This document shows, piece after piece, positions 1 to 52,874 of a stretch of DNA of 52,874 nucleotides. The stretch's first letter is position 1. Each line of letters begins with the position of its first letter. This DNA comes from Candidatus Tayloriibacteriota bacterium (GTDB lineage: Bacteria > Patescibacteriota > Minisyncoccia > Phycocordibacterales > CAIZLB01). The stretch lies in contig VEQN01000005.1 of NCBI GenBank assembly GCA_018883165.1, positions 1 through 52,874 of the forward strand, read 5' to 3'. The notes under the pieces were generated by a model that made no database searches, was not told where the DNA came from, and saw only the letters and a program-made list of their open reading frames with translations. Position numbers and translations under genes: made by a program.

Positions 1-260
1 GCTGAACACATTACTGTGCTTACACTTAAAGCCTATCAACCTAGTAATCTCCTAGGGGTCTCAAACGATTATTAATCTTGGAGCAAGTTTCCCGCTTAGA
101 TGCTTTCAGCGGTTATCAAAACTGAACATAGCTACCCGACGGTGCCCTTGGCAGGACAGCCGGTAGACCAGAGGTTCATTCATCCCGGTCCTCTCGTACT
201 AGGGACAAGCCTCCTCAATAATCAACGCCCACAGTAGATAGGAGACCAACCTGTCTCACG

Positions 261-640
261 CGTGACATACCAAATCATTTTCATGATTGACTGGACTAGA
301 ACTTCTTCCGGGATTTTTTCTAACTTCCTTTTGATAAACAAAAAGATCCTAGAAAAAATGCTTGGGAAGGTTAACGATTAGTCTCTACGGGTGCCTTCTT
401 AGGCTTCCCTCGGAATTGTCATGACTTTATAAATAAAGTTTTAGATTTTCCCGATACTAGTTAACTTATCACATTCTGCTTACGCAAAAGTGACGCCGTG
501 ATTTTATCTCCTATTTTTCGACGAAAAGACCTTTAATGAATTGTGTATAACAATCTGGTTTGAATAAATGATAACCCTCATATGTTTTAGGTTCAGACGG
601 GTTCGCGGGTCAAATTCTAATGAAAGAACTTCACCAGCGA
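261..640 (-). ncRNA. Group I self-splicing intron in 23S rRNA at E. coli position 2593 (380 nt, no intact homing endonuclease)
   Basis: Interrupts GACCGU^CGUGAGACAG. The 5' exon ends in U and the intron ends in G. Core elements on the minus strand: P3 GUUAAC pair, R element CGUAGAGACUAA, S element UCUAGUCC (P7 GACUA/UAGUC), P2 capped by GUAA, guide sequence UCACG-GCG at about 494-501. Confidence 0.93.
504..581 (-). other. 25-aa mini-ORF in intron loop L1 (MRVIIYSNQIVIHNSLKVFSSKNRR), possible homing-endonuclease remnant
   Basis: ATG at 581 and TAA at 506-504, ending just before the guide sequence. No recognisable motif. Confidence 0.3.
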
Positions 641-667
641 ACGGTCTGAACCCAGCTCGCGTAACTT

Positions 668-700
<33 letters not shown>

Positions 701-955
701 TCTCCAGCCCCAGGATAAGTTGAGCCGACATCGAGGTGCCGAACACTACCGTCGATATGGACTCTTAGGTAGTACCAGCCTGTTATCCCCAGGGTAACTT
801 TTATCCGTTAATCTTAAGCCGCATCTAATGCGAACTCTCGGTTCACTATGCTCCGCTTTCGCGTCTGCTCGACATGTACGTCTTGCAGTCAAGCTAGCTT
901 GTGCCATTACACTATCGGCACGGTTTCCATTCGCGCCTAGCTAACCTTAATAAAC

Positions 956-996
<41 letters not shown>

Positions 997-1299
997 ACCC
1001 ACCAGATACTGTCTCTCTAAGTTTTTGCCTTAGAGATTAGAACATATAGTCACAAAAATTGGTATTTCACTGACGAGTAGATCGTAACCGAAATCACAAC
1101 CATCAAACCTCTCCCAACTATGCTACGTAGTGTAATCATATGCTCAATATCAAGCTGCAGTAAAGCTTCTAGGGTCTTTTCGTCTATCTGCAGGTAACCG
1201 GCATCTTCACCGGTATTGTATTTTCACCGAGCAGGTCTTCGAGACAGCTCTCCAGTCATTATGCCATTCGTGCGCGTCGGAACTTACCCGACAAGGTAC

Positions 1300-1340
<41 letters not shown>

Positions 1341-2765
1341 CAGGGCTTATATCAGCCAGCAATACATCTTGCGACATATCACCACCGATATTTGACCTTC
1401 TGGCATTGGTCAGGTGTCACCCCCTATACATCCTCTTGCGAGTTCGCAGGGAGCTGTGTTTTTGATAAACAGTTGCCAGAGATACTTTCGCTGCGGCCAC
1501 TTTAATAAATTAAAATGGCAAGCCTTATTCCAAAGTTACGGCTGCTTTTTTGCCGAGTTCCTTGAAGACCTCTCACTCGTTCGCCTTGGTCTACTCGACC
1601 TGATCACCTGTGTCGGTTTGCGGTACGGTTTTCACATATATTAAGTTTAGAAGTTTTTCTCGGAAGCGTGCTTTATAGAATCGACAGAAAGCGAACTTCC
1701 CGCTGTATCACTCTGCTTGGAATCGATATTTAAATCAGTCACCGGATTTACCTGGTGAGCATCCTTACAGCATGAACGCAAATCCTTTAATGCGCTCTAT
1801 ATACTACACTCCGTCCCTCCATCACTATACGTGAAAGTCATGGAATATTAACCATGTGTCCATCAGGTCCGACTCTCGTCATCCCCTTAGGCCCGACTAA
1901 CCCTTCGTCGACAATCGTTGCGAAGGAAACCTTGATCTTTCGGCGTCGGGGTTTTTCACCCCGATTGTGGTTACTTGTGCCAACATTCTTACTTCCTGAC
2001 GCTCCAGAGTGGGTCACCCCTTCTCCTTCATCGCGGACAGGAACACTCTCCTACCAATAGATTTATCCGAAGATAAATTTATTCCTCAGTTTCGGTACCA
2101 TGTTTTAGCCCCGCTTATCTGCGGCGCGGAGTCTCTTGATGAGTGAGCTGTTACGCTATCTTTCAAGGATTGCTGCTTCTAAGCAAACCTCCTCATTGTC
2201 AATGAAACTCCACCACCTTAAGTGCACTTAACATGAATTTAGGGACCTTAAATAGAGATCTGGGCTGTTTCCCTTTTGACTAGTGCAGCTTAGCCCACAC
2301 AGTCTGACTGCCACGCTCTAACTTCTAGTATTCAGAGTTTGATAGGACTCGCGAGATTTCTCCCTGTCGAGTCCTTCCAGTGCTTTACCCCTAGAAGGAA
2401 CACGTGACGCTAACCCAAAAGCTATTTCGGAGAGAACCAGCTATTACCAAGCTCGATTAGCTTTTCACTTCAACCCACAAGTCATCCGGATGCGTTGAAC
2501 AACATATCGGTTCGGCCCTCCATCTGTCTTTCGACAAACTTCAGCCTGCTCATGGGTAGCTCGCTTTGGCTTCGGGTCTGATACGTACTACGTACGCGCT
2601 ATTCACACTCGGTTTCCCTATGGCTCCATCCTCGCGGACTTAGCCTGCAGCATGTATCAACTCGTTGGCTCATTCTTCAATAGGCACGCCGTGACGGTAT
2701 AAATACCGCTCCGACTCCTTGTAGGCATATGGTTTCAGGTCTATTTCATCGTCCTCACCGGACTG

Positions 2766-2802
<37 letters not shown>

Positions 2803-3411
2803 ATCACAACATATATTTAGCCTTAGCAGTTAGTTCTGCTGGATTCCTCCGAGCTACTCGTGTCTCGAAGTACTCAAGAATGACAGTAAGAGGTATTTCA
2901 TTTTCATATACGGGACTATCACCCACTAGGGTTAAGCTTTCCAGCTTATTCTATTAATGAAACACTTTGTAACTCTTTGAACATAAATGTTCGTCTGCCA
3001 CCTTACAACCCCGAGCTACCCAATGGACTGTACTATTGCTAGTACCTTCCATTGGAAAGCTCGGTTTGGGCTCTTTCCATTTCGCTCGCCGCTACTTAGG
3101 AAATTGTGCACTTACGTGCTTGTTTTCTTTTCCTCCAGGTACTGGAATGTTTTACTTCCCTGGGTAAGCATCTTGAATCTAGTCAAGATTAGAGATCAAG
3201 TCTCTAGGGTTTCCCCATTCGGAAATCTCCGGATCAAAGGTTGCTTAGCACCTCCCCGAAGCGTATCGCCGCTATACTGCGTCCTTCATCGCTATGTTGT
3301 GTCAAGGCATCCACCATACGCCCTTATATTTCCATTAGGAAATATAAAAACCACAATCACTTTTATTTGTTACCTGCCCCACATATCTTCTTGAGAAAAA
3401 ATATGTGGGAT

Positions 3412-3653
3412 TGTCGGAGCTCTAAAGGATGGGTGATATAAAATCACCACTAACGGATGGAGATGCGGGGTTTGGACCCGTAAATGTCTTAAGTCAGTTT
3501 CACTGTCCCAACAGCTGTTGCTTACACTATGGCTTGCAACTTTTTTGACAGCAAACTGCCACGACATTTTTTAGAGCTACCTTTCATGGTACTCTCAACT
3601 CCTTCTACCGCAGGGTTTGCAAAAGCCGATGCGCACCCTTTAGAGCTCCGACA
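3412..3653 (-). ncRNA. Candidate structured ncRNA in the 23S leader with a tRNA-like core
   Basis: Perfect 17-bp closing inverted repeat (3412-3428 / 3637-3653) enclosing several nested stems. G-U pairs favour the minus strand. Confidence 0.55.
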
Positions 3654-3865
3654 CTATCTCTGGCTTGAAAAGACCATAAAATAAATTTTACGTTCACCAG
3701 GATAGAATTTAGTTTTCAAGGTATATGTTTTCTGAGTGATCTTTCGAGTGCTATTTTCTTAAAAGAAAATGCTCTCTTTCGAGAGCGGTCTTTCCTATAG
3801 CGTCCTATTCAGACGTTATTGGTCTAACCGCATTCGTAAGATGATTAACATAACTGATACGGGCT

Positions 3866-3893
3866 ATTATACGCATAGAGAAACCTTTGTCAA
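3866..3893 (-). promoter_or_regulatory. Sigma70 promoter of the 23S transcription unit
   Basis: TTGACA (3893-3888), 16-nt spacer, TATAAT (3871-3866). Perfect consensus with rrn-P1-like spacing. Confidence 0.9.
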
Positions 3894-3974
3894 CAAAAAT
3901 ACCTTCAAAAATAGGGCTGGAAATGGTAAAACAGGATGTTTCTAAAAAAGCCATATAATAGGCCATGGGATGAA

Positions 3975-4007
3975 ACAAAAAACACCCCTCTTGAGGGTGT
4001 TTTTTGT
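3975..4007. terminator. Intrinsic terminator
   Basis: acaaaaaacaccc...gggtgttttttgt, downstream of the 4032-4721 gene. Confidence 0.85.
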
Positions 4008-4031
4008 ATAGTTCCCTACGGTATCTAGAGA

Positions 4032-4721
4032 TTACTGCTTTCGAGAAAGTTCGTTTACCGCTTTTTCAATGATTCGTGATGCAGCATCTCGTCCACCAAG
4101 GCCGAATGCTAGACCGAATGCAATTGAGAGAGCAACTACCACTCCAATGAACACAACCTGAACAAGTTCAGCTGCGATGTTGAGTTCAACAAGTGCTGTA
4201 AGTGCAGCAAAGATGATGATAGCCCATTTAGCAATAGCGCCTAAAAGTTTAGCGCTCGCCATATGTGCTGCTGTTGATGCACTTGAAACAATCTTCTGTA
4301 CCACTTCCCCAATCACAACTGAAACGAGAAGAATAAGAATTGCAATGATCACATGTGGGATGTAACCCATTACAACATCTTCAAGATATGCTGTGACCTG
4401 AGTAAATCCAAACACTCGAAGTGCTGAGAGGAAGAAGATTGCAATTACAAACCATTTAATTAATCCTCCAACAAACGCACCTGAGTTGAGATTGATTCCA
4501 CCCTTCTTGAGCATATCTTCGATACCCGCTTGTTTAAGCACTGCATCTACTCGAAGCGCCTTGAAAGCTTTTTCGATAACCTGCCCGATGAATGTTCCAG
4601 CCACCCATCCAACTGTAAATATTATGAGAGCGACGAATAGATACGCGAGTACCTGAATTGCAAAAGGAGCAAAACCAGTAAATGTTGTACCTAATGCATC
4701 ACCCCAAGTCTGAATAATCAT
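4032..4721 (-). CDS. TM-helix repeat membrane protein (CmpX / MscS N-terminal-like)
   Basis: Multiple TM segments; motifs YIPHVIIAILIL and AFGLAFGLGGRDAA are typical of the conserved TM_helix family. Confidence 0.8.
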   Translation of the reverse strand: MIIQTWGDALGTTFTGFAPFAIQVLAYLFVALIIFTVGWVAGTFIGQVIEKAFKALRVDAVLKQAGIEDMLKKGGINLNSGAFVGGLIKWFVIAIFFLSALRVFGFTQVTAYLEDVVMGYIPHVIIAILILLVSVVIGEVVQKIVSSASTAAHMASAKLLGAIAKWAIIIFAALTALVELNIAAELVQVVFIGVVVALSIAFGLAFGLGGRDAASRIIEKAVNELSRKQ

Positions 4722-4785
4722 ATGAAAGATATAAGTTGATTTTATATAACAGGGGCGACTACCCCTACACCCCTATTATATCAAT

Positions 4786-5361
4786 TTAGAAGAGTCCAAG
4801 CTTGTCCAAAACAACTTCGTGGGGATAATCCAAAACATCTCGTACCAGCCTATCTCCCACGCCGAGTCTGTACTTAAAGTCTTCTGAATCAAGAATTGCA
4901 TACTTAATCTCTTTACCCATCTCTGCTTCAATAGAGGACATAACTGATTCAACCGTTCCTCTCTTTGTGTTGTCTGCTACCACGAGAATATCGATAGTGT
5001 TATCCCATAATTCTTTAAATATTCCTGAAAACACAACGAGTTTAATTCTTCCAATCTTTGAAATTTTTTTTACAATAGGCTGTTTGTGTACCAAACTTGT
5101 CTGCAAGAGCAGTCTTTGGAATTCAACCAAATATGGAAACCTGTCATTAAGGTACCACACTACCGTGTTCCCTCCTCGTGATGATTTTTTAATTAGTCCA
5201 ACTTTGGCAAGAAAGTTTAATTCCCTTCTCGCTCGACTTGTTTCAACTTTTGACCGATCTACAACATCACTTGTTTCATAATACAAAGTAGGATTAAACA
5301 AAAATAATCTCATTAATTTTACTCTTGCTGCACCTCCAAATATTTTCTCAAGTGTGTCCAT
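4786..5361 (-). CDS. Winged-HTH protein with a C-terminal nucleotidyltransferase-like domain
   Basis: N-terminal LEKIFG..ARVKLMRLF...RELNFL wHTH; C-terminal VVFSGIF...IDILVV...GKEIKY minimal-NTase-like fold. Confidence 0.7.
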   Translation of the reverse strand: MDTLEKIFGGAARVKLMRLFLFNPTLYYETSDVVDRSKVETSRARRELNFLAKVGLIKKSSRGGNTVVWYLNDRFPYLVEFQRLLLQTSLVHKQPIVKKISKIGRIKLVVFSGIFKELWDNTIDILVVADNTKRGTVESVMSSIEAEMGKEIKYAILDSEDFKYRLGVGDRLVRDVLDYPHEVVLDKLGLF

Positions 5362-5501
5362 TTTCTTTCTGTAGTTATCTGATAAATTCAGTTCGGCTCA
5401 TGAATATCCGACTGTCTTAATATGTAATAAATGTATCATATTTTTAAACAAAAAGCCCCACCCACCGCGAAGAGTGAGGCTCTTTGCAGATAGATGGTGC
5501 G

Positions 5502-6104
5502 TTACGCAGCAAGCGCTGCGGGCTCAACGAAATATGACCGCCAAGCCACGAATTCCTGTTGACGCAAATCACCTGGATCTTCTTCAGTTTTCTGGGCCTT
5601 GAGTTGTGCTTTGATGTCACCAACGCTTTGCATGACAGGTTCGACCAAGTCGAACATATCATCGTAGCGAATGAATTGATACCCTCCTGCTGGTAGTGCA
5701 GGGTCAAGAATCAAACGCGTGACACTCGCATCGTGATGTGCAGCGGCGATTGTCGGCTTTCCCCGAGCAACCGTTTGAACACCGAACTCGACGCCGAGAC
5801 CGATAGATGGAAGATCACACAGTGCGACGAAGAGGTGGCAACGCATCACACAGTTTTCGATATCATGGATCCACACATCACGAGGAGTACCTGCGGCAAG
5901 ACCGAGGAACTCAAGGACGACGCATCCGCGCTTTACCAATTCCGCCTTAAAGCGAACCACTTTATCCCTGAATTCGGGTGGTGCTTGTGTAAGCGCACAA
6001 CCGACGTAAACCCTGACTTCGGGTTCATACTCAAACAATTGGAGCTGTCTAATCATAGTGATTGGGGTTTGAAATTGTCGACGAGCTAACGTTTCGTTTC
6101 CCAT
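5502..6104 (-). CDS. Nucleoside 2-deoxyribosyltransferase / Rcl(DNPH1)-like N-glycosidase
   Basis: VYVGCALT...DIENCVMRCHLFVAL..PSIGLGVEFG with the family Glu. Start moved to ATG 6104 (alternative 6056) because the longer ORF crosses the rplL terminator. Confidence 0.7.
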   Translation of the reverse strand: MGNETLARRQFQTPITMIRQLQLFEYEPEVRVYVGCALTQAPPEFRDKVVRFKAELVKRGCVVLEFLGLAAGTPRDVWIHDIENCVMRCHLFVALCDLPSIGLGVEFGVQTVARGKPTIAAAHHDASVTRLILDPALPAGGYQFIRYDDMFDLVEPVMQSVGDIKAQLKAQKTEEDPGDLRQQEFVAWRSYFVEPAALAA

Positions 6105-6158
6105 GTAATGGAAAACCCTACACCTAAAGTATGTCAGCAATATTTCAGAAAGCAACAA

Positions 6159-6191
6159 ACAAAAAACCACCCAATACGGGTGGTTTTTTGT
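6159..6191 (-). terminator. Intrinsic terminator after rplL
   Basis: acaaaaaaccaccc-aatac-gggtggttttttgt. Confidence 0.9.
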
Positions 6192-6210
6192 GAATACCTG
6201 AATGTAAGGA

Positions 6211-6615
6211 TTACTTAATTTCAACCTTTCCTCCAGCTTCTTCAATCTGCTTCTTGAGAGCATCTGCTTCTTCCTTCTTAAGACCTTCCTTAAGAACTGA
6301 TGGAGCTGCATCAACAAGATCCTTAGCCTCTTTAAGACCAAGACCGAGAACTTCTTTCACAACCTTAATGATTGCAATCTTGTTCGCACCAGCATCCGCT
6401 AGGTGAACGTTGAATGAAGTCTTTTCTTCAGCCGCAGGACCTGCTGCTGCAGGACCAGCTACTGCAACTGCTGCTGCAGAAACGCCGAATTTCTTTTCAA
6501 GGAATTTTACAAGTTCGTGGAGTTCGATAACTGACATCTTTTCGATTGTCTCAACTACTGTCTTGAACTGTGCAGGAGTTTCAATAACCTCTGCTGTTGT
6601 TGTTTCTTCTGACAT
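6211..6615 (-). CDS. rplL: 50S ribosomal protein bL12 (L7/L12)
   Basis: [28 protein letters not shown] motifs. Confidence 0.99.
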
Positions 6616-6642
6616 ATTTTTTAAAAATTAACTACTACTAAA

Positions 6643-7131
6643 TTATTGCTTCTTCTCCGCGATAGCGTTCAACGCAAGGACAAAGCCTTGGATTGGAGAA
6701 TTGATGATATTGACGAACTGAGCGTACAAAGTCTTCTGTGATGGGATTGATGCGATCGCTTCCATTTCAGATTTAGTCTTAAATACTCCATCAAATACAC
6801 CGCCGAGAATTGATACTTTTCCATCAAGTTTTTTCTGGAATTCGTAGATTTCTCTTGCTGGTGCAAGGAGGTCAGCACTGTACACAAGCGCAAGTTCCCC
6901 TTGAAGTTCAGGCATATCACCTGAAATCTTAGAGTCGTTAAGCACTCGCTTAGTCAATGTCTTCTTAGCAACTGTGAATTGAACGTCTTTTGATCGGAGC
7001 TCTTTTCGAACTACTGTAGACTCAGAAACTGGTAGCTTGTGAAAGTTCACAAACACAACAGATTTTGATGAATCAACAATATTTTTTACTTTAGCTACAA
7101 TCTCGCCTTTCTTTTCTTTTGAAATTGCCAT
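6643..7131 (-). CDS. rplJ: 50S ribosomal protein uL10
   Basis: LRSKDVQFTVAKKTL motif; directly upstream of rplL. Confidence 0.97.
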   Translation of the reverse strand: MAISKEKKGEIVAKVKNIVDSSKSVVFVNFHKLPVSESTVVRKELRSKDVQFTVAKKTLTKRVLNDSKISGDMPELQGELALVYSADLLAPAREIYEFQKKLDGKVSILGGVFDGVFKTKSEMEAIASIPSQKTLYAQFVNIINSPIQGFVLALNAIAEKKQ

Positions 7132-7139
7132 TTTTGTAA

Positions 7140-7310
7140 TGAACGTAAATTATATTTCCGACCTGAAGGTTTAAGACAACCAGAAACCCACCGTTTAGGG
7201 TGGGTTTCAAAGAGAGTAGATTGAAAATATGGCCAAATAGCTATATTTTCGACCTCTGCACAGGATTTATGCCTTTTACGACACCTGTGGTCTTTGAAGC
7301 CCTTCGGTAC
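7140..7310 (-). promoter_or_regulatory. L10 leader (autoregulatory RNA of rplJL)
   Basis: Minus strand AAAGACCACAGG-hairpin-UAAAUCCUGUGCAGAGGUC (7250-7297) fits the L10-leader pattern. It is followed by the hairpin gaaacccacc/ggtgggtttc (7183-7208). Confidence 0.75.
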
Positions 7311-7335
7311 AAGATTACCTGAAATATATGCTTTG

Positions 7336-10300
7336 TCAAACCTTAAGATATACAAACATTTTATATATCTTAAAGAACCCTGGATACAAGAACGACGCAT
7401 CCTTGAGACTCATCCCTCCTCGATAGTTTTTATATGACTTTTCGATCTCTTTCACAATTGAATCTAAACTAACTTGTATAGATTTAGAATATGCTTTTGA
7501 ATTACTTATCGGATATGCATCAATCCTTCTGAGAATTGCATTTATTTTTAACACATACCTATCAGCAAACTTTTTAGTAACAATCCCCGATTGAATTCGT
7601 GTTCGCAGTGCACGAAGTTCTACTTTAATATCATTAATGGAATATTCTTCAACGGCAATATCTGAGTATGTAGATGTTGCAACTATTGGGATTGAAGCTG
7701 CATCGACCACACCATCACCCTCATAATCTTTTTCTAAAGTAATCGTTGTTGTTGCATTGTCATTAGTTATGTTAATCGTACTTACACTTTGCGGAGTTGT
7801 AGCATCTATATCAAAGATGTATGCCGGCTGACTGTATGACGACTTATACGTACCATCTCTAAAATCTACCCTATCAATCATAAATGATTCTGTTCCTAGG
7901 GACTTTGAAGAAAAGTTAATCTTTCTTGGTTTTACGGGTAATAGTATTATTTTTTCTGAATTTGTATTTTCATACGCTACCCCTTTCATATTACTCGAAT
8001 GCACATACCCTTCTTTCACTTGATAGTCTTCGACAACCCCAATATCTGTTTCCACCTTAACTTTTCCATCCCCCTGTATCTTCACTCTCCAATATGATGT
8101 AACTTCAAGAGGAGCATCTACCTGTTGATTGCTTGGAACTACCGTTACATATGGTGCCGCGGAAAACTTCAGGTCTCTGCCAAATACAATGTCATTTAGT
8201 ATCGTTAGTACAGGTTCTGTTGATGCAAGATTTACATGCTCAATTCTGTTCGGATGTATATTGTTGTATTTGAAAACATCAATCAATATTGTCCTACCAG
8301 CTCGCTTCGAGATATCACCTACAGGTACGACACCATCACCATTTTTTGTATACATTGAATTACGGCTCATTGCACAATATGCATCTGCCGAGACGTTCTG
8401 TTGAACCAGACCCACTCCAAGTGACAACTCCGCCTGCGGACCGCATTTTTCTATATACTCAATTCCATTTTGAGTAAGTACATTTGTACTCAGTATATGT
8501 GTAATTTTTCCAGATAAAGTATCACTAATCGAGTACCTAATATCTTTTACCTTGTCATATACAATTTTGTTACCGATAGCAGCAGTACGGACATCCACAT
8601 CTGAAAACGGAATTTTTCTATCTTTAAACACACCGGTTCTAAATATGAAATCTAACATCATATCTTTTGTACGCAGATGCACAGGGTCTTTGTTTTTGGT
8701 ATGTATTTCAATTCCGGAAGACATTTGATCTAAGGTTATTCTCACAAGTTCATTTACTGATTTAATATTCTTTGAGAACGACCTTGCTGTTGATTGTGTA
8801 AGAATCGCACCATGCAATATTGATTGCCCATCACCATGAAGTACTGATGATACAGATGAAAAAGACCCTTGCTCTGGAGTACCAATTAATACTACAGATT
8901 CGATAAGGTGCCCAAGACCCTCTGACTCTAAATATGATGCAAACTTTTTTGCAACAATACCACCGAAGCTATGACCGACAAGTATCACCTTACCAGTTTT
9001 TGATTTTAAAGCTTTTTCCTTAATCTCTTTAGTCCATATTTTCCTATTCATTAAAACTACTTCATCGGAAGAATATCGCCAGTCATACACTATCACACCC
9101 CAATCCTGTATCATTCTTCTGTTTTTTAACCCGACAAGATATTCTTCCATACCCTTGTACACATCAATATCTAAAAATCCAAGACCAATAGATGATCCAA
9201 TATTTGTTCTAGAGACCATATCTTTAGGATATATAGATTTAGATATAGGTTCTCCGCTCGTATTGAAATACAACTTCTTCACATCAGCATCTCTATTTGG
9301 TTCCCATAACTGATTCTCGAACATGTATCCCCTTGTATATAACCTACTACCCTGAAGACCAGGGAAGAAAAACATTGAGGAACAACATTTCTTAATGTTT
9401 GGCTTTTCGAGAAGCCAAGGCATAACATTAAGTGAACCATCCGCCGAGTCACCTACTCCTTGGATATTTTGAAGCGGAAATCTAGGGCCAGTACCACTAC
9501 CCCACCAATTGTCCCTAGCTTCAACAAATCCACCCTCTGCATATGTTGCGTATCCTATGTGCTCCTCGAAGATATTTCCTACAACAGTTGAAGACGCTGC
9601 ATATGCTTCGAATCCAATACGATTATTCAAAAAAGTATTTGCACTTAAGAAGTTCTCAGCATGTTCGAATGTTGAAATACCAGTTTTTAGTCTTGAGAAA
9701 CTATTGCCACTGAACGTTGTGTATACTTTGTTAAACACTTGTACACCAATTGAACTTGGTGAATCAACAAACTCTGAATTCTCAACAGTGACTACACCAT
9801 TTTCATACGATGACACAACCGCCACCGTCATGTTATTGCGGAATACTGTATCTGATATATACATATTCGAATACTTAAATGATTCAATTACAGATGTAGC
9901 AGTAATGTTGGTTAATGTCACATTTTGTACTGTAAGCTCAGAATGATTCCAAGATGAGATTAAAGCACCACTAGCGTTACAAGTATCAAATACGCTATTT
10001 GATATGATTATCTTTGAATTATCCCATCCATATATCTTTGGACAATCTCCATTTGCCTGTATACCAGATACAACCAAACTGCCACCCATTGTGTATATAC
10101 CGGAGAAAGAATGTCCTGACAGAATACGAGCGCTTGTTCCCACTATCTCCAACTCCCCATATACATATATAGATCCACTATTGAATTGTAACCCTTTCTC
10201 GCCAACTTGAATTACAAGTTTCAAACCCTTAGGTATTGTCAGGTTTCCATTAATCTCATGCGTTGATTGATATTTCCATACTTCATTCGAAGACAGAGTC

Positions 10301-10383
10301 CGATCACCAATCACAGATTCAGCGCTGATGTATGACGGTACAAGTATCCATGCGTACAGTGCAAAAAGAAAAACACATTTCAT
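7336..10383 (-). CDS. Secreted protein: parallel beta-helix domain plus LCAT/PGAP1-like alpha/beta hydrolase
   Basis: Signal peptide; N/S/G-rich beta-helix repeats ending in NWWG..GP; FFPGLQGSRLY, YDWR, nucleophile elbow GHSFGG, GTP..GS, GDGVVP, EH. Confidence 0.8.
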   Translation of the reverse strand: MKCVFLFALYAWILVPSYISAESVIGDRTLSSNEVWKYQSTHEINGNLTIPKGLKLVIQVGEKGLQFNSGSIYVYGELEIVGTSARILSGHSFSGIYTMGGSLVVSGIQANGDCPKIYGWDNSKIIISNSVFDTCNASGALISSWNHSELTVQNVTLTNITATSVIESFKYSNMYISDTVFRNNMTVAVVSSYENGVVTVENSEFVDSPSSIGVQVFNKVYTTFSGNSFSRLKTGISTFEHAENFLSANTFLNNRIGFEAYAASSTVVGNIFEEHIGYATYAEGGFVEARDNWWGSGTGPRFPLQNIQGVGDSADGSLNVMPWLLEKPNIKKCCSSMFFFPGLQGSRLYTRGYMFENQLWEPNRDADVKKLYFNTSGEPISKSIYPKDMVSRTNIGSSIGLGFLDIDVYKGMEEYLVGLKNRRMIQDWGVIVYDWRYSSDEVVLMNRKIWTKEIKEKALKSKTGKVILVGHSFGGIVAKKFASYLESEGLGHLIESVVLIGTPEQGSFSSVSSVLHGDGQSILHGAILTQSTARSFSKNIKSVNELVRITLDQMSSGIEIHTKNKDPVHLRTKDMMLDFIFRTGVFKDRKIPFSDVDVRTAAIGNKIVYDKVKDIRYSISDTLSGKITHILSTNVLTQNGIEYIEKCGPQAELSLGVGLVQQNVSADAYCAMSRNSMYTKNGDGVVPVGDISKRAGRTILIDVFKYNNIHPNRIEHVNLASTEPVLTILNDIVFGRDLKFSAAPYVTVVPSNQQVDAPLEVTSYWRVKIQGDGKVKVETDIGVVEDYQVKEGYVHSSNMKGVAYENTNSEKIILLPVKPRKINFSSKSLGTESFMIDRVDFRDGTYKSSYSQPAYIFDIDATTPQSVSTINITNDNATTTITLEKDYEGDGVVDAASIPIVATSTYSDIAVEEYSINDIKVELRALRTRIQSGIVTKKFADRYVLKINAILRRIDAYPISNSKAYSKSIQVSLDSIVKEIEKSYKNYRGGMSLKDASFLYPGFFKIYKMFVYLKV

Positions 10384-10428
10384 GTCCGTAGATTACATGA
10401 ATGAGATGAAAATGATTTTAAGAAAAAA

Positions 10429-10533
10429 TTAGATTATTGTTTGATACAAGCCTGTCGCTATCAAAACCATGAAACCGAAAATAAGGATTGCGAGAAATCC
10501 ACATATAAGTCTAAAAGCAGTTGTATCAAACAT
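10429..10533 (-). CDS. 34-aa single-TM small protein (MFDTTAFRLICGFLAILIFGFMVLIATGLYQTII)
   Basis: Below the ORF-track cutoff. TGtTACAAT extended -10 lies 6 nt before the ATG; one hydrophobic helix. Confidence 0.6.
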   Translation of the reverse strand: MFDTTAFRLICGFLAILIFGFMVLIATGLYQTII

Positions 10534-10548
10534 GAAATTATTGTAACA

Positions 10549-10583
10549 CAAAAAGCCCGTCTCTTTCGGGAGCGGGCTTTTTG
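10549..10583 (-). terminator. Intrinsic terminator after the S-layer-like gene
   Basis: caaaaagcccg...cgggctttttg. Confidence 0.88.
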
Positions 10584-10623
10584 CTGAATCAAGATCTAAC
10601 AGATCTGGACTTCGTTCAAGTTA

Positions 10624-12360
10624 TTACTTGATGAAGTTTACACCTGTTGGAGTCTTGTAATCATCCCAACCATATGTCTGTGTTACAGACACTGAACCAA
10701 CTGTCCATGCAACTGACTCAATGTATGCTGAGTAGATACCTGAAGTCAATCCTGTTGATGACGCAGTAGCTGTAACTGTTACAGGAACTGTTGTACCATC
10801 AGCGATGTTGTTGTCTGGGATTGTTGAAACAAGTACTGAAGCTGTTGTTGTAGCAGCGTAGTCAGATCGTGCGAACTTAACTACTACTGATGTGTTAGCA
10901 AGCTTTGTCATTGTTCCTCCAAGAGCTGTTACGTTCAATGGGAATCGAGCTGTTGCAGCTGTAGATGAACCCTGCTGGTTTGTACCATCGATTGTGATAG
11001 TAGGTGTTCCAGCGAGTGCGAATACAGGAGCAGCAGTGTAAACATACTGAGCAACGTTAGATACTGATGAGCCTGAAGCAGTAGCTGTTGTACCGTTTGG
11101 CTTTTCGTATACTACGTTTCCAACAACCACACTAGCGTATGAGCCAGATGTTGTGTTTGATGGGAAGTCAGCCTTGATTGTGTATGTTACGTTTGTGTCG
11201 TTTCCAGGAACTACTGCACCTGCTGTTGAGTCGAGGTTATCGAATGCAACTGTTGATGCGTAAGACTTAGACTTCAACAATGTTGAACCCTGGTAGAGGT
11301 ACAATGTTGTAGGAGCTGTACCAGAAGTTGTTGTTGTAGCGTACACAGTCATGAGCTTTGAATCACCTGAAGTTGACTTCAAGTTGAATGTACCAAGAGT
11401 AACATTCTGAAGTACATCAGAACCATTTACTCGGTAGTTCATTGATCGGATAGGATTTGAAGCACCTGAGAGTGTCAAAGTAGATGTACCTGGTTTCTTG
11501 AATGTATGTGTTCGAGTGTAACCTGAACCTGATACATCGTAGAAGCTTGATACGCCGTTACCTGAAACCGCTCGTACAGATGATGATCCGTAACCCTGAA
11601 CTGTAACTGTTCGGTCGTTGTCAAGTCCGTTTGTACTGAATGATACAGTTAGAACTTTTGTAACGTCCTTAGCAACTACAAAGTTAAGACCTGAAAGTCG
11701 GTAGTAATATACCTGGTTCTGGTCCTTAGTAAATGTAGACATTGTTACAGGAATTGTAGCAATTACGTTTGATCCATCCCAAACCTTGATTGTGTTGATC
11801 AAAGTTGCTGGGTTTTCTGATGATGAACCATCAGATACTGCAACTTTAAGGTCAAGAGTCTGAACTGAAACATCAGCGATTCGAGCCTTGAACTCAATTC
11901 CGTATACAGGAACATCGTTCTGAGTCTTCACGTTTGAGTTATCAGCAGGTGTTGATGCAAGTCGAGTATCGAGTGTACCTTCAACTCCTGATGTTGTAAC
12001 TGTAGTTGTAGTGTTTGTAGTTGTTGTGTTTGTTGTAACAACTGCATCAGCTGCAACAGCAGCTCGTGTCATAGGACCAAAGAATCCTGTTTGTGGAAGA
12101 CCCTTTGTAGCCTGGTATGCTCGAACTGCAGTTCTTGTAAGAGGACCAAATGATCCCTTCGCAACGCCAGCTGGCATTGTAAGGAGACCCTTTGATTCGA
12201 GGAATGACTGTAGAGCTACTACGTCAGCACCTCGTGAACCTACCTTAAGGTTCATTGTGAATGTGTAAGCTGTAGACACTGTCTGTGCTGAAGCTGCTAC
12301 TGGAGCAACAACTGAAAGCGCAAGAGCAAGTGTAAGAACAGCTGCGAAATATTTCTTCAT
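10624..12360 (-). CDS. Major surface / S-layer-like protein with an N-terminal peptidoglycan-binding domain
   Basis: Signal peptide; LKVGSRGADVVALQSFL...FGPLTRTAVRAYQ...TGFFGPMTR (PG_binding_1); Thr/Ser/Val-rich beta-sandwich body; codon use resembles the ribosomal protein genes. Confidence 0.8.
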   Translation of the reverse strand: MKKYFAAVLTLALALSVVAPVAASAQTVSTAYTFTMNLKVGSRGADVVALQSFLESKGLLTMPAGVAKGSFGPLTRTAVRAYQATKGLPQTGFFGPMTRAAVAADAVVTTNTTTTNTTTTVTTSGVEGTLDTRLASTPADNSNVKTQNDVPVYGIEFKARIADVSVQTLDLKVAVSDGSSSENPATLINTIKVWDGSNVIATIPVTMSTFTKDQNQVYYYRLSGLNFVVAKDVTKVLTVSFSTNGLDNDRTVTVQGYGSSSVRAVSGNGVSSFYDVSGSGYTRTHTFKKPGTSTLTLSGASNPIRSMNYRVNGSDVLQNVTLGTFNLKSTSGDSKLMTVYATTTTSGTAPTTLYLYQGSTLLKSKSYASTVAFDNLDSTAGAVVPGNDTNVTYTIKADFPSNTTSGSYASVVVGNVVYEKPNGTTATASGSSVSNVAQYVYTAAPVFALAGTPTITIDGTNQQGSSTAATARFPLNVTALGGTMTKLANTSVVVKFARSDYAATTTASVLVSTIPDNNIADGTTVPVTVTATASSTGLTSGIYSAYIESVAWTVGSVSVTQTYGWDDYKTPTGVNFIK

Positions 12361-12869
12361 ATGATAATTAAAATTTGTTTAAAGGTTTTGCTTCACCACA
12401 TTAATTGATAAACAATTTATAATGTGTGGTTACACACAACCTTCGGGTTAAACTAACCTGGCGAACCCGTAGAGAAACTCGAAGTAATTCCGAGTACCTG
12501 TACGGGTTCGCCGTTTGTAATAACTAACTATAATGACTCCATTTGTCGTGAAGAGTCATACCACTTCCCAACCTCATTTCCATCAACATCTTTTTATTAA
12601 TTTTCATTAACGTAAAGTTGAGAACGAAATCGACACGAAGTTTGGAAAAGTTGTCGAATGTAATTTGTATTTCTGAGTACTGAATATCTGTCGTTCTGAT
12701 GTTCAGAAATTGAACTAACTATGGGTTTTTCAATGGTCAGATTGTTACTGGGTAGCGCTCCTATATATATGTAACTTTCAGGAACATATAATAGTGCCTA
12801 TAAATACTGTGCTACATACCATGACGGTATATAGCCCCATATATTACAGAAAAACACCCCCTTAGTCAA
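12361..12869 (-). promoter_or_regulatory. Promoter and ~470-nt structured 5' leader of the surface-protein gene
   Basis: TTGACT (12869-12864), 17 nt, TAATAT (12846-12841). Several hairpins follow, including a perfect 12-bp stem at 12460-12471 / 12501-12512. Confidence 0.6.
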
Positions 12870-12914
12870 TGAAAGTCAACCACTCGAGTTTTTGGAAAGA
12901 TGGCTTAAAACAAA

Positions 12915-14569
12915 GATATAAAAGACATCAAAAGGACAAAATTATTTCGCAAGCGCGTATCTTGACCATCTCCTTTCCCCTGTTTTAGTTAAAACTCCTT
13001 GTTCTACCAACGCCAGAAGCTCTCTTTGTATGGTTTTTTCGCTACATCCTTTAACAACACCTTCCAGATCTTTTATGGAAAGTTCGCCTTTTGCGGCGAT
13101 AGTATTAATAATAAGTTCTTGTCTACCTGACTTTGCAAATGGTGCAGATTTACTCTCTTCCTTACCCGGTATCGTAGATGACAATCCGTGTAAATCCTCG
13201 AGAGTTTTAGAAGTTGCTAATCTTTGTCTGAATACAGCATTAGTAGGATGGAATGAAGATCTCGATGTTCTTGTTAAAGAAGCCTCCTTTGGATTTGATA
13301 CAGAAAGAGTCTCGATTATTGGTTTGGGTTTCTCCAACACAACCTTTTCATCAACTATAGGTTTAGGTGCCTGAATGAACATCTCAGACTCAAAGTCAGA
13401 CATTTTAAGCGAAGGTTGTGGTGATATCTTATGAGACAATTCTTCTACTTCAAACATAAAAGATTTAATTTGTCCGAGGAGGATGTCAGAGTTAGATTCT
13501 GAAATGAGTTTAAGTGCATGTGCCAGTTCTACCAAATTTACCAAGAACAATGACTTAGACAGAATAACATCTCTGTCTTTTATAGAGAGTGTTCCCGAGT
13601 TGCACAAACTTGAGATTGCAATATCGGACATATCCAAAGCAGTACTCCTCAACTTCATTCGTATCTCTTTGTTTTCCTCAATATGCGCAGTTACTAGACA
13701 GGTGGCCTTAGTGATTTGAGACACCTTCTTACAGAGGTAGGACACCTTGTTGTCTTTTATAAAAGACAACAACTTTTCTGTCCCTTGTACCTCTCCAACC
13801 TGCTCTGAAACTTGATTGTCTTTTTGCATAATTTTTAGTGACTTTTAATAGTGACCCCATTATATATAAGACAACTTTAAAAGCAACTTAGTGTACGAAT
13901 GTTTGCGTGATAAAATATGTACATGGCAAAACGTGAAAAAAAGAAATCTCCTGATACGGACATTAAACAATCTTCTAAGACAAGTTATTTAAAAGAAAGC
14001 ACATGGAAAAGTGTATGGGGAATCTCCCTGTTTATACTATCAATCTTCTTCCTCTTTGCAGGGTTTGGAGGTGGTGGTTTAGTGGGTACAAAAGTACACG
14101 ATATCCTGTCTGATCTCTTAGGATATGGATACTACCTCATCCCTGCAATTCTTTTAATACTCTCCCTTTCTTTCTTTGGGGATCAGGAAAGGAGTTTCCC
14201 ACCGTCAAAGATTGCAGGTACCGTACTCTTCATAGTATCTGGTCTTGGTTTATTTGAGCTTACCAGCGAGACAAGTGGAGGTATCGTTGGGGCCCTCATA
14301 TCAAAACCCCTCCTTCAACTCTTTGACTATGCAACCAGCGTAATTACACTCGTCGGGTTACTACTCATTTCAATCATTGTGATTTACGACGCAGCTCTAC
14401 GCAAAGAGCATGTAATGTTCTGGAGACTCATTCACGGTAAAAAAGATGAAGAAGGAATGGATGAAAAAGTATCTAATAATAAGGATAAAATTAAAGGACA
14501 ACCAATGTCTGATATAAAAGACATGGATGAAGAAGAGATTGATGAGAAAAAAGCAGCTTCTGTCCTTGA
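12915..14569. repeat. Cluster of TATAAAAGACA-like boxes; full palindromic sites TGTC-N10-GACA
   Basis: Perfect 26-bp palindrome at 13747-13772; second full site at 14505-14524; identical 14-mer gatataaaagacat at 12915 and 14511; further half-sites in both orientations. Confidence 0.7.
12942..13829 (-). CDS. Helical-bundle plus C-terminal winged-HTH (DeoR-like HTH) DNA-binding protein
   Basis: C-terminal RQELIINTI...LSIKDL....CSEKTIQRELLALVEQGVL.KTGERRWSRY; helical N-terminal domain; low-complexity linker. Confidence 0.8.
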   Translation of the reverse strand: MQKDNQVSEQVGEVQGTEKLLSFIKDNKVSYLCKKVSQITKATCLVTAHIEENKEIRMKLRSTALDMSDIAISSLCNSGTLSIKDRDVILSKSLFLVNLVELAHALKLISESNSDILLGQIKSFMFEVEELSHKISPQPSLKMSDFESEMFIQAPKPIVDEKVVLEKPKPIIETLSVSNPKEASLTRTSRSSFHPTNAVFRQRLATSKTLEDLHGLSSTIPGKEESKSAPFAKSGRQELIINTIAAKGELSIKDLEGVVKGCSEKTIQRELLALVEQGVLTKTGERRWSRYALAK

Positions 14570-16241
14570 AACCATAAAGGCCAAGCTTAAGGCTGAGACC
14601 AAACCTGAACCTATTGAAAAAGAACCTAAGGTGGCTGTGGATAACAAAGCTGAAAATGACAAAGATGATGTCATCCAAGTATCAAGAAAATCTCTACTCC
14701 TTGGTAAAGCATTCGTTCCTCCCCCGCTTTCCCTTCTTGAAGGCGATAGTGGTAAACCAGGAGTTGGTGACATTAAAGCGAACGCAAATGTAATTAAAAG
14801 AACTCTTCAGAACTTCGGTATAGATGTAGAGATGGATGAGGTCTCAATTGGACCATCTGTCACACGGTATGCATTGAAGCCAGCAGAAGGTGTAAAACTT
14901 TCTAAAATCCTTGGCCTTCAGAACAACCTCTCACTTGCTCTTGCGGCACACCCAATTCGTATTGAAGCACCAATCCCTGGTAAGTCACTTGTAGGTATTG
15001 AAATTCCAAACACAGTGAAGACAAAAGTAGGTCTAGGTACACTTCTTGCACAAGATGAATATCAGAAATCTGAGACACCACTCATGATAGCTCTCGGTAA
15101 AGGAATCTCTGGTAAATCATATTTCGGTAACCTAACAAAACTTCCACACCTTCTCATCGCAGGTACAACTGGATCTGGTAAATCAATTACCATTCATGCA
15201 ATCATCACTTCCCTCCTCTACAGAAACTCAGCTGACAATCTCCGATTCATCATGATTGACCCTAAACGAGTGGAGCTCACTCAGTACAACAAGATCCCTC
15301 ACCTTCTCACCCCAGTAATCACAGATGCAAAGAAAGCAATTCTTTCACTCAAGTGGGCAGCAAAAGAAATGGATAGACGATATAACATTCTTGAAAAACA
15401 TTCGGTTCGAGATATTAGCTCTTACCATAAAAACATCCTAACGCCATTACTTGAGAAAAAGAAAAAAGGTGAAATTAAGGATGATGAAATGATCGACCCG
15501 ATGCCATACATTGTTATCGTAATTGATGAGTTGGCAGATATCATGCAAACATACCCTCGAGAACTTGAAGCGGGTATTGTTCGACTTGCGCAAATGAGTC
15601 GAGCTGTGGGTATCCATCTCATCCTCTCAACACAAAGACCATCGGTAAACGTAATCACTGGTCTCATTAAGGCAAACGTACCGTCTCGAATCGCTCTCCA
15701 GGTAGCATCACAAATTGACTCTAGAACAATCCTTGATATGCGAGGAGCTGAGGAGCTTCTTGGTGCCGGAGACATGCTCTATCTCTCAGGCGACATGGCA
15801 ACTCCGCAACGAATCCAGTCAGCATTCATTAGTGAGGCTGAAATGAAACGAGTGGTACAGTACCTAATCGATAATGCAGAGGGTCTTCCATCAGAAATTA
15901 CTCTCACAGGTGAAAGTGTTACTAACGTAACACCTGACCCGATATTTAGCTCTAGCACAGAAGGTGGCCTTGGAGACGACGAAGATGTTGATGATGATTT
16001 GTATGAAGAAGCAAAACAAATCGTACTCGAGGCTGGAAAAGCTTCAACATCATATATTCAGAGGAAACTACGAGTTGGATATGCACGAGCTGCTAGGCTT
16101 ATGGATATCCTCGAAGACAAGGGTGTCATAGGTCCTGCTGACGGTGCTAAACCACGAGAAGTACTCATCGGTCGCGAAGGTGGATCTTCAAATGACGAGG
16201 AATATTCAGAAGAAGCAGAGGAGGAAGAGACAAATTTATAA
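13923..16241 (+). CDS. ftsK: DNA translocase FtsK/SpoIIIE
   Basis: 4-TM N-terminus; PHLLIAGTTGSGKS, IDPK, IVIDELAD, TQRPS; gamma domain STSYIQRKLRVGYARAARLMD. Start ATG 13923 preferred (alternative 13917). Confidence 0.98.
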   Translation: MAKREKKKSPDTDIKQSSKTSYLKESTWKSVWGISLFILSIFFLFAGFGGGGLVGTKVHDILSDLLGYGYYLIPAILLILSLSFFGDQERSFPPSKIAGTVLFIVSGLGLFELTSETSGGIVGALISKPLLQLFDYATSVITLVGLLLISIIVIYDAALRKEHVMFWRLIHGKKDEEGMDEKVSNNKDKIKGQPMSDIKDMDEEEIDEKKAASVLETIKAKLKAETKPEPIEKEPKVAVDNKAENDKDDVIQVSRKSLLLGKAFVPPPLSLLEGDSGKPGVGDIKANANVIKRTLQNFGIDVEMDEVSIGPSVTRYALKPAEGVKLSKILGLQNNLSLALAAHPIRIEAPIPGKSLVGIEIPNTVKTKVGLGTLLAQDEYQKSETPLMIALGKGISGKSYFGNLTKLPHLLIAGTTGSGKSITIHAIITSLLYRNSADNLRFIMIDPKRVELTQYNKIPHLLTPVITDAKKAILSLKWAAKEMDRRYNILEKHSVRDISSYHKNILTPLLEKKKKGEIKDDEMIDPMPYIVIVIDELADIMQTYPRELEAGIVRLAQMSRAVGIHLILSTQRPSVNVITGLIKANVPSRIALQVASQIDSRTILDMRGAEELLGAGDMLYLSGDMATPQRIQSAFISEAEMKRVVQYLIDNAEGLPSEITLTGESVTNVTPDPIFSSSTEGGLGDDEDVDDDLYEEAKQIVLEAGKASTSYIQRKLRVGYARAARLMDILEDKGVIGPADGAKPREVLIGREGGSSNDEEYSEEAEEEETNL

Positions 16242-16272
16242 TTCATTTACATCCCCTTAATATCGATACCCT

Positions 16273-16632
16273 ATGCTAAAGCCATACGAAGACGGAAAAC
16301 TGATACTGAAAACACTGATGGTTGGAATCTTCGTATTATGTTTGATTGGATATGGCATATTCCAGGCAAAAAAGATCGTGGAGGGTCCTGAACTAAGCCT
16401 GTATTCCCCTACCCCTGGTGGGACAGTAACAGACAACAGGCTTACCGTCTCTGGAAAAGCCTCAAACATCTCAGCCATCTGGCTTAATGACAGACCAATT
16501 GTGACAGACGAATCGGGAGTTTTCAATGAGAAACTAATGGTATATCCAGGGTATAATATAATCACACTCAAGGCTGAGGATAAGTTCGGGTCAAGAGTTG
16601 AGAAAAAAATAGAAGTCGTATATAAGCAATAA
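16273..16632 (+). CDS. Membrane-anchored single Ig-like domain protein
   Basis: N-terminal TM, then P.L...P...V.G....LN....G.F.....PGYN.I...AED pattern. Confidence 0.7.
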   Translation: MLKPYEDGKLILKTLMVGIFVLCLIGYGIFQAKKIVEGPELSLYSPTPGGTVTDNRLTVSGKASNISAIWLNDRPIVTDESGVFNEKLMVYPGYNIITLKAEDKFGSRVEKKIEVVYKQ

Positions 16633-16641
16633 TTAATTTAC

Positions 16642-17760
16642 ATGGCAAAAAAGAACGCACCAAAGAAAGATAAGAAAGTATCTAAGGAGGTTACCGAAGA
16701 TACAACTCTGGATACAGAAACAGAAGTAGCAACTGAAAATGAGGAAGAGGTTTCTTCAAAGAAATCTAAATCAGCTCCATCGGAAAGTGAGATCAAGGAT
16801 ACACTTGCACAGATTAAGACTAAGTTTGGTGATGACGCAATCATGAAGCTTGGTGATAAACCAAAAGTAAACGTAAATGTCATTCCAACCGGATCAATTG
16901 GTCTAGATGCAGCACTCGGTGTTGGTGGTATGCCTCGAGGCAGAATCATTGAAATATTTGGGCCAGAGTCTTCAGGTAAGACGACACTCGCCCTCCATGT
17001 TGTGGCAGAAGCGCAGAAGATGAGTGGAATTTGTGCGTATATTGATGCCGAGCATGCGATGGATCCAGAGTATGCAAAACGACTTGGTGTAAAGATTGAT
17101 CAGCTTCTCATCTCTCAACCAGATACAGGTGAACAAGCTCTCGAGATTGTAGAAAGCTTAGTACGATCTGGAAAAATTGATGTCATCGTAATTGACTCCG
17201 TTGCAGCCCTTACCCCTAAAGATGAAATCGAAGGTGACATGGGTGCACACCATGTTGGAAAACAAGCAAGGCTCATGTCTCAAGCACTTCGAAAACTTAC
17301 AAGTATCGTTTCAAAGACAAAGACCGTAGTAATTTTCATCAACCAAATACGAATGCAAATTGGAGTCATGTTTGGAAATCCAGAGACTACACCAGGTGGT
17401 AAAGCACTAAAATTCTACACTTCTGTAAGACTGGATATTCGAAGAATTGCTCAGATAAAGAAAGGTGAAGAAATCATGGGAGGACGAGTGCGAGTGAAAG
17501 TTGTTAAAAACAAAGTAGCAGCTCCATTTAAGCAAACTGAATTCGATTTGATGTACAACGAAGGTATTTCAAAAGAAGGTGAGATGATTGCTCTTGGGGA
17601 AAAGATGGGCATAATTTCAAAAAGTGGTACAAGCTACTCATACGTAGAAGAGAAGCTTGGTCGAGGATATGATGCAACAAGGCAATATCTACGAGAAAAT
17701 ACAGTAACAGCAAACAAGATACTTAAAGAAATTCGAGCGAAGCTGAAGGAACAAGAATAG
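16642..17760 (+). CDS. recA: Recombinase RecA with a charged N-terminal extension
   Basis: [41 protein letters not shown]. Confidence 0.99.
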
Positions 17761-17767
17761 AAGGCGT

Positions 17768-17796
17768 AAAACACCCGCAGAGAGCGGGTGTTTTTT
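17768..17796 (+). terminator. Intrinsic terminator after recA
   Basis: aaaacacccgc-agaga-gcgggtgtttttt. Confidence 0.9.
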
Positions 17797-17875
17797 GTAA
17801 TATATACGACTAGACTTCTCCCCTGCTTTGGACTAGAATGCCTGTATTAATTAGCCATTTAGGAATATACACCCA

Positions 17876-18445
17876 ATGCTAGAATATAACGAAATTACAG
17901 TACGAAAGTACATTGTATTTGAAGGAGAGCCATATGAAGTACTTTCTTCACATGTGTTTCGAAAGCAGATGCGAAAGCCAGTAAACGCTACTAAGCTTAA
18001 AAATCTCATGAACGGTCGAGTGGTTGAGCACTCATTCGGTGCAACTGACAAAGCTGAGGAAGCAGATATCGATGAACGCAAAGTAAAGTTTTTATATGCA
18101 AACAGAGGTGAATGGTGGTTTTGCGAAGAGAATGATCCAAGTAAACGATTTAAACTTGAGGAATCCCTCATCGGAACAGCAGCTAAGTTCATGAAAGCGA
18201 ACACTCTTGTTGATGTACTTTCTTTTGAAGACAACATTTTCAGTGTAAAGCTTCCAATCAAGGTTGAACTTAAAGTAACTGACGCTCCCCCAGCAGTTAA
18301 AGGTGACACAGCGAAAGGTGGTAACAAAGTCATCACACTTGAGACTGGTGCAACAATCAACGCTCCAATTTTCGTTGCTGAAGGTGATGTAGTACGAATC
18401 AACACTGAAACTGGAGAATATGTAGAGCGAGTAAGTAACAAGTAA
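17876..18445 (+). CDS. efp: Elongation factor P
   Basis: PPAVKGDTA..GNK...LETG..I.APIFV..GD....NTETGEYVER. Confidence 0.96.
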   Translation: MLEYNEITVRKYIVFEGEPYEVLSSHVFRKQMRKPVNATKLKNLMNGRVVEHSFGATDKAEEADIDERKVKFLYANRGEWWFCEENDPSKRFKLEESLIGTAAKFMKANTLVDVLSFEDNIFSVKLPIKVELKVTDAPPAVKGDTAKGGNKVITLETGATINAPIFVAEGDVVRINTETGEYVERVSNK

Positions 18446-18460
18446 TATCTATATATGAAT

Positions 18461-18490
18461 ACAGCGGCACCTAGTTTGGTGCCGCTGTTT
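18461..18490. terminator. Terminator between convergent efp and the TrmB-like gene
   Basis: acagcggcacc-tagttt-ggtgccgctgt. Confidence 0.8.
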
Positions 18491-18508
18491 CGTTATTGAT
18501 GCAAAATA

Positions 18509-19249
18509 TTACTTTGCCAATTGCCACAAAAACTTAAAGTTATTTCTAAATGACTCAACAATCGCTGGGTTACGCATGATAAATGCGATCGGTTCTTTAG
18601 CACTCCATACACCCATTACAACCATAGTATCTGAGACATTAAAACAACTAGGGTTAAAATATTCTTTAGGCAGTCGCTTCATATTGTATTTTGATGCAAA
18701 AGGTCTGTCCTTTTTTATAATTTGCATCAAATCATCATCAGCAATCATTGAGATATAAGCACCTTTTTTGAATATACCCTTGTCTAGATCTGCAAAAAAG
18801 TCTCTTATGCTTTTCCTCTTACCATAATACGCAGAGTATGTGACCACATTCACGATTTCCCCTTTCTTCAATTCCGACGCCATAATTTCATATGCTCGTT
18901 TGAATCCAGATACACCTTGGTACACATTAACTTCATTTCTTTCATTTTCTGGAACCGGAAGCATCTTAATATCTTTCAATAGTTCCTCTAAAGCCTTAGT
19001 CTGTTCTTTTGATTCTTCAATGAGCGAGTCGGGCATTTCCGCTTGGTAATATTTAATATTGTTTTTTACCTGGTATGAGACCAAACCCTTCTTTATTAAA
19101 GATTCAAGACTTGCATACACACTTGAACTAGATATGCCCGATGTAGAGATTATCTTTCCCGTCTTCTGTCTGCCTTGCAAAAGCAAAGTATTGTATACCC
19201 TAATTTCATTATCGTTTAAACCTATTTTTTTAAGTATTTCTAAATTCAT
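18509..19249 (-). CDS. TrmB-family transcriptional regulator
   Basis: LKKIGLNDNEIRVY..LL...VYASLESLIKKGLV and V.VYQG..G pattern; start reassigned to ATG 19249. Confidence 0.85.
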   Translation of the reverse strand: MNLEILKKIGLNDNEIRVYNTLLLQGRQKTGKIISTSGISSSSVYASLESLIKKGLVSYQVKNNIKYYQAEMPDSLIEESKEQTKALEELLKDIKMLPVPENERNEVNVYQGVSGFKRAYEIMASELKKGEIVNVVTYSAYYGKRKSIRDFFADLDKGIFKKGAYISMIADDDLMQIIKKDRPFASKYNMKRLPKEYFNPSCFNVSDTMVVMGVWSAKEPIAFIMRNPAIVESFRNNFKFLWQLAK

Positions 19250-19345
19250 ACATATTACTCTCCAATGTGAGAGAGTTTGTGCACATAATAGTAATACATG
19301 TATACATGATTGTAAATAGCTATTACCCAGCTGTTTAAAACCAAT

Positions 19346-20428
19346 ATGAACAAGATAAAATATATAATTATAGCCACAATACTCGTACTCATCGCGGTGA
19401 GTACGATGCACACAAAGGAAACCAAAGAAGCAAGACTTGGTGCCGTATTCCACAGCACCGGTTTCGCATCTTTTGTGGGTGAAGAATCAAGAAACGGATT
19501 ATTACTAGCACTCAAGGATACAGGCTTCCCTGCCGAACGAGTCGTTATTGAAGATGGTAAATCTGATGTGACAGGATCAGTAAACGCTGTGAATAAATTG
19601 GTACATGTAGATAAGGTACAGGCGATAATTGGACCGGAGTGGACCGAGTTTGGTGCAGCAGTTGCACCAATCGCAAGTACCAACAAAATACCGATTATTT
19701 CCCCGTGGGTGGTTGCTGACTCTGATTTCGTGAAGCCACCGTATTTTTGGTCTATGACGCCATCGGATTTGGGTGAGCACAAAGCACTTGCACAATATAT
19801 GAAAAAGAAATCGGTAAAAAAAGTTGCGGTGATTAAAACCGTGAATACCTGGTCGAACATAAATGCAAAGCAAATAACAACAGAGCTGGCAAATCTTGGT
19901 ATCGAATACATAGAAATTAGCACAAATCCAGATCAGACAGATTTTAGAACCGAGATACTTAAGGTTAAGGAGTACAAGCCAGACTATGCATATTCAGCTA
20001 TATCAGATGACATGGGTCATGCAGCATTATGCAACCAAGTACTTGCACAGATAGGCGACATAATGATTGCTACACATAGCGCACGTGCCAAAGCAAAATC
20101 AACACTTGATAATCTTGGGCGATTTAAGAGCAAAGTTGTCTTTGCAGAGATGCATTCTGGCAACAAGCAAGATGAGTTTAATGAGAAATACAAAGCAATA
20201 TATGGTAAGTACCCTTCAGGCCCAAGCGCGGCGGCCACATATGATGCTGCAGTAATACTAATCAAAGGCCTGGCGAGTAACTTGAGTACAGTAGAATCAA
20301 TTTCTCAAGCTAATTACGAAGGTTACTCCGGCTACATACGATTTGATTCTAAAGGAAAACTTCCACTAAGAAATGCTTCTGTGTTTACATTTGATGAATC
20401 AGGGAAACAAGTTCCTCTTTTTAACTAA
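19346..20428 (+). CDS. LivJ-like (branched-chain amino acid type) substrate-binding protein
   Basis: TG.ASFVGE...G, IEDGKS, VQAIIGP, TDFRTEILK, AA.YDA, YEGYSG.I.FD. Confidence 0.88.
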   Translation: MNKIKYIIIATILVLIAVSTMHTKETKEARLGAVFHSTGFASFVGEESRNGLLLALKDTGFPAERVVIEDGKSDVTGSVNAVNKLVHVDKVQAIIGPEWTEFGAAVAPIASTNKIPIISPWVVADSDFVKPPYFWSMTPSDLGEHKALAQYMKKKSVKKVAVIKTVNTWSNINAKQITTELANLGIEYIEISTNPDQTDFRTEILKVKEYKPDYAYSAISDDMGHAALCNQVLAQIGDIMIATHSARAKAKSTLDNLGRFKSKVVFAEMHSGNKQDEFNEKYKAIYGKYPSGPSAAATYDAAVILIKGLASNLSTVESISQANYEGYSGYIRFDSKGKLPLRNASVFTFDESGKQVPLFN

Positions 20429-20432
20429 GGGT

Positions 20433-20480
20433 TGAAACAACAAAACACCTCCCTGTTACAGGAGGTGTTTTGTTGTTTCA
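20433..20480. terminator. Bidirectional terminator
   Basis: tgaaacaacaaaacacctcc...ggaggtgttttgttgtttca (20-bp arms) between convergent genes. Confidence 0.9.
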
Positions 20481-20482
20481 GC

Positions 20483-20686
20483 TTATGCTGCTACGTAAGG
20501 AAGGAGTCCCATGAATCGGGCTCGCTTGATTGCTGTAGCCAACTGTCGCTGGTGTTTAGCTGTCACACCTGTCTTCTTTCGAGACATAATTCGACCCTGA
20601 GGATTGATGAACTTTGAGATGATCGCAGTATCCTTATAGTCGATATGCTGAATGTTGTTTTGTGTGAAATAGCACTGTTTTGCCAT
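20483..20686 (-). CDS. rpsR: 30S ribosomal protein bS18
   Basis: IDYKD...GRI..R..TG...QRQLA.AIKRAR..GLLPY. Confidence 0.98.
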
Positions 20687-20732
20687 ATTCGTTTATATAT
20701 ATATGCCGTACTCTACTATGTGAATCTACAAA

Positions 20733-21200
20733 CTAGAATGGAATGTCTTCTGGATTAATTTCCTCTTCTGGATAATCCATGCTTGGCATATTGTCGAGCG
20801 CGTTATCTTCTTTAGAAGATTTTGGTGCTGACTTAGGTTCATATGAACCACCTTGGTTTGAACCAGCATCTCCTCGTCGTTCACCGAATTGAACTCGGTC
20901 AGCAACTACTTCTGTTCGATACTGTTTCTTACCATCTTGCCCATCCCAACTTCGTGTTTGCATTCGTCCTTCTACATAGACAGAACTACCTTTTTTCAAG
21001 TACTGAGCAGCTGTTTCAGCTTGTCTACCAAATACCACAATGTTGTGATAATCAGCTGACTCTTGCTTAGCACCTTTCGCGTCTTTCCAGACTCGATTAG
21101 TTGCTACAGAGAAACTTGCTACCGACATACCTGAAGGCAATGCTTTTAATTCAGGATCCCTTGTTAAATTACCGATAATAAATGCTTTGTTAAGATACAT
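20733..21200 (-). CDS. ssb: Single-stranded DNA-binding protein
   Basis: LNK..IIGNLTRDPE, VEGR.QTR, C-terminal DIPF. Confidence 0.99.
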   Translation of the reverse strand: MYLNKAFIIGNLTRDPELKALPSGMSVASFSVATNRVWKDAKGAKQESADYHNIVVFGRQAETAAQYLKKGSSVYVEGRMQTRSWDGQDGKKQYRTEVVADRVQFGERRGDAGSNQGGSYEPKSAPKSSKEDNALDNMPSMDYPEEEINPEDIPF

Positions 21201-21228
21201 GGATGTATTGTATCAATTTGGTTATTGA

Positions 21229-21687
21229 TTAATCAACCTGTACTTCTTCTGGAGCTTCAGTTGGTTCTGTACCAGCTTCTGTGGCTTCCTTAGTTCCTTT
21301 CTTTGAAGAAACTTCCTTTGCACCAACGAGAGTGTTCTCTCGTACAGTTGCAATGAGAAGGTATCGGAGTATTGGCTCAAAAGCTTTTACCTCTTTTTCA
21401 AAAGCAGGAATTTCTTCTGCGTTAAGTTCAAACTTAACCCATCCAAAATATGCCTCTGTGTATCGCTTTTTTTGCGCCTTAACTGTCTTTGATATTTCGT
21501 AAGCGAGATTAGTCATTTCAGGAGTTCCCTCCGCGATGAACGTACCCCCTTTCTTTTCAATCAAAGATTTAAGATGCGAAAATGGAACCGCAACCTCGTC
21601 TTCAGAAAGAGTTGGAACAAAATGGAATCCGAGTTCATATACTCGTACACCCTCTTGTCGCTCATTTGTGTCTTTTTCTATTGACAT
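21229..21687 (-). CDS. rpsF: 30S ribosomal protein bS6
   Basis: YEL...P, LAYEI, ILRYL motifs; rpsF-ssb-rpsR synteny. Confidence 0.93.
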   Translation of the reverse strand: MSIEKDTNERQEGVRVYELGFHFVPTLSEDEVAVPFSHLKSLIEKKGGTFIAEGTPEMTNLAYEISKTVKAQKKRYTEAYFGWVKFELNAEEIPAFEKEVKAFEPILRYLLIATVRENTLVGAKEVSSKKGTKEATEAGTEPTEAPEEVQVD

Positions 21688-21728
21688 GGGCTACACACTA
21701 CCACAGGTTAAGGTGTAATGCAACCAAA

Positions 21729-22529
21729 TTACTGAAGCTTAAATGCTGAAATAGCGTTATTTAACAAGGCTATTCTGACTGTCTCAAATTCCAGACCCTT
21801 AATCTCCGCTATCTTTTTAACCACCTCAGTGACATACAAGGGTTCGTTCCGTCTCCCCCTGAAAGGCACCGGGGCAACAAATGGACAGTCGGTCTCAGAA
21901 AGCATCCTATTTAATGGCACAAAACGAACTAGTTCCTCATACTGCTTCGCAAACGTGATTACACCCGTGAAAGATATTGTGAATCCCAAATCCAAGAATG
22001 CCTGTGCTTCCTCAATGCTACCAGCAAAGAAGTGTGCATTCCCTCTCAATTTTGTACCATACACACTGAAGCAATCTTTAAGTATTTCTAAAATCTTTCC
22101 ATATGATTCTCTCGCATGAATCATTATTGGCTTATCATATTTCACCGCAAGAGCAATTTGTGCTCGGAAATCCTCTTCTTGAATTCTCAAATATTCCTCC
22201 TTGTTTTCCGCTGGGTCAAGCCTATATACATCAATACCACACTCTCCTACCGCAACGGTCTTTTGATGAGCAACCAACGGCTCAAAATCATGAGTATTAA
22301 ATCTGTTCATAGGTGTTACCTCAGTTGGATGAAGTCCGACAATACCGTATACGCCATCATATTTCTCAGACAAACTCACAATTTGTTTTGATGCCTCAAG
22401 AGTAGTACCGACATTAATCATCAGTACTCCTGCTTCCTTTGCACGTGAAAGGACTTCCTCCCGATCCGGGTCATACTCTTCGAAGTTTACATGTGCATGT
22501 ACGTCAATGTATTTTGCAGATTCAATCAT
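21729..22529 (-). CDS. tatD: TatD-family nuclease
   Basis: D.HAH, GLHP, AVGECGID, IHAR, ETDCPF, RNEP. Confidence 0.95.
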   Translation of the reverse strand: MIESAKYIDVHAHVNFEEYDPDREEVLSRAKEAGVLMINVGTTLEASKQIVSLSEKYDGVYGIVGLHPTEVTPMNRFNTHDFEPLVAHQKTVAVGECGIDVYRLDPAENKEEYLRIQEEDFRAQIALAVKYDKPIMIHARESYGKILEILKDCFSVYGTKLRGNAHFFAGSIEEAQAFLDLGFTISFTGVITFAKQYEELVRFVPLNRMLSETDCPFVAPVPFRGRRNEPLYVTEVVKKIAEIKGLEFETVRIALLNNAISAFKLQ

Positions 22530-22688
22530 ATATACGGTATATCATAGTATTTGACAGTAGTATTGCAAGGTGTACGATTTGTGTAGATATACGGAGCATA
22601 GAGATGTGTACATATCTTGTGAGCACATCCCTATGCTTAGCGAACATTCTGTTCTCTGACATAGTTCCAACCAGAAATTCACCCTTCT

Positions 22689-22973
22689 ATGCCAGACTCA
22701 ATCTACCACACCATCTCCTCGATCATCGCAGCATTAATGCTGTATGCATTCTACACACACAGCTTCATGCTTCTCTCTGCCTGCCTCATCTGGTATGGCA
22801 TCGGCATCTATGCTGCAAACTCGCACCTTAACTGGTGCAAGAATGCTGGAAAACATGTCGAGCATCCCTGGAGATTTTTCTGTTGGTTCTCATTCAATGG
22901 TGTCATACTCCTCATCGCAACAAAAACGTATGAGATGTGGCACTCAAAGACTCAAAATCAACTGACTGAATGA
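22689..22973 (+). CDS. Small membrane ORFan (94 aa)
   Basis: Hydrophobic segments; own promoter (TTGACA-16-TACGAT, about 22551-22578), 5' hairpin and downstream terminator (22988-23014). Confidence 0.55.
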   Translation: MPDSIYHTISSIIAALMLYAFYTHSFMLLSACLIWYGIGIYAANSHLNWCKNAGKHVEHPWRFFCWFSFNGVILLIATKTYEMWHSKTQNQLTE

Positions 22974-23013
22974 AATTCCAGTTCAGACACCCGTTCCCAT
23001 TAGAACACGGGTG

Positions 23014-24462
23014 TTACTCTTTTCTCAAAAACAGTGGTTCAACAGGCATCTTATTCTGCTTCACACATTCTTTTATTTTCTTTGAAGTATCTGGGAGAAG
23101 TGGTTGTAACATTAATGCAACACTGTAGAGAGCAATCACAAGTTCTTGTATGAGGACCACGCCTGTTTCTTTATCTGTCTTAATAACTGAAAAAGGTTTT
23201 TTCTCTTGTATAAAGAGATCAAGACTTTGTATACGTGACCACACAAATTGTGATACTTTAACAAAGTCGTATTCTGCACAAATATCAAAAAAAGTATCTG
23301 GAATCTGGACACCACTCACATCTACAGGCCCAACAAGATTAGCCTCCGCCATTTTCATAATTCTACTGGTTAGGTTTCCAATCCCGTTCGCAAGCTTCGC
23401 ATTGTATGCCTCTTTGAATCTCTCCATCGTAAATGGACTATCCTCGAATGCTGACAACTCTGAAAGACAGAAGAATCGCAAAGCATCTGTCCCATATTCT
23501 TTCACTACATCATACGGATTAACAACATTACCAAGTGATTTAGACATCTTTACACCACCCTCCCCTGTGAGAAAACCATCAATCACAATCTGATGCGTAT
23601 TTGGGAGATGAGCAGCCATGAGCATCGCTTGCCACATTGCTGACTGTTGTCTTAAGTTATCCTTTCCACAATATTGTATTGGGGTTCCGTTTCTCCAATA
23701 TATATCAAATGCATCTTCATCTGTTGGCCACCCAAGTGTTGAGATGTAGTTTACCAATGCATCAAACCATACATACATTACATGTTCCTCATCACCTGGA
23801 ACAGGAACACCCCATGACATTTTGCTTTTTTGTCTTGAGATACTAAAGTCTTGCAGTCCACGACTTACAAATGATTTAATCTCATTGAATCGAAAATCTG
23901 GTATTACAAAGTTAGGATGTGATTCATAGAAAGAGAGAAGTTTCTCACCAAATTCCGAGAATTTAAAGAAGTAATTTTCTTCCTCAATAAGTTCCAACTC
24001 TTTGTTTGGATGTATTGGACACTTACCATCAACAAGCTCAGAATCAGTTTTCTCAAGCTCACATCCTACACAATATTTAGCTTGATAGTTTTTCTTATAT
24101 ATATACCCATTCTGAAAACACCTGTTCCAGAACTCTTGTGCTGCTTTTTCATGCTTTGGATCAGTTGTACGAATGAAATGTACATCATTTGAGATATGTA
24201 AAAGATCTTTGAGACCCTTAAATTGTTCTGCATAACCATCCACATATGTCTGTACGCTTTTCCCCTCTTTCAAAGCAGCATCATAGAGCTTCTGACCATG
24301 CTCATCTGTTCCAGTATTAAAAAACACCTCATATCCCTGAAGCTTCTTCACTCGTGCAACAGCATCAGCCCTGATGAGTTCCGTAGCAAAGCCAACATGC
24401 GGATCCGCATTTACATACGGCAATGTTGTGGTTATATAGAAATGTTTTTTTGCTGATTCCAT
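23014..24462 (-). CDS. metG: Methionine--tRNA ligase (short form)
   Basis: YITTTLPYVN..PHVG, GTDEHG, YC..CE, YVWFDAL, KMSKSLGN. Confidence 0.97.
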   Translation of the reverse strand: MESAKKHFYITTTLPYVNADPHVGFATELIRADAVARVKKLQGYEVFFNTGTDEHGQKLYDAALKEGKSVQTYVDGYAEQFKGLKDLLHISNDVHFIRTTDPKHEKAAQEFWNRCFQNGYIYKKNYQAKYCVGCELEKTDSELVDGKCPIHPNKELELIEEENYFFKFSEFGEKLLSFYESHPNFVIPDFRFNEIKSFVSRGLQDFSISRQKSKMSWGVPVPGDEEHVMYVWFDALVNYISTLGWPTDEDAFDIYWRNGTPIQYCGKDNLRQQSAMWQAMLMAAHLPNTHQIVIDGFLTGEGGVKMSKSLGNVVNPYDVVKEYGTDALRFFCLSELSAFEDSPFTMERFKEAYNAKLANGIGNLTSRIMKMAEANLVGPVDVSGVQIPDTFFDICAEYDFVKVSQFVWSRIQSLDLFIQEKKPFSVIKTDKETGVVLIQELVIALYSVALMLQPLLPDTSKKIKECVKQNKMPVEPLFLRKE

Positions 24463-24500
24463 ATATCGGAAATACTAGCACGAATCCTTTGTATTTAGAA

Positions 24501-25586
24501 TTAGGTAATATTCTCTGTTGTACTAAACCTCTTGTTCTTTTCAACGTCTTCAATGAGTTCCATAAGTACTACAGAAAGAGGTACAGCAAGAAGTGCTCCG
24601 ACGAGACCGGCAAGTTCTGCACCGGCAACAAGGGCAATGATGACCATCAATGGAGGGATGCCAATGACTTTTTTAGCAACCAGTGGGTACATAATATGAG
24701 ATTCAATTTGTTGTATGACAACGTAGATGGCAATGACGATGAGTCCTAGTCCAAAACCACCATCAAGTGTTGCTAGGATAAATGCTGGAATCGCTGAGAT
24801 GGACATACCAACAATCGGTACGAGTTCAAATATGGCAGCGAGGAATGCAAGAAGCAGTGCATGAGGAATACCTGCGATTAAGAGAGCAACATAAGTCAAG
24901 ACCCCTACAAATAGACCGAGGAGCAATTGTCCCTGCATCCATTTACCAATTTTGTTTTGTGATCTCTGCCACAATCCTTTCACATACTTTTCATATCGAA
25001 GAGGTGTAATGATTGATAAGAACTCACCGACACCATCATCCCGCACAGAGAGATAGAACGATATTACCACCACAAGCACAATACTCACGACACCTCCAAA
25101 AAATCCTGTCACCGTATCAAACAAACCTCCAGAAAATTGTGAGAGAGCGCCCGCAGTGTATCCTGCCAAATCACCAATTGAAATTGTATTCGGAATATCT
25201 GGGAAGAATGTCTTTACACTCTTGTATGCGTTACCTGTGAGTGGGTTGAATATATCAATAGTTTTTACATATTTAGGCAAACTATTTAACGCTGATGCGG
25301 TTTCAGAAAATAGTGGAGGTACCACAAACGAAAATGTTGCTGCTGCGACAGCTGCAATTCCGATATACATAATTGAAGCTGCAAATACTCTTTGTATCCC
25401 CCTTCTAGTTAACCATCGTGTTCCTGGCTCAATTACAGATGCAATTACCACAGCAGAGATGAGAACCAAGATGAGGCCCCTGAGTGTAATTGCTGCATAA
25501 ATACACAAAACAAAAATGGCAACCTTGAACAGAGTGCCCATGCTAATTTCTATTGTCAATTTTTGTTTTGGTCGAGGCTCTTCCAT
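24501..25586 (-). CDS. AI-2E (PerM) family transporter
   Basis: Multi-TM; W.QGQL, E.VP.VG, QQIE...YP, G.VGALLAVP. Confidence 0.92.
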   Translation of the reverse strand: MEEPRPKQKLTIEISMGTLFKVAIFVLCIYAAITLRGLILVLISAVVIASVIEPGTRWLTRRGIQRVFAASIMYIGIAAVAAATFSFVVPPLFSETASALNSLPKYVKTIDIFNPLTGNAYKSVKTFFPDIPNTISIGDLAGYTAGALSQFSGGLFDTVTGFFGGVVSIVLVVVISFYLSVRDDGVGEFLSIITPLRYEKYVKGLWQRSQNKIGKWMQGQLLLGLFVGVLTYVALLIAGIPHALLLAFLAAIFELVPIVGMSISAIPAFILATLDGGFGLGLIVIAIYVVIQQIESHIMYPLVAKKVIGIPPLMVIIALVAGAELAGLVGALLAVPLSVVLMELIEDVEKNKRFSTTENIT

Positions 25587-25665
25587 GGGTCTAAGTTGTA
25601 CTTACAGAATACCACTTGAACCCATAGACGTGAAGAGAGGTTTAATATTACAAAATCCCCTTAAT

Positions 25666-26955
25666 TTACCTTATCTTTTTGAGGTACTCTACGAATTGTG
25701 GTTTGTCTTTTTCCCTGAATGGACCAACTATTGCCAAGTTCGCTTTTTGTGCCTGAATTAAATCTTTAGCCACCATATGTACCTGTTTAGATGTAATAGA
25801 AGAAATCTCATCCGCTCGTGTCTTAGGGAGTGAAAATTTTCCTTTAACAACCTCCTCTCTTCCAAAGAAGTTCGCGTAGTCTTCAACAGTTTCAAGATGA
25901 AGCACAAGACCTGACAATCGATACTCTCTGACTTTCTCCATCTCATGTTCTGTTACCCCTTCCTTTTTTATCTTAACCAACTCTTCAACAATTCCCTGGA
26001 TTGCTTCCCCTACTCGATCATTTGAAACACCCGCAGATACGGTTAACTCACCTGTATCAAAACCTGTATTCAAATTTGCATATACGTAATAGCAGATACC
26101 AAGTTCTTCCCTCATCTTATGATACAAACGAGAACTCATACCACCCGAGAGCGCAGCGATGAGTGACTTACCAGCTTGTACTCGCTTATCTCTAAAATCA
26201 AACCCCCTAAACGAAAGGACCAGATGCGTCTGATCTGTTTCTTTGTATTGTATAGACACTTGAGGCTGATTCTGTGAGACCGATGTCTTTTGGAATTGAT
26301 TCTTCTTTCCCGACTTTAATGTACCAAACAATTTCTGTATATCTGTATCAGCACTTTTTTCAGCAATATTACCTGCGACAATAACCACTGTATTCTTGGC
26401 AGTATATTGACCACTGTGATATTTCAACAAATTGTCTCTGTTAAATGAACTTACAGTTTCTTTGGTTCCAATAATATCTCTTCCCGCAGGTTGGTCACCA
26501 TACAACAATTCAGAAGAGAGCTTCTGAACTCGGTATTGGGGATCATCCATATACATATTCATCTCTTGGATAACCACTCCTTGTTCTTTTTTAATCTCAT
26601 CCTCCGGAAACACTGAGTTTAAATATATATCAGACACCATCTCAATAATCTTCGCACCGTGTTTTTTATGTGCTCGTGCATAGTAACCAGTATATGCTCT
26701 TCCAGTGAACGCATTGTAGTCAGCACCAATCCTATCAAACTCCAACGCAATATCTTTTGCAGTTGGTCTTTTTACAGTTCCCTTGAAACACATATGTTCC
26801 AAGAAATGTGCCAATCCACTTTCTATCTTTGTCTCAAAATCTGCTCCAGTACCCACAAGAACCATAGCTAAGACAGTCTCAGTGTTCTTCATCGGAATAT
26901 ATAGATATCGGAGCCCGTTTGTAAGTGTCTTTTTCTTTGGAATTGGTGTTTGCAT
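25666..26955 (-). CDS. M16 (pitrilysin-like) zinc peptidase
   Basis: GLAHFLEHM.FKGT, NAFT, GGMSSRL. Confidence 0.95.
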   Translation of the reverse strand: MQTPIPKKKTLTNGLRYLYIPMKNTETVLAMVLVGTGADFETKIESGLAHFLEHMCFKGTVKRPTAKDIALEFDRIGADYNAFTGRAYTGYYARAHKKHGAKIIEMVSDIYLNSVFPEDEIKKEQGVVIQEMNMYMDDPQYRVQKLSSELLYGDQPAGRDIIGTKETVSSFNRDNLLKYHSGQYTAKNTVVIVAGNIAEKSADTDIQKLFGTLKSGKKNQFQKTSVSQNQPQVSIQYKETDQTHLVLSFRGFDFRDKRVQAGKSLIAALSGGMSSRLYHKMREELGICYYVYANLNTGFDTGELTVSAGVSNDRVGEAIQGIVEELVKIKKEGVTEHEMEKVREYRLSGLVLHLETVEDYANFFGREEVVKGKFSLPKTRADEISSITSKQVHMVAKDLIQAQKANLAIVGPFREKDKPQFVEYLKKIR

Positions 26956-26974
26956 ATACCTGAAGTCTACATAA

Positions 26975-27018
26975 ACAAAAACAGCCTAGCAACTTGCGTT
27001 GCTAGGCTGATGTTTTTT
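26975..27018 (-). terminator. Intrinsic terminator after the GC-rich ORFan
   Basis: cagcctagcaac-ttgc-gttgctaggctg flanked by A/T tracts. Confidence 0.85.
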
Positions 27019-27055
27019 GGAGCCCGAGAATGTCTTACTCGACAACCACAGGTGT

Positions 27056-27619
27056 TCAAGACGACGGTGCCTCTGCCGAACGATCAGAAGCCTCATCAGG
27101 TTCATCAAGCTCACCCCGCATATCAGCACGGAGCACCGCTTCGCGAAGTGGCACTCGTGGTTTTGTAGGAAGCGGAGCCTCCACGAGCAGATCTTCTGGT
27201 GGCGATCTCCGCCACGACAGATGAACAGTGAAACCCAGATCCCGATTCGTAAGCACCGCAAACCAGCGCTCCGTATCATGATCAGAGTATGCACTCGCGT
27301 CATCTGCAAACCCCCGACTCTCAAGGATACTGAGCGCAGCTTTGAAATCATCTTTGTCGATTGCTCGCAGAGCGAAATGGCAAGTTGACGCTGGGTGAAC
27401 CCCAGAAACAACCTTCACAGGAAGACTTCCGGGTTTCCCCACGAAGATGAATCCAGTGTCTTCACTCAAGTCCACACCTTCAGGAAGCCGAGCGCCGAGA
27501 TGCTTCATTGCCCAAGCAATGGCATGTTTTTTTGATTTGCCAGTGTGGATTGCAACCACCGATCCGTAATCTTGGACCAATTTTCCATCGTTAACCAGGT
27601 CTTTGAGCGTGGTGCTCAT
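27056..27619 (-). CDS. Hypothetical protein, possibly a VOC/glyoxalase-like fold
   Basis: GGAGG SD 8 nt before ATG 27619; HFALR...FKAALSILESRG...WFAVLTN..GFTVHL resembles a beta-alpha-beta-beta-beta unit; GC-rich. Confidence 0.55.
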   Translation of the reverse strand: MSTTLKDLVNDGKLVQDYGSVVAIHTGKSKKHAIAWAMKHLGARLPEGVDLSEDTGFIFVGKPGSLPVKVVSGVHPASTCHFALRAIDKDDFKAALSILESRGFADDASAYSDHDTERWFAVLTNRDLGFTVHLSWRRSPPEDLLVEAPLPTKPRVPLREAVLRADMRGELDEPDEASDRSAEAPSS

Positions 27620-27766
27620 CTGAATTTCCTCCATATCAAACTTCCAGATGTTTGATTTGTTGTGTTGAGGTGCTACACGCTTGGTTTTAAGCCATGCGTA
27701 TGTTTCTTTTGTCTGGACAAAAGATCCTGGATAGGAGAGTACCACCAAAATATTGGTTTGGCAAGG

Positions 27767-29188
27767 TTAGAGATTGGACTGAATTTTTGACACAAGATCA
27801 GGTATTGCAATTCTCTCCTGCTCACCCGTATCTCTGAATCTGATTGTTACAGTATCTTTCTTTTCATCTGTTGCTTCAACAGTATCAAAATCAACCACTA
27901 CACAGAACGGTGTACCAATTTCGTCTTGCCGTCGATATCTTTTACCAATGTTTCCATTATCATCAAACAGTACACGACCAGGAAATACTTTTCGGAGCGT
28001 CGTGTAAATCTCTCTTGCCTTCTCAACAAGCTGCGGTTTGTTTTTTAGAAGTGGAGACACTGCAACCAAAACAGGTGCAACTTTTGGAGAGAGCTTTAAA
28101 TATGCTCTAGGCTCACCACCGAGATTATCCTCTGTGTATGCATTGGAAAGTACTGCGAGGAAAAGTCGTCCTACTCCAAATGTCGGTTCAATACAATGTG
28201 GAATGAGTCGTTTCTTCTCTGGATCAATTTCTGCTTCATCAAAGTATGAAATATCTGTTCCAGATGCTGTCTGGTGTGCCTTAAGATCGAAGTCAGTTCG
28301 GTATGCAAGACCCAAAAGCTCTTTCTGACCAAACGGAAAATCAAACTCTGTATCAACACTATGTTTTGAATAGTGGGCACGATCTGCTTCTGGTACCACA
28401 ATCTTATGGAGCTTGTCCTTACTCAAACCAATTTCATACAAGAAATCTAACTGCTCTTTGTAGAGACTTTCAAATATCTCTTCCCATTGTTCTGGTCGAA
28501 TGAAATATTCGATTTCCATTTGTTCCAATTCACGCACTCGGAAGATGAAGTCTCTTGGTGCAATTTCATTTCTAAATGCTTTACCAATCTGTGCAATACC
28601 AAATGGGAGTTTCGGGTGGAATGAATCAACAACATTCTTAAAGTTTACGAAAATACCCTGTGCTGTTTCAGGTCTAAGATATGAGATTGAAGCCTCATCT
28701 TGAGTTGCACCGACATGTGTCTTAAACATCATATTGAACTGCCGTACATCTCCAAGTGCGTTTCCTTCAGGGCTCTTAATTCCCTTTTCTTTGATGAGTG
28801 CATCCATTTCTGAAATATTCATTCCCCTCGGATCAACACCAACCTCCTCAAGCAAATGGTCAGCTCGATATCTCTTTTTAGTCTTCAAATCTTCTACCAA
28901 CGGATCTGAGAAACCGCCCACGTGTCCTGACGCCTTCCACACCTCCTGATTCATGAGGATCGCAGCATCAACCCCATACATATCTTCTCTGTCGAGTACA
29001 AACTTCTTCCACCACAAATTCTGAATGTTCTGCTTAAGTGCAACACCAAGTGGCCCGTAGTCCCAGGTACCTGCAAGACCACCGTAGATTTCAGATCCTT
29101 GGTATACAAAACCTTTTCTCTTACAGAGAGAAATGATTTTTTCCATAGCATTTTCTGGGTATTTTGCGCTTTGTGATAATTCAGTCAT
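27767..29188 (-). CDS. glyQS: Glycine--tRNA ligase, alpha2 type
   Basis: EIYGG, DYGPLG, LRPETAQG, GKAFRNEI, IEP.FG, IGKRYRRQDEIGTP; start reassigned to ATG 29188. Confidence 0.97.
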   Translation of the reverse strand: MTELSQSAKYPENAMEKIISLCKRKGFVYQGSEIYGGLAGTWDYGPLGVALKQNIQNLWWKKFVLDREDMYGVDAAILMNQEVWKASGHVGGFSDPLVEDLKTKKRYRADHLLEEVGVDPRGMNISEMDALIKEKGIKSPEGNALGDVRQFNMMFKTHVGATQDEASISYLRPETAQGIFVNFKNVVDSFHPKLPFGIAQIGKAFRNEIAPRDFIFRVRELEQMEIEYFIRPEQWEEIFESLYKEQLDFLYEIGLSKDKLHKIVVPEADRAHYSKHSVDTEFDFPFGQKELLGLAYRTDFDLKAHQTASGTDISYFDEAEIDPEKKRLIPHCIEPTFGVGRLFLAVLSNAYTEDNLGGEPRAYLKLSPKVAPVLVAVSPLLKNKPQLVEKAREIYTTLRKVFPGRVLFDDNGNIGKRYRRQDEIGTPFCVVVDFDTVEATDEKKDTVTIRFRDTGEQERIAIPDLVSKIQSNL

Positions 29189-29265
29189 ATGTAGGTATAT
29201 TACAGGGATTTGGGTATTTTTCAATATGAAATACAAATACCTTATTTTCATATATACTATATCCC

Positions 29266-30189
29266 ATGAAACGATTTTTAGAAACAATCAAGCTTTCAGT
29301 TGCAAGCAAAGCTTTTTATCAACGAGTTCTTGAAGGGCGAGAACCTATGGGTTTCAGATATTTCTTCTGGCTAAACATGATCTATGCTGTTACCATTGCT
29401 GCAGTATTCCTCCCCATAGTATTTGCCATAACATCCCCAAAGGCGCATCAGGAAGTAATTCAAACTATTCCAGAAAACCTAGAGGTATACGTAAAGAAAG
29501 GTATGGTGAGTACAAATCAACCAGAACCATATGTAGTGGTAAATACGTGGTCAAAAGATAAAAGTGGTGAAGAGGTGGACAAATGTAAAGATGAAAAATG
29601 TACACGACACAAAAAGAGTCCAACCAACCTTGTCGTTATTGATACACAAACACCATTTAGTATTGAGCAGTTCCGATTATACGATACAGCTGTACTTGTA
29701 AAAGCAGACAGTATTATTACCCAGAAAGATAACGGAACAGTGGAGGTAGTTACCAACCCAAAGGAACTAGATTTTACATTTAATCGTGCATGGGTAGAAA
29801 AGATGATCAACAAGTTCTCCTGGCTTGCATACCTTATTCCTGTTGGAATCTTTTTCCTTGGATCAACATTCGGTTACGCCTTTATACTCCTTGCCTATGT
29901 TATCTGGGCACTTATTGCCTGGGCACTCTTGTCTTGGTATCGAAAAGATATAAAAGTAACATTCAGACACGCATACTCAGTCACATTATATGCATCAATC
30001 GTATTCTTTGTACTAGAACTTCTAAGTTACATGCTGCCTTTTGCTGATACAAACACATTCCAATTCATTGTATTCGCAATATTCTTGTATGTCCTCACAA
30101 AGAAGGATACAGAAGTACATGAACATATACCTGGTCAACCAGCAAAGGAAGTTATCGCGGATGATGACAAAAATAACGGAGTAGTATAG
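29266..30189 (+). CDS. Membrane protein (DUF1189-like)
   Basis: N-terminal TM, extracytoplasmic loop with NQPEPY and LVVIDT, C-terminal TM bundle. Confidence 0.65.
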   Translation: MKRFLETIKLSVASKAFYQRVLEGREPMGFRYFFWLNMIYAVTIAAVFLPIVFAITSPKAHQEVIQTIPENLEVYVKKGMVSTNQPEPYVVVNTWSKDKSGEEVDKCKDEKCTRHKKSPTNLVVIDTQTPFSIEQFRLYDTAVLVKADSIITQKDNGTVEVVTNPKELDFTFNRAWVEKMINKFSWLAYLIPVGIFFLGSTFGYAFILLAYVIWALIAWALLSWYRKDIKVTFRHAYSVTLYASIVFFVLELLSYMLPFADTNTFQFIVFAIFLYVLTKKDTEVHEHIPGQPAKEVIADDDKNNGVV

Positions 30190-30194
30190 GTAGA

Positions 30195-30228
30195 ATATTA
30201 AAACCCCTCCTCCGAGGGGTTTTAATAT
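30195..30228. terminator. Bidirectional terminator
   Basis: aatattaaaacccctc-ctcc-gaggggttttaatatt. Confidence 0.88.
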
Positions 30229-32165
30229 TATCTTCCTCCACCAACCTTTTCTTCCCCAAACTTATATCCCGGATCACTTTCAAGTTTGGTATCGAGATCA
30301 TCTACAGTCTGCTCTACAATGCCACCCGTAAAGGTATCTCGGCCTCGTATACTCTGCTTGGTAATTATCTGCGGAGTTTGTCCAACTTGACCCAAACTTG
30401 GTAGGAATGACACCTGATATGCGAACTCTTTTGCACTTGCTGAAAATCCTGTTCCAGCTGCAAGATCTCCCACTGTCCATGTAAGCTCTCGTGTATCTTC
30501 GTTGTATTTCACTCCTGCATTTCCTGGGTGTGTAATACCAAGCCATTCAACATAAGGTGGCAGTGTTGCTCGATATACCACATCTTTTACATTATTATAT
30601 GAGTTATTGAGACTCACCATGACTGTATATGTTGTGCGCTGATCTGGGACCGGGGTCGATGGGCCAGTATTTTCAAACGGACCCACAGATCGTACAAGTT
30701 TTGATTTGATACCAAGATCAGATGAGACCTTGATTGTCTTAGTCACAGTCGAACTAATCTCTTGAGGCACATTATCTTCGTCTAATCGTTTAGCCTTTAC
30801 GGTAAGATCAAAAGTTAGTGTCTGTCTTCTGAATTCAGAATTATTTTTTAAGGTTGGAGGAAGTGGTGCAAAAGAGAATTGTACACGACCAACAGCACCT
30901 GCTGGTATTTCTTTCAAATCAGCAAGGGTAGTTCTATCCCACATGATTGTATTATCTATTGATCGATAGAATCCTCGCTCCCCTTCTATACTGAGCTTAT
31001 CGAGCATTTCACCACCGAATCGTGCTTCTACTACTACATCTGTAAGTGGAACTGGTAGGTTATTCTGCCATGTTATTTCACCCTTAACATTTACACCGGC
31101 TCTAGCGATATGAGTTGACGCAGTCTTACCATCAAGTGATACGTCAGCACCAAGGAACGGTCGCTTGAGTGCTATTGGTACTGCATTGGTTACGAATATA
31201 GTTCCAATGTCATTCTTATCTTCAGGATTTTCAGTACCGGTATAGAATCGGAACACTCGCTCTTGACTATCCCCTCCAATGAGTGAACCCTTGAGAGTTA
31301 TGATTCGTTCTTCACCAGGTTTAACATCACCAAGTACCCATGTTGTATTTTCAGAAGACGGTACCGGAAATGCTGATATGTATTCAAATCCATATGGGTA
31401 TTCAGCTTTGAGTACCAAACCTTTTATAACATTTGTACTATTTGATTTTACAGTAATCTTAAATTCTGCATATTGTCCAGGAATGATTTCCTTAAACGAA
31501 TCAACATCAACCGCAATCGGTGATGATCCGATGAATATCGGGTAGTCTTTGTCCTTCACAAATATATTACTTGAACCTTCAATTCGATATTCCAAAGATA
31601 CACGAATTCCTTTCTTCAAGTTTTCTTCACCGAACAAAACTGACTTAACTGTTTGTCTTACTGTTTGACCAGGTTTAATTGTACCAATTGGCACCCTATC
31701 ATTTGGTAGTGGTGTTATATGATCCCTAGCACTTCGTGTACCTTCTGGGTACAAAATTACAAGGTCGGCTAGAATGAGATCTGTTTTGTTTCTGTTTGTA
31801 ATATCAATATCTACCGATAACTCTTCCCCTGCTGGTGTTGCAATTGGCCCAAGCATTTTAATATCGATATTGCTGTTAGAAACTGAGTTTGCACCACTAA
31901 ATACCATATATCCAGCAAAAAGTCCTGCAAAGAGAAGACAGATTAAAGCAAGTGTAAATATTTTTTTTGCTATAGACCCTCGATTAGGATCATATTTTCT
32001 AACTTCAACCACAGGATTAACATTCTCCGCATCTTCTCTCCAATCTGACCCAACCATCACACTATGCTTTGGTAGCTTTGCTCGTCTTTGCACAGCAATG
32101 GCATTCTCTTCAGCATTTGAATAGAGTCGTTTTTTTAGTTCTTCAATTTTACCGTCATTTGGCAT
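30228..32165 (-). CDS. Membrane-anchored protein with tandem Ig-like (DUF11-like) domains
   Basis: Single TM followed by repeated ..N......YP.GF....W.LG...PG patterns. Confidence 0.75.
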   Translation of the reverse strand: MPNDGKIEELKKRLYSNAEENAIAVQRRAKLPKHSVMVGSDWREDAENVNPVVEVRKYDPNRGSIAKKIFTLALICLLFAGLFAGYMVFSGANSVSNSNIDIKMLGPIATPAGEELSVDIDITNRNKTDLILADLVILYPEGTRSARDHITPLPNDRVPIGTIKPGQTVRQTVKSVLFGEENLKKGIRVSLEYRIEGSSNIFVKDKDYPIFIGSSPIAVDVDSFKEIIPGQYAEFKITVKSNSTNVIKGLVLKAEYPYGFEYISAFPVPSSENTTWVLGDVKPGEERIITLKGSLIGGDSQERVFRFYTGTENPEDKNDIGTIFVTNAVPIALKRPFLGADVSLDGKTASTHIARAGVNVKGEITWQNNLPVPLTDVVVEARFGGEMLDKLSIEGERGFYRSIDNTIMWDRTTLADLKEIPAGAVGRVQFSFAPLPPTLKNNSEFRRQTLTFDLTVKAKRLDEDNVPQEISSTVTKTIKVSSDLGIKSKLVRSVGPFENTGPSTPVPDQRTTYTVMVSLNNSYNNVKDVVYRATLPPYVEWLGITHPGNAGVKYNEDTRELTWTVGDLAAGTGFSASAKEFAYQVSFLPSLGQVGQTPQIITKQSIRGRDTFTGGIVEQTVDDLDTKLESDPGYKFGEEKVGGGR

Positions 32166-32177
32166 GTCAAAAGTATA

Positions 32178-32771
32178 TCACAGGTGACTTTCATGAAGTG
32201 CCCCATCAATACACCCCTGTATATATGTCCTATACTCTCTTATATGAACTAATGTATCTGTCGTAAGTGAGTTAGGCGCTGTCACCAATCCCAAAACCGG
32301 ATCTACGGGGCAATACCCTAACAAGTTCAGTAACTGAACTTGAAAGTACATGTATGTCTCAGATATATATTCAATGACCTTTTGTTTTTCTTGAAAACAA
32401 AAGGATGCGCAGGTATTAACTAGATTGAACACATCAGACACAGGTACATCCTGCGGTGTTAGACGTTTAACAAACAGCAACATCTCAACGCATAACCTTT
32501 TAATTTGAATGGGTAATCTCTTATCATAAAGAGATATCAACTTTTCTGCGTTTGTAAGTCTCCATATTTCCTTCCCCCTTACCAGAGACACCCTAGAGAA
32601 ACTGTAATCCTGGATAGATGCTTTTAATTTAGATGTTGATAGCCTAACTCCTTGTGCAGCTACATATATTAATCCAAGATTGTCCGTAAGCATTAAAAGC
32701 TTTTTACTTGCTTCACCTGTCTGACCACTTTCGATTATATATGCTTTTGTTTGGTAGATGTGATGTGACAT
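32178..32771 (-). CDS. recO: DNA repair protein RecO
   Basis: GEA.K...LT..LG.I...AQGVR...SKL N-terminal OB motif; LLNLLGY. Confidence 0.85.
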   Translation of the reverse strand: MSHHIYQTKAYIIESGQTGEASKKLLMLTDNLGLIYVAAQGVRLSTSKLKASIQDYSFSRVSLVRGKEIWRLTNAEKLISLYDKRLPIQIKRLCVEMLLFVKRLTPQDVPVSDVFNLVNTCASFCFQEKQKVIEYISETYMYFQVQLLNLLGYCPVDPVLGLVTAPNSLTTDTLVHIREYRTYIQGCIDGALHESHL

Positions 32772-35700
32772 GATACGAATACACCCGGAACTAATTCGAA
32801 CTTTTCACCTGTAAATACATCATCTGTTTCAGCAACCAGATTGAATGAAATTTTCTGCACCGAAGCCTTCTTTGGAAGGTCAGTGTATCCGGTTATGTAT
32901 TTCTCCGCTTGCGAAACATCTGTTGTGGCAACAACCATCTCAATCTCATCTTTAGGTTCAAGATTTGCTTCTTTTCGTTTCTCCTGAACACTTCGTAGAA
33001 TATCACGGAGCACACCCTCAACCTTAAGCTCTTCTGTAACTTCAGTATCGAGTACAATATCTGTTCCACGAACAACAGATTTTACATTCATTTCATCCTT
33101 AACAATCTCTTCCAGTTGCTGAGAAAGGTCGAATTCAGAACCATTGTATGTGAATGCCCTGAGCGGTTGTCTTGCCTTTATTCCCGCCTTAGATCGGAGT
33201 GCAAGACCCATCTCAATCACTTTTCGTGTCTTCGCCATTCCTTCAATTAGCTGAGTGTCTGCTGTTGGCATATGTGGCCACGGAGAGAGATGCACACTTA
33301 CTGCAGTATCAATTTTTGGATCTCGAATTCGTAGATACAAGTATTCTGCAAAGAATGGTGTGATTGGAGCCATGAGCTTTGCAAAAGTAACCAACACATA
33401 CTGAGTTGTCTGAATTGCATGTTCCCTATCAACCATGTCCTCACTCTTGAATCTGTCTCTTGATCGTCTAAGGTACCACGTAGAAAGATCGTCTACAAAT
33501 TCACCAAGACTTCGTGTTGCCTTATCAACGAAGAATCCATCGAGACTTTTCTCAATGATTCCTTTCGTCTCAGAGAGTCTCCCTAATATCCACTGGTCGA
33601 GTACATGAGTACTTGATGGATATGCAACTATTTCTGCTTTTGTTTCAGCAGCATACATGTTATAGAAGGTGTAGACGTTTTCAAGTCTGTTGAACACCTT
33701 CTTGTTTACCTCATCAAGAGCCTTCTCAGAGAATAGCACCTCTTCGGCATGTGATGCTGGAGATGCTGCGAGCATATATCGAAGTGAATCAGCACCATAC
33801 ATATCAAGCGTTGGTTCAAGATCAGGATAGTTTCTCAAACTCTTAGACATCTTTCTACCATCTTCAGCAAGTATGAGTCCTGAAACTGTTACATTCTTGT
33901 ATGGGCTCTTACCAAAAAGTGCCACACCTAATACGAGGAGTGAATAAAACCAACCTCTTGTTTGATCAAGTCCTTCCGCGATGAAATCGGCTGGGAACAG
34001 TTCACTACCATCAACATCAAATGAATGTGTACTCTCGAACGGATAGTGGTTCTGTGCGAAAGGCATAGAACCAGAGTCATACCATACATCAAACACCTCT
34101 CCTACCCGTTTATACACTTCACCTTTTTCATTTTGCCATGTAATACCATCAATATATGGTCGATGGAGATCGAGTTCAAAATCAGGACCATGTGGAAGAT
34201 CTCTGAAATCTACATCATGTATTGACGCTGTTGGATCAGAAATATCTCTCCATTCTGATCGAAGGAAATCTCTTGCTGTTTTTCCAACCGCAGAGGCTGT
34301 TGCTAGTCTCAGTGGCAACCCGTGCGTAATCACAAGAACATGTTCGTCTGTATTCTTTGCATTGATATCATACAAAAGCTCTGTGATCCTCTGTTTTACG
34401 TCAAAGACTGATTCACCGTTTGGAACCCGCTTATATATCTTTTCCTCAAGGGTACTGAAGTATGATAATCGCTCACCCCAATCACCACCATCGAAGTCAC
34501 CTCCATTTATCTCTCTTGCCCGTCTATCAAGCACAATGTTTTTTGGATCAATACCTAATACCTCAGCTACAATCTCAGCTGTTTCTCTTGTTCGTCTGAA
34601 GTCAGATGCATAGATTTTTGTAATCTTGTTAGGAAGATTCTTTAGCTTCTCTGCTGATGCAAGAACCTCTGCTCTACCTTTTGCTGTAAGGCCATACAAG
34701 TTAAGACCTTTCTCAGTGGAATTAATGATGTTTTTAACATTTGTCTCACATTCACCATGTCTCATCAGTGTAAAATGATTTTTCTTTTGGATATGTTTTT
34801 TTAACTCTTCAACACTTCCAATGAAAACCTTCTCCCCAGTCGTTTGGTTTTTCCATACTGGGAGTGGGGCTCCCCAATACCTTGATCGTGATACATTCCA
34901 ATCTCGAACATTTTCAAGCCATTCACCGAATCTATTCTCACCGACTTCTTTAGGGATCCAATTAATCTTTTTGTTTTCTTCAATTAATTTTTCCTGAAGA
35001 TCTGTGACCCGAACAAACCATGATGAGTTTGGATAATTCAAAAGAGGAGTTTCACATCTCCAACAATGTGGGTATGAGTGAGTAATTTTTTCTTTCGCAA
35101 AAAGAAGTGGGTTACCTGCCGAATTAGTAGTATGTGCCAAGAGCTTAATTGCCTCAATATCAGTCTTTTGATGATCTTCTTTAGGCTTTGCAGGAAGACC
35201 CGAAAGCACTCCGTTACCTTCCTTAATCACACCGTCTGGATGTACATGCACAATGAGTGGAATGTTGTGTTTTCGAGCAAGTGTCACGTCATCGCTACCA
35301 AACGCTGCGATATGGACAATACCCGTACCATCCTCTGCAGTTACAAAATCTGCTGCATATACTTTCCAGAGTGCATCTCGCTTAGACTCCCCATCTTCAT
35401 TCAATGTTCCACTGTTTGTATAGAAATTAAAGGGTGGAATATATGAGGTACCAACAAAATCTTTTCCAAGCTTTGAATCAAGAACAGGAGCATTTTCTGG
35501 GAGAATTTTTTTCTCTGTGAGAGGTGCAACGAGCGCAGAAGCAAGCCAAACCTTTCCGTTTGGTGTATCTAGGAGTGAATATTCAAGTTCTGGAGAAACA
35601 GCAAGTGCCATGTTACCCGGCAGCGTCCAAGGTGTTGTTGTCCATGCAAGAAAGTTTGTACCTGAACCATCTTTTAACTCAAAGAGTGTATATGCTGAAA

Positions 35701-36325
35701 GATCTGGAATATCTTTGTACCCCTGCCCCACTTCAAAGTTAGACAGAGTAGTCTGGCATCGAGGACAATAGTGCATGGCCTGATTAGCTTCATACACCAA
35801 TCCTTTCTTGTTTAATTCAGAGAAAGACCACCATACTGATTCAGTGTAGCTTGAATCCATTGTATGATATCCACTTTCCATATCAACCCATCGTCCAAGC
35901 TTCTCTACAATTCGTTTCCAATCTGTGTCATACCGAAACACACTGTCTTTAGCAGCTTTGTTAAACTTTTCAATTCCATATTCTTCAATTGCTTTTTTGT
36001 CTTTCAAGCCTAATTCCTTCTCAATGAGGTTTTCGATTGGAAGACCGTGACAGTCCCACCCCCACTTTCTCTTCACTCTGTACCCCTGCATGGTCTTGTA
36101 TCGAGGAATGATGTCTTTGATTGTTGAAGGGAGCATGTGCCCATAGTGTGGAAGACCAGTAGCATATGGTGGACCATCAAAAAATACATAGTTACCCTTT
36201 GGAGCATCTTTTGTGACAGAGGCTTCAAAAATACGTTGCTCTTTCCAGAAACGTCGAATTGACTCCTCACGAACCTGAGGAGTAACTGGACCTTGTGTAT
36301 TTTTTGAATCTGTTTCTGAAGACAT
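32735..36325 (-). CDS. ileS: Isoleucine--tRNA ligase (type 2) with an inserted histidine-phosphatase domain
   Basis: DGPPYATGLPHYGH, GWDCHGLP, WTTTPWTLP, GTGIVH, YPHCWRC, DW.VSR.RYWG, EGLDQTRGWFY, KMSKS; insert with RHG...SDF.R..ET...RE...THG. Confidence 0.97.
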   Translation of the reverse strand: MSSETDSKNTQGPVTPQVREESIRRFWKEQRIFEASVTKDAPKGNYVFFDGPPYATGLPHYGHMLPSTIKDIIPRYKTMQGYRVKRKWGWDCHGLPIENLIEKELGLKDKKAIEEYGIEKFNKAAKDSVFRYDTDWKRIVEKLGRWVDMESGYHTMDSSYTESVWWSFSELNKKGLVYEANQAMHYCPRCQTTLSNFEVGQGYKDIPDLSAYTLFELKDGSGTNFLAWTTTPWTLPGNMALAVSPELEYSLLDTPNGKVWLASALVAPLTEKKILPENAPVLDSKLGKDFVGTSYIPPFNFYTNSGTLNEDGESKRDALWKVYAADFVTAEDGTGIVHIAAFGSDDVTLARKHNIPLIVHVHPDGVIKEGNGVLSGLPAKPKEDHQKTDIEAIKLLAHTTNSAGNPLLFAKEKITHSYPHCWRCETPLLNYPNSSWFVRVTDLQEKLIEENKKINWIPKEVGENRFGEWLENVRDWNVSRSRYWGAPLPVWKNQTTGEKVFIGSVEELKKHIQKKNHFTLMRHGECETNVKNIINSTEKGLNLYGLTAKGRAEVLASAEKLKNLPNKITKIYASDFRRTRETAEIVAEVLGIDPKNIVLDRRAREINGGDFDGGDWGERLSYFSTLEEKIYKRVPNGESVFDVKQRITELLYDINAKNTDEHVLVITHGLPLRLATASAVGKTARDFLRSEWRDISDPTASIHDVDFRDLPHGPDFELDLHRPYIDGITWQNEKGEVYKRVGEVFDVWYDSGSMPFAQNHYPFESTHSFDVDGSELFPADFIAEGLDQTRGWFYSLLVLGVALFGKSPYKNVTVSGLILAEDGRKMSKSLRNYPDLEPTLDMYGADSLRYMLAASPASHAEEVLFSEKALDEVNKKVFNRLENVYTFYNMYAAETKAEIVAYPSSTHVLDQWILGRLSETKGIIEKSLDGFFVDKATRSLGEFVDDLSTWYLRRSRDRFKSEDMVDREHAIQTTQYVLVTFAKLMAPITPFFAEYLYLRIRDPKIDTAVSVHLSPWPHMPTADTQLIEGMAKTRKVIEMGLALRSKAGIKARQPLRAFTYNGSEFDLSQQLEEIVKDEMNVKSVVRGTDIVLDTEVTEELKVEGVLRDILRSVQEKRKEANLEPKDEIEMVVATTDVSQAEKYITGYTDLPKKASVQKISFNLVAETDDVFTGEKFELVPGVFVSCHITSTKQKHI

Positions 36326-36394
36326 ATGTATAACTTACTTAATATGTGGGTATCGTAGCACGTTTACCACTGTAAAAAAAGATAATAAGACAAG

Positions 36395-36437
36395 CCGTCC
36401 ATGTAACCCCTAATCGCTTGTGGGTTTACATGGACGG
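36395..36437 (-). terminator. Hairpin / probable terminator after the basic ORFan
   Basis: ccgtccatgtaa...ttacatggacgg, 12-bp arms. Confidence 0.65.
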
Positions 36438-36445
36438 CTCATTGG

Positions 36446-36649
36446 TCACCTCTTGGGTGACAGCTTCTTTGAAGTGGTCACCTTTGTGACTGTAATGGTG
36501 ATGAAGTATGTGGAATACCAGTGTGGTCTTTCCCTGTTCAGCTTTCTCTTCTGCCACTTCGTCAGCTTTCGCTTCCTTGGTGGCCGTGATTTTTTGGGTG
36601 GTTCTTGACGAGGGAATGACCGACTGCGCTCCGGCTTTTTCTTCGACAT
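36446..36649 (-). CDS. Small Lys/Arg-rich hypothetical protein (67 aa)
   Basis: ATG start between a promoter-like TTGACG..CATTCT, a 5' hairpin (36677-36719) and a 3' hairpin. A second overlapping frame is also open. Confidence 0.4.
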   Translation of the reverse strand: MSKKKPERSRSFPRQEPPKKSRPPRKRKLTKWQKRKLNRERPHWYSTYFITITVTKVTTSKKLSPKR

Positions 36650-36764
36650 ACACTTTGGGGATTGATATTGAACTGACGAGGTTTAGATTCGTGGATTTAG
36701 ACAAAATCCACAAACCTCGATTTATATATAGAATGCTCCTTGTACTCCAAAACGTCAAGTGTGC

Positions 36765-37763
36765 TTACATTTCAACATGAGAATATTTTTTCTTCCCGAT
36801 TCTTCCCTTCATCTTGCAACTTTCTCCACAAAATACGAGAGGTACCGCATCGTGTGCATTTCCCGCTTTGGCGGCACACTGATCGCATACAAGCATTTTT
36901 GAATGACACTCATCGTTGGCACAATTTTCAAATCTTTCTGTTGTCGTTCCACACAAATCACACTTTCCGATTACTTCTCTCTTGTCTGTAAATGCCATCG
37001 TATCTCGGTTATCAAATACAAAGAGTGCTCCCAGGAAATCCTCTCCTGGATATTTTTCCATGTATGTATGCATACCTCCATCAAGCTGATATACATTATC
37101 AAATCCATTCTCCATTAAAAAACCTGACGCCTTTTCACACCGAATACCTCCAGTACATACCGTAAGGATCTTTTTACCTTCTTTTGATGCTTTCTTAACT
37201 TCTTCAAGTGCTGGGAGAACTTGTGGCAACTCTCTAAAGTTGTTCATCTTCGGATTGATTGATCCTTTAAAATGCCCGACTTTAAATTCATAGTCATTTC
37301 GCATATCTACGATGAGAAAATCCTCACCATTCTCATACCATGCTTTAAGTTCTTCTGGTTTCAAATGCACACCTGTTGTTTTGTTTGGATCAATATCAGT
37401 CACTACAACTCCCCCGTCTTTAGCAATTGGCGCATTCTTCATCTTGAGTGCAACAACTTCCTCTCTAACTTTAACTTTAAGTTTAGGAAAAGAACTTCCA
37501 GTGCCAGGACTTCTCTTAAAGACAACGTCACTAAAGTTTCCAAATGTCCCCTCTGAACCATCCTGAAGATGCATAAGTTTTGTATATTCCAAAATATCTT
37601 CTTTCTTTCCTTCGAGAGTTCCATTTATTCCCTCTTGTGCGATGAGCACACGCCCTTTGAGATTAAGGTTTGTACAGATTGTCTTGTGCCAATTCACAAA
37701 ACCCACAGGATCTTGTACTGGGGTATATTTGTAATATAGGATGATTTCGTATGTTGGTGTCAT
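36765..37763 (-). CDS. trhO: tRNA uridine(34) hydroxylase TrhO (YceA/UPF0176, rhodanese-related)
   Basis: LYYKY, GR.LIA.EGINGT, D.RN.YE..VGHF, CTGGIRCEKAS, L.GG..Y, FVFD.R, C-terminal Cys cluster. Confidence 0.92.
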   Translation of the reverse strand: MTPTYEIILYYKYTPVQDPVGFVNWHKTICTNLNLKGRVLIAQEGINGTLEGKKEDILEYTKLMHLQDGSEGTFGNFSDVVFKRSPGTGSSFPKLKVKVREEVVALKMKNAPIAKDGGVVVTDIDPNKTTGVHLKPEELKAWYENGEDFLIVDMRNDYEFKVGHFKGSINPKMNNFRELPQVLPALEEVKKASKEGKKILTVCTGGIRCEKASGFLMENGFDNVYQLDGGMHTYMEKYPGEDFLGALFVFDNRDTMAFTDKREVIGKCDLCGTTTERFENCANDECHSKMLVCDQCAAKAGNAHDAVPLVFCGESCKMKGRIGKKKYSHVEM

Positions 37764-37781
37764 ATGTGTATGTAGTATATA

Positions 37782-39632
37782 TCACATCTTTAATGGTACT
37801 TGAATACCTAAGACTTTGAGGCCATTTTTAAGGACAATATGGAATGCTCGTACCACCGCTACTTTATATCTTGATTCAAAATCATCAATTTGGACAATTG
37901 GAACTGATGCATAGAATGAATTAAATGCAGCAGCTAACTCCATCAGGTATGTTGCAACTACATGAGGAGACTCTTCGCTTTGTGCCTTTTCAAGAGTTTC
38001 CGGGAATCGCACCAACAAGTTCTCAAGTCTTCCAAGTTTAGCTGATGTCTCGGATGGTATTACTGAGATATCAGACACATCAACCATTTCAATGATTCCT
38101 TCTCTTTGTGCCTTATCGAGCACAGACTTTGCTCGTACACATGAATATTGGAGATATGGTCCAGAATCACCTTCAAATGACAATGACTTCTCAGGGTCAA
38201 ATACAACATCCTTACCAATTGCTTGTCGAAGTACTGTGTATTTAATTGCAGCAACCGCAATCATTTCTGCTGCTTTTTTCTTGTCTTCATCTGGCATATC
38301 ACGTTCTTTCATTTTCGAAAGAGCAAGATCAATCATTGATGCAATGAGTGATTCACCTGTAATAACATCGCCCGTTCGTGATGACATCTTACCTGTTGTG
38401 AGTCGAAGCATCCCATGAGAAATATGTCTTGCTTTACTTCCAAACTCCGGGAAGAGTTCTCTAAGGATACACAAAGACACTTTGAAGAAATCATCTTGCT
38501 CATTTGCGGTTACAGTAATGCCATCATCATACTGAAACGCGCCGTATTTCATCGGTGCAAGCCCTATCTCCTTCCCGTCATATGTTGGAAGTCCTTGTCT
38601 TGTGATTAAGACTCGAGTATGAAGTCCGTATTTTTCACCTGGAAAAATAACAGCGCCATTACTCTCCTCAAACAATTTCTTACCCTCTGGTACTGTATGT
38701 TCTTTAATTATGTTCAATGCATCTATAGATGCAGCGCTCTCAAAGAAATACCTATCAAACTTCGTACCCAGAAGCTGGTACAATTCTTCAAAACTTTGAA
38801 GACTCCATTCCTTTCCAAGATCATATATCTCGTTAATCTCAGGATCAGTTCTGAAATATATTGCCTTGTTAATATTCTGTACCTCTTCGTCAATTTTCAA
38901 AAACTCTTCACTGTTAGCAAGACCGGCTTCATTAACCTGCCCCGCCTTCTTTGATGCATCCTCTACCTCTTTGTATTTTGTAGCACCAAGAGCATATGCT
39001 TTTCCAAAAAATGCCACCCTCTCTGAAAGAGGCACTGATTCATCAGGGAGAAAACCTATATGATTCCCTTCTTTGTATTCGGGCATCAATCGAAGACCCC
39101 ATATGGTGAGTGCAACATGTCTTCCAACATCTCCTTGGTAACAAAAACGCTTTACCTCAGCTCCTTGCGTTTCTGTAAGTCGAGCAAGAGATTCTCCGAT
39201 CGTGTTGGCCATCAAATGACCAATATGAAATACCTTAAATGGATTAGGGTCTGTATATTCATACAACACTTTCTTCGGAGCACCTCCGATTACCAAGTTT
39301 TTTGACTTTCCAAACAAGTCCCCTTCCTCGAGGATTTTTGCAATTACTTCCTTGGTAGCTTTTCGTGTCACATAGAAGTTAATGAAACCTGGCCCAGCCA
39401 CCTCAATTTTATCTATACTAGAAATCTGTTTTTCCTTCAGTTTGTCTACAAATTCAATGGCAAGTGCAAGCGGTGATTTACTTGCTTTTTTCGCAAGCAC
39501 AAGCGCGATACTTGTGGCAAAATCTCCTTTTGCCATATCAGCTGGTCTTTCAAGTACAATATCTAGATTAAGGTCTTTGTACCCCAACTCTTCTACAACA
39601 GTAGTTAATGCTTGTTTTATAGCGTGTCTCAT
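37782..39632 (-). CDS. argS: Arginine--tRNA ligase
   Basis: GDFAT, AGPGFINF, EYTDPNPFK.FHIGH, KMSSRTG, GDSGPYLQY. Confidence 0.97.
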   Translation of the reverse strand: MRHAIKQALTTVVEELGYKDLNLDIVLERPADMAKGDFATSIALVLAKKASKSPLALAIEFVDKLKEKQISSIDKIEVAGPGFINFYVTRKATKEVIAKILEEGDLFGKSKNLVIGGAPKKVLYEYTDPNPFKVFHIGHLMANTIGESLARLTETQGAEVKRFCYQGDVGRHVALTIWGLRLMPEYKEGNHIGFLPDESVPLSERVAFFGKAYALGATKYKEVEDASKKAGQVNEAGLANSEEFLKIDEEVQNINKAIYFRTDPEINEIYDLGKEWSLQSFEELYQLLGTKFDRYFFESAASIDALNIIKEHTVPEGKKLFEESNGAVIFPGEKYGLHTRVLITRQGLPTYDGKEIGLAPMKYGAFQYDDGITVTANEQDDFFKVSLCILRELFPEFGSKARHISHGMLRLTTGKMSSRTGDVITGESLIASMIDLALSKMKERDMPDEDKKKAAEMIAVAAIKYTVLRQAIGKDVVFDPEKSLSFEGDSGPYLQYSCVRAKSVLDKAQREGIIEMVDVSDISVIPSETSAKLGRLENLLVRFPETLEKAQSEESPHVVATYLMELAAAFNSFYASVPIVQIDDFESRYKVAVVRAFHIVLKNGLKVLGIQVPLKM

Positions 39633-39669
39633 TTAGACATTATATATCACAAGACGGGAGTATTGGAAA

Positions 39670-40650
39670 TTACCTCTCCAAGTACGCAGGAAGTGGTCGA
39701 CAGCCGAGGAACACATGGTCTGTATTTTGCATACCATCTGAACCAATAAATTTACCTGCCTTACATGTGAGTTTGTCTTTGAATGGAGCACATGATGTAC
39801 CAGCCTTTACAGAGCTTCTTGAGTAGAGATCGATGGTTTCACCCTCCTTAAGTACCTTACCTGCACGTGTACATACAAGTTCTTTCTTTACTCCTGTATC
39901 ATCTCCACAAGAGATTTCTGTGAATGATCCACTGAGTACTCCGTTTACACAACTTCGTTCTTCTGACTGGCAACTACCATCATCAGCTTGTGCACCGAAG
40001 TATGTGAAGCTTTGACCATCAGCAATGACTGTTCCATATGGTCCAGTACATGAGTTTAGGTTTGAAGTGAGAGATACCTTGTCGAATTCTACCCACCCTA
40101 CTACATCAGATCCCCATGCGTATCCTGTGAACTTTTGTGCTGGAGGATTACCAGAAACACTTCCTGAGAGTGTCACACCCTGGAGACTAATCCAACCGTC
40201 CCATCCGCCGCGGTTGTCAGCAGCACTCAATCCTCCTGTGTTTAAATCTGGTGAGATTGCAGCAATTTCACTGTTTGTCATCCCCGCCACCGCACGTGCC
40301 CAACCAGAGAGAGCACTACCTGAGAGTCTAGAGTTAGTACCACGTGTTGAATCAGGTACAGATGACCAATTACCGAACTTTACCCATCCGATGTTTTCAG
40401 ACCATGCAAACCCATCTAGGTTACCTTGTGCATCTACTGTTACTGGTTTAGAACCATCATTAAATGAGATCCATCCAATGTTTTCAGACCATGCATATCC
40501 CACAAGTCGTTGTGGTGGTATTGAGGTGTTTCCGGTTTGGGCTTCTCCTGAACGAGTAGACAATGCTGTACCTACAATGAGTACAACTGCCGTTACAGCA
40601 AAGATTCCAAAGTTTTTAATATATTTAGTAATTTTTGAGGTCATGATCAA
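39670..40650 (-). CDS. Secreted protein with G(Y/F)AWS.N.GW repeats and Cys-rich C-terminal repeats
   Basis: GYAWSENIGWISF, GFAWSENIGWVKF, GWDGWISL, GYAWGSDVVGWVEF; two C...G.....G....C.....C..G units. Confidence 0.75.
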   Translation of the reverse strand: MIMTSKITKYIKNFGIFAVTAVVLIVGTALSTRSGEAQTGNTSIPPQRLVGYAWSENIGWISFNDGSKPVTVDAQGNLDGFAWSENIGWVKFGNWSSVPDSTRGTNSRLSGSALSGWARAVAGMTNSEIAAISPDLNTGGLSAADNRGGWDGWISLQGVTLSGSVSGNPPAQKFTGYAWGSDVVGWVEFDKVSLTSNLNSCTGPYGTVIADGQSFTYFGAQADDGSCQSEERSCVNGVLSGSFTEISCGDDTGVKKELVCTRAGKVLKEGETIDLYSRSSVKAGTSCAPFKDKLTCKAGKFIGSDGMQNTDHVFLGCRPLPAYLER

Positions 40651-40719
40651 AGTTCTGTTAATTTATACTTGTATAAATAATACCACAAGGAGAATCTCAA
40701 TACACCACCCTATTGTGAA

Positions 40720-41616
40720 TTATTTCGTATAACTAAACGTTTCAACAAAACCGTCGATGATTGAGGTATCGTCACCACCATTGATATTAACGATAATATA
40801 CAATGACGGTTCCAGAGCAATGACTCGAGTTTCCCTTTTGGTGGTGCCTACAAAGATTGGATCTCCATTCATCGTGTACCCATCCGGAGATATCTTCACG
40901 AAATCAATATTACCTTCTGTATTTGGTACACCCTTAACCCAAGATGAATCTTCAGATCTATATGAAAGAATGAAATCGCCTCGAGTAGCATCGGAAGTCT
41001 TAACCACAGCGGTCTTTGCAATACTGATGACGATCTTATTTTTTCCATATTTTCCCACGTTTTGAATTGCAATCAATCCTGTCTTATCACTTATTGACCA
41101 AGTCTCATCAATCTTAAACCCGATATCATTCTTCTCGCTTATATATGTGTTAGTAAGTTGATCAATGTGATCTTTTGGAGCAAACTTTCCTGTACGTGTT
41201 ATGACACTTATGGACCCAGTAGAAGTTGAATATGTTGCTTTTGAACCACTTGAGGAGGCATTCTGTAAGTACAAATCAACATCACTCAGTTTTGATGTCG
41301 TACTTGGTTCACTGTAGAAATAGTCAGGATTCTTCGCTACACCGCCCGATACAATGAGTCTTGGTCCATCAGGTGTAGGATTACTGCTTGTTGCCGTGTA
41401 TGCGATATATGTAGGGCTATCTGAAAGCTTCCGGAAAAGTGCCTCTCGAGGCTCTTCAGCAGTAACACTCTCGGTAATTCCTTGCTCAGTAACAACTGTC
41501 ATTGGCTCTGAAATACCCTTAGTTTTTGAAGAAAAAAAAGATGTATTTTGAAACACCAATGTAATAACTGCTATCAATACCACAAAAAGAATGATCTGAT
41601 AGATATGCTGTTTCAT
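40720..41616 (-). CDS. Membrane-anchored hypothetical protein
   Basis: N-terminal TM; start reassigned to ATG 41616, 6 nt after TGcTATACT. Confidence 0.7.
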   Translation of the reverse strand: MKQHIYQIILFVVLIAVITLVFQNTSFFSSKTKGISEPMTVVTEQGITESVTAEEPREALFRKLSDSPTYIAYTATSSNPTPDGPRLIVSGGVAKNPDYFYSEPSTTSKLSDVDLYLQNASSSGSKATYSTSTGSISVITRTGKFAPKDHIDQLTNTYISEKNDIGFKIDETWSISDKTGLIAIQNVGKYGKNKIVISIAKTAVVKTSDATRGDFILSYRSEDSSWVKGVPNTEGNIDFVKISPDGYTMNGDPIFVGTTKRETRVIALEPSLYIIVNINGGDDTSIIDGFVETFSYTK

Positions 41617-41716
41617 ACAGAAAGTATAGCACAACATAATTTAACATCTTCAAAGTGCTACACAACCCTTCTCATCGTGATACGATATATGTACTTACCA
41701 CGTAATCAACAAAACC

Positions 41717-42649
41717 ATGATTAATCCTCACGACGAAGAATACTTAAAACTCTTGAGACATATCAAGGAATATGGTGCACGAAAGACAGATCGAACTGGT
41801 ACCGGAACAATTTCAGTTTTTGGATATCAAATGAGGTTTGATTTGCAAAAAGGTTTTCCTCTGCTCACCACAAAGAAAGTATTCTTAACGGGAATTATTC
41901 ATGAACTTCTTTGGTTTTTGAATGGAGACACAAACTTAAAATACCTCGCAGAGAGAAATGTCCATATATGGGATGAGTGGCCATACAAAGCATATTTAGT
42001 TGCAAACAACTTACCAGTACCAAAATCTGATTCAGATGAATGGAAAACGGGTATTAAGGATTTTGTTGCGAAAATAGTTTCTGATGAAAAATTTGCAACA
42101 ACATATGGAAATCTTGGCCCAATCTATGGATACCAGTGGAGGCACTGGAAGACACCAGACGGACGTGAAATTGATCAAATGAAGGACATTGTGAACATGA
42201 TTAAAAAATCACCAGATTCACGCAGAATCATCGTTAGTGCATGGAATCCTGCTGATATTGATGAGATGGCAAAAGCAGGTCTCCCACCTTGCCACTGTCT
42301 CTTTCAATTTTATGTAGCAAACAATAAGCTTTCATGCCAACTCTACCAAAGAAGCTGTGATGTATTTCTTGGTGTACCATTTAACATTGCTTCATATGCA
42401 CTTCTCACGATGATGATTGCGCAAGTTTGTGGATTAGAGCCGGGAGAATTTGTATGGACAGGAGGAGACACTCATCTATACATCAACCACCTCAACCAAG
42501 TGGAAGAGCAGCTTTCAAGAGAAGCTAGACCTGCACCAACTATGCACATAAACAAAGATGTGAAAGATCTATTTGAATTTACATTTGAAGACTTCACACT
42601 TGAAGGATATGACCCCCACCCCGCAATTAAAGCCCCTATCGCAGTTTAA
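41717..42649 (+). CDS. thyA: Thymidylate synthase
   Basis: [51 protein letters not shown]. Confidence 0.99.
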
Positions 42650-42654
42650 TCGCC

Positions 42655-43197
42655 ATGAAAGTATCCCTCATTGCAGCACTCACACTTGATGGTTTCATCG
42701 CGAGACATTCTAGCGAATTTGCATCTTGGACAAGCAAAGAAGATAAGAGACGTTTTGTATCAAAGACAAAAACAGCTGGCGTTATAATACTTGGATCAAA
42801 AACTTTTGATACTTTTCCCAAGCCCTTGCCCGACAGGTTACACATAATACATACAAGGGATGTTTCTGAGTACACAAAGAAGATTTTGGGGAAATTTAGC
42901 TGGGATACATTACCAGAAAACATATTAATAACATCCAAGGAACCGGAGGATGTGCTGGAAGATTTGGAGAAACGAGGTTTTTCAGAGGTATTCATTTGTG
43001 GAGGCTCACAGATATATTCTCTATACCTCAATGCCAATCTAATTAACTACCTGTACCTCACGATTGAACCTGTACTTTTTGGTTCTGGTATTTCCCTTTT
43101 TAATTCTGAATGTGACTTTAAACTGAGACTCATATCCGAGGAGAGAACAGAATTAGGAACCCTTCTTTTGGAGCATGAGATACTCCAAAATAGCTAA
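42655..43197 (+). CDS. folA: Dihydrofolate reductase
   Basis: LIAA...G.I, ED..RF, ILG.KTF...PLPDR, FICGG.QIY; follows thyA. Confidence 0.88.
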   Translation: MKVSLIAALTLDGFIARHSSEFASWTSKEDKRRFVSKTKTAGVIILGSKTFDTFPKPLPDRLHIIHTRDVSEYTKKILGKFSWDTLPENILITSKEPEDVLEDLEKRGFSEVFICGGSQIYSLYLNANLINYLYLTIEPVLFGSGISLFNSECDFKLRLISEERTELGTLLLEHEILQNS

Positions 43198-43256
43198 TGC
43201 AGCCTAGTTTTTTTGGCTATTGTTTTTAGACATACAGAGGTATACACTTTGGATAT

Positions 43257-43754
43257 ATGAAAAAGAGTAAAAAGGATTCTAGACCAACCTGGGACGAATA
43301 CTTCATGTCACTTGCAGATGTTGTAGGTCAGCGTGGAACATGTGATCGAGGTAAGTCTGGCTGCGTCATCATGAAAGACAAAAGAATTCTGACGACCGGA
43401 TATGTTGGTGCGCCCATGGGGCTTCCCCACTGTGATGAAGCTGGGCATGAAATGCACAAAGTTACTCACGAAGACGGTACTGAATCAATGCACTGCATCA
43501 GAACGGTACATGCAGAGCAAAATGCAATTGTACAAGCAGCAAGGATTGGAATATCACTCGAGGGTTCAACTCTGTATTGCAAAATGACACCATGTTACGT
43601 ATGTGCAAAGTTAATCATAAACTCAGGGATTGTACGAGTGGTTGCATCTAAAGACTATCATGCAGCAAAGCAGACCAAGCGAGTGTTTAAGCAGGCGAAA
43701 ATAAAGCTTGAAATACTAAACAAAGAAGTAGAGACGTACGCAAATATGAAATAA
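43257..43754 (+). CDS. dCMP deaminase (ComEB-like)
   Basis: RP.WDEYFM, R.TC.R, TGY.G, HAEQNAI, PC..CAK. Confidence 0.93.
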   Translation: MKKSKKDSRPTWDEYFMSLADVVGQRGTCDRGKSGCVIMKDKRILTTGYVGAPMGLPHCDEAGHEMHKVTHEDGTESMHCIRTVHAEQNAIVQAARIGISLEGSTLYCKMTPCYVCAKLIINSGIVRVVASKDYHAAKQTKRVFKQAKIKLEILNKEVETYANMK

Positions 43755-43758
43755 ATAT

Positions 43759-44196
43759 ATGAAAGAAAAAATAAAACTCAAGATTAAACGACTACATCCG
43801 AATGCAAAATTGCCGAGCTACGCCCATCACGGTGATGCAGGTTTTGATTTGTTCGTACCAGAAAGTGTGACCATGGAACCAGGTGACCGAAAGACCATCC
43901 CTCTTGGTGTAGCCATGGAAATCCCTGACGGATATGTCGGATTGATGTTTGATAAAAGTAGCCTGTCACATAAACACGGGTTGAAAACTTTTGGTAACGT
44001 CATCGACTCTGGATACCGAGGTGAAATTCACGCAGGTCTCATGAATCAATCAAAGAATACATATACCCTTGAAGCCGGTCAGAAGATTATTCAAATGCTT
44101 ATCATTCCAGTTGAGACAGTTGATATTGAAGAAACCGACATTTTAAATGAATCAGATAGAGGGACTGGAGGTTTTGGTAGCACAGGTAAAAATTAA
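43759..44196 (+). CDS. dut: dUTP diphosphatase
   Basis: GDAGFDL, KSS, VIDSGYRGE, I.Q, RG.GGFGSTG. Confidence 0.97.
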   Translation: MKEKIKLKIKRLHPNAKLPSYAHHGDAGFDLFVPESVTMEPGDRKTIPLGVAMEIPDGYVGLMFDKSSLSHKHGLKTFGNVIDSGYRGEIHAGLMNQSKNTYTLEAGQKIIQMLIIPVETVDIEETDILNESDRGTGGFGSTGKN

Positions 44197-44206
44197 TACG
44201 GGCACA

Positions 44207-44241
44207 AATAAAAAACCACCCGGTTGGGTGGTTTTTTATTT
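44207..44241. terminator. Bidirectional terminator (dut / rplK)
   Basis: aaataaaaaaccaccc-ggtt-gggtggttttttattt. Confidence 0.9.
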
Positions 44242-44254
44242 TATCCCAGAGTGA

Positions 44255-44680
44255 TTATCCAATTACTTCGATTCCGAGTGATCGACATGTACCTTCAATC
44301 ATTTTCATTGCACCTTCAATGTCTTTTGCATTGAGATCAGGCATCTTCTTTTCAGCGATTTCTCGAACCTGAGCTCGTGTAATCTTACCTACTTTCTTTG
44401 TATTCGGAGTTCCTGAACCCGACTCAAGATTGATTGCCTTCTTGATGAGGTTTGCTGCTGGTGGAGTCTTTAGGATGAAATCGTATGATCGATCTTCATA
44501 TACGCTGATTACTGTTGGGATAACATCACCGGCCATTTTAGCTGTTGCATCGTTGAACTTCTTTACGAATTCACCGATGTTAATACCAGCCTGTCCAAGT
44601 GCAGGACCGATTGGTGGAGCGGGAGTTGCTTTAGCTGCAGGAATCTGGAGCTTAAGCTGTTTAATGATTTTCTTTGCCAT
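44255..44680 (-). CDS. rplK: 50S ribosomal protein uL11
   Basis: [32 protein letters not shown]. Confidence 0.99.
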
Positions 44681-44782
44681 AAATTTGTTTGTGTATATAA
44701 CTTATATTTAAATATCCTTAAATTTATGGCCATATCTTCAGTAGAAGCTCTTGAGAGACTGGCCAAGTGAGGATACTGTACC

Positions 44783-45325
44783 TTACATTCTCTTTACTTG
44801 CAAGAAGTCGAGTTCCACAGGAGTTTCTCGTCCAAACATCGATACAAGTACCTTTACCTTACCTCGATCACTATCAACCTCTGACACCTTACCTTCTAGA
44901 TCCTTGAATGGACCATCAGTAATAATAATGAGATCACCAGCTGAGAGGTCAATTGTATGCTTAATATTATCTGTACTCATTCTCTTAAAGAGTGTTTCCA
45001 CCTCATTCTTATCAAGTGGCACAGGTGTTGTACCTGAACCTACGAAACCTGTTACTCGAGGAGTGTTTCGAACCACGTACCATGAATCATCTGTTACAAT
45101 CATATCTACAAGTACGTAGCCAGGATATATTTTCTCCTCTTCCTCTACTCGCTTACCCGCCTTAATTTTAATCTTCTTCTCCGTAGGAACAATTGCATTG
45201 AAGATCTTGTCTTCCATACCTAGAGATTCGATTCGCTGTTTTAAGTTTCGAAGTACCGCATTCTCGTACCCTGCATATGTGTGTACTGCGTACCAATTTC
45301 TTTCACCTTGAACTTGTTTTGACAT
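44783..45325 (-). CDS. nusG: Transcription factor NusG
   Basis: WYAVHTYAGYE, YPGYVLV.M, VRNTP.VTGFVG, KOW DGPF, FGRETPVEL. Confidence 0.99.
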   Translation of the reverse strand: MSKQVQGERNWYAVHTYAGYENAVLRNLKQRIESLGMEDKIFNAIVPTEKKIKIKAGKRVEEEEKIYPGYVLVDMIVTDDSWYVVRNTPRVTGFVGSGTTPVPLDKNEVETLFKRMSTDNIKHTIDLSAGDLIIITDGPFKDLEGKVSEVDSDRGKVKVLVSMFGRETPVELDFLQVKRM

Positions 45326-45364
45326 ATGTAATTTAAGTTAAGTTAGTAAATATACTCCAAAGTA

Positions 45365-45556
45365 TTAGTATCCAAGTGATGGAACTACATATTTGATGAG
45401 TGAGACAAAAATTGAATCAAATACACCGAGATATGCTGATACCACGAGTGAAAGAACTATTACCACAACCGTATACTGAGTAGCCTGTTTTTTAGTTGGC
45501 CAAGTTACATGCTGCATTTCAGCCTTTGTTTCATTTATATATTGCTTTAGTCCCAT
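45365..45556 (-). CDS. secE: Preprotein translocase SecE
   Basis: E...EM.HVTWPT plus one TM with D; upstream of nusG; start ATG 45556. Confidence 0.93.
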   Translation of the reverse strand: MGLKQYINETKAEMQHVTWPTKKQATQYTVVVIVLSLVVSAYLGVFDSIFVSLIKYVVPSLGY

Positions 45557-45692
45557 ATATGTATTCTTAAATTGATTCCTATTAATTTTTGTATTTAAAA
45601 ACACCCTTCCGGGTGCTTTCTCATATTGACCATATTCTATTACTTTTATGCATTTTGTCAATTAGGCTTGTGGGCGTATATAATATGGAGAT

Positions 45693-46436
45693 ATGCCACC
45701 AAAGCAAGGTCAAAACACCCCCCACATGTCAGTAGTGATACCTGCTTTTAATGAAGAGGATCGACTTGGGCGAACACTTACCGAGGCATCACTCTTCTTT
45801 TCTATCAAACCATACGTCACTGAAATCATAGTCGTTGATGATGGATCAAAAGACAAAACCATTAAGCTAGTGATGAAAGCATTCAACGATCGAGAGATGC
45901 GAAAATTGAAGAATATTAAACCATATTTGAAACGACATACTTTCAATCAAGGTAAAGGTGCAGCAGTTCAAACTGGCATAAAGGCGGCATCTGGTAGCCA
46001 TGTACTTATAATCGACGCCGACGGAGCTACACCAATTAGTGAATTTGATAAGCTGTACAAAGAGATCCACACACATCCAATAGTAATCGGTTCTAGAGAC
46101 ATTGGTTCTGAAGACCGCACCCTTCAAGGGATTCTTAGAAAAGTTATTGGAAAAACAGCACGGATGATCACAAAATTATTATTTAATCTACCCGTCTCTG
46201 ATACCCAATGTGGCTTTAAGATATTTGAAACTACTCTTGCTAAACAACTAGCTGAAGATCAGATAACCAAAAGGTTTGGATTTGATGTTGAATACTTAGT
46301 AAAAGCCCACAAACGAGGAGCACATATTAAAGAAGTAGGTATTAGGTGGCACGACAAAGCTGGTGGAAAAGTAGATCCAATCAAAGATTCGTTTCGTACA
46401 CTGAAGGAATTACTTAAGATTAAGAAGCATATATAA
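45693..46436 (+). CDS. GT2 glycosyltransferase (dolichyl-phosphate glucosyltransferase-like)
   Basis: SVVIPAFNE, VDDGS.D, N.GKG.AV, DADG, DTQCGFK.F, FDVE. Confidence 0.92.
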   Translation: MPPKQGQNTPHMSVVIPAFNEEDRLGRTLTEASLFFSIKPYVTEIIVVDDGSKDKTIKLVMKAFNDREMRKLKNIKPYLKRHTFNQGKGAAVQTGIKAASGSHVLIIDADGATPISEFDKLYKEIHTHPIVIGSRDIGSEDRTLQGILRKVIGKTARMITKLLFNLPVSDTQCGFKIFETTLAKQLAEDQITKRFGFDVEYLVKAHKRGAHIKEVGIRWHDKAGGKVDPIKDSFRTLKELLKIKKHI

Positions 46437-46468
46437 AAAGACCCACAACCCTGTGGGTCTTTTTATAT
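46431..46468. terminator. Bidirectional terminator
   Basis: atataaaaagacccaca-accc-tgtgggtctttttatat. Confidence 0.88.
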
Positions 46469-46484
46469 TACTCACCTTTGTCCC

Positions 46485-47366
46485 TTATCTAATCAAGTAT
46501 GTAAGAGTAACTTCTGATTCAATCTTGTTTGTACCTGTTGGTAGTTCAGGTGCTGGCATTGCAGCTTCAGATTTCACACGAGCACTCATCATATCGTATG
46601 CTGGATAGTACCCCATTCCACCTTCGTTGAAACCAGTTACTCGAACAAGCTTCACGCCAAGCTGCTTAGCAAGCGCCTCCGCTTCGTGTCGTGCCTTGAG
46701 AATAGCTTCTTCTCGAACTTTTTTCTTAAGAGCTTCTGGTTCATCAATTGAACTTACAGGATTACTAGCTTTTGCCCCATTAGCTGCAATTTCAGCTACA
46801 AGAGTACCAACTTTTTTAGAATCATCTTTAATGTCTCTAACTTTAACCTGAAGTGTTTGTGTGGTTTCAAATCCAGTTGGTACAGATTCTGTAATTCCAC
46901 AAGGCTGTGGAGGTATAATACCAATTGAAGGTTCAGCTCTTACACTCTTCGCTGCAGGACATGGTTCATACCTTGTTCCATACTTCTCGTTTGTATAGTA
47001 GTAAGTAGTTTTAATATCATTCTCCTTAATACCAGCTTTTCTGAGTGAGGCAAGAACATTAGATTCGATTACCGCCGCTTTTGATGTTGACTCAGATTCA
47101 GTTGTTCCCTGACTGTTTATTGTAACTGTAAAAGTAGTCACATCTGGTTTTACAAACATTTCTGACCTACCTGTTACACTAATACTTCCATACTGTGCAG
47201 CTATTGATGTGTCTTCACCAATTGTTGAATATGTTTTAACTTCATTTACAGTCTTTACAAGTACAAACAAAGTTAAGACACCAATACAGATAGCTCCAAT
47301 ACCTTTAAGAAAACCATTGAGTTGTTCTGGTGTGAAATTAAAATGATGTGCGTCTTGTGGATTCAT
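46485..47366 (-). CDS. SIMPL (DUF541) domain protein
   Basis: ISVTG......PD, GI...DIKT, AI..AR..A..LA..LGVKL. Confidence 0.9.
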   Translation of the reverse strand: MNPQDAHHFNFTPEQLNGFLKGIGAICIGVLTLFVLVKTVNEVKTYSTIGEDTSIAAQYGSISVTGRSEMFVKPDVTTFTVTINSQGTTESESTSKAAVIESNVLASLRKAGIKENDIKTTYYYTNEKYGTRYEPCPAAKSVRAEPSIGIIPPQPCGITESVPTGFETTQTLQVKVRDIKDDSKKVGTLVAEIAANGAKASNPVSSIDEPEALKKKVREEAILKARHEAEALAKQLGVKLVRVTGFNEGGMGYYPAYDMMSARVKSEAAMPAPELPTGTNKIESEVTLTYLIR

Positions 47367-47420
47367 AATATACAGACATATGTCGATTAACTAATATGTA
47401 GATATTATATCACACCTCTC

Positions 47421-48284
47421 CTATCCCTTCTTTATAATTCGTGTATATGCATCAAAAAGGTTCTGAAACAAGGATGCAACGGTCATAGGGCCAACCCCTC
47501 CCGGAACAGGTGAAATCGCATGAACAATATCTGCAACCTCATCAAAATGTACATCTCCGACCGCGACCCTCTCTGGCACTTCCTCAATTGTGATACCAAC
47601 ATCCACAACAACCTGACCCGGGCGCACATGCTGTGATCTAATTAATCGTGGCACACCAGCTGCTGCAATCAATATATCAGCGGGTGTTGTATAAAATTCT
47701 AAATTAGGTGTCTTTGAGTGACACACTGTAACTGTCGCATTTTTGTTTAAGAAGGCCATAGCTGTCGGTTTTCCAACAAGAGAAGAACGTCCCACCACAA
47801 CCACATTCCTACCTTCAATCAACACACCATTGTGTTCGAGAAGTGTAAGAATCCCTCGTGTTGTAGCAGGTACAATCCCATCTGACCTATGAACCCACAA
47901 GGCCTTAACATTCTCTGAGTGTAACCCATCAACATCTTTTAGCGGAGATATGGCCTCAACACACACCTCTCGTCGAATATGCTTTGGGACAGGCATTTGG
48001 ATAATGACACCATGTACTGAATTATCATCATTCAATGCATATATCTCTTTTAAGAGCTCATCCTCGGGTATGTTGTATGGCAGGTGAACATGTACCACCT
48101 CAACACCAATCTTCTGTCCAAACTTCTTCTTATTTTCTATGAACAACGTTGACTCTTTATTCATACCAACCTGAATAATGGCAACCTTAGGTGAAACATA
48201 CCCCTTTGAGACATAGGCATCAATGGAAGTTTTGAGCTCCGAAGCAATCTCATTTCTTAATTTTTTTCCATCGAGTAGCATCAT
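47421..48284 (-). CDS. folD: Methylenetetrahydrofolate dehydrogenase/cyclohydrolase
   Basis: KDVDG, VVVGRS.LVGKP, ATVTVCHS.T, DVGI, PVPGGVGPMTV. Confidence 0.97.
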   Translation of the reverse strand: MMLLDGKKLRNEIASELKTSIDAYVSKGYVSPKVAIIQVGMNKESTLFIENKKKFGQKIGVEVVHVHLPYNIPEDELLKEIYALNDDNSVHGVIIQMPVPKHIRREVCVEAISPLKDVDGLHSENVKALWVHRSDGIVPATTRGILTLLEHNGVLIEGRNVVVVGRSSLVGKPTAMAFLNKNATVTVCHSKTPNLEFYTTPADILIAAAGVPRLIRSQHVRPGQVVVDVGITIEEVPERVAVGDVHFDEVADIVHAISPVPGGVGPMTVASLFQNLFDAYTRIIKKG

Positions 48285-48300
48285 GAAGTGTATAGCGAAA

Positions 48301-49035
48301 CTAGTTTATAGCAAAAGAAGCTCTCACTGTCACCATCACATCTTTCTCAATACTTGATGTATCGTATGCCCCGTAGTCTGAGACTTCATTTGTACCCCTC
48401 TGCAATACTTGAACCACACCACCGGTGGCAGATTTTAGTTTTCCTACAGAACTTCCTGAAACGCTTGAGATTGATTCAGCTCGAGCACGTGCATCCTTCA
48501 ATGCATCAGAAAGGAGTTTTACTCGCACTGTCGCAAGACCAGAGTAAGAGTACTCTGGTGCCATTGCTGCAAGCATCACACCTTTTTCAATGATATCTTT
48601 TGTGTTTTTTGAAATCGCAGCGACCCGCTCTACATCATTAGATATGACAGTTACTGTCTGTCTTAATGTGTATTTCTTAAATTCAGGAGCTGGTGTCACA
48701 TTTTCATACACCTCATCCATATATATAGTAGAGATATCTAGTTTTGTTTCTTCAAATCCATTACTTACAAAAAACTTTTTGATAATCTGCAAGTCCCTAT
48801 CAAGCTGTACATACCCTTCCTTAACTGTTGTTGCGGTTACTGGTCTAGAAAAATTTACTGTCCATTTTGCTTGATCTGCTGTAATTGATTGCTTAGCAGA
48901 ACCTGTTACAGACAAAACGTTGTCCATAGTTCGTATCTTGTATGCCGCAGATGATGCGATTACAGCTGATAGTAAAAGTGACAGAGCAAGCACCAATGAT
49001 GCTGCTACGAGTGGTTGTTTAAATAAGTCTTTCAT
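48301..49035 (-). CDS. SIMPL (DUF541) domain protein, second subtype
   Basis: SVTGSA...I.AD...W, DA.ARA, G.L.SA..GV.Q, YD.SSIEK; start ATG 49035. Confidence 0.85.
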   Translation of the reverse strand: MKDLFKQPLVAASLVLALSLLLSAVIASSAAYKIRTMDNVLSVTGSAKQSITADQAKWTVNFSRPVTATTVKEGYVQLDRDLQIIKKFFVSNGFEETKLDISTIYMDEVYENVTPAPEFKKYTLRQTVTVISNDVERVAAISKNTKDIIEKGVMLAAMAPEYSYSGLATVRVKLLSDALKDARARAESISSVSGSSVGKLKSATGGVVQVLQRGTNEVSDYGAYDTSSIEKDVMVTVRASFAIN

Positions 49036-49045
49036 AACCAATAGT

Positions 49046-49831
49046 TTACCATAAGAAAAACAGAGCGTAGACAACAGCAATTATAATCCGGTAGTACCCA
49101 AACACAGCAAAGGAATTCTTTTGTATATATAGTAAGAAATACCTCACCACAACAAGGGCCACAAGAAACGCTGTGATAAACCCGGTAGCCAGTAGAGTGA
49201 GATTACCTTCACTTATAATCTCCGGATGCTTGTATATATCCAACGCACTTGCCGCAAGCATCGTTGGAATGGCTAACAAGAAAGAAAACTCTACGATTGT
49301 CTTACGTGGAATCCGCAATGTCTCTCCTCCAATAATAGTAGCAGCGGATCGAGAAACACCAGGTATCATTGCCAAGGTCTGCCAAAGGCCAATAATTACC
49401 GATTGTTTGTACGACACTTGTTTGAATATATTTCCCTCTACTACACCCACCTCATCAGCCTTGGTGTAGTATTTCTCAAACAAGATGATTGCTAGTCCTC
49501 CAACGAACAAAGAAATAACCACAACCCATGGGTTACCAAGCAGGAGTCTCTTCACAAGACCATATAGCATAAATCCAATAATCGCTGTTGGTATAAATGC
49601 CAAAAGAACCTTGAGCATTGAATGTATATCTTTAACGATTGTTTTTCGGTACAAATACACAATGGCTAATATTGCACCCAGTTGTATAATCACTTCAAAA
49701 CTTTTAGTAAACGGGTCCTTTGAGATATCCAACAGATGGCTGGTTAGAATCATGTGTCCAGTTGATGACACAGGCAAGAATTCTGTTATCCCCTCTACAA
49801 CCCCTAATATAATGGAATCAAAGATATTCAT
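49046..49831 (-). CDS. uppP: Undecaprenyl-diphosphatase
   Basis: G.VEG.TEFLPVSSTGH, IQLG, PG.SRS..TI, FSFLL.IP. Confidence 0.97.
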   Translation of the reverse strand: MNIFDSIILGVVEGITEFLPVSSTGHMILTSHLLDISKDPFTKSFEVIIQLGAILAIVYLYRKTIVKDIHSMLKVLLAFIPTAIIGFMLYGLVKRLLLGNPWVVVISLFVGGLAIILFEKYYTKADEVGVVEGNIFKQVSYKQSVIIGLWQTLAMIPGVSRSAATIIGGETLRIPRKTIVEFSFLLAIPTMLAASALDIYKHPEIISEGNLTLLATGFITAFLVALVVVRYFLLYIQKNSFAVFGYYRIIIAVVYALFFLW

Positions 49832-49833
49832 AA

Positions 49834-50376
49834 TTATTTAAAAAATAAAACTGATATTGCAAATATAATTGCGCCAACGGCAAATCCGGCAATTACATCA
49901 GTAAAGTAATGTACTCCTAGGTACACCCTACTAAGACCAACTAATATAATTAGACCTACGCATAATGAGACAAAAAGATATCTCAAAAAACGGTTCTGAA
50001 TGTGACTTTTGTATGCATGTGCAATTAATAAAAAAAATATTACTGAGATACCTGCATGTCCACTTGCAAAGGTGTACCCTGACTCAGTTATGAGTGCATG
50101 TTCTGGTCTAGGTAATTTAAAACCATACTTTAATACAAAAATACTAAAAGCTCCTGAGAGCATCGCAAATGAAAACTGTAGCAGGTGTGTATCCTTCTTT
50201 TGCAGCCACAACAAAAGCACCAATGCGACCGTATACATTGCAAGGTGCACAGGATCGAAGAAGTCACTTACATATACCATACACTTAATTCCAAAAGGAG
50301 TATGATATTCTGACAGAAACCTAAACAACCACTCGTCAAGAATTCCCAACGTATCTGAAACTGTACCTATCATCAT
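49834..50376 (-). CDS. PAP2-family phosphatase
   Basis: K......RP, F.SGH, SRVYLGVH..DV. Confidence 0.92.
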   Translation of the reverse strand: MMIGTVSDTLGILDEWLFRFLSEYHTPFGIKCMVYVSDFFDPVHLAMYTVALVLLLWLQKKDTHLLQFSFAMLSGAFSIFVLKYGFKLPRPEHALITESGYTFASGHAGISVIFFLLIAHAYKSHIQNRFLRYLFVSLCVGLIILVGLSRVYLGVHYFTDVIAGFAVGAIIFAISVLFFK

Positions 50377-50427
50377 ATGATTTCAGTATACTACAAAAAA
50401 CTGGTTTTTTTCTGATATACTCTGGTC

Positions 50428-51540
50428 ATGAAATACGTGCCACTCTTACTTCTCCTAGTACTACCGACACCAACACATGCATCTGAAATGTTCATATCTC
50501 CGGGAGAAAAGACAAGAATTGAGGAAATGGTTGATAAGATCATTGAAATAAACACCAACACAAGCTCAACATCAACTAATAATAATGAGGCCAAACTTGA
50601 TGAAATCACGGGCTTAAAGATATTTGAAGAAATAGAAACCTCAACAACAACACTGACCATTCAAGCACCCATGATTAAACTATGGCAGGCATCAGGAGGT
50701 ATCCGCTCAACATTAAAGACTGGTATGAAAAGCAATGAAGTAGTCATACTCCAAGGACTACTCAGTGCATATATTCCTGATTTCAGAAACACATTCGTAT
50801 CTGGATATTTTGGAGCAAAGACAAGAGATGCGGTAAAAAAGTTTCAAAAAATGTATTCACTCCCAGAGACCGGTACGGTTGGTGCAAAAACCAGAGAAGT
50901 CATGAACTCAAAATACCTCATGGATTTATGCCCTTTCAAAAATACAACCCCGAAATTTTTTGAAAATCTAGATAGAAAAACCGCTGTTGCCATAGACTAT
51001 GTCCCTGGTGAACTTATGGTTTTACCTAAAAATATCAGAACTGCCGGTATCGTCTGCCTATCAAAAGAACCAGCCGATCATCTTTCTGAGATGGTGAAAG
51101 CTGCAAAGAAGGCAGGTCATGAACTTATCATACTCTCAGGGTATCGAAGGTATGAGGTTCAGAAACTCCTAAAAGAATGGGGTGTTAAAAATAATATTGA
51201 GGTAGAAGAACATGAAGCAATAGGTCTTGCTGAGGCTGGACACTCCGAACATCAATTAGGATCAACTGTAGACATATCGGGGAAAAGTCTCTCGTACATA
51301 GGTCCAAGCACTGCGTTTGGTAAAACACCTGAAGGTATATGGCTTCAGCAAAACTCGTATAAGTACGGCTTCATCATGAGCTATCCTAAAGGTAAGGAGA
51401 ACATTACTGGATATATATATGAACCGTGGCACTTTAGATATATTGGAAAAGATAGTGCAGAAAAGATATTTACAGAGAATATGACGATTCAAGAATACTT
51501 GAATATGACTAAAAAGACTACCGTTCAAAACGAATCATAG
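50428..51540 (+). CDS. Peptidoglycan-binding domain plus M15B (VanY-like) carboxypeptidase
   Basis: GYFGAKTRDAV..FQ...TG.VG..T; SGYR, G.SEHQLG..VD, YEPWH.RY.G. Confidence 0.93.
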   Translation: MKYVPLLLLLVLPTPTHASEMFISPGEKTRIEEMVDKIIEINTNTSSTSTNNNEAKLDEITGLKIFEEIETSTTTLTIQAPMIKLWQASGGIRSTLKTGMKSNEVVILQGLLSAYIPDFRNTFVSGYFGAKTRDAVKKFQKMYSLPETGTVGAKTREVMNSKYLMDLCPFKNTTPKFFENLDRKTAVAIDYVPGELMVLPKNIRTAGIVCLSKEPADHLSEMVKAAKKAGHELIILSGYRRYEVQKLLKEWGVKNNIEVEEHEAIGLAEAGHSEHQLGSTVDISGKSLSYIGPSTAFGKTPEGIWLQQNSYKYGFIMSYPKGKENITGYIYEPWHFRYIGKDSAEKIFTENMTIQEYLNMTKKTTVQNES

Positions 51541-52090
51541 ACCCATCAGCTTGGAGCACAGTCAATTTCATATCATTTAGAAGAATTACCTTGTGTAACA
51601 ACACATCAACCTTCTTCCCTCCTTCATATTGATTTCTAACAATGTAGTATGAGCTTGAATTAGAAGGAGTAATGAATGAGACCGTATCTGTCGCAACTGG
51701 TTCTGACCCATATTCAAAATCATTCTTTTTCACACTGGCCCTCCAAAGACCATACCCTACCGTCTTACCGTTTCTAAACTCCACAAACGAATTATCTGTC
51801 TCAAACCGAAGCACGTACTCTGGATCTAATGGGTTCTTCCAATCTCCAAGCACATGTTGATTAATTGTTTGAAGCGCATCAGCATCTTCTTGTGTTAACA
51901 CTTTAATATCTTCAACTGCTTTACTTTGCATAGTATCAGTGACGGTTGATGTCTGGATTATTTCTTCTGCCCGATGGTTGTAGTTTCGAACTACAAGAGT
52001 TAAGAAGACAGGAAATAGTCCAAAGATAAAGAGTGCTATAAGTAGCTTAGTAGCAAAAACAAAGAAACCTGAACCCTGTTCTTTATGCAT
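51518..52090 (-). CDS. Membrane-anchored hypothetical protein (lipocalin-like G.W beta barrel)
   Basis: N-terminal TM; LGDW...L.F....F.E...G.W pattern. Confidence 0.6.
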   Translation of the reverse strand: MHKEQGSGFFVFATKLLIALFIFGLFPVFLTLVVRNYNHRAEEIIQTSTVTDTMQSKAVEDIKVLTQEDADALQTINQHVLGDWKNPLDPEYVLRFETDNSFVEFRNGKTVGYGLWRASVKKNDFEYGSEPVATDTVSFITPSNSSSYYIVRNQYEGGKKVDVLLHKVILLNDMKLTVLQADGSMIRFER

Positions 52091-52153
52091 ATGTATTTGA
52101 TTATAACAAAAAAGAGTCTGCTTATTTATTGCAAGAATCTTTTTTGTGTATAT

Positions 52154-52874
52154 CTACCGGACAATAGAAAACGCACTGTCACTCTGATCAGATCCGATTG
52201 AGACACCAGACACATCAACCATATGTACCTCAATTTTATACTTTTTTGTATCAGTATCACCAATACCCCAGATGGCACCATCTCCTGATCCGACAATACC
52301 ATTGATTGGAGGTGTCCATATATATGAGGAGTTTATCTTACTCACTGATGCAATTCTCTGCTTCTTGTTAGTAACCGTATCAATTATATACACATCATAT
52401 CCATGCAAATTCATGGGTAAAGTTTTAACTGACCATCTAGCCGTTAATGTATTACCGATTCTCACTTTTGCATTTGCTGCTGGAGCTGTCACAGTAACCA
52501 ATGATGGTTTAGCTACAACATCAAACATATCTGACTCAGATACAATTCGGGCACCGTTCTTTGGTGTGCTATATGCTTTTATCTTATAGCTTCCAGGTAC
52601 GATCTCTGAGTTAAGCTTAGTCTGTATAGATGTATCAGAAATCTTAGTACTTGAAGCTGAGATATTTTGTACCACCTTTCCAGACTTATTAAGCAATTCA
52701 ATAAAGATTGGTTGGTTTGTATTAGATGTACTCGCATATGTCCACTCAACACGTATCATCTCCCCTATTTCAATTTTTGTTCCCTTAGTTGGTTTTATCA
52801 ACTGAAGACCATCTGTCTTTTTACTTATACTAAACGCTCGGTTACTCATATCTACCGATATCGCTTTACCCCTT
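52154..52874 (-). CDS. Surface protein with tandem ~110-aa Ig-like repeats, 5' end outside the window
   Basis: Frame is open to the window edge (RGKAISVDMSNRAFSI); repeats begin P....G.....W and end D.S...F.I. Confidence 0.75.
   Translation of the reverse strand, partial: RGKAISVDMSNRAFSISKKTDGLQLIKPTKGTKIEIGEMIRVEWTYASTSNTNQPIFIELLNKSGKVVQNISASSTKISDTSIQTKLNSEIVPGSYKIKAYSTPKNGARIVSESDMFDVVAKPSLVTVTAPAANAKVRIGNTLTARWSVKTLPMNLHGYDVYIIDTVTNKKQRIASVSKINSSYIWTPPINGIVGSGDGAIWGIGDTDTKKYKIEVHMVDVSGVSIGSDQSDSAFSIVR

Follow-up and report, generated by a model that had tools for sequence, protein, structure and literature searches.

Organization of the 23S rRNA Leader

The window analyzed here is a stretch of 52,874 nucleotides from a Candidatus Tayloriibacteriota bacterium (contig VEQN01000005.1, positions 1 to 52,874), whose genome (G000) is 0.75 Mb in size and 99.7% complete. 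A 23S rRNA gene, the 3' end of which is cut by the contig end, occupies positions 1..3337 of the minus strand (Rfam LSU_rRNA_bacteria, 2268 bits, model positions 1-2891 of 2925). Besides this gene, no Rfam family was found in the whole window at the gathering threshold. The 16S gene is situated on a separate contig (C17), so the 23S gene is unlinked from the 16S gene. The gene upstream of the 23S leader encodes a mechanosensitive-channel-like membrane protein.

Transcription of the leader would start from an rRNA promoter at 3866..3893 on the minus strand, in which the hexamers TTGACA and TATAAT are separated by a 16-nt spacer and match the consensus at 12 of 12 positions. The hexamers are identical in 16 related leaders. 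The plus strand of the leader region contains no promoter-like site, hence no antisense promoter was found. The element studied here (3412..3653, minus strand) occupies the interval that begins roughly 210 nt and ends roughly 450 nt past the promoter, and at least 75 nt separate it from the 23S start. With the promoter at 3893-3866 and the 23S start at 3337, the element is therefore part of the 23S 5' leader. This agrees with an earlier description made from the nucleotide sequence only (the sequence-only reading), which had placed a noncoding element where the 16S gene would normally lie. In a check for coding potential, the open reading frames at 3370-3567 (minus strand) and 3529-3684 (plus strand) gave no Pfam match, and the extra A present in two strains (X2 and X3, described below) would shift the frame of the first.

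For comparison, the whole leader was searched against 40 relatives, 24 from the same family and 16 from other families. The 5' part of the leader and its last 75 nt were matched in 16 of the 24 same-family genomes and in none of the 16 others, and no match among the 40 relatives covered the element. The leader set assembled for alignment and folding consists of G000, 16 related genomes, and 19 metagenome loci, the last found through a conserved 26-nt pattern adjoining the 23S start. Of these 36 leaders, 30 are distinct. All 36 have the same architecture, which is composed of the promoter, hairpins, a boxA-like motif, helix IV, helix V, hairpin VI, and a strand that pairs with the 23S trailer.

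The first of these features that we describe is a terminator-like hairpin, GCUCUC-GAAA-GAGAGC followed by a U-run (3771..3786, minus strand), for which the relatives keep GACCGCUCUC...GAGAGC and UUUUCUUUU. This GC-rich hairpin precedes the boxA-like motif within the rRNA leader, where it may act as an attenuator or contribute to a signal for antitermination. The boxA-like motif, CUUGAAAACUAAAUUCU, at 3704..3720 on the minus strand, is kept across the related leaders, and we take it to resemble the boxA of rRNA antitermination. Helix IV (3654..3705, minus strand) was read from the aligned leaders as CUAUCCUGG paired with CCAGAGAUAG, and it encloses a small hairpin together with the motif GGUCUUUUC. 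Compensatory changes in this helix are seen in relatives, for example CUACCCUGAU paired with AUCAGAGGUAG in the congener G003. The GGUCUUUUC motif (3667-3675, minus strand) is nearly invariant (GGUCUUU) over the 36 leaders examined.

Between the element and the 23S gene, hairpin VI (3378..3409, minus strand) carries a conserved loop, UUCUCAAG, on a stem that shows compensatory changes in all leaders folded. Hairpin VI, whose stem covaries freely and which is placed directly 5' of the 23S processing stem, may be a recognition site for a protein or an RNase. The last segment of the leader (3338..3377, minus strand) is the predicted 5' strand of a leader-trailer stem, identified through reverse-strand matches ~3.7 kb downstream in relatives, where the complementary stretch corresponds to 3377-3340. 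The predicted leader-trailer duplexes have energies of -76 kcal/mol in G003 and -66 kcal/mol in the congener G005. The 23S trailer of G000 lies beyond the contig end, and the evidence for this stem is that of the relatives. As modeled there, the leader-trailer stem next to hairpin VI is the canonical 23S processing stem, and it is present in relatives that do not have the insert described below.

Predicted Structure of the Element

The element spans 242 nt of the minus strand, and its coordinates and sequences match the earlier description. Its ends form a closing stem of 20 bp (3653-3634 with 3431-3412), made up of 17 Watson-Crick pairs (3653-3637 with 3412-3428), a G3636-U3429 pair, and 2 further pairs. 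The two arms (3634..3653 on the 5' side and 3412..3431 on the 3' side) were recovered as a 19/20 inverted repeat in a search of the organism's own genome, and the stem is also present in the minimum free energy (MFE) fold. The perfect 17-bp stem, extending to 20 bp with one G-U pair, is thus as the sequence-only reading had drawn it. The genome encodes RNase III (139.9 bits; gene at C11:9594-9986), and the proposal that the stem is a plausible RNase III target is upheld to that extent.

Fold stability was compared with 200 dinucleotide-preserving shuffles. The MFE of the whole element is -98.4 kcal/mol, against a shuffle mean of -65.3 kcal/mol (sd 4.6), which corresponds to a z score of -7.24, and none of the 200 shuffles was as stable. 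For the interior without the closing stem, the z score is -2.75, with 1 of 200 shuffles as stable. The closing stem thus accounts for a large part of this signal.

The interior, a 202-nt segment at 3432..3633 (minus strand), contains a four-way junction at 3458..3602, which is the cloverleaf-like core of the sequence-only reading. Outside the junction, the predicted fold has a small hairpin (3632-3619), a short stem (3613-3608 with 3456-3450), and a terminal hairpin (3448-3432). The junction is closed by an acceptor-like stem, GGAGUUG/CAUCUCC (3602-3596 with 3465-3459). This stem is present as claimed in both the MFE and the centroid fold, but only 6 of its 7 pairs form, with a U3598-U3463 mismatch. 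Three more components of the earlier description also appear in both folds, namely the D-position hairpin with the loop AUGAAA (3595-3573, 8 pairs and a bulged A), the stem AAAUGUC/GACAUUU (3569-3563 with 3488-3482), and the T-arm-like hairpin CGGG-UCCAAAC-CCCG (3480-3466). The three hairpins that were thought to replace an anticodon loop are not favored. Instead, the AAAUGUC/GACAUUU stem is the base of one long bent arm (3569-3482), with a predicted energy of -27.6 kcal/mol against -21.8 kcal/mol for the three-hairpin version (5.8 kcal/mol worse) and a pair probability of 0.997. The long-range pairing suggested between GGCUU (3627-3623) and AAGCC (3535-3531) is complementary at the sequence level.

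The Element Is Situated in a Variable Leader Helix

The closing stem corresponds to helix V of the related leaders, which the MFE fold shows as a closed hairpin in all distinct leaders but one (29/30). That one, the metagenome locus L058, folds differently, though its sequence is homologous to that of another locus, L047. The basal pairs of helix V covary; at pair 4, for instance, CG occurs 9 times, GC 12 times, AU 4 times, and UA 4 times. In 27 leaders helix V measures 26-91 nt, compared with 242 nt for G000 and 292 nt for the congener G004. Among the relatives, the uninterrupted helix V stem has at least 4 bp and at most 19 bp, the maximum being reached in L048 and L060; a stem of 17-20 bp is thus barely outside their range. 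Because the relatives have a hairpin at the homologous place, the closing stem is the ancestral hairpin. What sets G000 apart is the 202 nt inserted into the loop, for which the relatives have no counterpart. G000 and G004 share the outer 7 bp of the arms, and the outer GUCG/CGAC also occurs in the G003 hairpin. The insert is sporadic: none of the 9 congeners has it, nor does any of 40 further genomes of the family.

The helix V insert of G004, a leader identical to that of the metagenome locus L053, also has a 17-bp perfect closing stem. It encloses a bona fide tRNA-Lys(UUU) with an encoded CCA (L012:1330-1404, identified by ARAGORN). G004 has in addition an orthologous housekeeping tRNA-Lys(UUU), 93% identical to that of G000, and the copy in the leader is therefore an extra, divergent gene. 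The inserts of G000 and G004 are unrelated as far as sequence comparison goes: their local alignment score of 18 compares with a null of 16.5 +/- 2.1 and was equaled by 79 of 300 shuffles, and their global score was reached by 140 of 300. Over the first 1 kb of the 23S gene, G004 is 89.2% identical to G000, and the congeners with a short helix V are 86.9-90.4% identical.

Homologues of the insert were searched for widely. It is a single-copy sequence in its own genome. In 49 genomes of the family, a BLAST-type search gave only isolated matches of 17-29 nt, and a covariance model built from the core as a single sequence gave none at E <= 0.1. Among 400 genomes of the order, isolated short matches were found in 6 (up to 39 nt across both genome sets). 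The phage collection contained no match to the insert, metagenome contigs contained no exact 29-mer, and genome contigs contained no exact 20-mer. A search of viral contigs for exact 21-mers returned one 1.8-kb contig with an isolated 22-mer, which has nothing else in common with the insert and contains no Rfam family. The 22-mer (L093:401-422, IMG/VR) equals part of the D-like hairpin (3574-3595), and its surroundings are GC-rich and unrelated. Several of the short genome matches overlap 'GGTAGCTCTAAAA' in contexts that are unrelated, one of them antisense within a 23S insertion of another genus, and this clustering is probably due to chance.

The insert is also without similarity to the 23S insertions of G000, G001, G003, and G005. 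At E <= 10, a search of positions 3300-4000 against Rfam gave no match inside the element, in keeping with the earlier statement that it is not recognizable as 5S, tmRNA, RNase P, SRP, or 6S RNA. Weak matches outside the element to Gl_U4, RAGATH-12, and mir-299 (E 4.6, at hairpin VI) were set aside as chance. By these comparisons the insert is an orphan, with no recognizable homologue beyond near-identical metagenome copies in three runs. As far as sequence data can show, the insert has neither homologues nor covariation and belongs with lineage-specific spacer hairpins, an outcome that the earlier reading had named as counting against its proposal.

Other insertions occur in the mature 23S rRNA of this group. 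G000 has a 376-nt insertion in its 23S gene at 264-639 (minus strand), and its congeners have insertions of ~230 nt at 1305/1306 (G003 and G001) and of ~290-340 nt at 974/975 (G001 and G005). In another genus of the order, a ~210-nt 23S insertion lies between conserved domain IV segments (L039 in G265:C9 and L040 in G082:C7). Some of the 23S inserts have short motifs in common; none in the window reaches an Rfam gathering score. Given sporadic insertions at three 23S sites in the genus, insertions into loops and helices are common in the rRNA unit of this lineage.

Strain Variants and Sequencing Runs

Copies of the element were found in three DNA runs from three studies (X1, X2, and X3). A single 436-nt contig from X2 spans 3370-3804, and the element is covered, with 1-3 differences, by two contigs from X1 and one from X3. 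Because contigs from these runs cover the element, its sequence is not an assembly artifact. Neither joints nor empty-site forms of the element were seen in the DNA runs. The copies are near-identical. One variant, U3492C, converts the G3560-U3492 pair into a G-C pair (-1.9 kcal/mol), and the other two, A3522U and an extra A within an A-run, fall at loop positions. All three are compatible with the fold, and a sample of three is much too small to serve as evidence of covariation. The density of strain differences in the flanking leader is similar to that in the element.

In one RNA run (X18), a single 178-nt contig represents the leader of a relative (3646-3821, with 7 differences and 2 gaps). 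It ends 7 nt into the closing stem and, coming from one study as a contig only, is uninformative on processing.

Comparison with tRNA

With default settings, ARAGORN found no tRNA in the window, and none was found in the G000 leader when introns of 0-150 nt and thresholds of 85% were allowed, in line with the earlier view that the element is not a canonical tRNA. The same settings do recover the tRNA-Lys(UUU) in the G004 leader. A tRNA covariance model was built from 26 of the 35 G000 tRNAs, leaving out 9 long-arm Leu, Ser, and Tyr tRNAs, together with the G004 leader tRNA, and was run with filters off. It gave no full-length match in the G000 leader. Its sole local match, with a score of 3.7 bits and an E value of 0.92 in 563 nt, is to the T-arm-like hairpin, and chance hairpins on either strand score the same under this model. 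When the core was aligned with 36 tRNAs, the best local score was 19, compared with a shuffle mean of 19.5.

The anticodon position is taken by the 88-nt arm rather than by a 5-bp stem with a 7-nt loop, and the hairpin at the D position, with its AUGAAA loop, has no G18-G19-type loop of a D-arm. The T-arm-like hairpin has a 4-bp stem and the loop UCCAAAC, where a tRNA has a 5-bp stem and UUCRANY. The acceptor-like stem, with its U-U mismatch, is followed by an A and then by UCC. A CCA is encoded in only 7 of the 26 type I tRNA genes of the genome; 19 of 26 lack it, so a missing CCA is uninformative. The resemblance to a cloverleaf consists of a four-way junction and one T-arm-like hairpin, with no detectable relationship to tRNA. 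The tRNA set of G000, which comes from a fragmented assembly with 35 tRNA genes, includes a tRNA-Ile(UAU) (C6:79977-80050, ARAGORN), one CAU tRNA, and no tRNA-Ile(GAU); either some genes are unassembled or AUA/AUH decoding is unusual.

Interpretation

The reading that we favor, with a probability of about 0.6, is that a leader hairpin has been expanded in this species alone, in the manner of an intervening sequence (IVS), and that the resulting element is transcribed, excised, and then destroyed. The apical loop of the conserved but hypervariable helix V would have given way to ~200 nt of unrelated sequence that folds on itself. The element lies between the rRNA promoter and the gene, and pre-23S RNA made from this promoter would include it. 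The 23S rRNA would then be released through the separate leader-trailer stem, predicted here and seen in relatives. RNase III would probably cleave the long perfect stem, and the leader would then be lost by degradation together with its insert. The element was not found in any of the three RNA runs, which contain just 0.04-0.08 of the sampled words. Two observations count against a discarded spacer. The interior folds better than its shuffles (z score of -2.75, 1 of 200), and none of the three strain variants disrupts the fold, as would be expected of a selected RNA structure, although three changes are a very small sample.

The same two observations are what a young, lineage-specific stable RNA would lead one to expect, since the variants retain or strengthen the fold. 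Such an RNA, ~200 nt long and structured, would be freed by RNase III, persist, and act in trans, for instance as a sponge for a protein or an RNA. The perfect stem, the encoded RNase III, and a consensus promoter that would guarantee high coexpression with rRNA all suit it. We nevertheless consider it unlikely, as neither the 49 genomes of the family nor the 400 of the order yielded a homologue, the hairpin from which the closing stem descends bears no cargo in relatives, and the RNA runs, sparse as they are, do not contain the element. A bolder version, in which a newborn species-specific RNA is released by RNase III in rRNA-like amounts and its junction, with the T-loop-like hairpin, engages tRNA-binding machinery such as RNase P or the CCA-adding or modification enzymes, seems quite improbable. 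If it were true, the leader hairpin, together with the tRNA-Lys nested in that of G004, would be a "launch pad" that captures and expresses new small RNAs. We also regard as doubtful the idea that a redundant tRNA gene in the loop of helix V has decayed into a pseudo-tRNA with an overgrown anticodon arm. Its appeal lies in G004 and L053, where a real tRNA-Lys(UUU), additional to the housekeeping gene, occupies the same helix within a 17-bp perfect stem, and in the four-way junction of G000 with its T-loop-like UCCAAAC closed by a G-C pair. Against this, no tRNA program or model recognizes the element, its best score to 36 tRNAs (19) does not exceed the null mean, the two inserts are unrelated, and G004 is no closer to G000 (89.2%) than are the short-hairpin congeners (86.9-90.4%).

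The sequence-only reading had offered a tRNA mimic that recruits RNase P/III for 23S maturation. In one such scheme RNase P (or RNase Z) would cut the leader and help to mature the 23S 5' end, and the stacked acceptor-like and T-arm-like helices, an A at the discriminator position, and an RNase P RNA in the genome (112 bits) would fit it, the missing CCA being neutral. The stack, however, has 11 bp with a U-U mismatch and not 12, the D-like hairpin lacks the expected loop type, the covariance model finds the T-arm only, ARAGORN finds nothing, and the shuffle comparison places the core no nearer to tRNA than chance. A part in 23S maturation is equally hard to reconcile with the 27 of 30 related leaders that have only a hairpin of 26-91 nt and no insert, in relatives that use the leader-trailer stem, and the mimic is thus very unlikely. 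It is highly improbable that the element is a MITE-like mobile DNA element with 20-bp terminal inverted repeats. The 19/20 inverted repeat around 202 bp and the sporadic occurrence among congeners would suit such an element, but it is present once in the genome and in none of 449 related genomes, no target-site duplication or direct repeat is visible at the arms, and the arms are at least partly ancestral because their outer 7 bp are shared with G004 and GUCG/CGAC with G003. YrlA RNAs combine a long terminal stem with a tRNA-like module and bind the Ro/Rsr protein, and the element has this overall shape of a long end-paired stem around a tRNA-like module. The shape is all that it shares with a bacterial Y RNA: the TROVE domain (PF05731) has no match in the 99.7% complete genome, with positive controls in Deinococcus and Bacteroides, and Rfam gave no match at E <= 10. 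A Y-RNA-like identity is almost certainly wrong.

The outcome is thus mostly a clean negative, in which an eye-catching tRNA-like noncoding RNA turns into a lineage-specific expansion of a variable spacer hairpin. On the favored reading, a bacterium with a 0.75-Mb genome has an IVS-like loop insertion not in its mature rRNA but in the leader that precedes its unlinked 23S gene. The conserved leader hairpin would be a tolerated landing site, and one congener carries a real extra tRNA there. If the excised RNA proved to be stable, it would be an example of a new noncoding RNA arising inside an rRNA transcription unit.

Comparison with Known Systems

tRNA-like folds are used as processing signals in several systems, such as mascRNA and the element upstream of 5S rRNA in Haloferax, and t-elements of plant mitochondria are reportedly signals of this kind. 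The element is similar in having a cloverleaf-like fold within a longer transcript, beside an RNA that needs maturation. In contrast to these signals, it has no statistical likeness to tRNA, and the relatives mature their 23S rRNA without the insert. A second comparison is with the tRNA genes in spacers and leaders of rRNA operons. The same helix hosts a tRNA-Lys(UUU) in G004, and the element has acceptor-like and T-arm-like stems, but it has no anticodon loop or canonical D-arm and is not recognized by tRNA tools.

Unlinked rRNA genes are said to be widespread. In Helicobacter pylori, where the 23S-5S genes are unlinked, RNase III cuts additional precursor stems as well as the stems that flank the 23S rRNA (PMC6582327). 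The resemblance to our locus lies in a separate 23S unit with its own leader and extra RNase III targets, which are predicted in the present case (PMC6582327). The extras described there comprise an antisense RNA that covers the leader and a stem-loop that precedes 5S (PMC6582327). In the leader studied here, the extra feature is a local hairpin that holds an insert of 200 nt, and the search for an antisense promoter was negative.

The closest parallel is with the IVSs of 23S rRNA. They are described as extra stems of 100-200 nt that RNase III cuts out, and no effect of this on the function of the ribosome has been detected (PMC8708148). An IVS lies within the mature 23S rRNA, which becomes fragmented, and is a simple extended stem, whereas the element lies in the 5' leader, would cause no fragmentation, and has a branched four-way junction in its interior. 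In other respects the IVSs of Salmonella, Campylobacter, the alpha-proteobacteria, and others resemble the element. In both cases a structured sequence of 100-200 nt or more replaces the loop of a conserved helix and is bounded by a long closing stem. Close relatives have such a sequence only here and there, and the sequences of different lineages are unrelated. By analogy with the IVSs, removal by RNase III would be expected for the element as well, leaving the ribosome unaffected.

Follow-up and report, generated by a model that had tools for sequence, protein, structure and literature searches.

The window examined here, the whole stretch of 52,874 nucleotides, carries a cluster of short DNA boxes within and around a winged helix-turn-helix (wHTH) gene (an ORF of 295 codons at 12942-13829, minus strand) and the ftsK gene that diverges from it. 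These boxes are probably operator half-sites bound by the product of the gene that they surround, which would make this protein a putative autoregulator with a small regulon. The sequences show the enrichment, conservation and DNA-level constraint of the boxes, their geometry relative to predicted promoters and their co-occurrence with DnaA boxes. The protein is tied to the box by adjacency and co-conservation; the identity of the binder, the sign of regulation, any looping or oligomerization, and occupancy of the neighboring DnaA boxes by DnaA are inferred. As judged from the arrangement of the boxes, an undescribed regulator is a better reading of the locus than a centromere. To our knowledge, gene regulation and cell-cycle control are almost unstudied in CPR bacteria (Patescibacteria), few of which have been cultured. 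The locus provides a testable unit consisting of a 9-bp box, a candidate binder, DnaA-adjacent sites, and a small putative regulon, among whose members are ftsK, a Mur-ligase gene and the gene for a major secreted wall-binding protein.

Distribution of the box in the genome

The consensus of the box is T-A-W-A-R-G-A-C-A (9 bp). Its exact forms are rare in the genome and concentrated at the wHTH locus: the 11-mer TATAAAAGACA has eight copies in the 749-kb genome, five of them within 12917-14523 of the window, and ATAAAAGACA has nine copies on both strands of the whole 748,599-base genome, five of them at the wHTH locus. The inverted TGTC-N10-GACA geometry occurs ten times genome-wide and twice at this locus. 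The degenerate form TA[AT]A[AG]GACA has 38 matches in the genome, compared with 22-35 in ten third-order Markov simulations, and seven of the 38 fall at 12919-14515. We then built a matrix from 29 orthologous loci, excluding that of the window itself, and applied a cut-off of at least 11 bits. This whole-genome scan, of the kind that the sequence-only reading had proposed, returned 178 sites, 12 of which lie within 12850-14650. Among 2331 windows of 1.8 kb the maximum of 12 sites is the wHTH locus itself, and the maximum off this contig is six. The enrichment of the box at the wHTH locus is far beyond chance.

Within the wHTH coding sequence, two inverted boxes (13751-13759, minus strand, and 13760-13768, plus strand; 16.1 bits each) form the perfect 26-bp palindrome at 13747-13772 that the sequence-only reading had reported, and which codes for LLSFIKDNK of the wHTH protein. 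A scan flagged this palindrome as a terminator, a candidate that we rejected since it has only three G-C pairs. An exact TATAAAAGACA box (13574-13582, minus strand, 15.7 bits) codes for LSIKDRD, and the variant TATCGGACA at 13622-13630 (plus strand, 11.3 bits) is among the most widely shared 9-mers of class-level loci, with 22 copies in 15 of 29 loci. Another box, ATGCAAAAAGACAAT, covers the wHTH start codon (13817-13825, minus strand, 12.5 bits) and encodes MQKDN. Two boxes directly follow the wHTH stop codon (12919-12927 and 12930-12938, both on the plus strand, 15.5 and 13.9 bits) and sit upstream of the promoter predicted for the gene that follows. In ftsK (13917-16241, plus strand; 4TM, alpha, motor and gamma domains by domain search), the matrix scan places a further cluster some 600 bp from the start, in the region encoding the FtsK linker, at 14492-14500 (+), 14506-14514 (-), 14515-14523 (+) and 14561-14569 (-).

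Several details of the sequence-only reading hold at the level of single bases: 14505-14524 is ATGTCTGATATAAAAGACAT, encoding MSDIKDM in the FtsK linker, and two identical copies of the 14-mer GATATAAAAGACAT lie at 12915 and 14511. We considered MSDIKDM as the start of an internal, leaderless FtsK isoform and rejected this, because the second ATG is not kept in relatives. The same reading had listed 11 related half-sites. Seven of these score at least 11 bits in the matrix scan (12930, 13574, 13622, 13817, 13865, 14492 and 14561) and two are weak at 7.3 bits (13779 and 13954), whereas the remaining two, at 13393 and 13470, have no matrix score of 6.5 bits or more. Beyond these, the scan picks out the left arm of the ftsK palindrome (14506, 12.1 bits), together with two weaker sites, 13430 and 13974. 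Neighboring boxes are irregularly spaced and lie in both orientations.

Conservation of the boxes and of the candidate binder

Strict boxes number 145 in 30 orthologous loci (99 kb), compared with about five predicted from the own-genome density of 0.051 per kb. They recur in the same relative places: behind the wHTH stop codon (19 of 30 loci by the strict pattern) and within the wHTH gene itself, in the intergenic DNA, and in the part of ftsK that encodes the linker (12 loci). We also resampled synonymous codons. The wHTH gene of the window contains three boxes where 0.14 are expected, a number reached in none of 2000 resamplings, and codons 1-260 of its ftsK contain two where 0.17 are expected (P 0.006). 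In 29 orthologues, the wHTH coding sequences hold 53 boxes versus 8.0 +/- 2.7, and the partial ftsK sequences hold 16 versus 2.4 +/- 1.5. Additionally, the T that precedes AAAGGACA in the ftsK linker is a codon third base, and the encoded residue varies (N, I, S, D). The boxes are maintained at the DNA level, as had been claimed from the single sequence.

M1 and K3 are almost invariant in the alignment of the wHTH family while the remaining N-terminus is variable, and the boxes appear to fix the first residues of the wHTH protein (M-E/Q-K-D) as well as short peptides of the FtsK linker, which is otherwise unconstrained. The locus is a clear example of regulatory DNA inside coding sequence and calls for caution when conservation of such proteins is read as protein constraint. 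A box inside dnaA, at about amino acids 403-411, was set aside as probably a by-product of a conserved IGQ peptide.

The wHTH protein is modeled (AlphaFold2, mean pLDDT 77) as a four-helix bundle at amino acids 27-135, a low-confidence, presumably flexible linker of roughly 90 residues at about 140-230, and a DeoR-like winged helix at 235-293. The Pfam HTH_DeoR domain (PF08220) matches amino acids 236-283 with an E-value of 2.1e-4 and 21.4 bits, barely above the cut-off of 21; it is also precomputed on part of the wHTH homologues. We collected 627 homologues, whose only names are 'hypothetical' or 'DeoR family', and of 201 genomes sampled across the class, 77 carry the family. The protein is uncharacterized and encoded by a single-copy gene, and it is most likely a regulator. 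Across 50 aligned homologues, SEKTIQREL (recognition helix) and GERRWSRY (wing) show little or no variation, which matches a box that is unchanged across the order.

Searches for the hallmarks of known binders gave no match in the wHTH protein to the DeoRC sensor domain (Pfam, E of 0.1 or below), to the ParB N-terminal (CTPase) domain, or to a response-regulator receiver domain, and the helix-turn-helix is C-terminal, not N-terminal. A LexA/SOS box was rejected, the protein having no S24 peptidase domain and its helix-turn-helix at the C-terminus. The helix-turn-helix part of the NCBIfam Csa3 model matches weakly (E 0.0011, 18.4 bits against a cut-off of 60.2). Foldseek superposes amino acids 27-135 on 2gsc, 2rld and 8ub7 with target-normalized TM-scores of 0.71-0.83, E-values of 0.013-0.078 and 7-13% identity; Foldseek and the protein atlas returned generic four-helix-bundle and winged-helix matches only, and no bundle match at E of 0.001 or below. 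A full-text literature search, at the level of listings and abstracts, found no paper on the wHTH protein or the box, in keeping with the earlier suggestion of an undescribed module.

Promoters, DnaA boxes and further box loci

The predicted promoter of the wHTH gene (13859-13886, minus strand) has the -10 hexamer TATAAT at 13859-13864 and the -35 hexamer TTGCTT at 13881-13886, separated by a 16-nt spacer. The box TATAAGACA at 13865-13873 lies directly against this -10, and the box-like TAAAAGCAAC lies over the -35, so that operator-like sites cover the gene's own predicted core promoter. Tandem TGTCYTTTA boxes follow in the 5' UTR, between the promoter and the start codon. Of 30 orthologous intergenic regions, 21 contain TATATAAG and 18 contain TATAAGACA; the conserved block is CATTATATATAAGACAAnnTTAAAAGCAACTT, which on the wHTH strand reads TTGCTT-16 nt-TATAAT with a box against the -10. 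The promoter is missing from the consensus promoter scan because its -35 matches three of six positions; this weak -35 and the irregular box spacing speak against an operator function.

On the other side of the intergenic region, a predicted ftsK promoter (13908-13925, plus strand) has the extended -10 TGATAAAAT at 13908-13916, which ends 7 nt before the second ATG (13923) and suggests a leaderless mRNA; GATAAAAT stands just ahead of the ftsK ATG in eight of 30 loci. Downstream of the wHTH stop codon, the promoter scan found a strong promoter-like TTGACT-17-TAATAT with TG just before the -10 (12841-12869, minus strand). It faces the gene for a secreted surface protein with a PG_binding_1 domain (10624-12360, minus strand; PF01471, E 3.5e-12) and is kept as TTGACT...TGTAATAT in orthologous loci. 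In class-level loci a signal-peptide ORF likewise follows the wHTH gene, and this surface-protein gene, whose promoter carries a DnaA box, is the most constant wHTH neighbor in the class.

The sequence-only reading had proposed a segregation or organization module, in which the wHTH protein coats the ftsK locus. On this view the protein would occupy the box cluster so as to mark or fold the ftsK region for segregation, transcription being a side effect. We consider this quite improbable, although several features of the locus are consistent with it. Like parS, matS and ram sites, which are kept by selection inside coding DNA, the boxes are selected within coding sequence, and the perfect palindrome in the candidate binder's own gene recalls the B. 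subtilis parS palindrome inside spo0J. There are few clusters per genome, and the wHTH gene diverges from ftsK in 27 of 30 order-level loci, a synteny that the sequence-only reading had proposed to test. The locus is also origin-proximal: its distance from dnaA is 61-80 kb in the five relatives with both genes on one contig, and in G039 it lies 67 kb from the GC-skew minimum. However, a box against the -10 of the gene's own promoter, tandem boxes through the 5' UTR and further clusters at promoter-like sites speak against it. A canonical ParB (PF02195) is present in 37 of 41 relatives, the window's own genome included, where it is found on contigs C12 and C8. No partner NTPase gene was found among the ORFs of the locus, nor a parA-like neighbor. 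Finally, ftsK is adjacent in 13 of 29 class-level loci and lost in 16, while the wHTH gene and the downstream promoter persist.

Boxes also cluster elsewhere. In the window's own genome, clusters outside the wHTH locus lie on contigs C1 (0.3-0.6 kb and 2.6 kb), C6 (31.7-31.9 kb) and C30 (0.8 kb). All five relatives that were examined likewise have clusters beyond the wHTH locus, some overlapping promoter-like hexamers; the genome-wide box counts of these relatives equal a reversed-pattern control, with the matches clustering at the wHTH locus and a few others. A second locus, xth / cca / tRNA-Gly, is common to six genomes of five genera, the window's own included, and its boxes overlap -35-like and -10-like hexamers. 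At the xth stop codon, one perfect DnaA box is flanked by two to five wHTH boxes in all six genomes. After tRNA-Gly, the DnaA-type boxes TTATACACA, ATATCCACT and TTATCCACA, the first overlapped by a wHTH box, are found in G000, G005 and G017, with degenerate forms in G039, G025 and G027. Within the genus, boxes also occur at a Mur-ligase gene and in the stretch after dnaA. Since the xth-cca locus lies 25-42 kb from dnaA and not at the terminus, a dif site was rejected. A search against Rfam gave no match above E 0.06 in 10000-20000 and none in the xth-cca spacer; in the six second-locus stretches it found tRNAs only.

wHTH boxes often lie close to DnaA boxes. In the window, a perfect DnaA box TGTGGATAA was found by sequence search in the ftsK linker (14636-14644, plus strand), where it codes for xVDN. 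In nine further loci ftsK contains a perfect DnaA box; seven of these boxes are in the linker (amino acids 178-258) and in the same orientation, the other two near the N-terminus (amino acids 20-27) and in the opposite orientation. In the window's own genome 5 of 14 perfect DnaA boxes lie within 225 bp of a wHTH box, and a perfect DnaA box is present in 22 of 30 order-level and 26 of 29 class-level loci. Where a sense-strand DnaA box follows the wHTH stop codon, all 39 such loci read TTATCCACA-N8-TTTGCA-N17-TATAAT, which is, by its layout, an ordinary DnaA-regulated promoter. Immediately after the dnaA stop codon, the own genome and L041, L043 and L044 of its genus have a box fused to TTATNCACA. 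The dnaA-dnaN spacer contains boxes in seven of 30 loci, with a density of 0.86 per kb compared with 0.39 per kb elsewhere in those loci.

One explanation of these composites, which we hold to be unlikely, is a DnaA-control element that would titrate, inactivate or reactivate DnaA, or gate access to oriC, with the wHTH protein as an architectural cofactor. In E. coli, DnaA is modulated by datA and DARS. The composites at the xth stop codon and after tRNA-Gly, the ftsK-linker DnaA boxes that adjoin wHTH boxes without promoter-like hexamers, the fused box that opens the dnaA-dnaN spacer within the genus, and the position of the box loci 25-80 kb from dnaA are all consistent with it. Yet the commonest arrangement is the apparent DnaA-regulated promoter after the wHTH stop codon, boxes in the dnaA-dnaN spacer are confined to the seven loci just mentioned, and most composites have a single DnaA box, unlike datA and DARS, which hold clusters of them. 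Somewhat less doubtful, and still on the unlikely side, is that DnaA has in the wHTH protein a partner or antagonist particular to this lineage. wHTH boxes and consensus DnaA boxes would then form composite elements at four kinds of origin-proximal loci: the wHTH locus with ftsK and the surface-protein gene, the spacer between xth and cca, the DNA that follows tRNA-Gly and, in some genera, the start of oriC. If true, this would be a new circuit in ultra-small CPR bacteria, through which the initiation of replication is coupled to division (ftsK), to wall synthesis (Mur ligase) and to the output of envelope protein. We know of no cell-cycle regulator in CPR bacteria.

The boxes could also be real and read by another factor, either a different regulator or DnaA at non-canonical sites, with the wHTH gene as one target among others; we regard this as very improbable. 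The wHTH protein is a candidate binder identified from sequence, boxes co-occur with DnaA boxes, and three distant genomes that carry the wHTH family have no strict-pattern clusters. On the other hand, the densest cluster surrounds the wHTH gene in the own genome and in two of four judgeable relatives, the box has an invariant G at the position where the DnaA box has C, and recognition helix and box are both constant across the order. Three genomes without the family have no cluster of three or more strict boxes either, so the comparison of presence and absence does not discriminate; in the distant genomes the motif may have drifted, or else protein and box may be linked only within the order and its near relatives. 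Two relatives have no wHTH match: G026 also has no ftsK match, and in G029 ftsK is cut at the contig start.

For an autoregulator with operator half-sites, we propose the following mechanism. The wHTH protein would bind the box against its own -10 and the box-like repeat over the -35, as well as the tandem boxes in the 5' UTR, the start codon and the early coding region, and these sites would jointly shut off wHTH transcription. The boxes after the stop codon and about 600 bp into ftsK would serve as auxiliary operators, through looping or through several DNA-binding heads per oligomer. The same protein may control a small regulon made up of xth / cca / tRNA-Gly and, within the genus, the Mur-ligase gene and the post-dnaA stretch. 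As boxes adjoin or overlap consensus DnaA boxes at these loci, DnaA probably takes part in reading this regulon, and its expression would then be tied to replication or growth.

Some observations speak against operators. Many boxes lie in coding DNA far from predicted promoters (ftsK at about +600, cca, Mur ligase), which is unusual for a plain repressor. Distant genomes carry the family without strict clusters, and in two of four judgeable relatives the densest cluster is the xth-cca locus and not the wHTH locus.

Comparison with known systems

ParB/parS shares with the wHTH locus a palindrome in the binder's gene, an origin-proximal position and tolerance of sites in coding DNA. It differs in that the wHTH protein has no ParB N-terminal domain, ParB is encoded by a separate gene, no parA-like gene is adjacent, and the boxes overlap promoters; most wHTH sites are single half-sites, several of them overlapping promoters, and there is one palindrome in the own gene. 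Rep/iteron modules have regularly spaced direct repeats beside a Rep initiator gene. The boxes of the wHTH locus are irregularly spaced and in both orientations, the domain search of the locus found no Rep domain, and the locus is chromosomal and syntenic across the order.

Among proteins, the four-helix bundle resembles bAvd and the 'S23 ribosomal protein' (2gsc, 2rld, 8ub7), on which amino acids 27-135 superpose; these known proteins assemble as pentamers. The low identity to these proteins and their absence of a winged helix set them apart from the wHTH family. Csa3 has a similar order of parts, with a sensor or oligomerization domain first and the winged helix last, and gives the weak NCBIfam match; the match is far below the cut-off, and the wHTH protein has neither a CARF fold nor a CRISPR context.

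CtrA in Caulobacter, Spo0A in B. subtilis and MtrA in mycobacteria bind beside or over DnaA boxes, and IHF and Fis sites are found at E. coli datA and DARS. The wHTH boxes similarly adjoin or overlap DnaA boxes at conserved origin-proximal loci, and the putative targets include a division gene. In contrast to the response regulators, the wHTH protein has no receiver domain, its modeled four-helix bundle is an unrelated fold, and boxes at oriC are limited to the seven loci mentioned above.

Close parallels are autoregulated repressors with operators in coding DNA, such as E. coli lac O2 in lacZ and gal OI in galE, and DeoR, which uses three operators spread over about 880 bp. The wHTH locus differs from these in having at least 12 half-sites with irregular spacing and in both orientations, in placing sites in the regulator's own coding sequence and over its start codon, in a layout kept across an order, and in a C-terminal helix-turn-helix without a DeoRC sensor domain. 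It shares with them a putative operator at its own promoter, distant sites inside neighboring genes, and a DNA-binding domain of the DeoR type.

Boxes around the wHTH gene and ftsK

The gene for the uncharacterised winged-helix (wHTH) protein (12942-13829, minus strand, 295 aa) is divergent from ftsK (13917-16241, plus strand), which is followed by recA from 16642, and it lies amid copies of a short motif with the consensus TAWARGACA, the wHTH box. The principal sites listed in the sequence-only reading were recovered exactly: a perfect 26-bp palindrome at 13747-13772, ATGTCTGATATAAAAGACAT at 14505-14524, and identical 14-mers at 12915 and 14511. Its list of 11 additional half-sites stood in part, with seven confirmed at 11 bits or more, two weak and two unsupported. 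In the organism's own genome (748,599 bases in 30 contigs, 40% G+C, the window being contig C19), five of the eight copies of TATAAAAGACA, counted on both strands, fall within 12917-14523; five of nine copies of ATAAAAGACA and two of ten copies of TGTC-N10-GACA lie at the wHTH-ftsK locus. The strict pattern TA[AT]A[AG]GACA has 38 matches genome-wide, where ten third-order Markov simulations gave 22-35. The genome as a whole is thus not enriched in the box, but seven of the 38 lie inside one 1.6-kb stretch at this locus. When a position matrix was trained with the 29 other orthologous loci alone, it gave 178 genome matches of at least 11 bits, 12 of them in 12850-14650, which makes the locus the richest of 2331 windows of 1.8 kb; the richest window off this contig holds six. 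Five relatives have as many TAWARGACA matches genome-wide as a reversed-pattern control gives, yet the matches are clustered.

The arrangement is conserved within the order. Matches to the wHTH protein come from 39 of 41 relatives, and the other two have assembly gaps at the locus rather than clean losses. Among 30 fetched orthologous loci of the order, ftsK is divergent from the wHTH gene in 27, and the remaining three stop at contig edges. These loci (99 kb) contain 145 strict boxes versus about 5 predicted from the own-genome density, although the relatives are kin and counts across loci are non-independent. The boxes occupy matching relative places: directly 3' of the wHTH stop codon, in the intergenic region, inside the wHTH gene (often at aa 10-30 and across the start codon) and in the FtsK linker at aa 190-235.

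That the signal resides at the DNA level, as originally supposed, is borne out by resampling of synonymous codons with each protein sequence held constant. The own wHTH gene has three boxes where 0.14 are expected (reached in 0 of 2000 resamplings), and own ftsK codons 1-260 have two against 0.17 (P 0.006). The 29 orthologous wHTH genes hold 53 boxes against 8.0 +/- 2.7 expected, and the partial orthologous ftsK genes 16 against 2.4 +/- 1.5. Furthermore, the T that opens TAAAGGACA in the ftsK linker falls at codon position three, the residue being N, I, S or D; the base is kept while the residue varies. Both results place the signal in the DNA. In places the boxes dictate protein sequence: M1, K3 and D26, each encoded by a box, are nearly invariant in the family alignment amid an otherwise variable wHTH N-terminus. 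The nearly invariant N-terminal M-(E/Q)-K-D of the family coincides with the box over the start codon (13817-13829); what looks like conservation of the protein here is probably a constraint on the DNA. The strict pattern, derived in this order, fades in distant family members.

Predicted promoters and the wHTH protein

All promoters described at this locus are predictions. Orthologous intergenic regions share the block CATTATATATAAGACAAnnTTAAAAGCAACTT, with TATATAAG in 21 and TATAAGACA in 18 of the 30 loci; on the wHTH strand this conserved block reads TTGCTT, 16 nt, TATAAT. In the resulting predicted wHTH promoter (-35 at 13881-13886, -10 at 13859-13864, minus strand) a box at 13865-13873 directly adjoins the -10, and the -35 is overlain by a box-like repeat, TAAAAGCAAC, 12 bp off. 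In relatives, as many as four TGTCYTTTA boxes stand in tandem between the predicted promoter and the start codon. A simple promoter scan missed the wHTH promoter, the -35 of which matches three of six positions, and called the downstream one. On the ftsK side, the distance from the end of the extended -10 TGATAAAAT (13908-13916) to the second ATG (MAKREKK) is 7 nt, which suggests a leaderless ftsK message; the same layout is found in relatives.

Two boxes, at 12919 and 12930, lie 3' of the wHTH stop codon. Past them, a conserved strong predicted promoter, TTGACT-17-TAATAT with TG before the -10 (12869-12841, minus), stands at the head of a conserved leader, about 480 nt in length, of the gene that follows (10624-12360), whose product is a secreted PG_binding_1 surface protein. 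Within this leader (12361-12869, minus) several blocks are kept across genera, including a CCGTCATGGTAT hairpin, GACCATTGAAAA, which we take to resemble a boxA element, CGACAACTTTTCC...CGTGTCGAT and GTGGTATGA; Rfam gave no match to the leader at E <=1. Adjoining the surface-protein gene, 7336-10383 (minus) encodes a secreted protein of 1015 aa that has beta-helix and LCAT / alpha-beta-hydrolase-like regions.

Domain searches of the wHTH protein returned only a marginal DeoR-type HTH at aa 236-283 in Pfam and nothing above cut-offs in NCBIfam. In the AlphaFold2 model (mean pLDDT 77) a confident four-helix bundle (aa 27-135) is followed by a stretch of low confidence (aa 140-230) and then by a winged helix (aa 235-293). 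For the bundle, Foldseek ranks bundles of the bAvd / 'S23 ribosomal protein' type highest (2gsc, 2rld and 8ub7; target-normalised TM 0.71-0.83, E only 0.013-0.078), while the C-terminus resembles generic ArsR-, MecI- or AspA-like winged helices. The family comprises 627 members at E <=0.001 from Parcubacteria / Paceibacteria-type sources, all named 'hypothetical' or 'DeoR family'; in a class-level sample of 201 genomes, 77 carry a member. The family alignment shows little or no variation in the recognition helix SEKTIQREL and the wing GERRWSRY.

Further box loci and their DnaA boxes

Judged by where the motif recurs, the boxes mark a candidate small regulon rather than a single site cluster. 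A second box locus is common to the own genome (contig C1) and five relatives (G005, G039, G025, G017 and G027). It is composed of a Xer-type recombinase gene, xth (exonuclease III), a spacer with boxes and one perfect DnaA box, and cca (CCA-adding enzyme), which converges on xth and has boxes inside it; beyond cca are tRNA-Arg, tRNA-Gly, a run of DnaA-type boxes with a wHTH box, a yraN-like UPF0102 gene and tRNA-Pro. The convergent xth-cca spacer is 300-500 nt long in the six genomes (own C1 about 400-800, fetched as L071). The boxes and the DnaA box stand at its start, a conserved TGTCCTTTACAT puts a -35-like TTTACA within a box, and on the xth strand the spacer carries a terminator-like hairpin of its own. 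It contains no ORF, matches nothing in Rfam and folds better than its shuffled versions (z -2.9), and it may encode an RNA not yet described. In the own genome the 6S RNA model has no match, and RNase P RNA is encoded elsewhere (C27:91876-92208). Within the genus, boxes are also found directly 3' of the dnaA stop and inside a Mur-ligase gene, which in the own genome has five matrix sites (C6 31665-31882; L072 1886-3457) including the palindrome-like CTGTCCTATATAAAGGACAG, and in G005 (locus L061) three boxes.

Perfect DnaA boxes accompany the wHTH boxes repeatedly. The own genome has 14 copies of TTATCCACA, five of them within 225 bp of a wHTH box. Such a box is present in 22 of the 30 order-level loci (23 per 99 kb, or 0.23 per kb, versus 0.019 per kb in the own genome) and in 26 of 29 loci sampled across the class, where TGTGGATAA is the most widely shared 9-mer. 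In the combined 59 loci, with G025 counted twice, 39 have a sense-direction DnaA box at most 600 nt past the wHTH stop, and all 39 have a hexamer within one mismatch of TATAAT 24-43 nt later. The consensus, TTATCCACA-N8-TTTGCA-N17-TATAAT, constitutes a second predicted promoter of the surface gene, with the DnaA box just upstream of its -35. This copy is missing from the own genome, which instead has a DnaA box within the ftsK linker (14636-14644), separated by 121 bp from the wHTH boxes there; a DnaA box lies in the linker at seven other loci too.

Located 3' of tRNA-Gly, the run TTATACACA / ATATCCACT / TTATCCACA starts inside a wHTH box. A composite, AAAAC-TGTGGATAA-CT-nAGTGGATAT-GTGTA-TAAAAGACA, is conserved there (own C1 2635-2669 in L071; also L062, L068, L064 and L070); it consists of DnaA-type boxes, the last overlapped by a wHTH box, and in three relatives its distance from dnaA is 25-42 kb. 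At the start of the dnaA-dnaN spacer, the own genome and three loci of the genus (L041, L043 and L044) have a box fused to a TTATNCACA sequence. This box is not general: boxes occur in the spacer in only seven of 30 loci (0.86 per kb versus 0.39 per kb elsewhere in those loci). The own dnaA is split over two contig ends (C21 1-497 and C30 2-823), and in its spacer (C30 824-1151) DnaA boxes lie at 897 and 1084, along with an everted wHTH box pair at 837 and 859 that lacks a G+C-rich stem. Control of DnaA in the manner of datA or DARS is the most interesting of the remaining readings of these associations, though we regard it as unlikely.

Regulation or segregation

No GC-skew switch lies within the window itself. 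In G039 the cumulative skew minimum (123 kb) coincides with dnaA (121.8 kb), with the xth-cca cluster 25 kb to one side and the wHTH-ftsK locus 67 kb to the other. In G005, G016, G011, G008 and G039, dnaA and the wHTH gene share a contig and are 61-80 kb apart. This origin-proximal position, the sites in coding DNA and the palindrome within the wHTH protein's own gene leave some appeal to the centromere or segregation module proposed in the sequence-only reading. That proposal is weakened to the point of being quite improbable by the geometry of the boxes relative to the predicted promoters, by the presence of ParB (37 of 41 relatives, own genome included) and by the breakdown of ftsK synteny outside the order, with ftsK adjacent in only 13 of 29 class-level loci.

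The mechanism best supported by the layout of the sites, and one we favor as reasonably probable, is an autoregulated transcription factor with auxiliary sites. Half-sites covering its own predicted promoter, 5' UTR and start codon would provide autoregulation; auxiliary sites would act 3' of the wHTH stop, upstream of the next gene's predicted promoter, and inside ftsK. A handful of further targets would fall under the same regulator, which would probably act together with DnaA. Box spacing is irregular and orientation mixed, and we infer that several winged-helix heads on long linkers could be tethered to one helical hub, a picture that fits both features.

Full-text literature searches, judged from their listings and abstracts, returned no paper on the wHTH protein or the box. 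By kind, the system would be an autoregulated winged-helix regulator with multiple operators. It is unusual in the domain order of the protein, in having putative operators within its own coding sequence, start codon and the FtsK linker that are conserved across an order, and in the systematic pairing of wHTH boxes with DnaA boxes.

Follow-up and report, generated by a model that had tools for sequence, protein, structure and literature searches.

Results and Discussion

The window (the whole stretch of 52,874 nucleotides analysed here) encodes a type 2 isoleucyl-tRNA synthetase (IleRS) with a complete branch-1 histidine phosphatase, apparently active as judged from its sequence, inserted in connective peptide 3 (CP3). 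The domain is present, intact and conserved, and it was found linked to isoleucyl- and valyl-tRNA synthetases (IleRS and ValRS) in several gene arrangements. In the reading that we prefer, and to which we give an even chance, it would be an ancient, catalytically competent phosphomonoesterase of the housekeeping IleRS that acts on a small-molecule substrate, its partnership with the synthetase being maintained by selection. Few enzymes have been studied as thoroughly as the aminoacyl-tRNA synthetases, in which nested domains such as the CP1 editing domain define translation fidelity. In the present case the catalytic body of an essential synthetase houses another enzyme, unrelated to it and apparently active.

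A type 2 IleRS is the host of the inserted domain

The ileS gene occupies positions 32735..36325 of the minus strand as a single open frame of 1196 aa. The encoded protein scored 830.5 bits against the NCBIfam ileS equivalog TIGR00392 (cut-off 621.4) in two stretches that flank the insert. When the tiny patescibacterial genome (99.7% complete) was searched with this profile, the 1196-aa ORF was the sole locus above the cut-off, and by this measure it is the only, housekeeping IleRS of the cell. Outside the insert, Pfam matches were detected to tRNA-synt_1, to Anticodon_1 (aa 910-1057) and to PF19302 (DUF5915, aa 1076-1150). The HYGH motif is at aa 60-63 (window 36137-36148 by translation check) and KMSKS at aa 825-829 (window 33839-33853), with K825 and K828 kept in 104/104 homologues; the CP1 editing motifs WTTTPWT (aa 228) and GTGIVH (aa 333) are likewise present.

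The body of the protein resembles the IleRS2 of Priestia megaterium (8C8U/8C8V; phmmer E=1e-204 to 8c8u) and the IleRS of Thermus thermophilus (1ILE) throughout. Query residues 16-512 align to 10-478 of the solved 8c8u chain, and residues 712-1084 to 480-847. Thus, residues 1-512 (34790..36325, minus strand) hold the first Rossmann half, the CP1 editing domain, CP2 and the first part of CP3, and residues 712-1196 with the stop codon (32735..34192, minus strand) hold the rest of CP3, the second Rossmann half, and the anticodon-binding and type 2 C-terminal domains. Sequence affinity was to type 2 (685 bits to 8c8u vs 288 bits to the type 1 IleRS 8c9e), the eukaryote-like, mupirocin-resistant type. 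The full-length AlphaFold2 (AF2) model was of high confidence (pLDDT 91.9, pTM 0.85), and the best Foldseek structures were IleRS2 or eukaryote-like (8c8v, TMt 0.84; 1ile, TMt 0.92). Since, in addition, the C-terminal domain is a PF19302 match and not a zinc-binding domain, the type 2 assignment made in an earlier sequence-only reading from HYGH and the lack of a C-terminal zinc domain is supported.

The insert is a complete histidine phosphatase

Compared to 8C8U and 1ILE, the window protein is longer by about 199 residues, which lie within CP3 between positions 478 and 480 of 8c8u. This gap, together with a translation check, sets the inserted segment at residues 513-711 (34193..34789, minus strand). 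The sequence-only reading had described an insertion of about 195 aa between GSVEELKK (aa 503-510) and LDLHRPYID (aa 717-725), which is confirmed; its limits of 34205-34790 were off by no more than a few codons, and the in-frame insert is that stated above. All of the motifs it had named are in one frame, with LMRHGE at aa 520-525, SDFRRTRET at 574-582, REINGG at 604-609 and ITHG at 666-669. Its placement of the insert in a connective peptide also holds and can be narrowed to CP3, because query residue 510 aligns to residue 497 of Candida albicans IleRS (6ldk), in which CP3 spans residues 473-534 according to the accessible text of PMC7191050. As that reading had also stated, ordinary IleRS enzymes are without such a domain: no solved IleRS in a 2026 copy of the PDB carries the insert.

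By Pfam scan, the core of the insert (residues 519-692; 34250..34771, minus strand) was found to match PF00300 (His_Phos_1) well above threshold (E=2.7e-28; 99.4 bits vs a gathering cut-off of 21.7) over profile positions 2-171 of 194, and its position was matched by the own-genome search. The full catalytic set expected of the superfamily is present, each codon having been checked on the minus strand: R522-H523-G524 with the phosphate-binding arginine and nucleophilic histidine (34754..34762), the second phosphate-binding arginine R578 (34592..34594), the general acid E605 (34511..34513) and the second catalytic histidine H668 (34322..34324). The segment was modelled with pLDDT of 85-97 along its length in the full-length protein, and an AF2 model of the isolated domain reached pLDDT 94.2 and pTM 0.91. 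Foldseek assigned the domain model an alpha/beta/alpha, phosphoglycerate mutase (PGM)-like fold with probability 1.00 and TMq of 0.74-0.79 to PspA, GpgP and PhoE. The insert and the remainder of the gene are equal in base composition (GC 0.399 vs 0.414; GC3 0.30 vs 0.32 and 0.33).

The domain shares its fold, its size and the R-H-G/R/E/H set with the small branch-1 phosphatases PhoE/YhfR (1EBB, 1H2E), PspA/iPSP1 (4IJ5, 4IJ6; a phosphoserine phosphatase), Rv2419c (4PZ9; a glucosyl-3-phosphoglycerate phosphatase) and CobC. Foldseek E-values to these enzymes were 7e-14 to 1e-11 with an identity of only 22-27%, and the closest solved relative by sequence was the broad-specificity PhoE (phmmer E=3e-10). 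The known enzymes are free-standing, whereas the domain described here lies within a synthetase or is linked to one genetically. Among Foldseek ranks 1-50 (TMq 0.62-0.79), the neighbours, which include PspA, GpgP, TIGAR, PhoE, HFP, CobC and FBPase-2, were small-molecule phosphatases, phosphoglycerate mutases or uncharacterised proteins. Scores against specific NCBIfam families fell below the cut-offs for CobC (alpha-ribazole phosphatase, TIGR03162; 71 vs 162.9 bits) and PspA (54 vs 350 bits).

Conservation and distribution of the nested domain

R522, H523, G524, R578 and H668 were each kept in 104/104 aligned fused IleRS proteins, E605 in 103 (the remaining one having Asp) and N529 in 100. When all 194 IleRS domain copies at the same site (site 1) were considered, R578 was kept in 194, H668 in 193 and R522/H523 in 192 with 2 gaps, and the catalytic residues were kept also in the ValRS, site-2, site-3 and operon forms. 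Mean identity to 103 homologues was 48% for the insert, compared to 51% for the editing domain, 47% for the anticodon-binding domain and 33% for the C-terminal domains. In these phosphatases the cap usually sets specificity. Across the 104 homologues no column of the cap (residues 614-636) was conserved at 70% or more, which fits broad specificity and synthetase-supplied recognition equally well.

All 113 protein clusters (657-2093 aa) carry PF00133 and PF00300 together, and they derive from independent assemblies with contigs of up to 771 kb. Within the order, the best match lay in a frame of at least 726 aa in 41/41 sampled genomes, and of at least 1105 aa in 39 of those. Within the class, a match was found in 150 of 201 genomes; by row reading, about 130 were in frames of at least 669 aa, 14 were free genes of 179-231 aa and 6 were not itemised. 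The other 51 class genomes were without a close homologue, which means that some lineages can do without the function. Conservation of the nested phosphatase thus extends throughout the order and to the greater part of a patescibacterial class. The best 150 representatives from 1.84 billion proteins comprised 76 IleRS, 2 ValRS, one ATP-sulfurylase fusion and 71 short proteins in which no aminoacyl-tRNA synthetase part was detected; many of the short database proteins that look 'free' are probably pieces of fused genes. A search of sequencing runs listed one DNA run with 0.05 of the words and no RNA run.

Split, relocated and tandem forms

The single insertion seen in the sequence-only reading is part of a wider pattern that the reading had missed. 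In 5/5 genomes of one family (f31), a free phosphatase gene of 181-192 aa abuts or overlaps the start of an ileS that has no insert, and the partnership is therefore independent of fusion. In one split-gene genome (G149) the order is argS-phosphatase-ileS; the upstream gene is an ArgRS by Pfam, as it is in G093. In the window, the upstream neighbour of ileS is likewise argS (616 aa; 37782..39632, minus strand), named from its ORF translation. Across relatives the phosphatase domain is carried in three different IleRS loops and in ValRS (six fetched loci and most of 28 clusters), and it occurs in tandem copies of 2 to 4. It is free and unlinked in G225, G160 and G210, and in P0175 a related phosphatase is fused to ATP sulfurylase. 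By its distribution and kept residues, this is an old partnership of an apparently active phosphatase with the Ile and Val synthetases.

A complex prediction for the split pair of G149 (residues 1-800 of IleRS with the phosphatase of 189 aa, on separate alignments) scored 0.00 against a mark of 0.32, which is evidence neither way. In a FastTree phylogeny of 192 domains, the domains labelled IleRS_site2 (site 3 in the present numbering) formed one group with support of 94, and the ValRS inserts fell in up to four places, of which the starred branches force only one. In this tree 102/188 inner branches are open, too many for fusion and fission to be put in order.

Genome background and rejected roles

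A tethered pyrophosphatase filling a gap was rejected because the genome has a family II Mn-dependent pyrophosphatase (NF003877, 350 bits vs a cut-off of 283); by profile search, PF00719 and PF03030 pyrophosphatases were absent. The role of the cell's phosphoglycerate mutase was likewise rejected, as iPGM (PF06415, 226 bits) and enolase are present and the insert scored below the cut-offs for dPGM (TIGR01258, 27.6 vs 81.7 bits) and dPGM_arch (NF038349, 69.2 vs 225 bits). Alarmone removal, one of the roles suggested in the sequence-only reading, is weakened because no RelA_SpoT synthetase domain was found by profile search of the genome. The genome also yielded no Pkinase domain in a search limited to that family (HipA-type kinases excluded), which weakens the case for undoing phosphorylation by endogenous Hanks kinases. 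Judged from gene content, all four of these roles are unlikely. Upstream of ileS, no credible Rfam match to a leader or regulator was detected in 36250-36850 (best E=0.099), and promoter-like sites were fewer than in shuffles.

Proposed function and alternatives

We infer activity, mechanism and substrate class as follows. The domain would most likely be a phosphomonoesterase in which His523 accepts the phosphoryl group, held in place by Arg522, Arg578 and His668, and Glu605 protonates the leaving group. Selection would keep the partnership with the Ile and Val synthetases, through co-expression, fixed stoichiometry or proximity, and not one precise geometry, as the domain occurs in three IleRS loops, in ValRS and in tandem. 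As substrate we tentatively favour a small phosphorylated molecule over a protein or the body of the tRNA; it would probably resemble a nucleotide and be encountered or produced at the two synthetases. This leaning to a small molecule is based on the listed fold neighbours, which are small-molecule enzymes, and on the near-neutral charge of the fused domains (mean net charge -1.4, sd 5.0), both of which are weak discriminators of substrate.

One unlikely alternative, suggested also in the sequence-only reading, is that the domain heals tRNA ends. It would free A76 of a 2'/3'-phosphate, or of the final phosphate where the end had been pyrophosphorylated, and thereby allow tRNA(Ile) and tRNA(Val) that were damaged or modified by toxins to be recharged. 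ToxSAS toxins can pyrophosphorylate tRNA 3' ends, and healing would suit a domain whose partners are specifically two enzymes of tRNA charging, which is located in surface loops of their catalytic body and whose free forms lie within an aminoacyl-tRNA synthetase operon. By contrast, the use of three insertion loops and of as many as four copies in tandem sits badly with a site that has to reach a single CCA end, the genome has no RelA_SpoT domain as an internal source of damage, and we know of no reason why Ile and Val tRNAs alone should need such healing. None of the listed fold neighbours acts on nucleic acid and the fused domains are not basic, results that count against healing yet are compatible with it.

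Equally unlikely, in our estimate, is a housekeeping phosphatase that merely hitch-hikes, i.e., a broad PhoE-like enzyme with no mechanistic link to aminoacylation that, in a streamlined genome, is fused to or co-transcribed with essential and highly expressed genes to secure its expression. The unconserved cap, as in broad-specificity enzymes, and the closeness to PhoE agree with this explanation, tandem copies look like an increase in dosage, and the link has been lost in some lineages (the unlinked genomes and the 51 class genomes above) or exchanged for ATP sulfurylase in P0175. However, among the best 150 representatives hardly any partner other than IleRS or ValRS was seen, and two further His_Phos_1 genes, both free, are present in the genome. 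Repeated capture in three IleRS loops and ValRS, plus the operon in 5/5 genomes, argues instead for a specific partnership.

It is quite improbable that the domain is a protein phosphatase that dephosphorylates its own synthetase or a partner bound to it, as when an inhibitory phosphorylation by a toxin kinase has to be reversed. The superfamily does include the protein phosphatases SixA, PGAM5 and Sts-1, and a tether fits action in cis, for which any of several loops could serve. No protein phosphatase was found among the listed fold neighbours, however, and SixA (TIGR00249) aligned only to insert residues 8-81, the N-terminal half, at 30.1 bits vs a cut-off of 74.5; the lack of a Pkinase domain in the genome counts against this role too, within the scope of the kinase search given above.

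Still less credible is a non-catalytic module, in which the domain tunes IleRS as a sensor of phosphate or a phospho-metabolite or as a structural spacer and catalysis is irrelevant. Its confident packing in the full-length model, linkers included, is consistent with such a role, as is the replacement by the insert of the part of CP3 that, in the accessible text of PMC7191050, bears a zinc motif in T. thermophilus IleRS. By contrast, an enzyme and not a spacer would be expected to retain its catalytic residues as widely as seen here, in 103-104 of the 104 homologues as well as in the operon, ValRS, site-2 and site-3 forms. An assembly chimera or mis-joined contig, which the sequence-only reading had raised, has a negligible chance and is excluded because the same architecture recurs in 41/41 order genomes and in the 113 clusters from independent assemblies, in agreement with the single open frame and a composition equal to that of the flanks.

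Returning to the preferred reading of a small-molecule phosphomonoesterase kept with the synthetase, several arrangements of the two enzymes have been kept together in relatives, which points to a link of a phosphatase with tRNA charging not previously described in the literature found. The implied reaction would be a removal of phosphate important either to the charging of tRNA(Ile) and tRNA(Val) or to the survival of the enzymes that charge them. A bolder and rather unlikely reading is a built-in step of translation quality control or immunity that clears a phosphorylated blocking group at the charging enzyme; this group may be a phosphate or pyrophosphate on the A76 ribose of tRNA or a phosphorylated adenylate-like inhibitor. 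If so, ultra-small symbionts would keep charging tRNA under attack or damage, and repeated capture (three IleRS loops, ValRS, tandem and operon) would be the footprint of strong selection.

Comparison with other fused enzymes

The architecture was described nowhere in the literature found; the supplements of PMC13752280, outside that search, may list domain architectures. A term search of the accessible main text of a 2026 survey of 97,678 IleRS sequences gave no occurrence of 'phosphatase'. A CobC-like phosphatase fused to a nucleic-acid enzyme is known from the actinobacterial RNase H/acid phosphatase (NF005567, PRK07238), to the phosphatase half of which the insert aligns at 65 bits, below the cut-off of 326; that fusion is end to end and not nested, and to our knowledge the functional coupling of its two halves is unexplained. 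IleRS is already known to accommodate a nested enzyme in NF040702 (ileS_w_GNAT), where the accessory domain is a GNAT acetyltransferase. The window protein differs, scoring 276.6 bits vs a cut-off of 1999 and having no acetyltransferase family in the Pfam scan. In two relatives (P0100 and L035), both GNAT and His_Phos_1 are present.

A histidine phosphatase is nested in the CP3 subdomain of IleRS

The ileS gene of the window (32735..36325, minus strand) was found to be one open frame of 1196 aa, assigned as ileS by NCBIfam TIGR00392 (830.5 bits compared to a cut-off of 621.4). By Pfam scan, the class I synthetase catalytic domain of this protein was split by His_Phos_1 (residues 519-692, E=2.7e-28, 99.4 bits compared to a gathering score of 21.7), with Anticodon_1 and then DUF5915 downstream. 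Translation verified the codons of R522-H523-G524, N529, R578, E605, H668, HYGH and KMSKS, and all motifs quoted in the sequence-only reading were present. When aligned to Priestia megaterium IleRS2 (8c8u), query residues 16-512 matched chain residues 10-478 and query residues 712-1084 matched chain residues 480-847. Since this alignment is broken only between chain residues 478 and 480, the ~199 residues (window 34193-34789) represent a clean single-point insertion. In Candida albicans IleRS (6ldk), the residue aligned with query residue 510 is 497. CP3 of the C. albicans enzyme spans residues 473-534 (PMC7191050); this small subdomain bears a zinc motif in the T. thermophilus counterpart. 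The insert thus lies within CP3, which agrees with the earlier claim of a histidine phosphatase in the IleRS connective peptide.

The synthetase motifs were intact, with K825 and K828 of KMSKS conserved in 104/104 homologues. An AlphaFold2 full-length model (104 homologues in the alignment) had a mean pLDDT of 91.9 and pTM of 0.85, with pLDDT of 85-97 across the insert plus linkers, and the modeled body was superposed on IleRS2 (TMt 0.84) and 1ILE (TMt 0.92). This locus was the sole one above the ileS cut-off in the genome (748,599 bp, 99.7% complete), where the remaining class Ia matches were ValRS-, LeuRS- and MetRS-like. Judged from sequence, the window gene is the cell's working IleRS.

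Apart from the insert, the protein is an ordinary type-2 IleRS, and the insert is an ordinary small branch-1 histidine phosphatase outside every curated subfamily; the novelty is their combination. No specific NCBIfam phosphatase family reached its cut-off for the insert, including CobC (71 vs 162.9), archaeal-type dPGM (69 vs 225), PspA (54 vs 350) and SixA (30 vs 74.5). The nesting of an accessory enzyme in a synthetase has a precedent in NF040702, an IleRS with nested GNAT; the window protein does not belong to this family (276.6 vs 1999), and some relatives bear GNAT and phosphatase together. Our literature searches returned no description of a phosphatase nested in IleRS, and the words 'phosphatase', 'Patescibacteria' and 'CPR' are absent from the main text of PMC13752280, a Nature Communications paper of 2026 that surveyed 97,678 IleRS sequences along with their domain architectures. 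The sequences were already in public databases with automatic annotation, and a JGI record (P0100) names IleRS, SixA-like and GNAT parts.

Distribution of the fusion

The insert matched the rest of the gene in composition (GC 0.399 vs 0.414; GC3 0.30 vs 0.32 and 0.33). When 5.8 billion protein clusters were searched with query residues 500-720 (length range 657-2093 aa), 113 of the 113 proteins returned had both PF00133 and PF00300. These carriers stem from several independent sources, on contigs of up to 771 kb; those named are Paceibacterota, Parcubacteria or Patescibacteria and are annotated just as 'class I tRNA ligase family protein' or 'isoleucine--tRNA ligase'. In the order-level sample (17 families, 22 genera), the best insert match lay in a frame of at least 726 aa in 41/41 genomes and of at least 1105 aa in 39. 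The fused gene, as these genomes and clusters indicate, is not an artefact, and the assembly chimera considered in the sequence-only reading is ruled out.

At class level, 150 of 201 sampled genomes had an insert match at E<=1e-8 and 51 had none. By our own reading of frame lengths, the class best matches listed, which leave out 6 of the 150, included at least 130 in frames of at least 669 aa and at least 14 free-standing genes of 179-231 aa. In the rest of the phylum, 34/283 sampled genomes matched at E<=1e-10, 18 of them in a long frame; 8 of these 18 were examined and found to be five IleRS and three ValRS.

Other arrangements of the phosphatase and synthetase

A split form was detected in one family (f31), where 5/5 genomes examined encoded an insert-less IleRS of 909-962 aa and a free His_Phos_1 gene (181-192 aa) was directly 5' of ileS on the same strand, with stop and start abutting or overlapping. 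Gene order in genome G149 was argS-phosphatase-ileS, the genes lying a few bases apart; the G093 order likewise began with argS and the phosphatase, which were followed by two ORFs and then ileS. These two ORFs (locus L027, 5612..7069, minus, 485 aa; 5353..5820, minus, 155 aa) had no Pfam match. In three genomes of other families (G225, G160, G210), the closest insert homologue was free and did not adjoin ileS.

Two further IleRS loops also carried the domain. In the numbering of P0001, one is at ~760-777 (P0100, P0125, P0216) and one at ~893-900, directly before the anticodon-binding domain (the same three proteins plus loci L035 and L041); all five had no insert at the CP3 site. Tandem pairs were found at CP3 in L034, L036 and P0152. 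GNAT was nested in IleRS beside one or two His_Phos_1 domains in P0100 (aa 784-894) and L035 (3135..7415, minus; aa 641-739), and by these domain assignments the same IleRS loops are used by two different accessory enzymes.

In ValRS carriers (six loci), the domain was in the loop equivalent to CP3, and three of the six scored 849-903 bits on NF004349 (cut-off 704). A ValRS-carrier query returned 28 clusters, each of which had PF00133 together with PF00300. Most were ValRS-sized; two were long IleRS, one named as Peregrinibacteria. A fragment of 1161 aa (P0118) had a ValRS-like N-terminal part followed by four tandem His_Phos_1 copies, of which the three long enough to score conserved the catalytic residues.

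When the insert alone was searched against 1.84 billion representatives, the best 150 comprised 76 IleRS, two ValRS, one ATP-sulfurylase fusion and 71 short proteins (91-289 aa) in which no synthetase part was detected; many of the latter, which cluster with the fused domains, probably represent fragments. An ATP-sulfurylase fusion (P0175, 568 aa) is a close relative of the insert fused N-terminally to PUA_2 and ATP-sulfurylase, with Gln at the acid Glu position. ATP-sulfurylase is an adenylate-forming, PPi-releasing enzyme, like the synthetases.

Conservation and function of the phosphatase

Among 104 full-length fused IleRS (39-77% identical overall), R522, H523, G524, R578, R646 and H668 were invariant, E605 was Glu in 103 and Asp in one, and N529 was conserved in 100. 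R522, H523, R578, E605 and H668 belong to the residue set to which phosphohistidine catalysis is assigned in the superfamily. All domain copies extractable with a profile built on the insert were also compared. At CP3 (n=194), R578 was conserved in 194, H668 in 193 and R522/H523 in 192 (two gaps), and E605 was Glu in 189 and Asp in five; all these residues were conserved in the copies from the two further IleRS loops (n=4 and n=5) and from the operon form (n=5). The ValRS copies (n=6) conserved them except for N529 as His, H668 as Ser and E605 as Asp in one copy each. With a mean identity of 48% to 103 homologues, the insert came between the editing domain (51%) and the anticodon-binding domain (47%) and above the C-terminal domains (33%); by this measure the insert is conserved to the same degree as recognized functional domains. 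The cap between E605 and G637 was hypervariable, with no column in 614-636 at >=70% conservation across the 104 homologues.

For a domain-only model of the insert (pLDDT 94.2), the listed Foldseek neighbors (TMq 0.62-0.79, 18-27% identity) were all small-molecule enzymes, either phosphatases or phosphoglycerate mutases, apart from a few uncharacterized proteins. The enzymes included phosphoserine phosphatase PspA, glucosyl-3-phosphoglycerate phosphatase, TIGAR, PhoE, a riboflavin-pathway phosphatase, CobC and fructose-2,6-bisphosphatase. These neighbors lean slightly towards a small-molecule substrate. Profile searches of the genome detected family II pyrophosphatase, iPGM and enolase and found neither a RelA_SpoT domain nor a Hanks kinase, so several obvious jobs are filled or have no source. 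The sequence-only interpretation is supported in part: the intact, tethered and probably active domain with conserved catalytic residues stands, and its suggestion of alarmone removal is weakened by the genome lacking RelA_SpoT.

Selection seems to retain an active phosphatase alongside the Ile and Val synthetases, without fixing a single orientation. We give about an even chance to a phosphomonoesterase that would act on a small, probably nucleotide-like compound and be functionally coupled to Ile/Val charging, a reading favored, if weakly, by the fold neighbors and the near-neutral charge of the fused domains (mean -1.4, sd 5.0, n=194), and by the jobs otherwise filled or without a source. 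The variable cap would fit either broad specificity or recognition by the synthetase. Healing of tRNA ends, also suggested from the sequence, would suit a domain tethered to a synthetase, but the near-neutral charge hints away from an RNA-binding module and we consider this role unlikely. Similarly improbable is a housekeeping phosphatase hitch-hiking on ileS. A protein phosphatase is more doubtful still, and a non-catalytic role is the least credible, as the nested phosphatase looks active from its conserved residues.

Neighboring genes and other phosphatases of the genome

In the window argS is upstream of ileS, with a gene between them (36765-37763, minus) for a 332-aa protein of UPF0176_N, Rhodanese and Rhodanese_C by Pfam, a domain layout like that of the tRNA U34 hydroxylase TrhO. 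If this identity holds, the argS to ileS stretch would be a run of tRNA-related genes. The 439-bp gap 5' of ileS (36326-36764), most of which is taken up by a 110-aa ORF (36426..36758, minus), had no T-box, and its best Rfam match (E=0.099) was not credible.

Two free-standing His_Phos_1 genes, of 222 aa (G000:C6:71420-71992; L001 1420..2088, minus) and 213 aa (G000:C8:13429-13848; L002 1411..2052, plus), encode proteins below every NCBIfam cut-off; with the insert, the 0.75-Mb genome has three uncharacterized histidine phosphatases. Downstream, the last 37 nt of ileS are shared with a 197-aa ORF (32178-32771, minus) whose sole Pfam match is RecO_N (E=4.6e-9), an overlap that suggests translational coupling of the two. 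The following 645-aa protein (30228-32165, minus) has two DUF11 repeats and an N-terminal hydrophobic segment by translation and is likely a surface protein.
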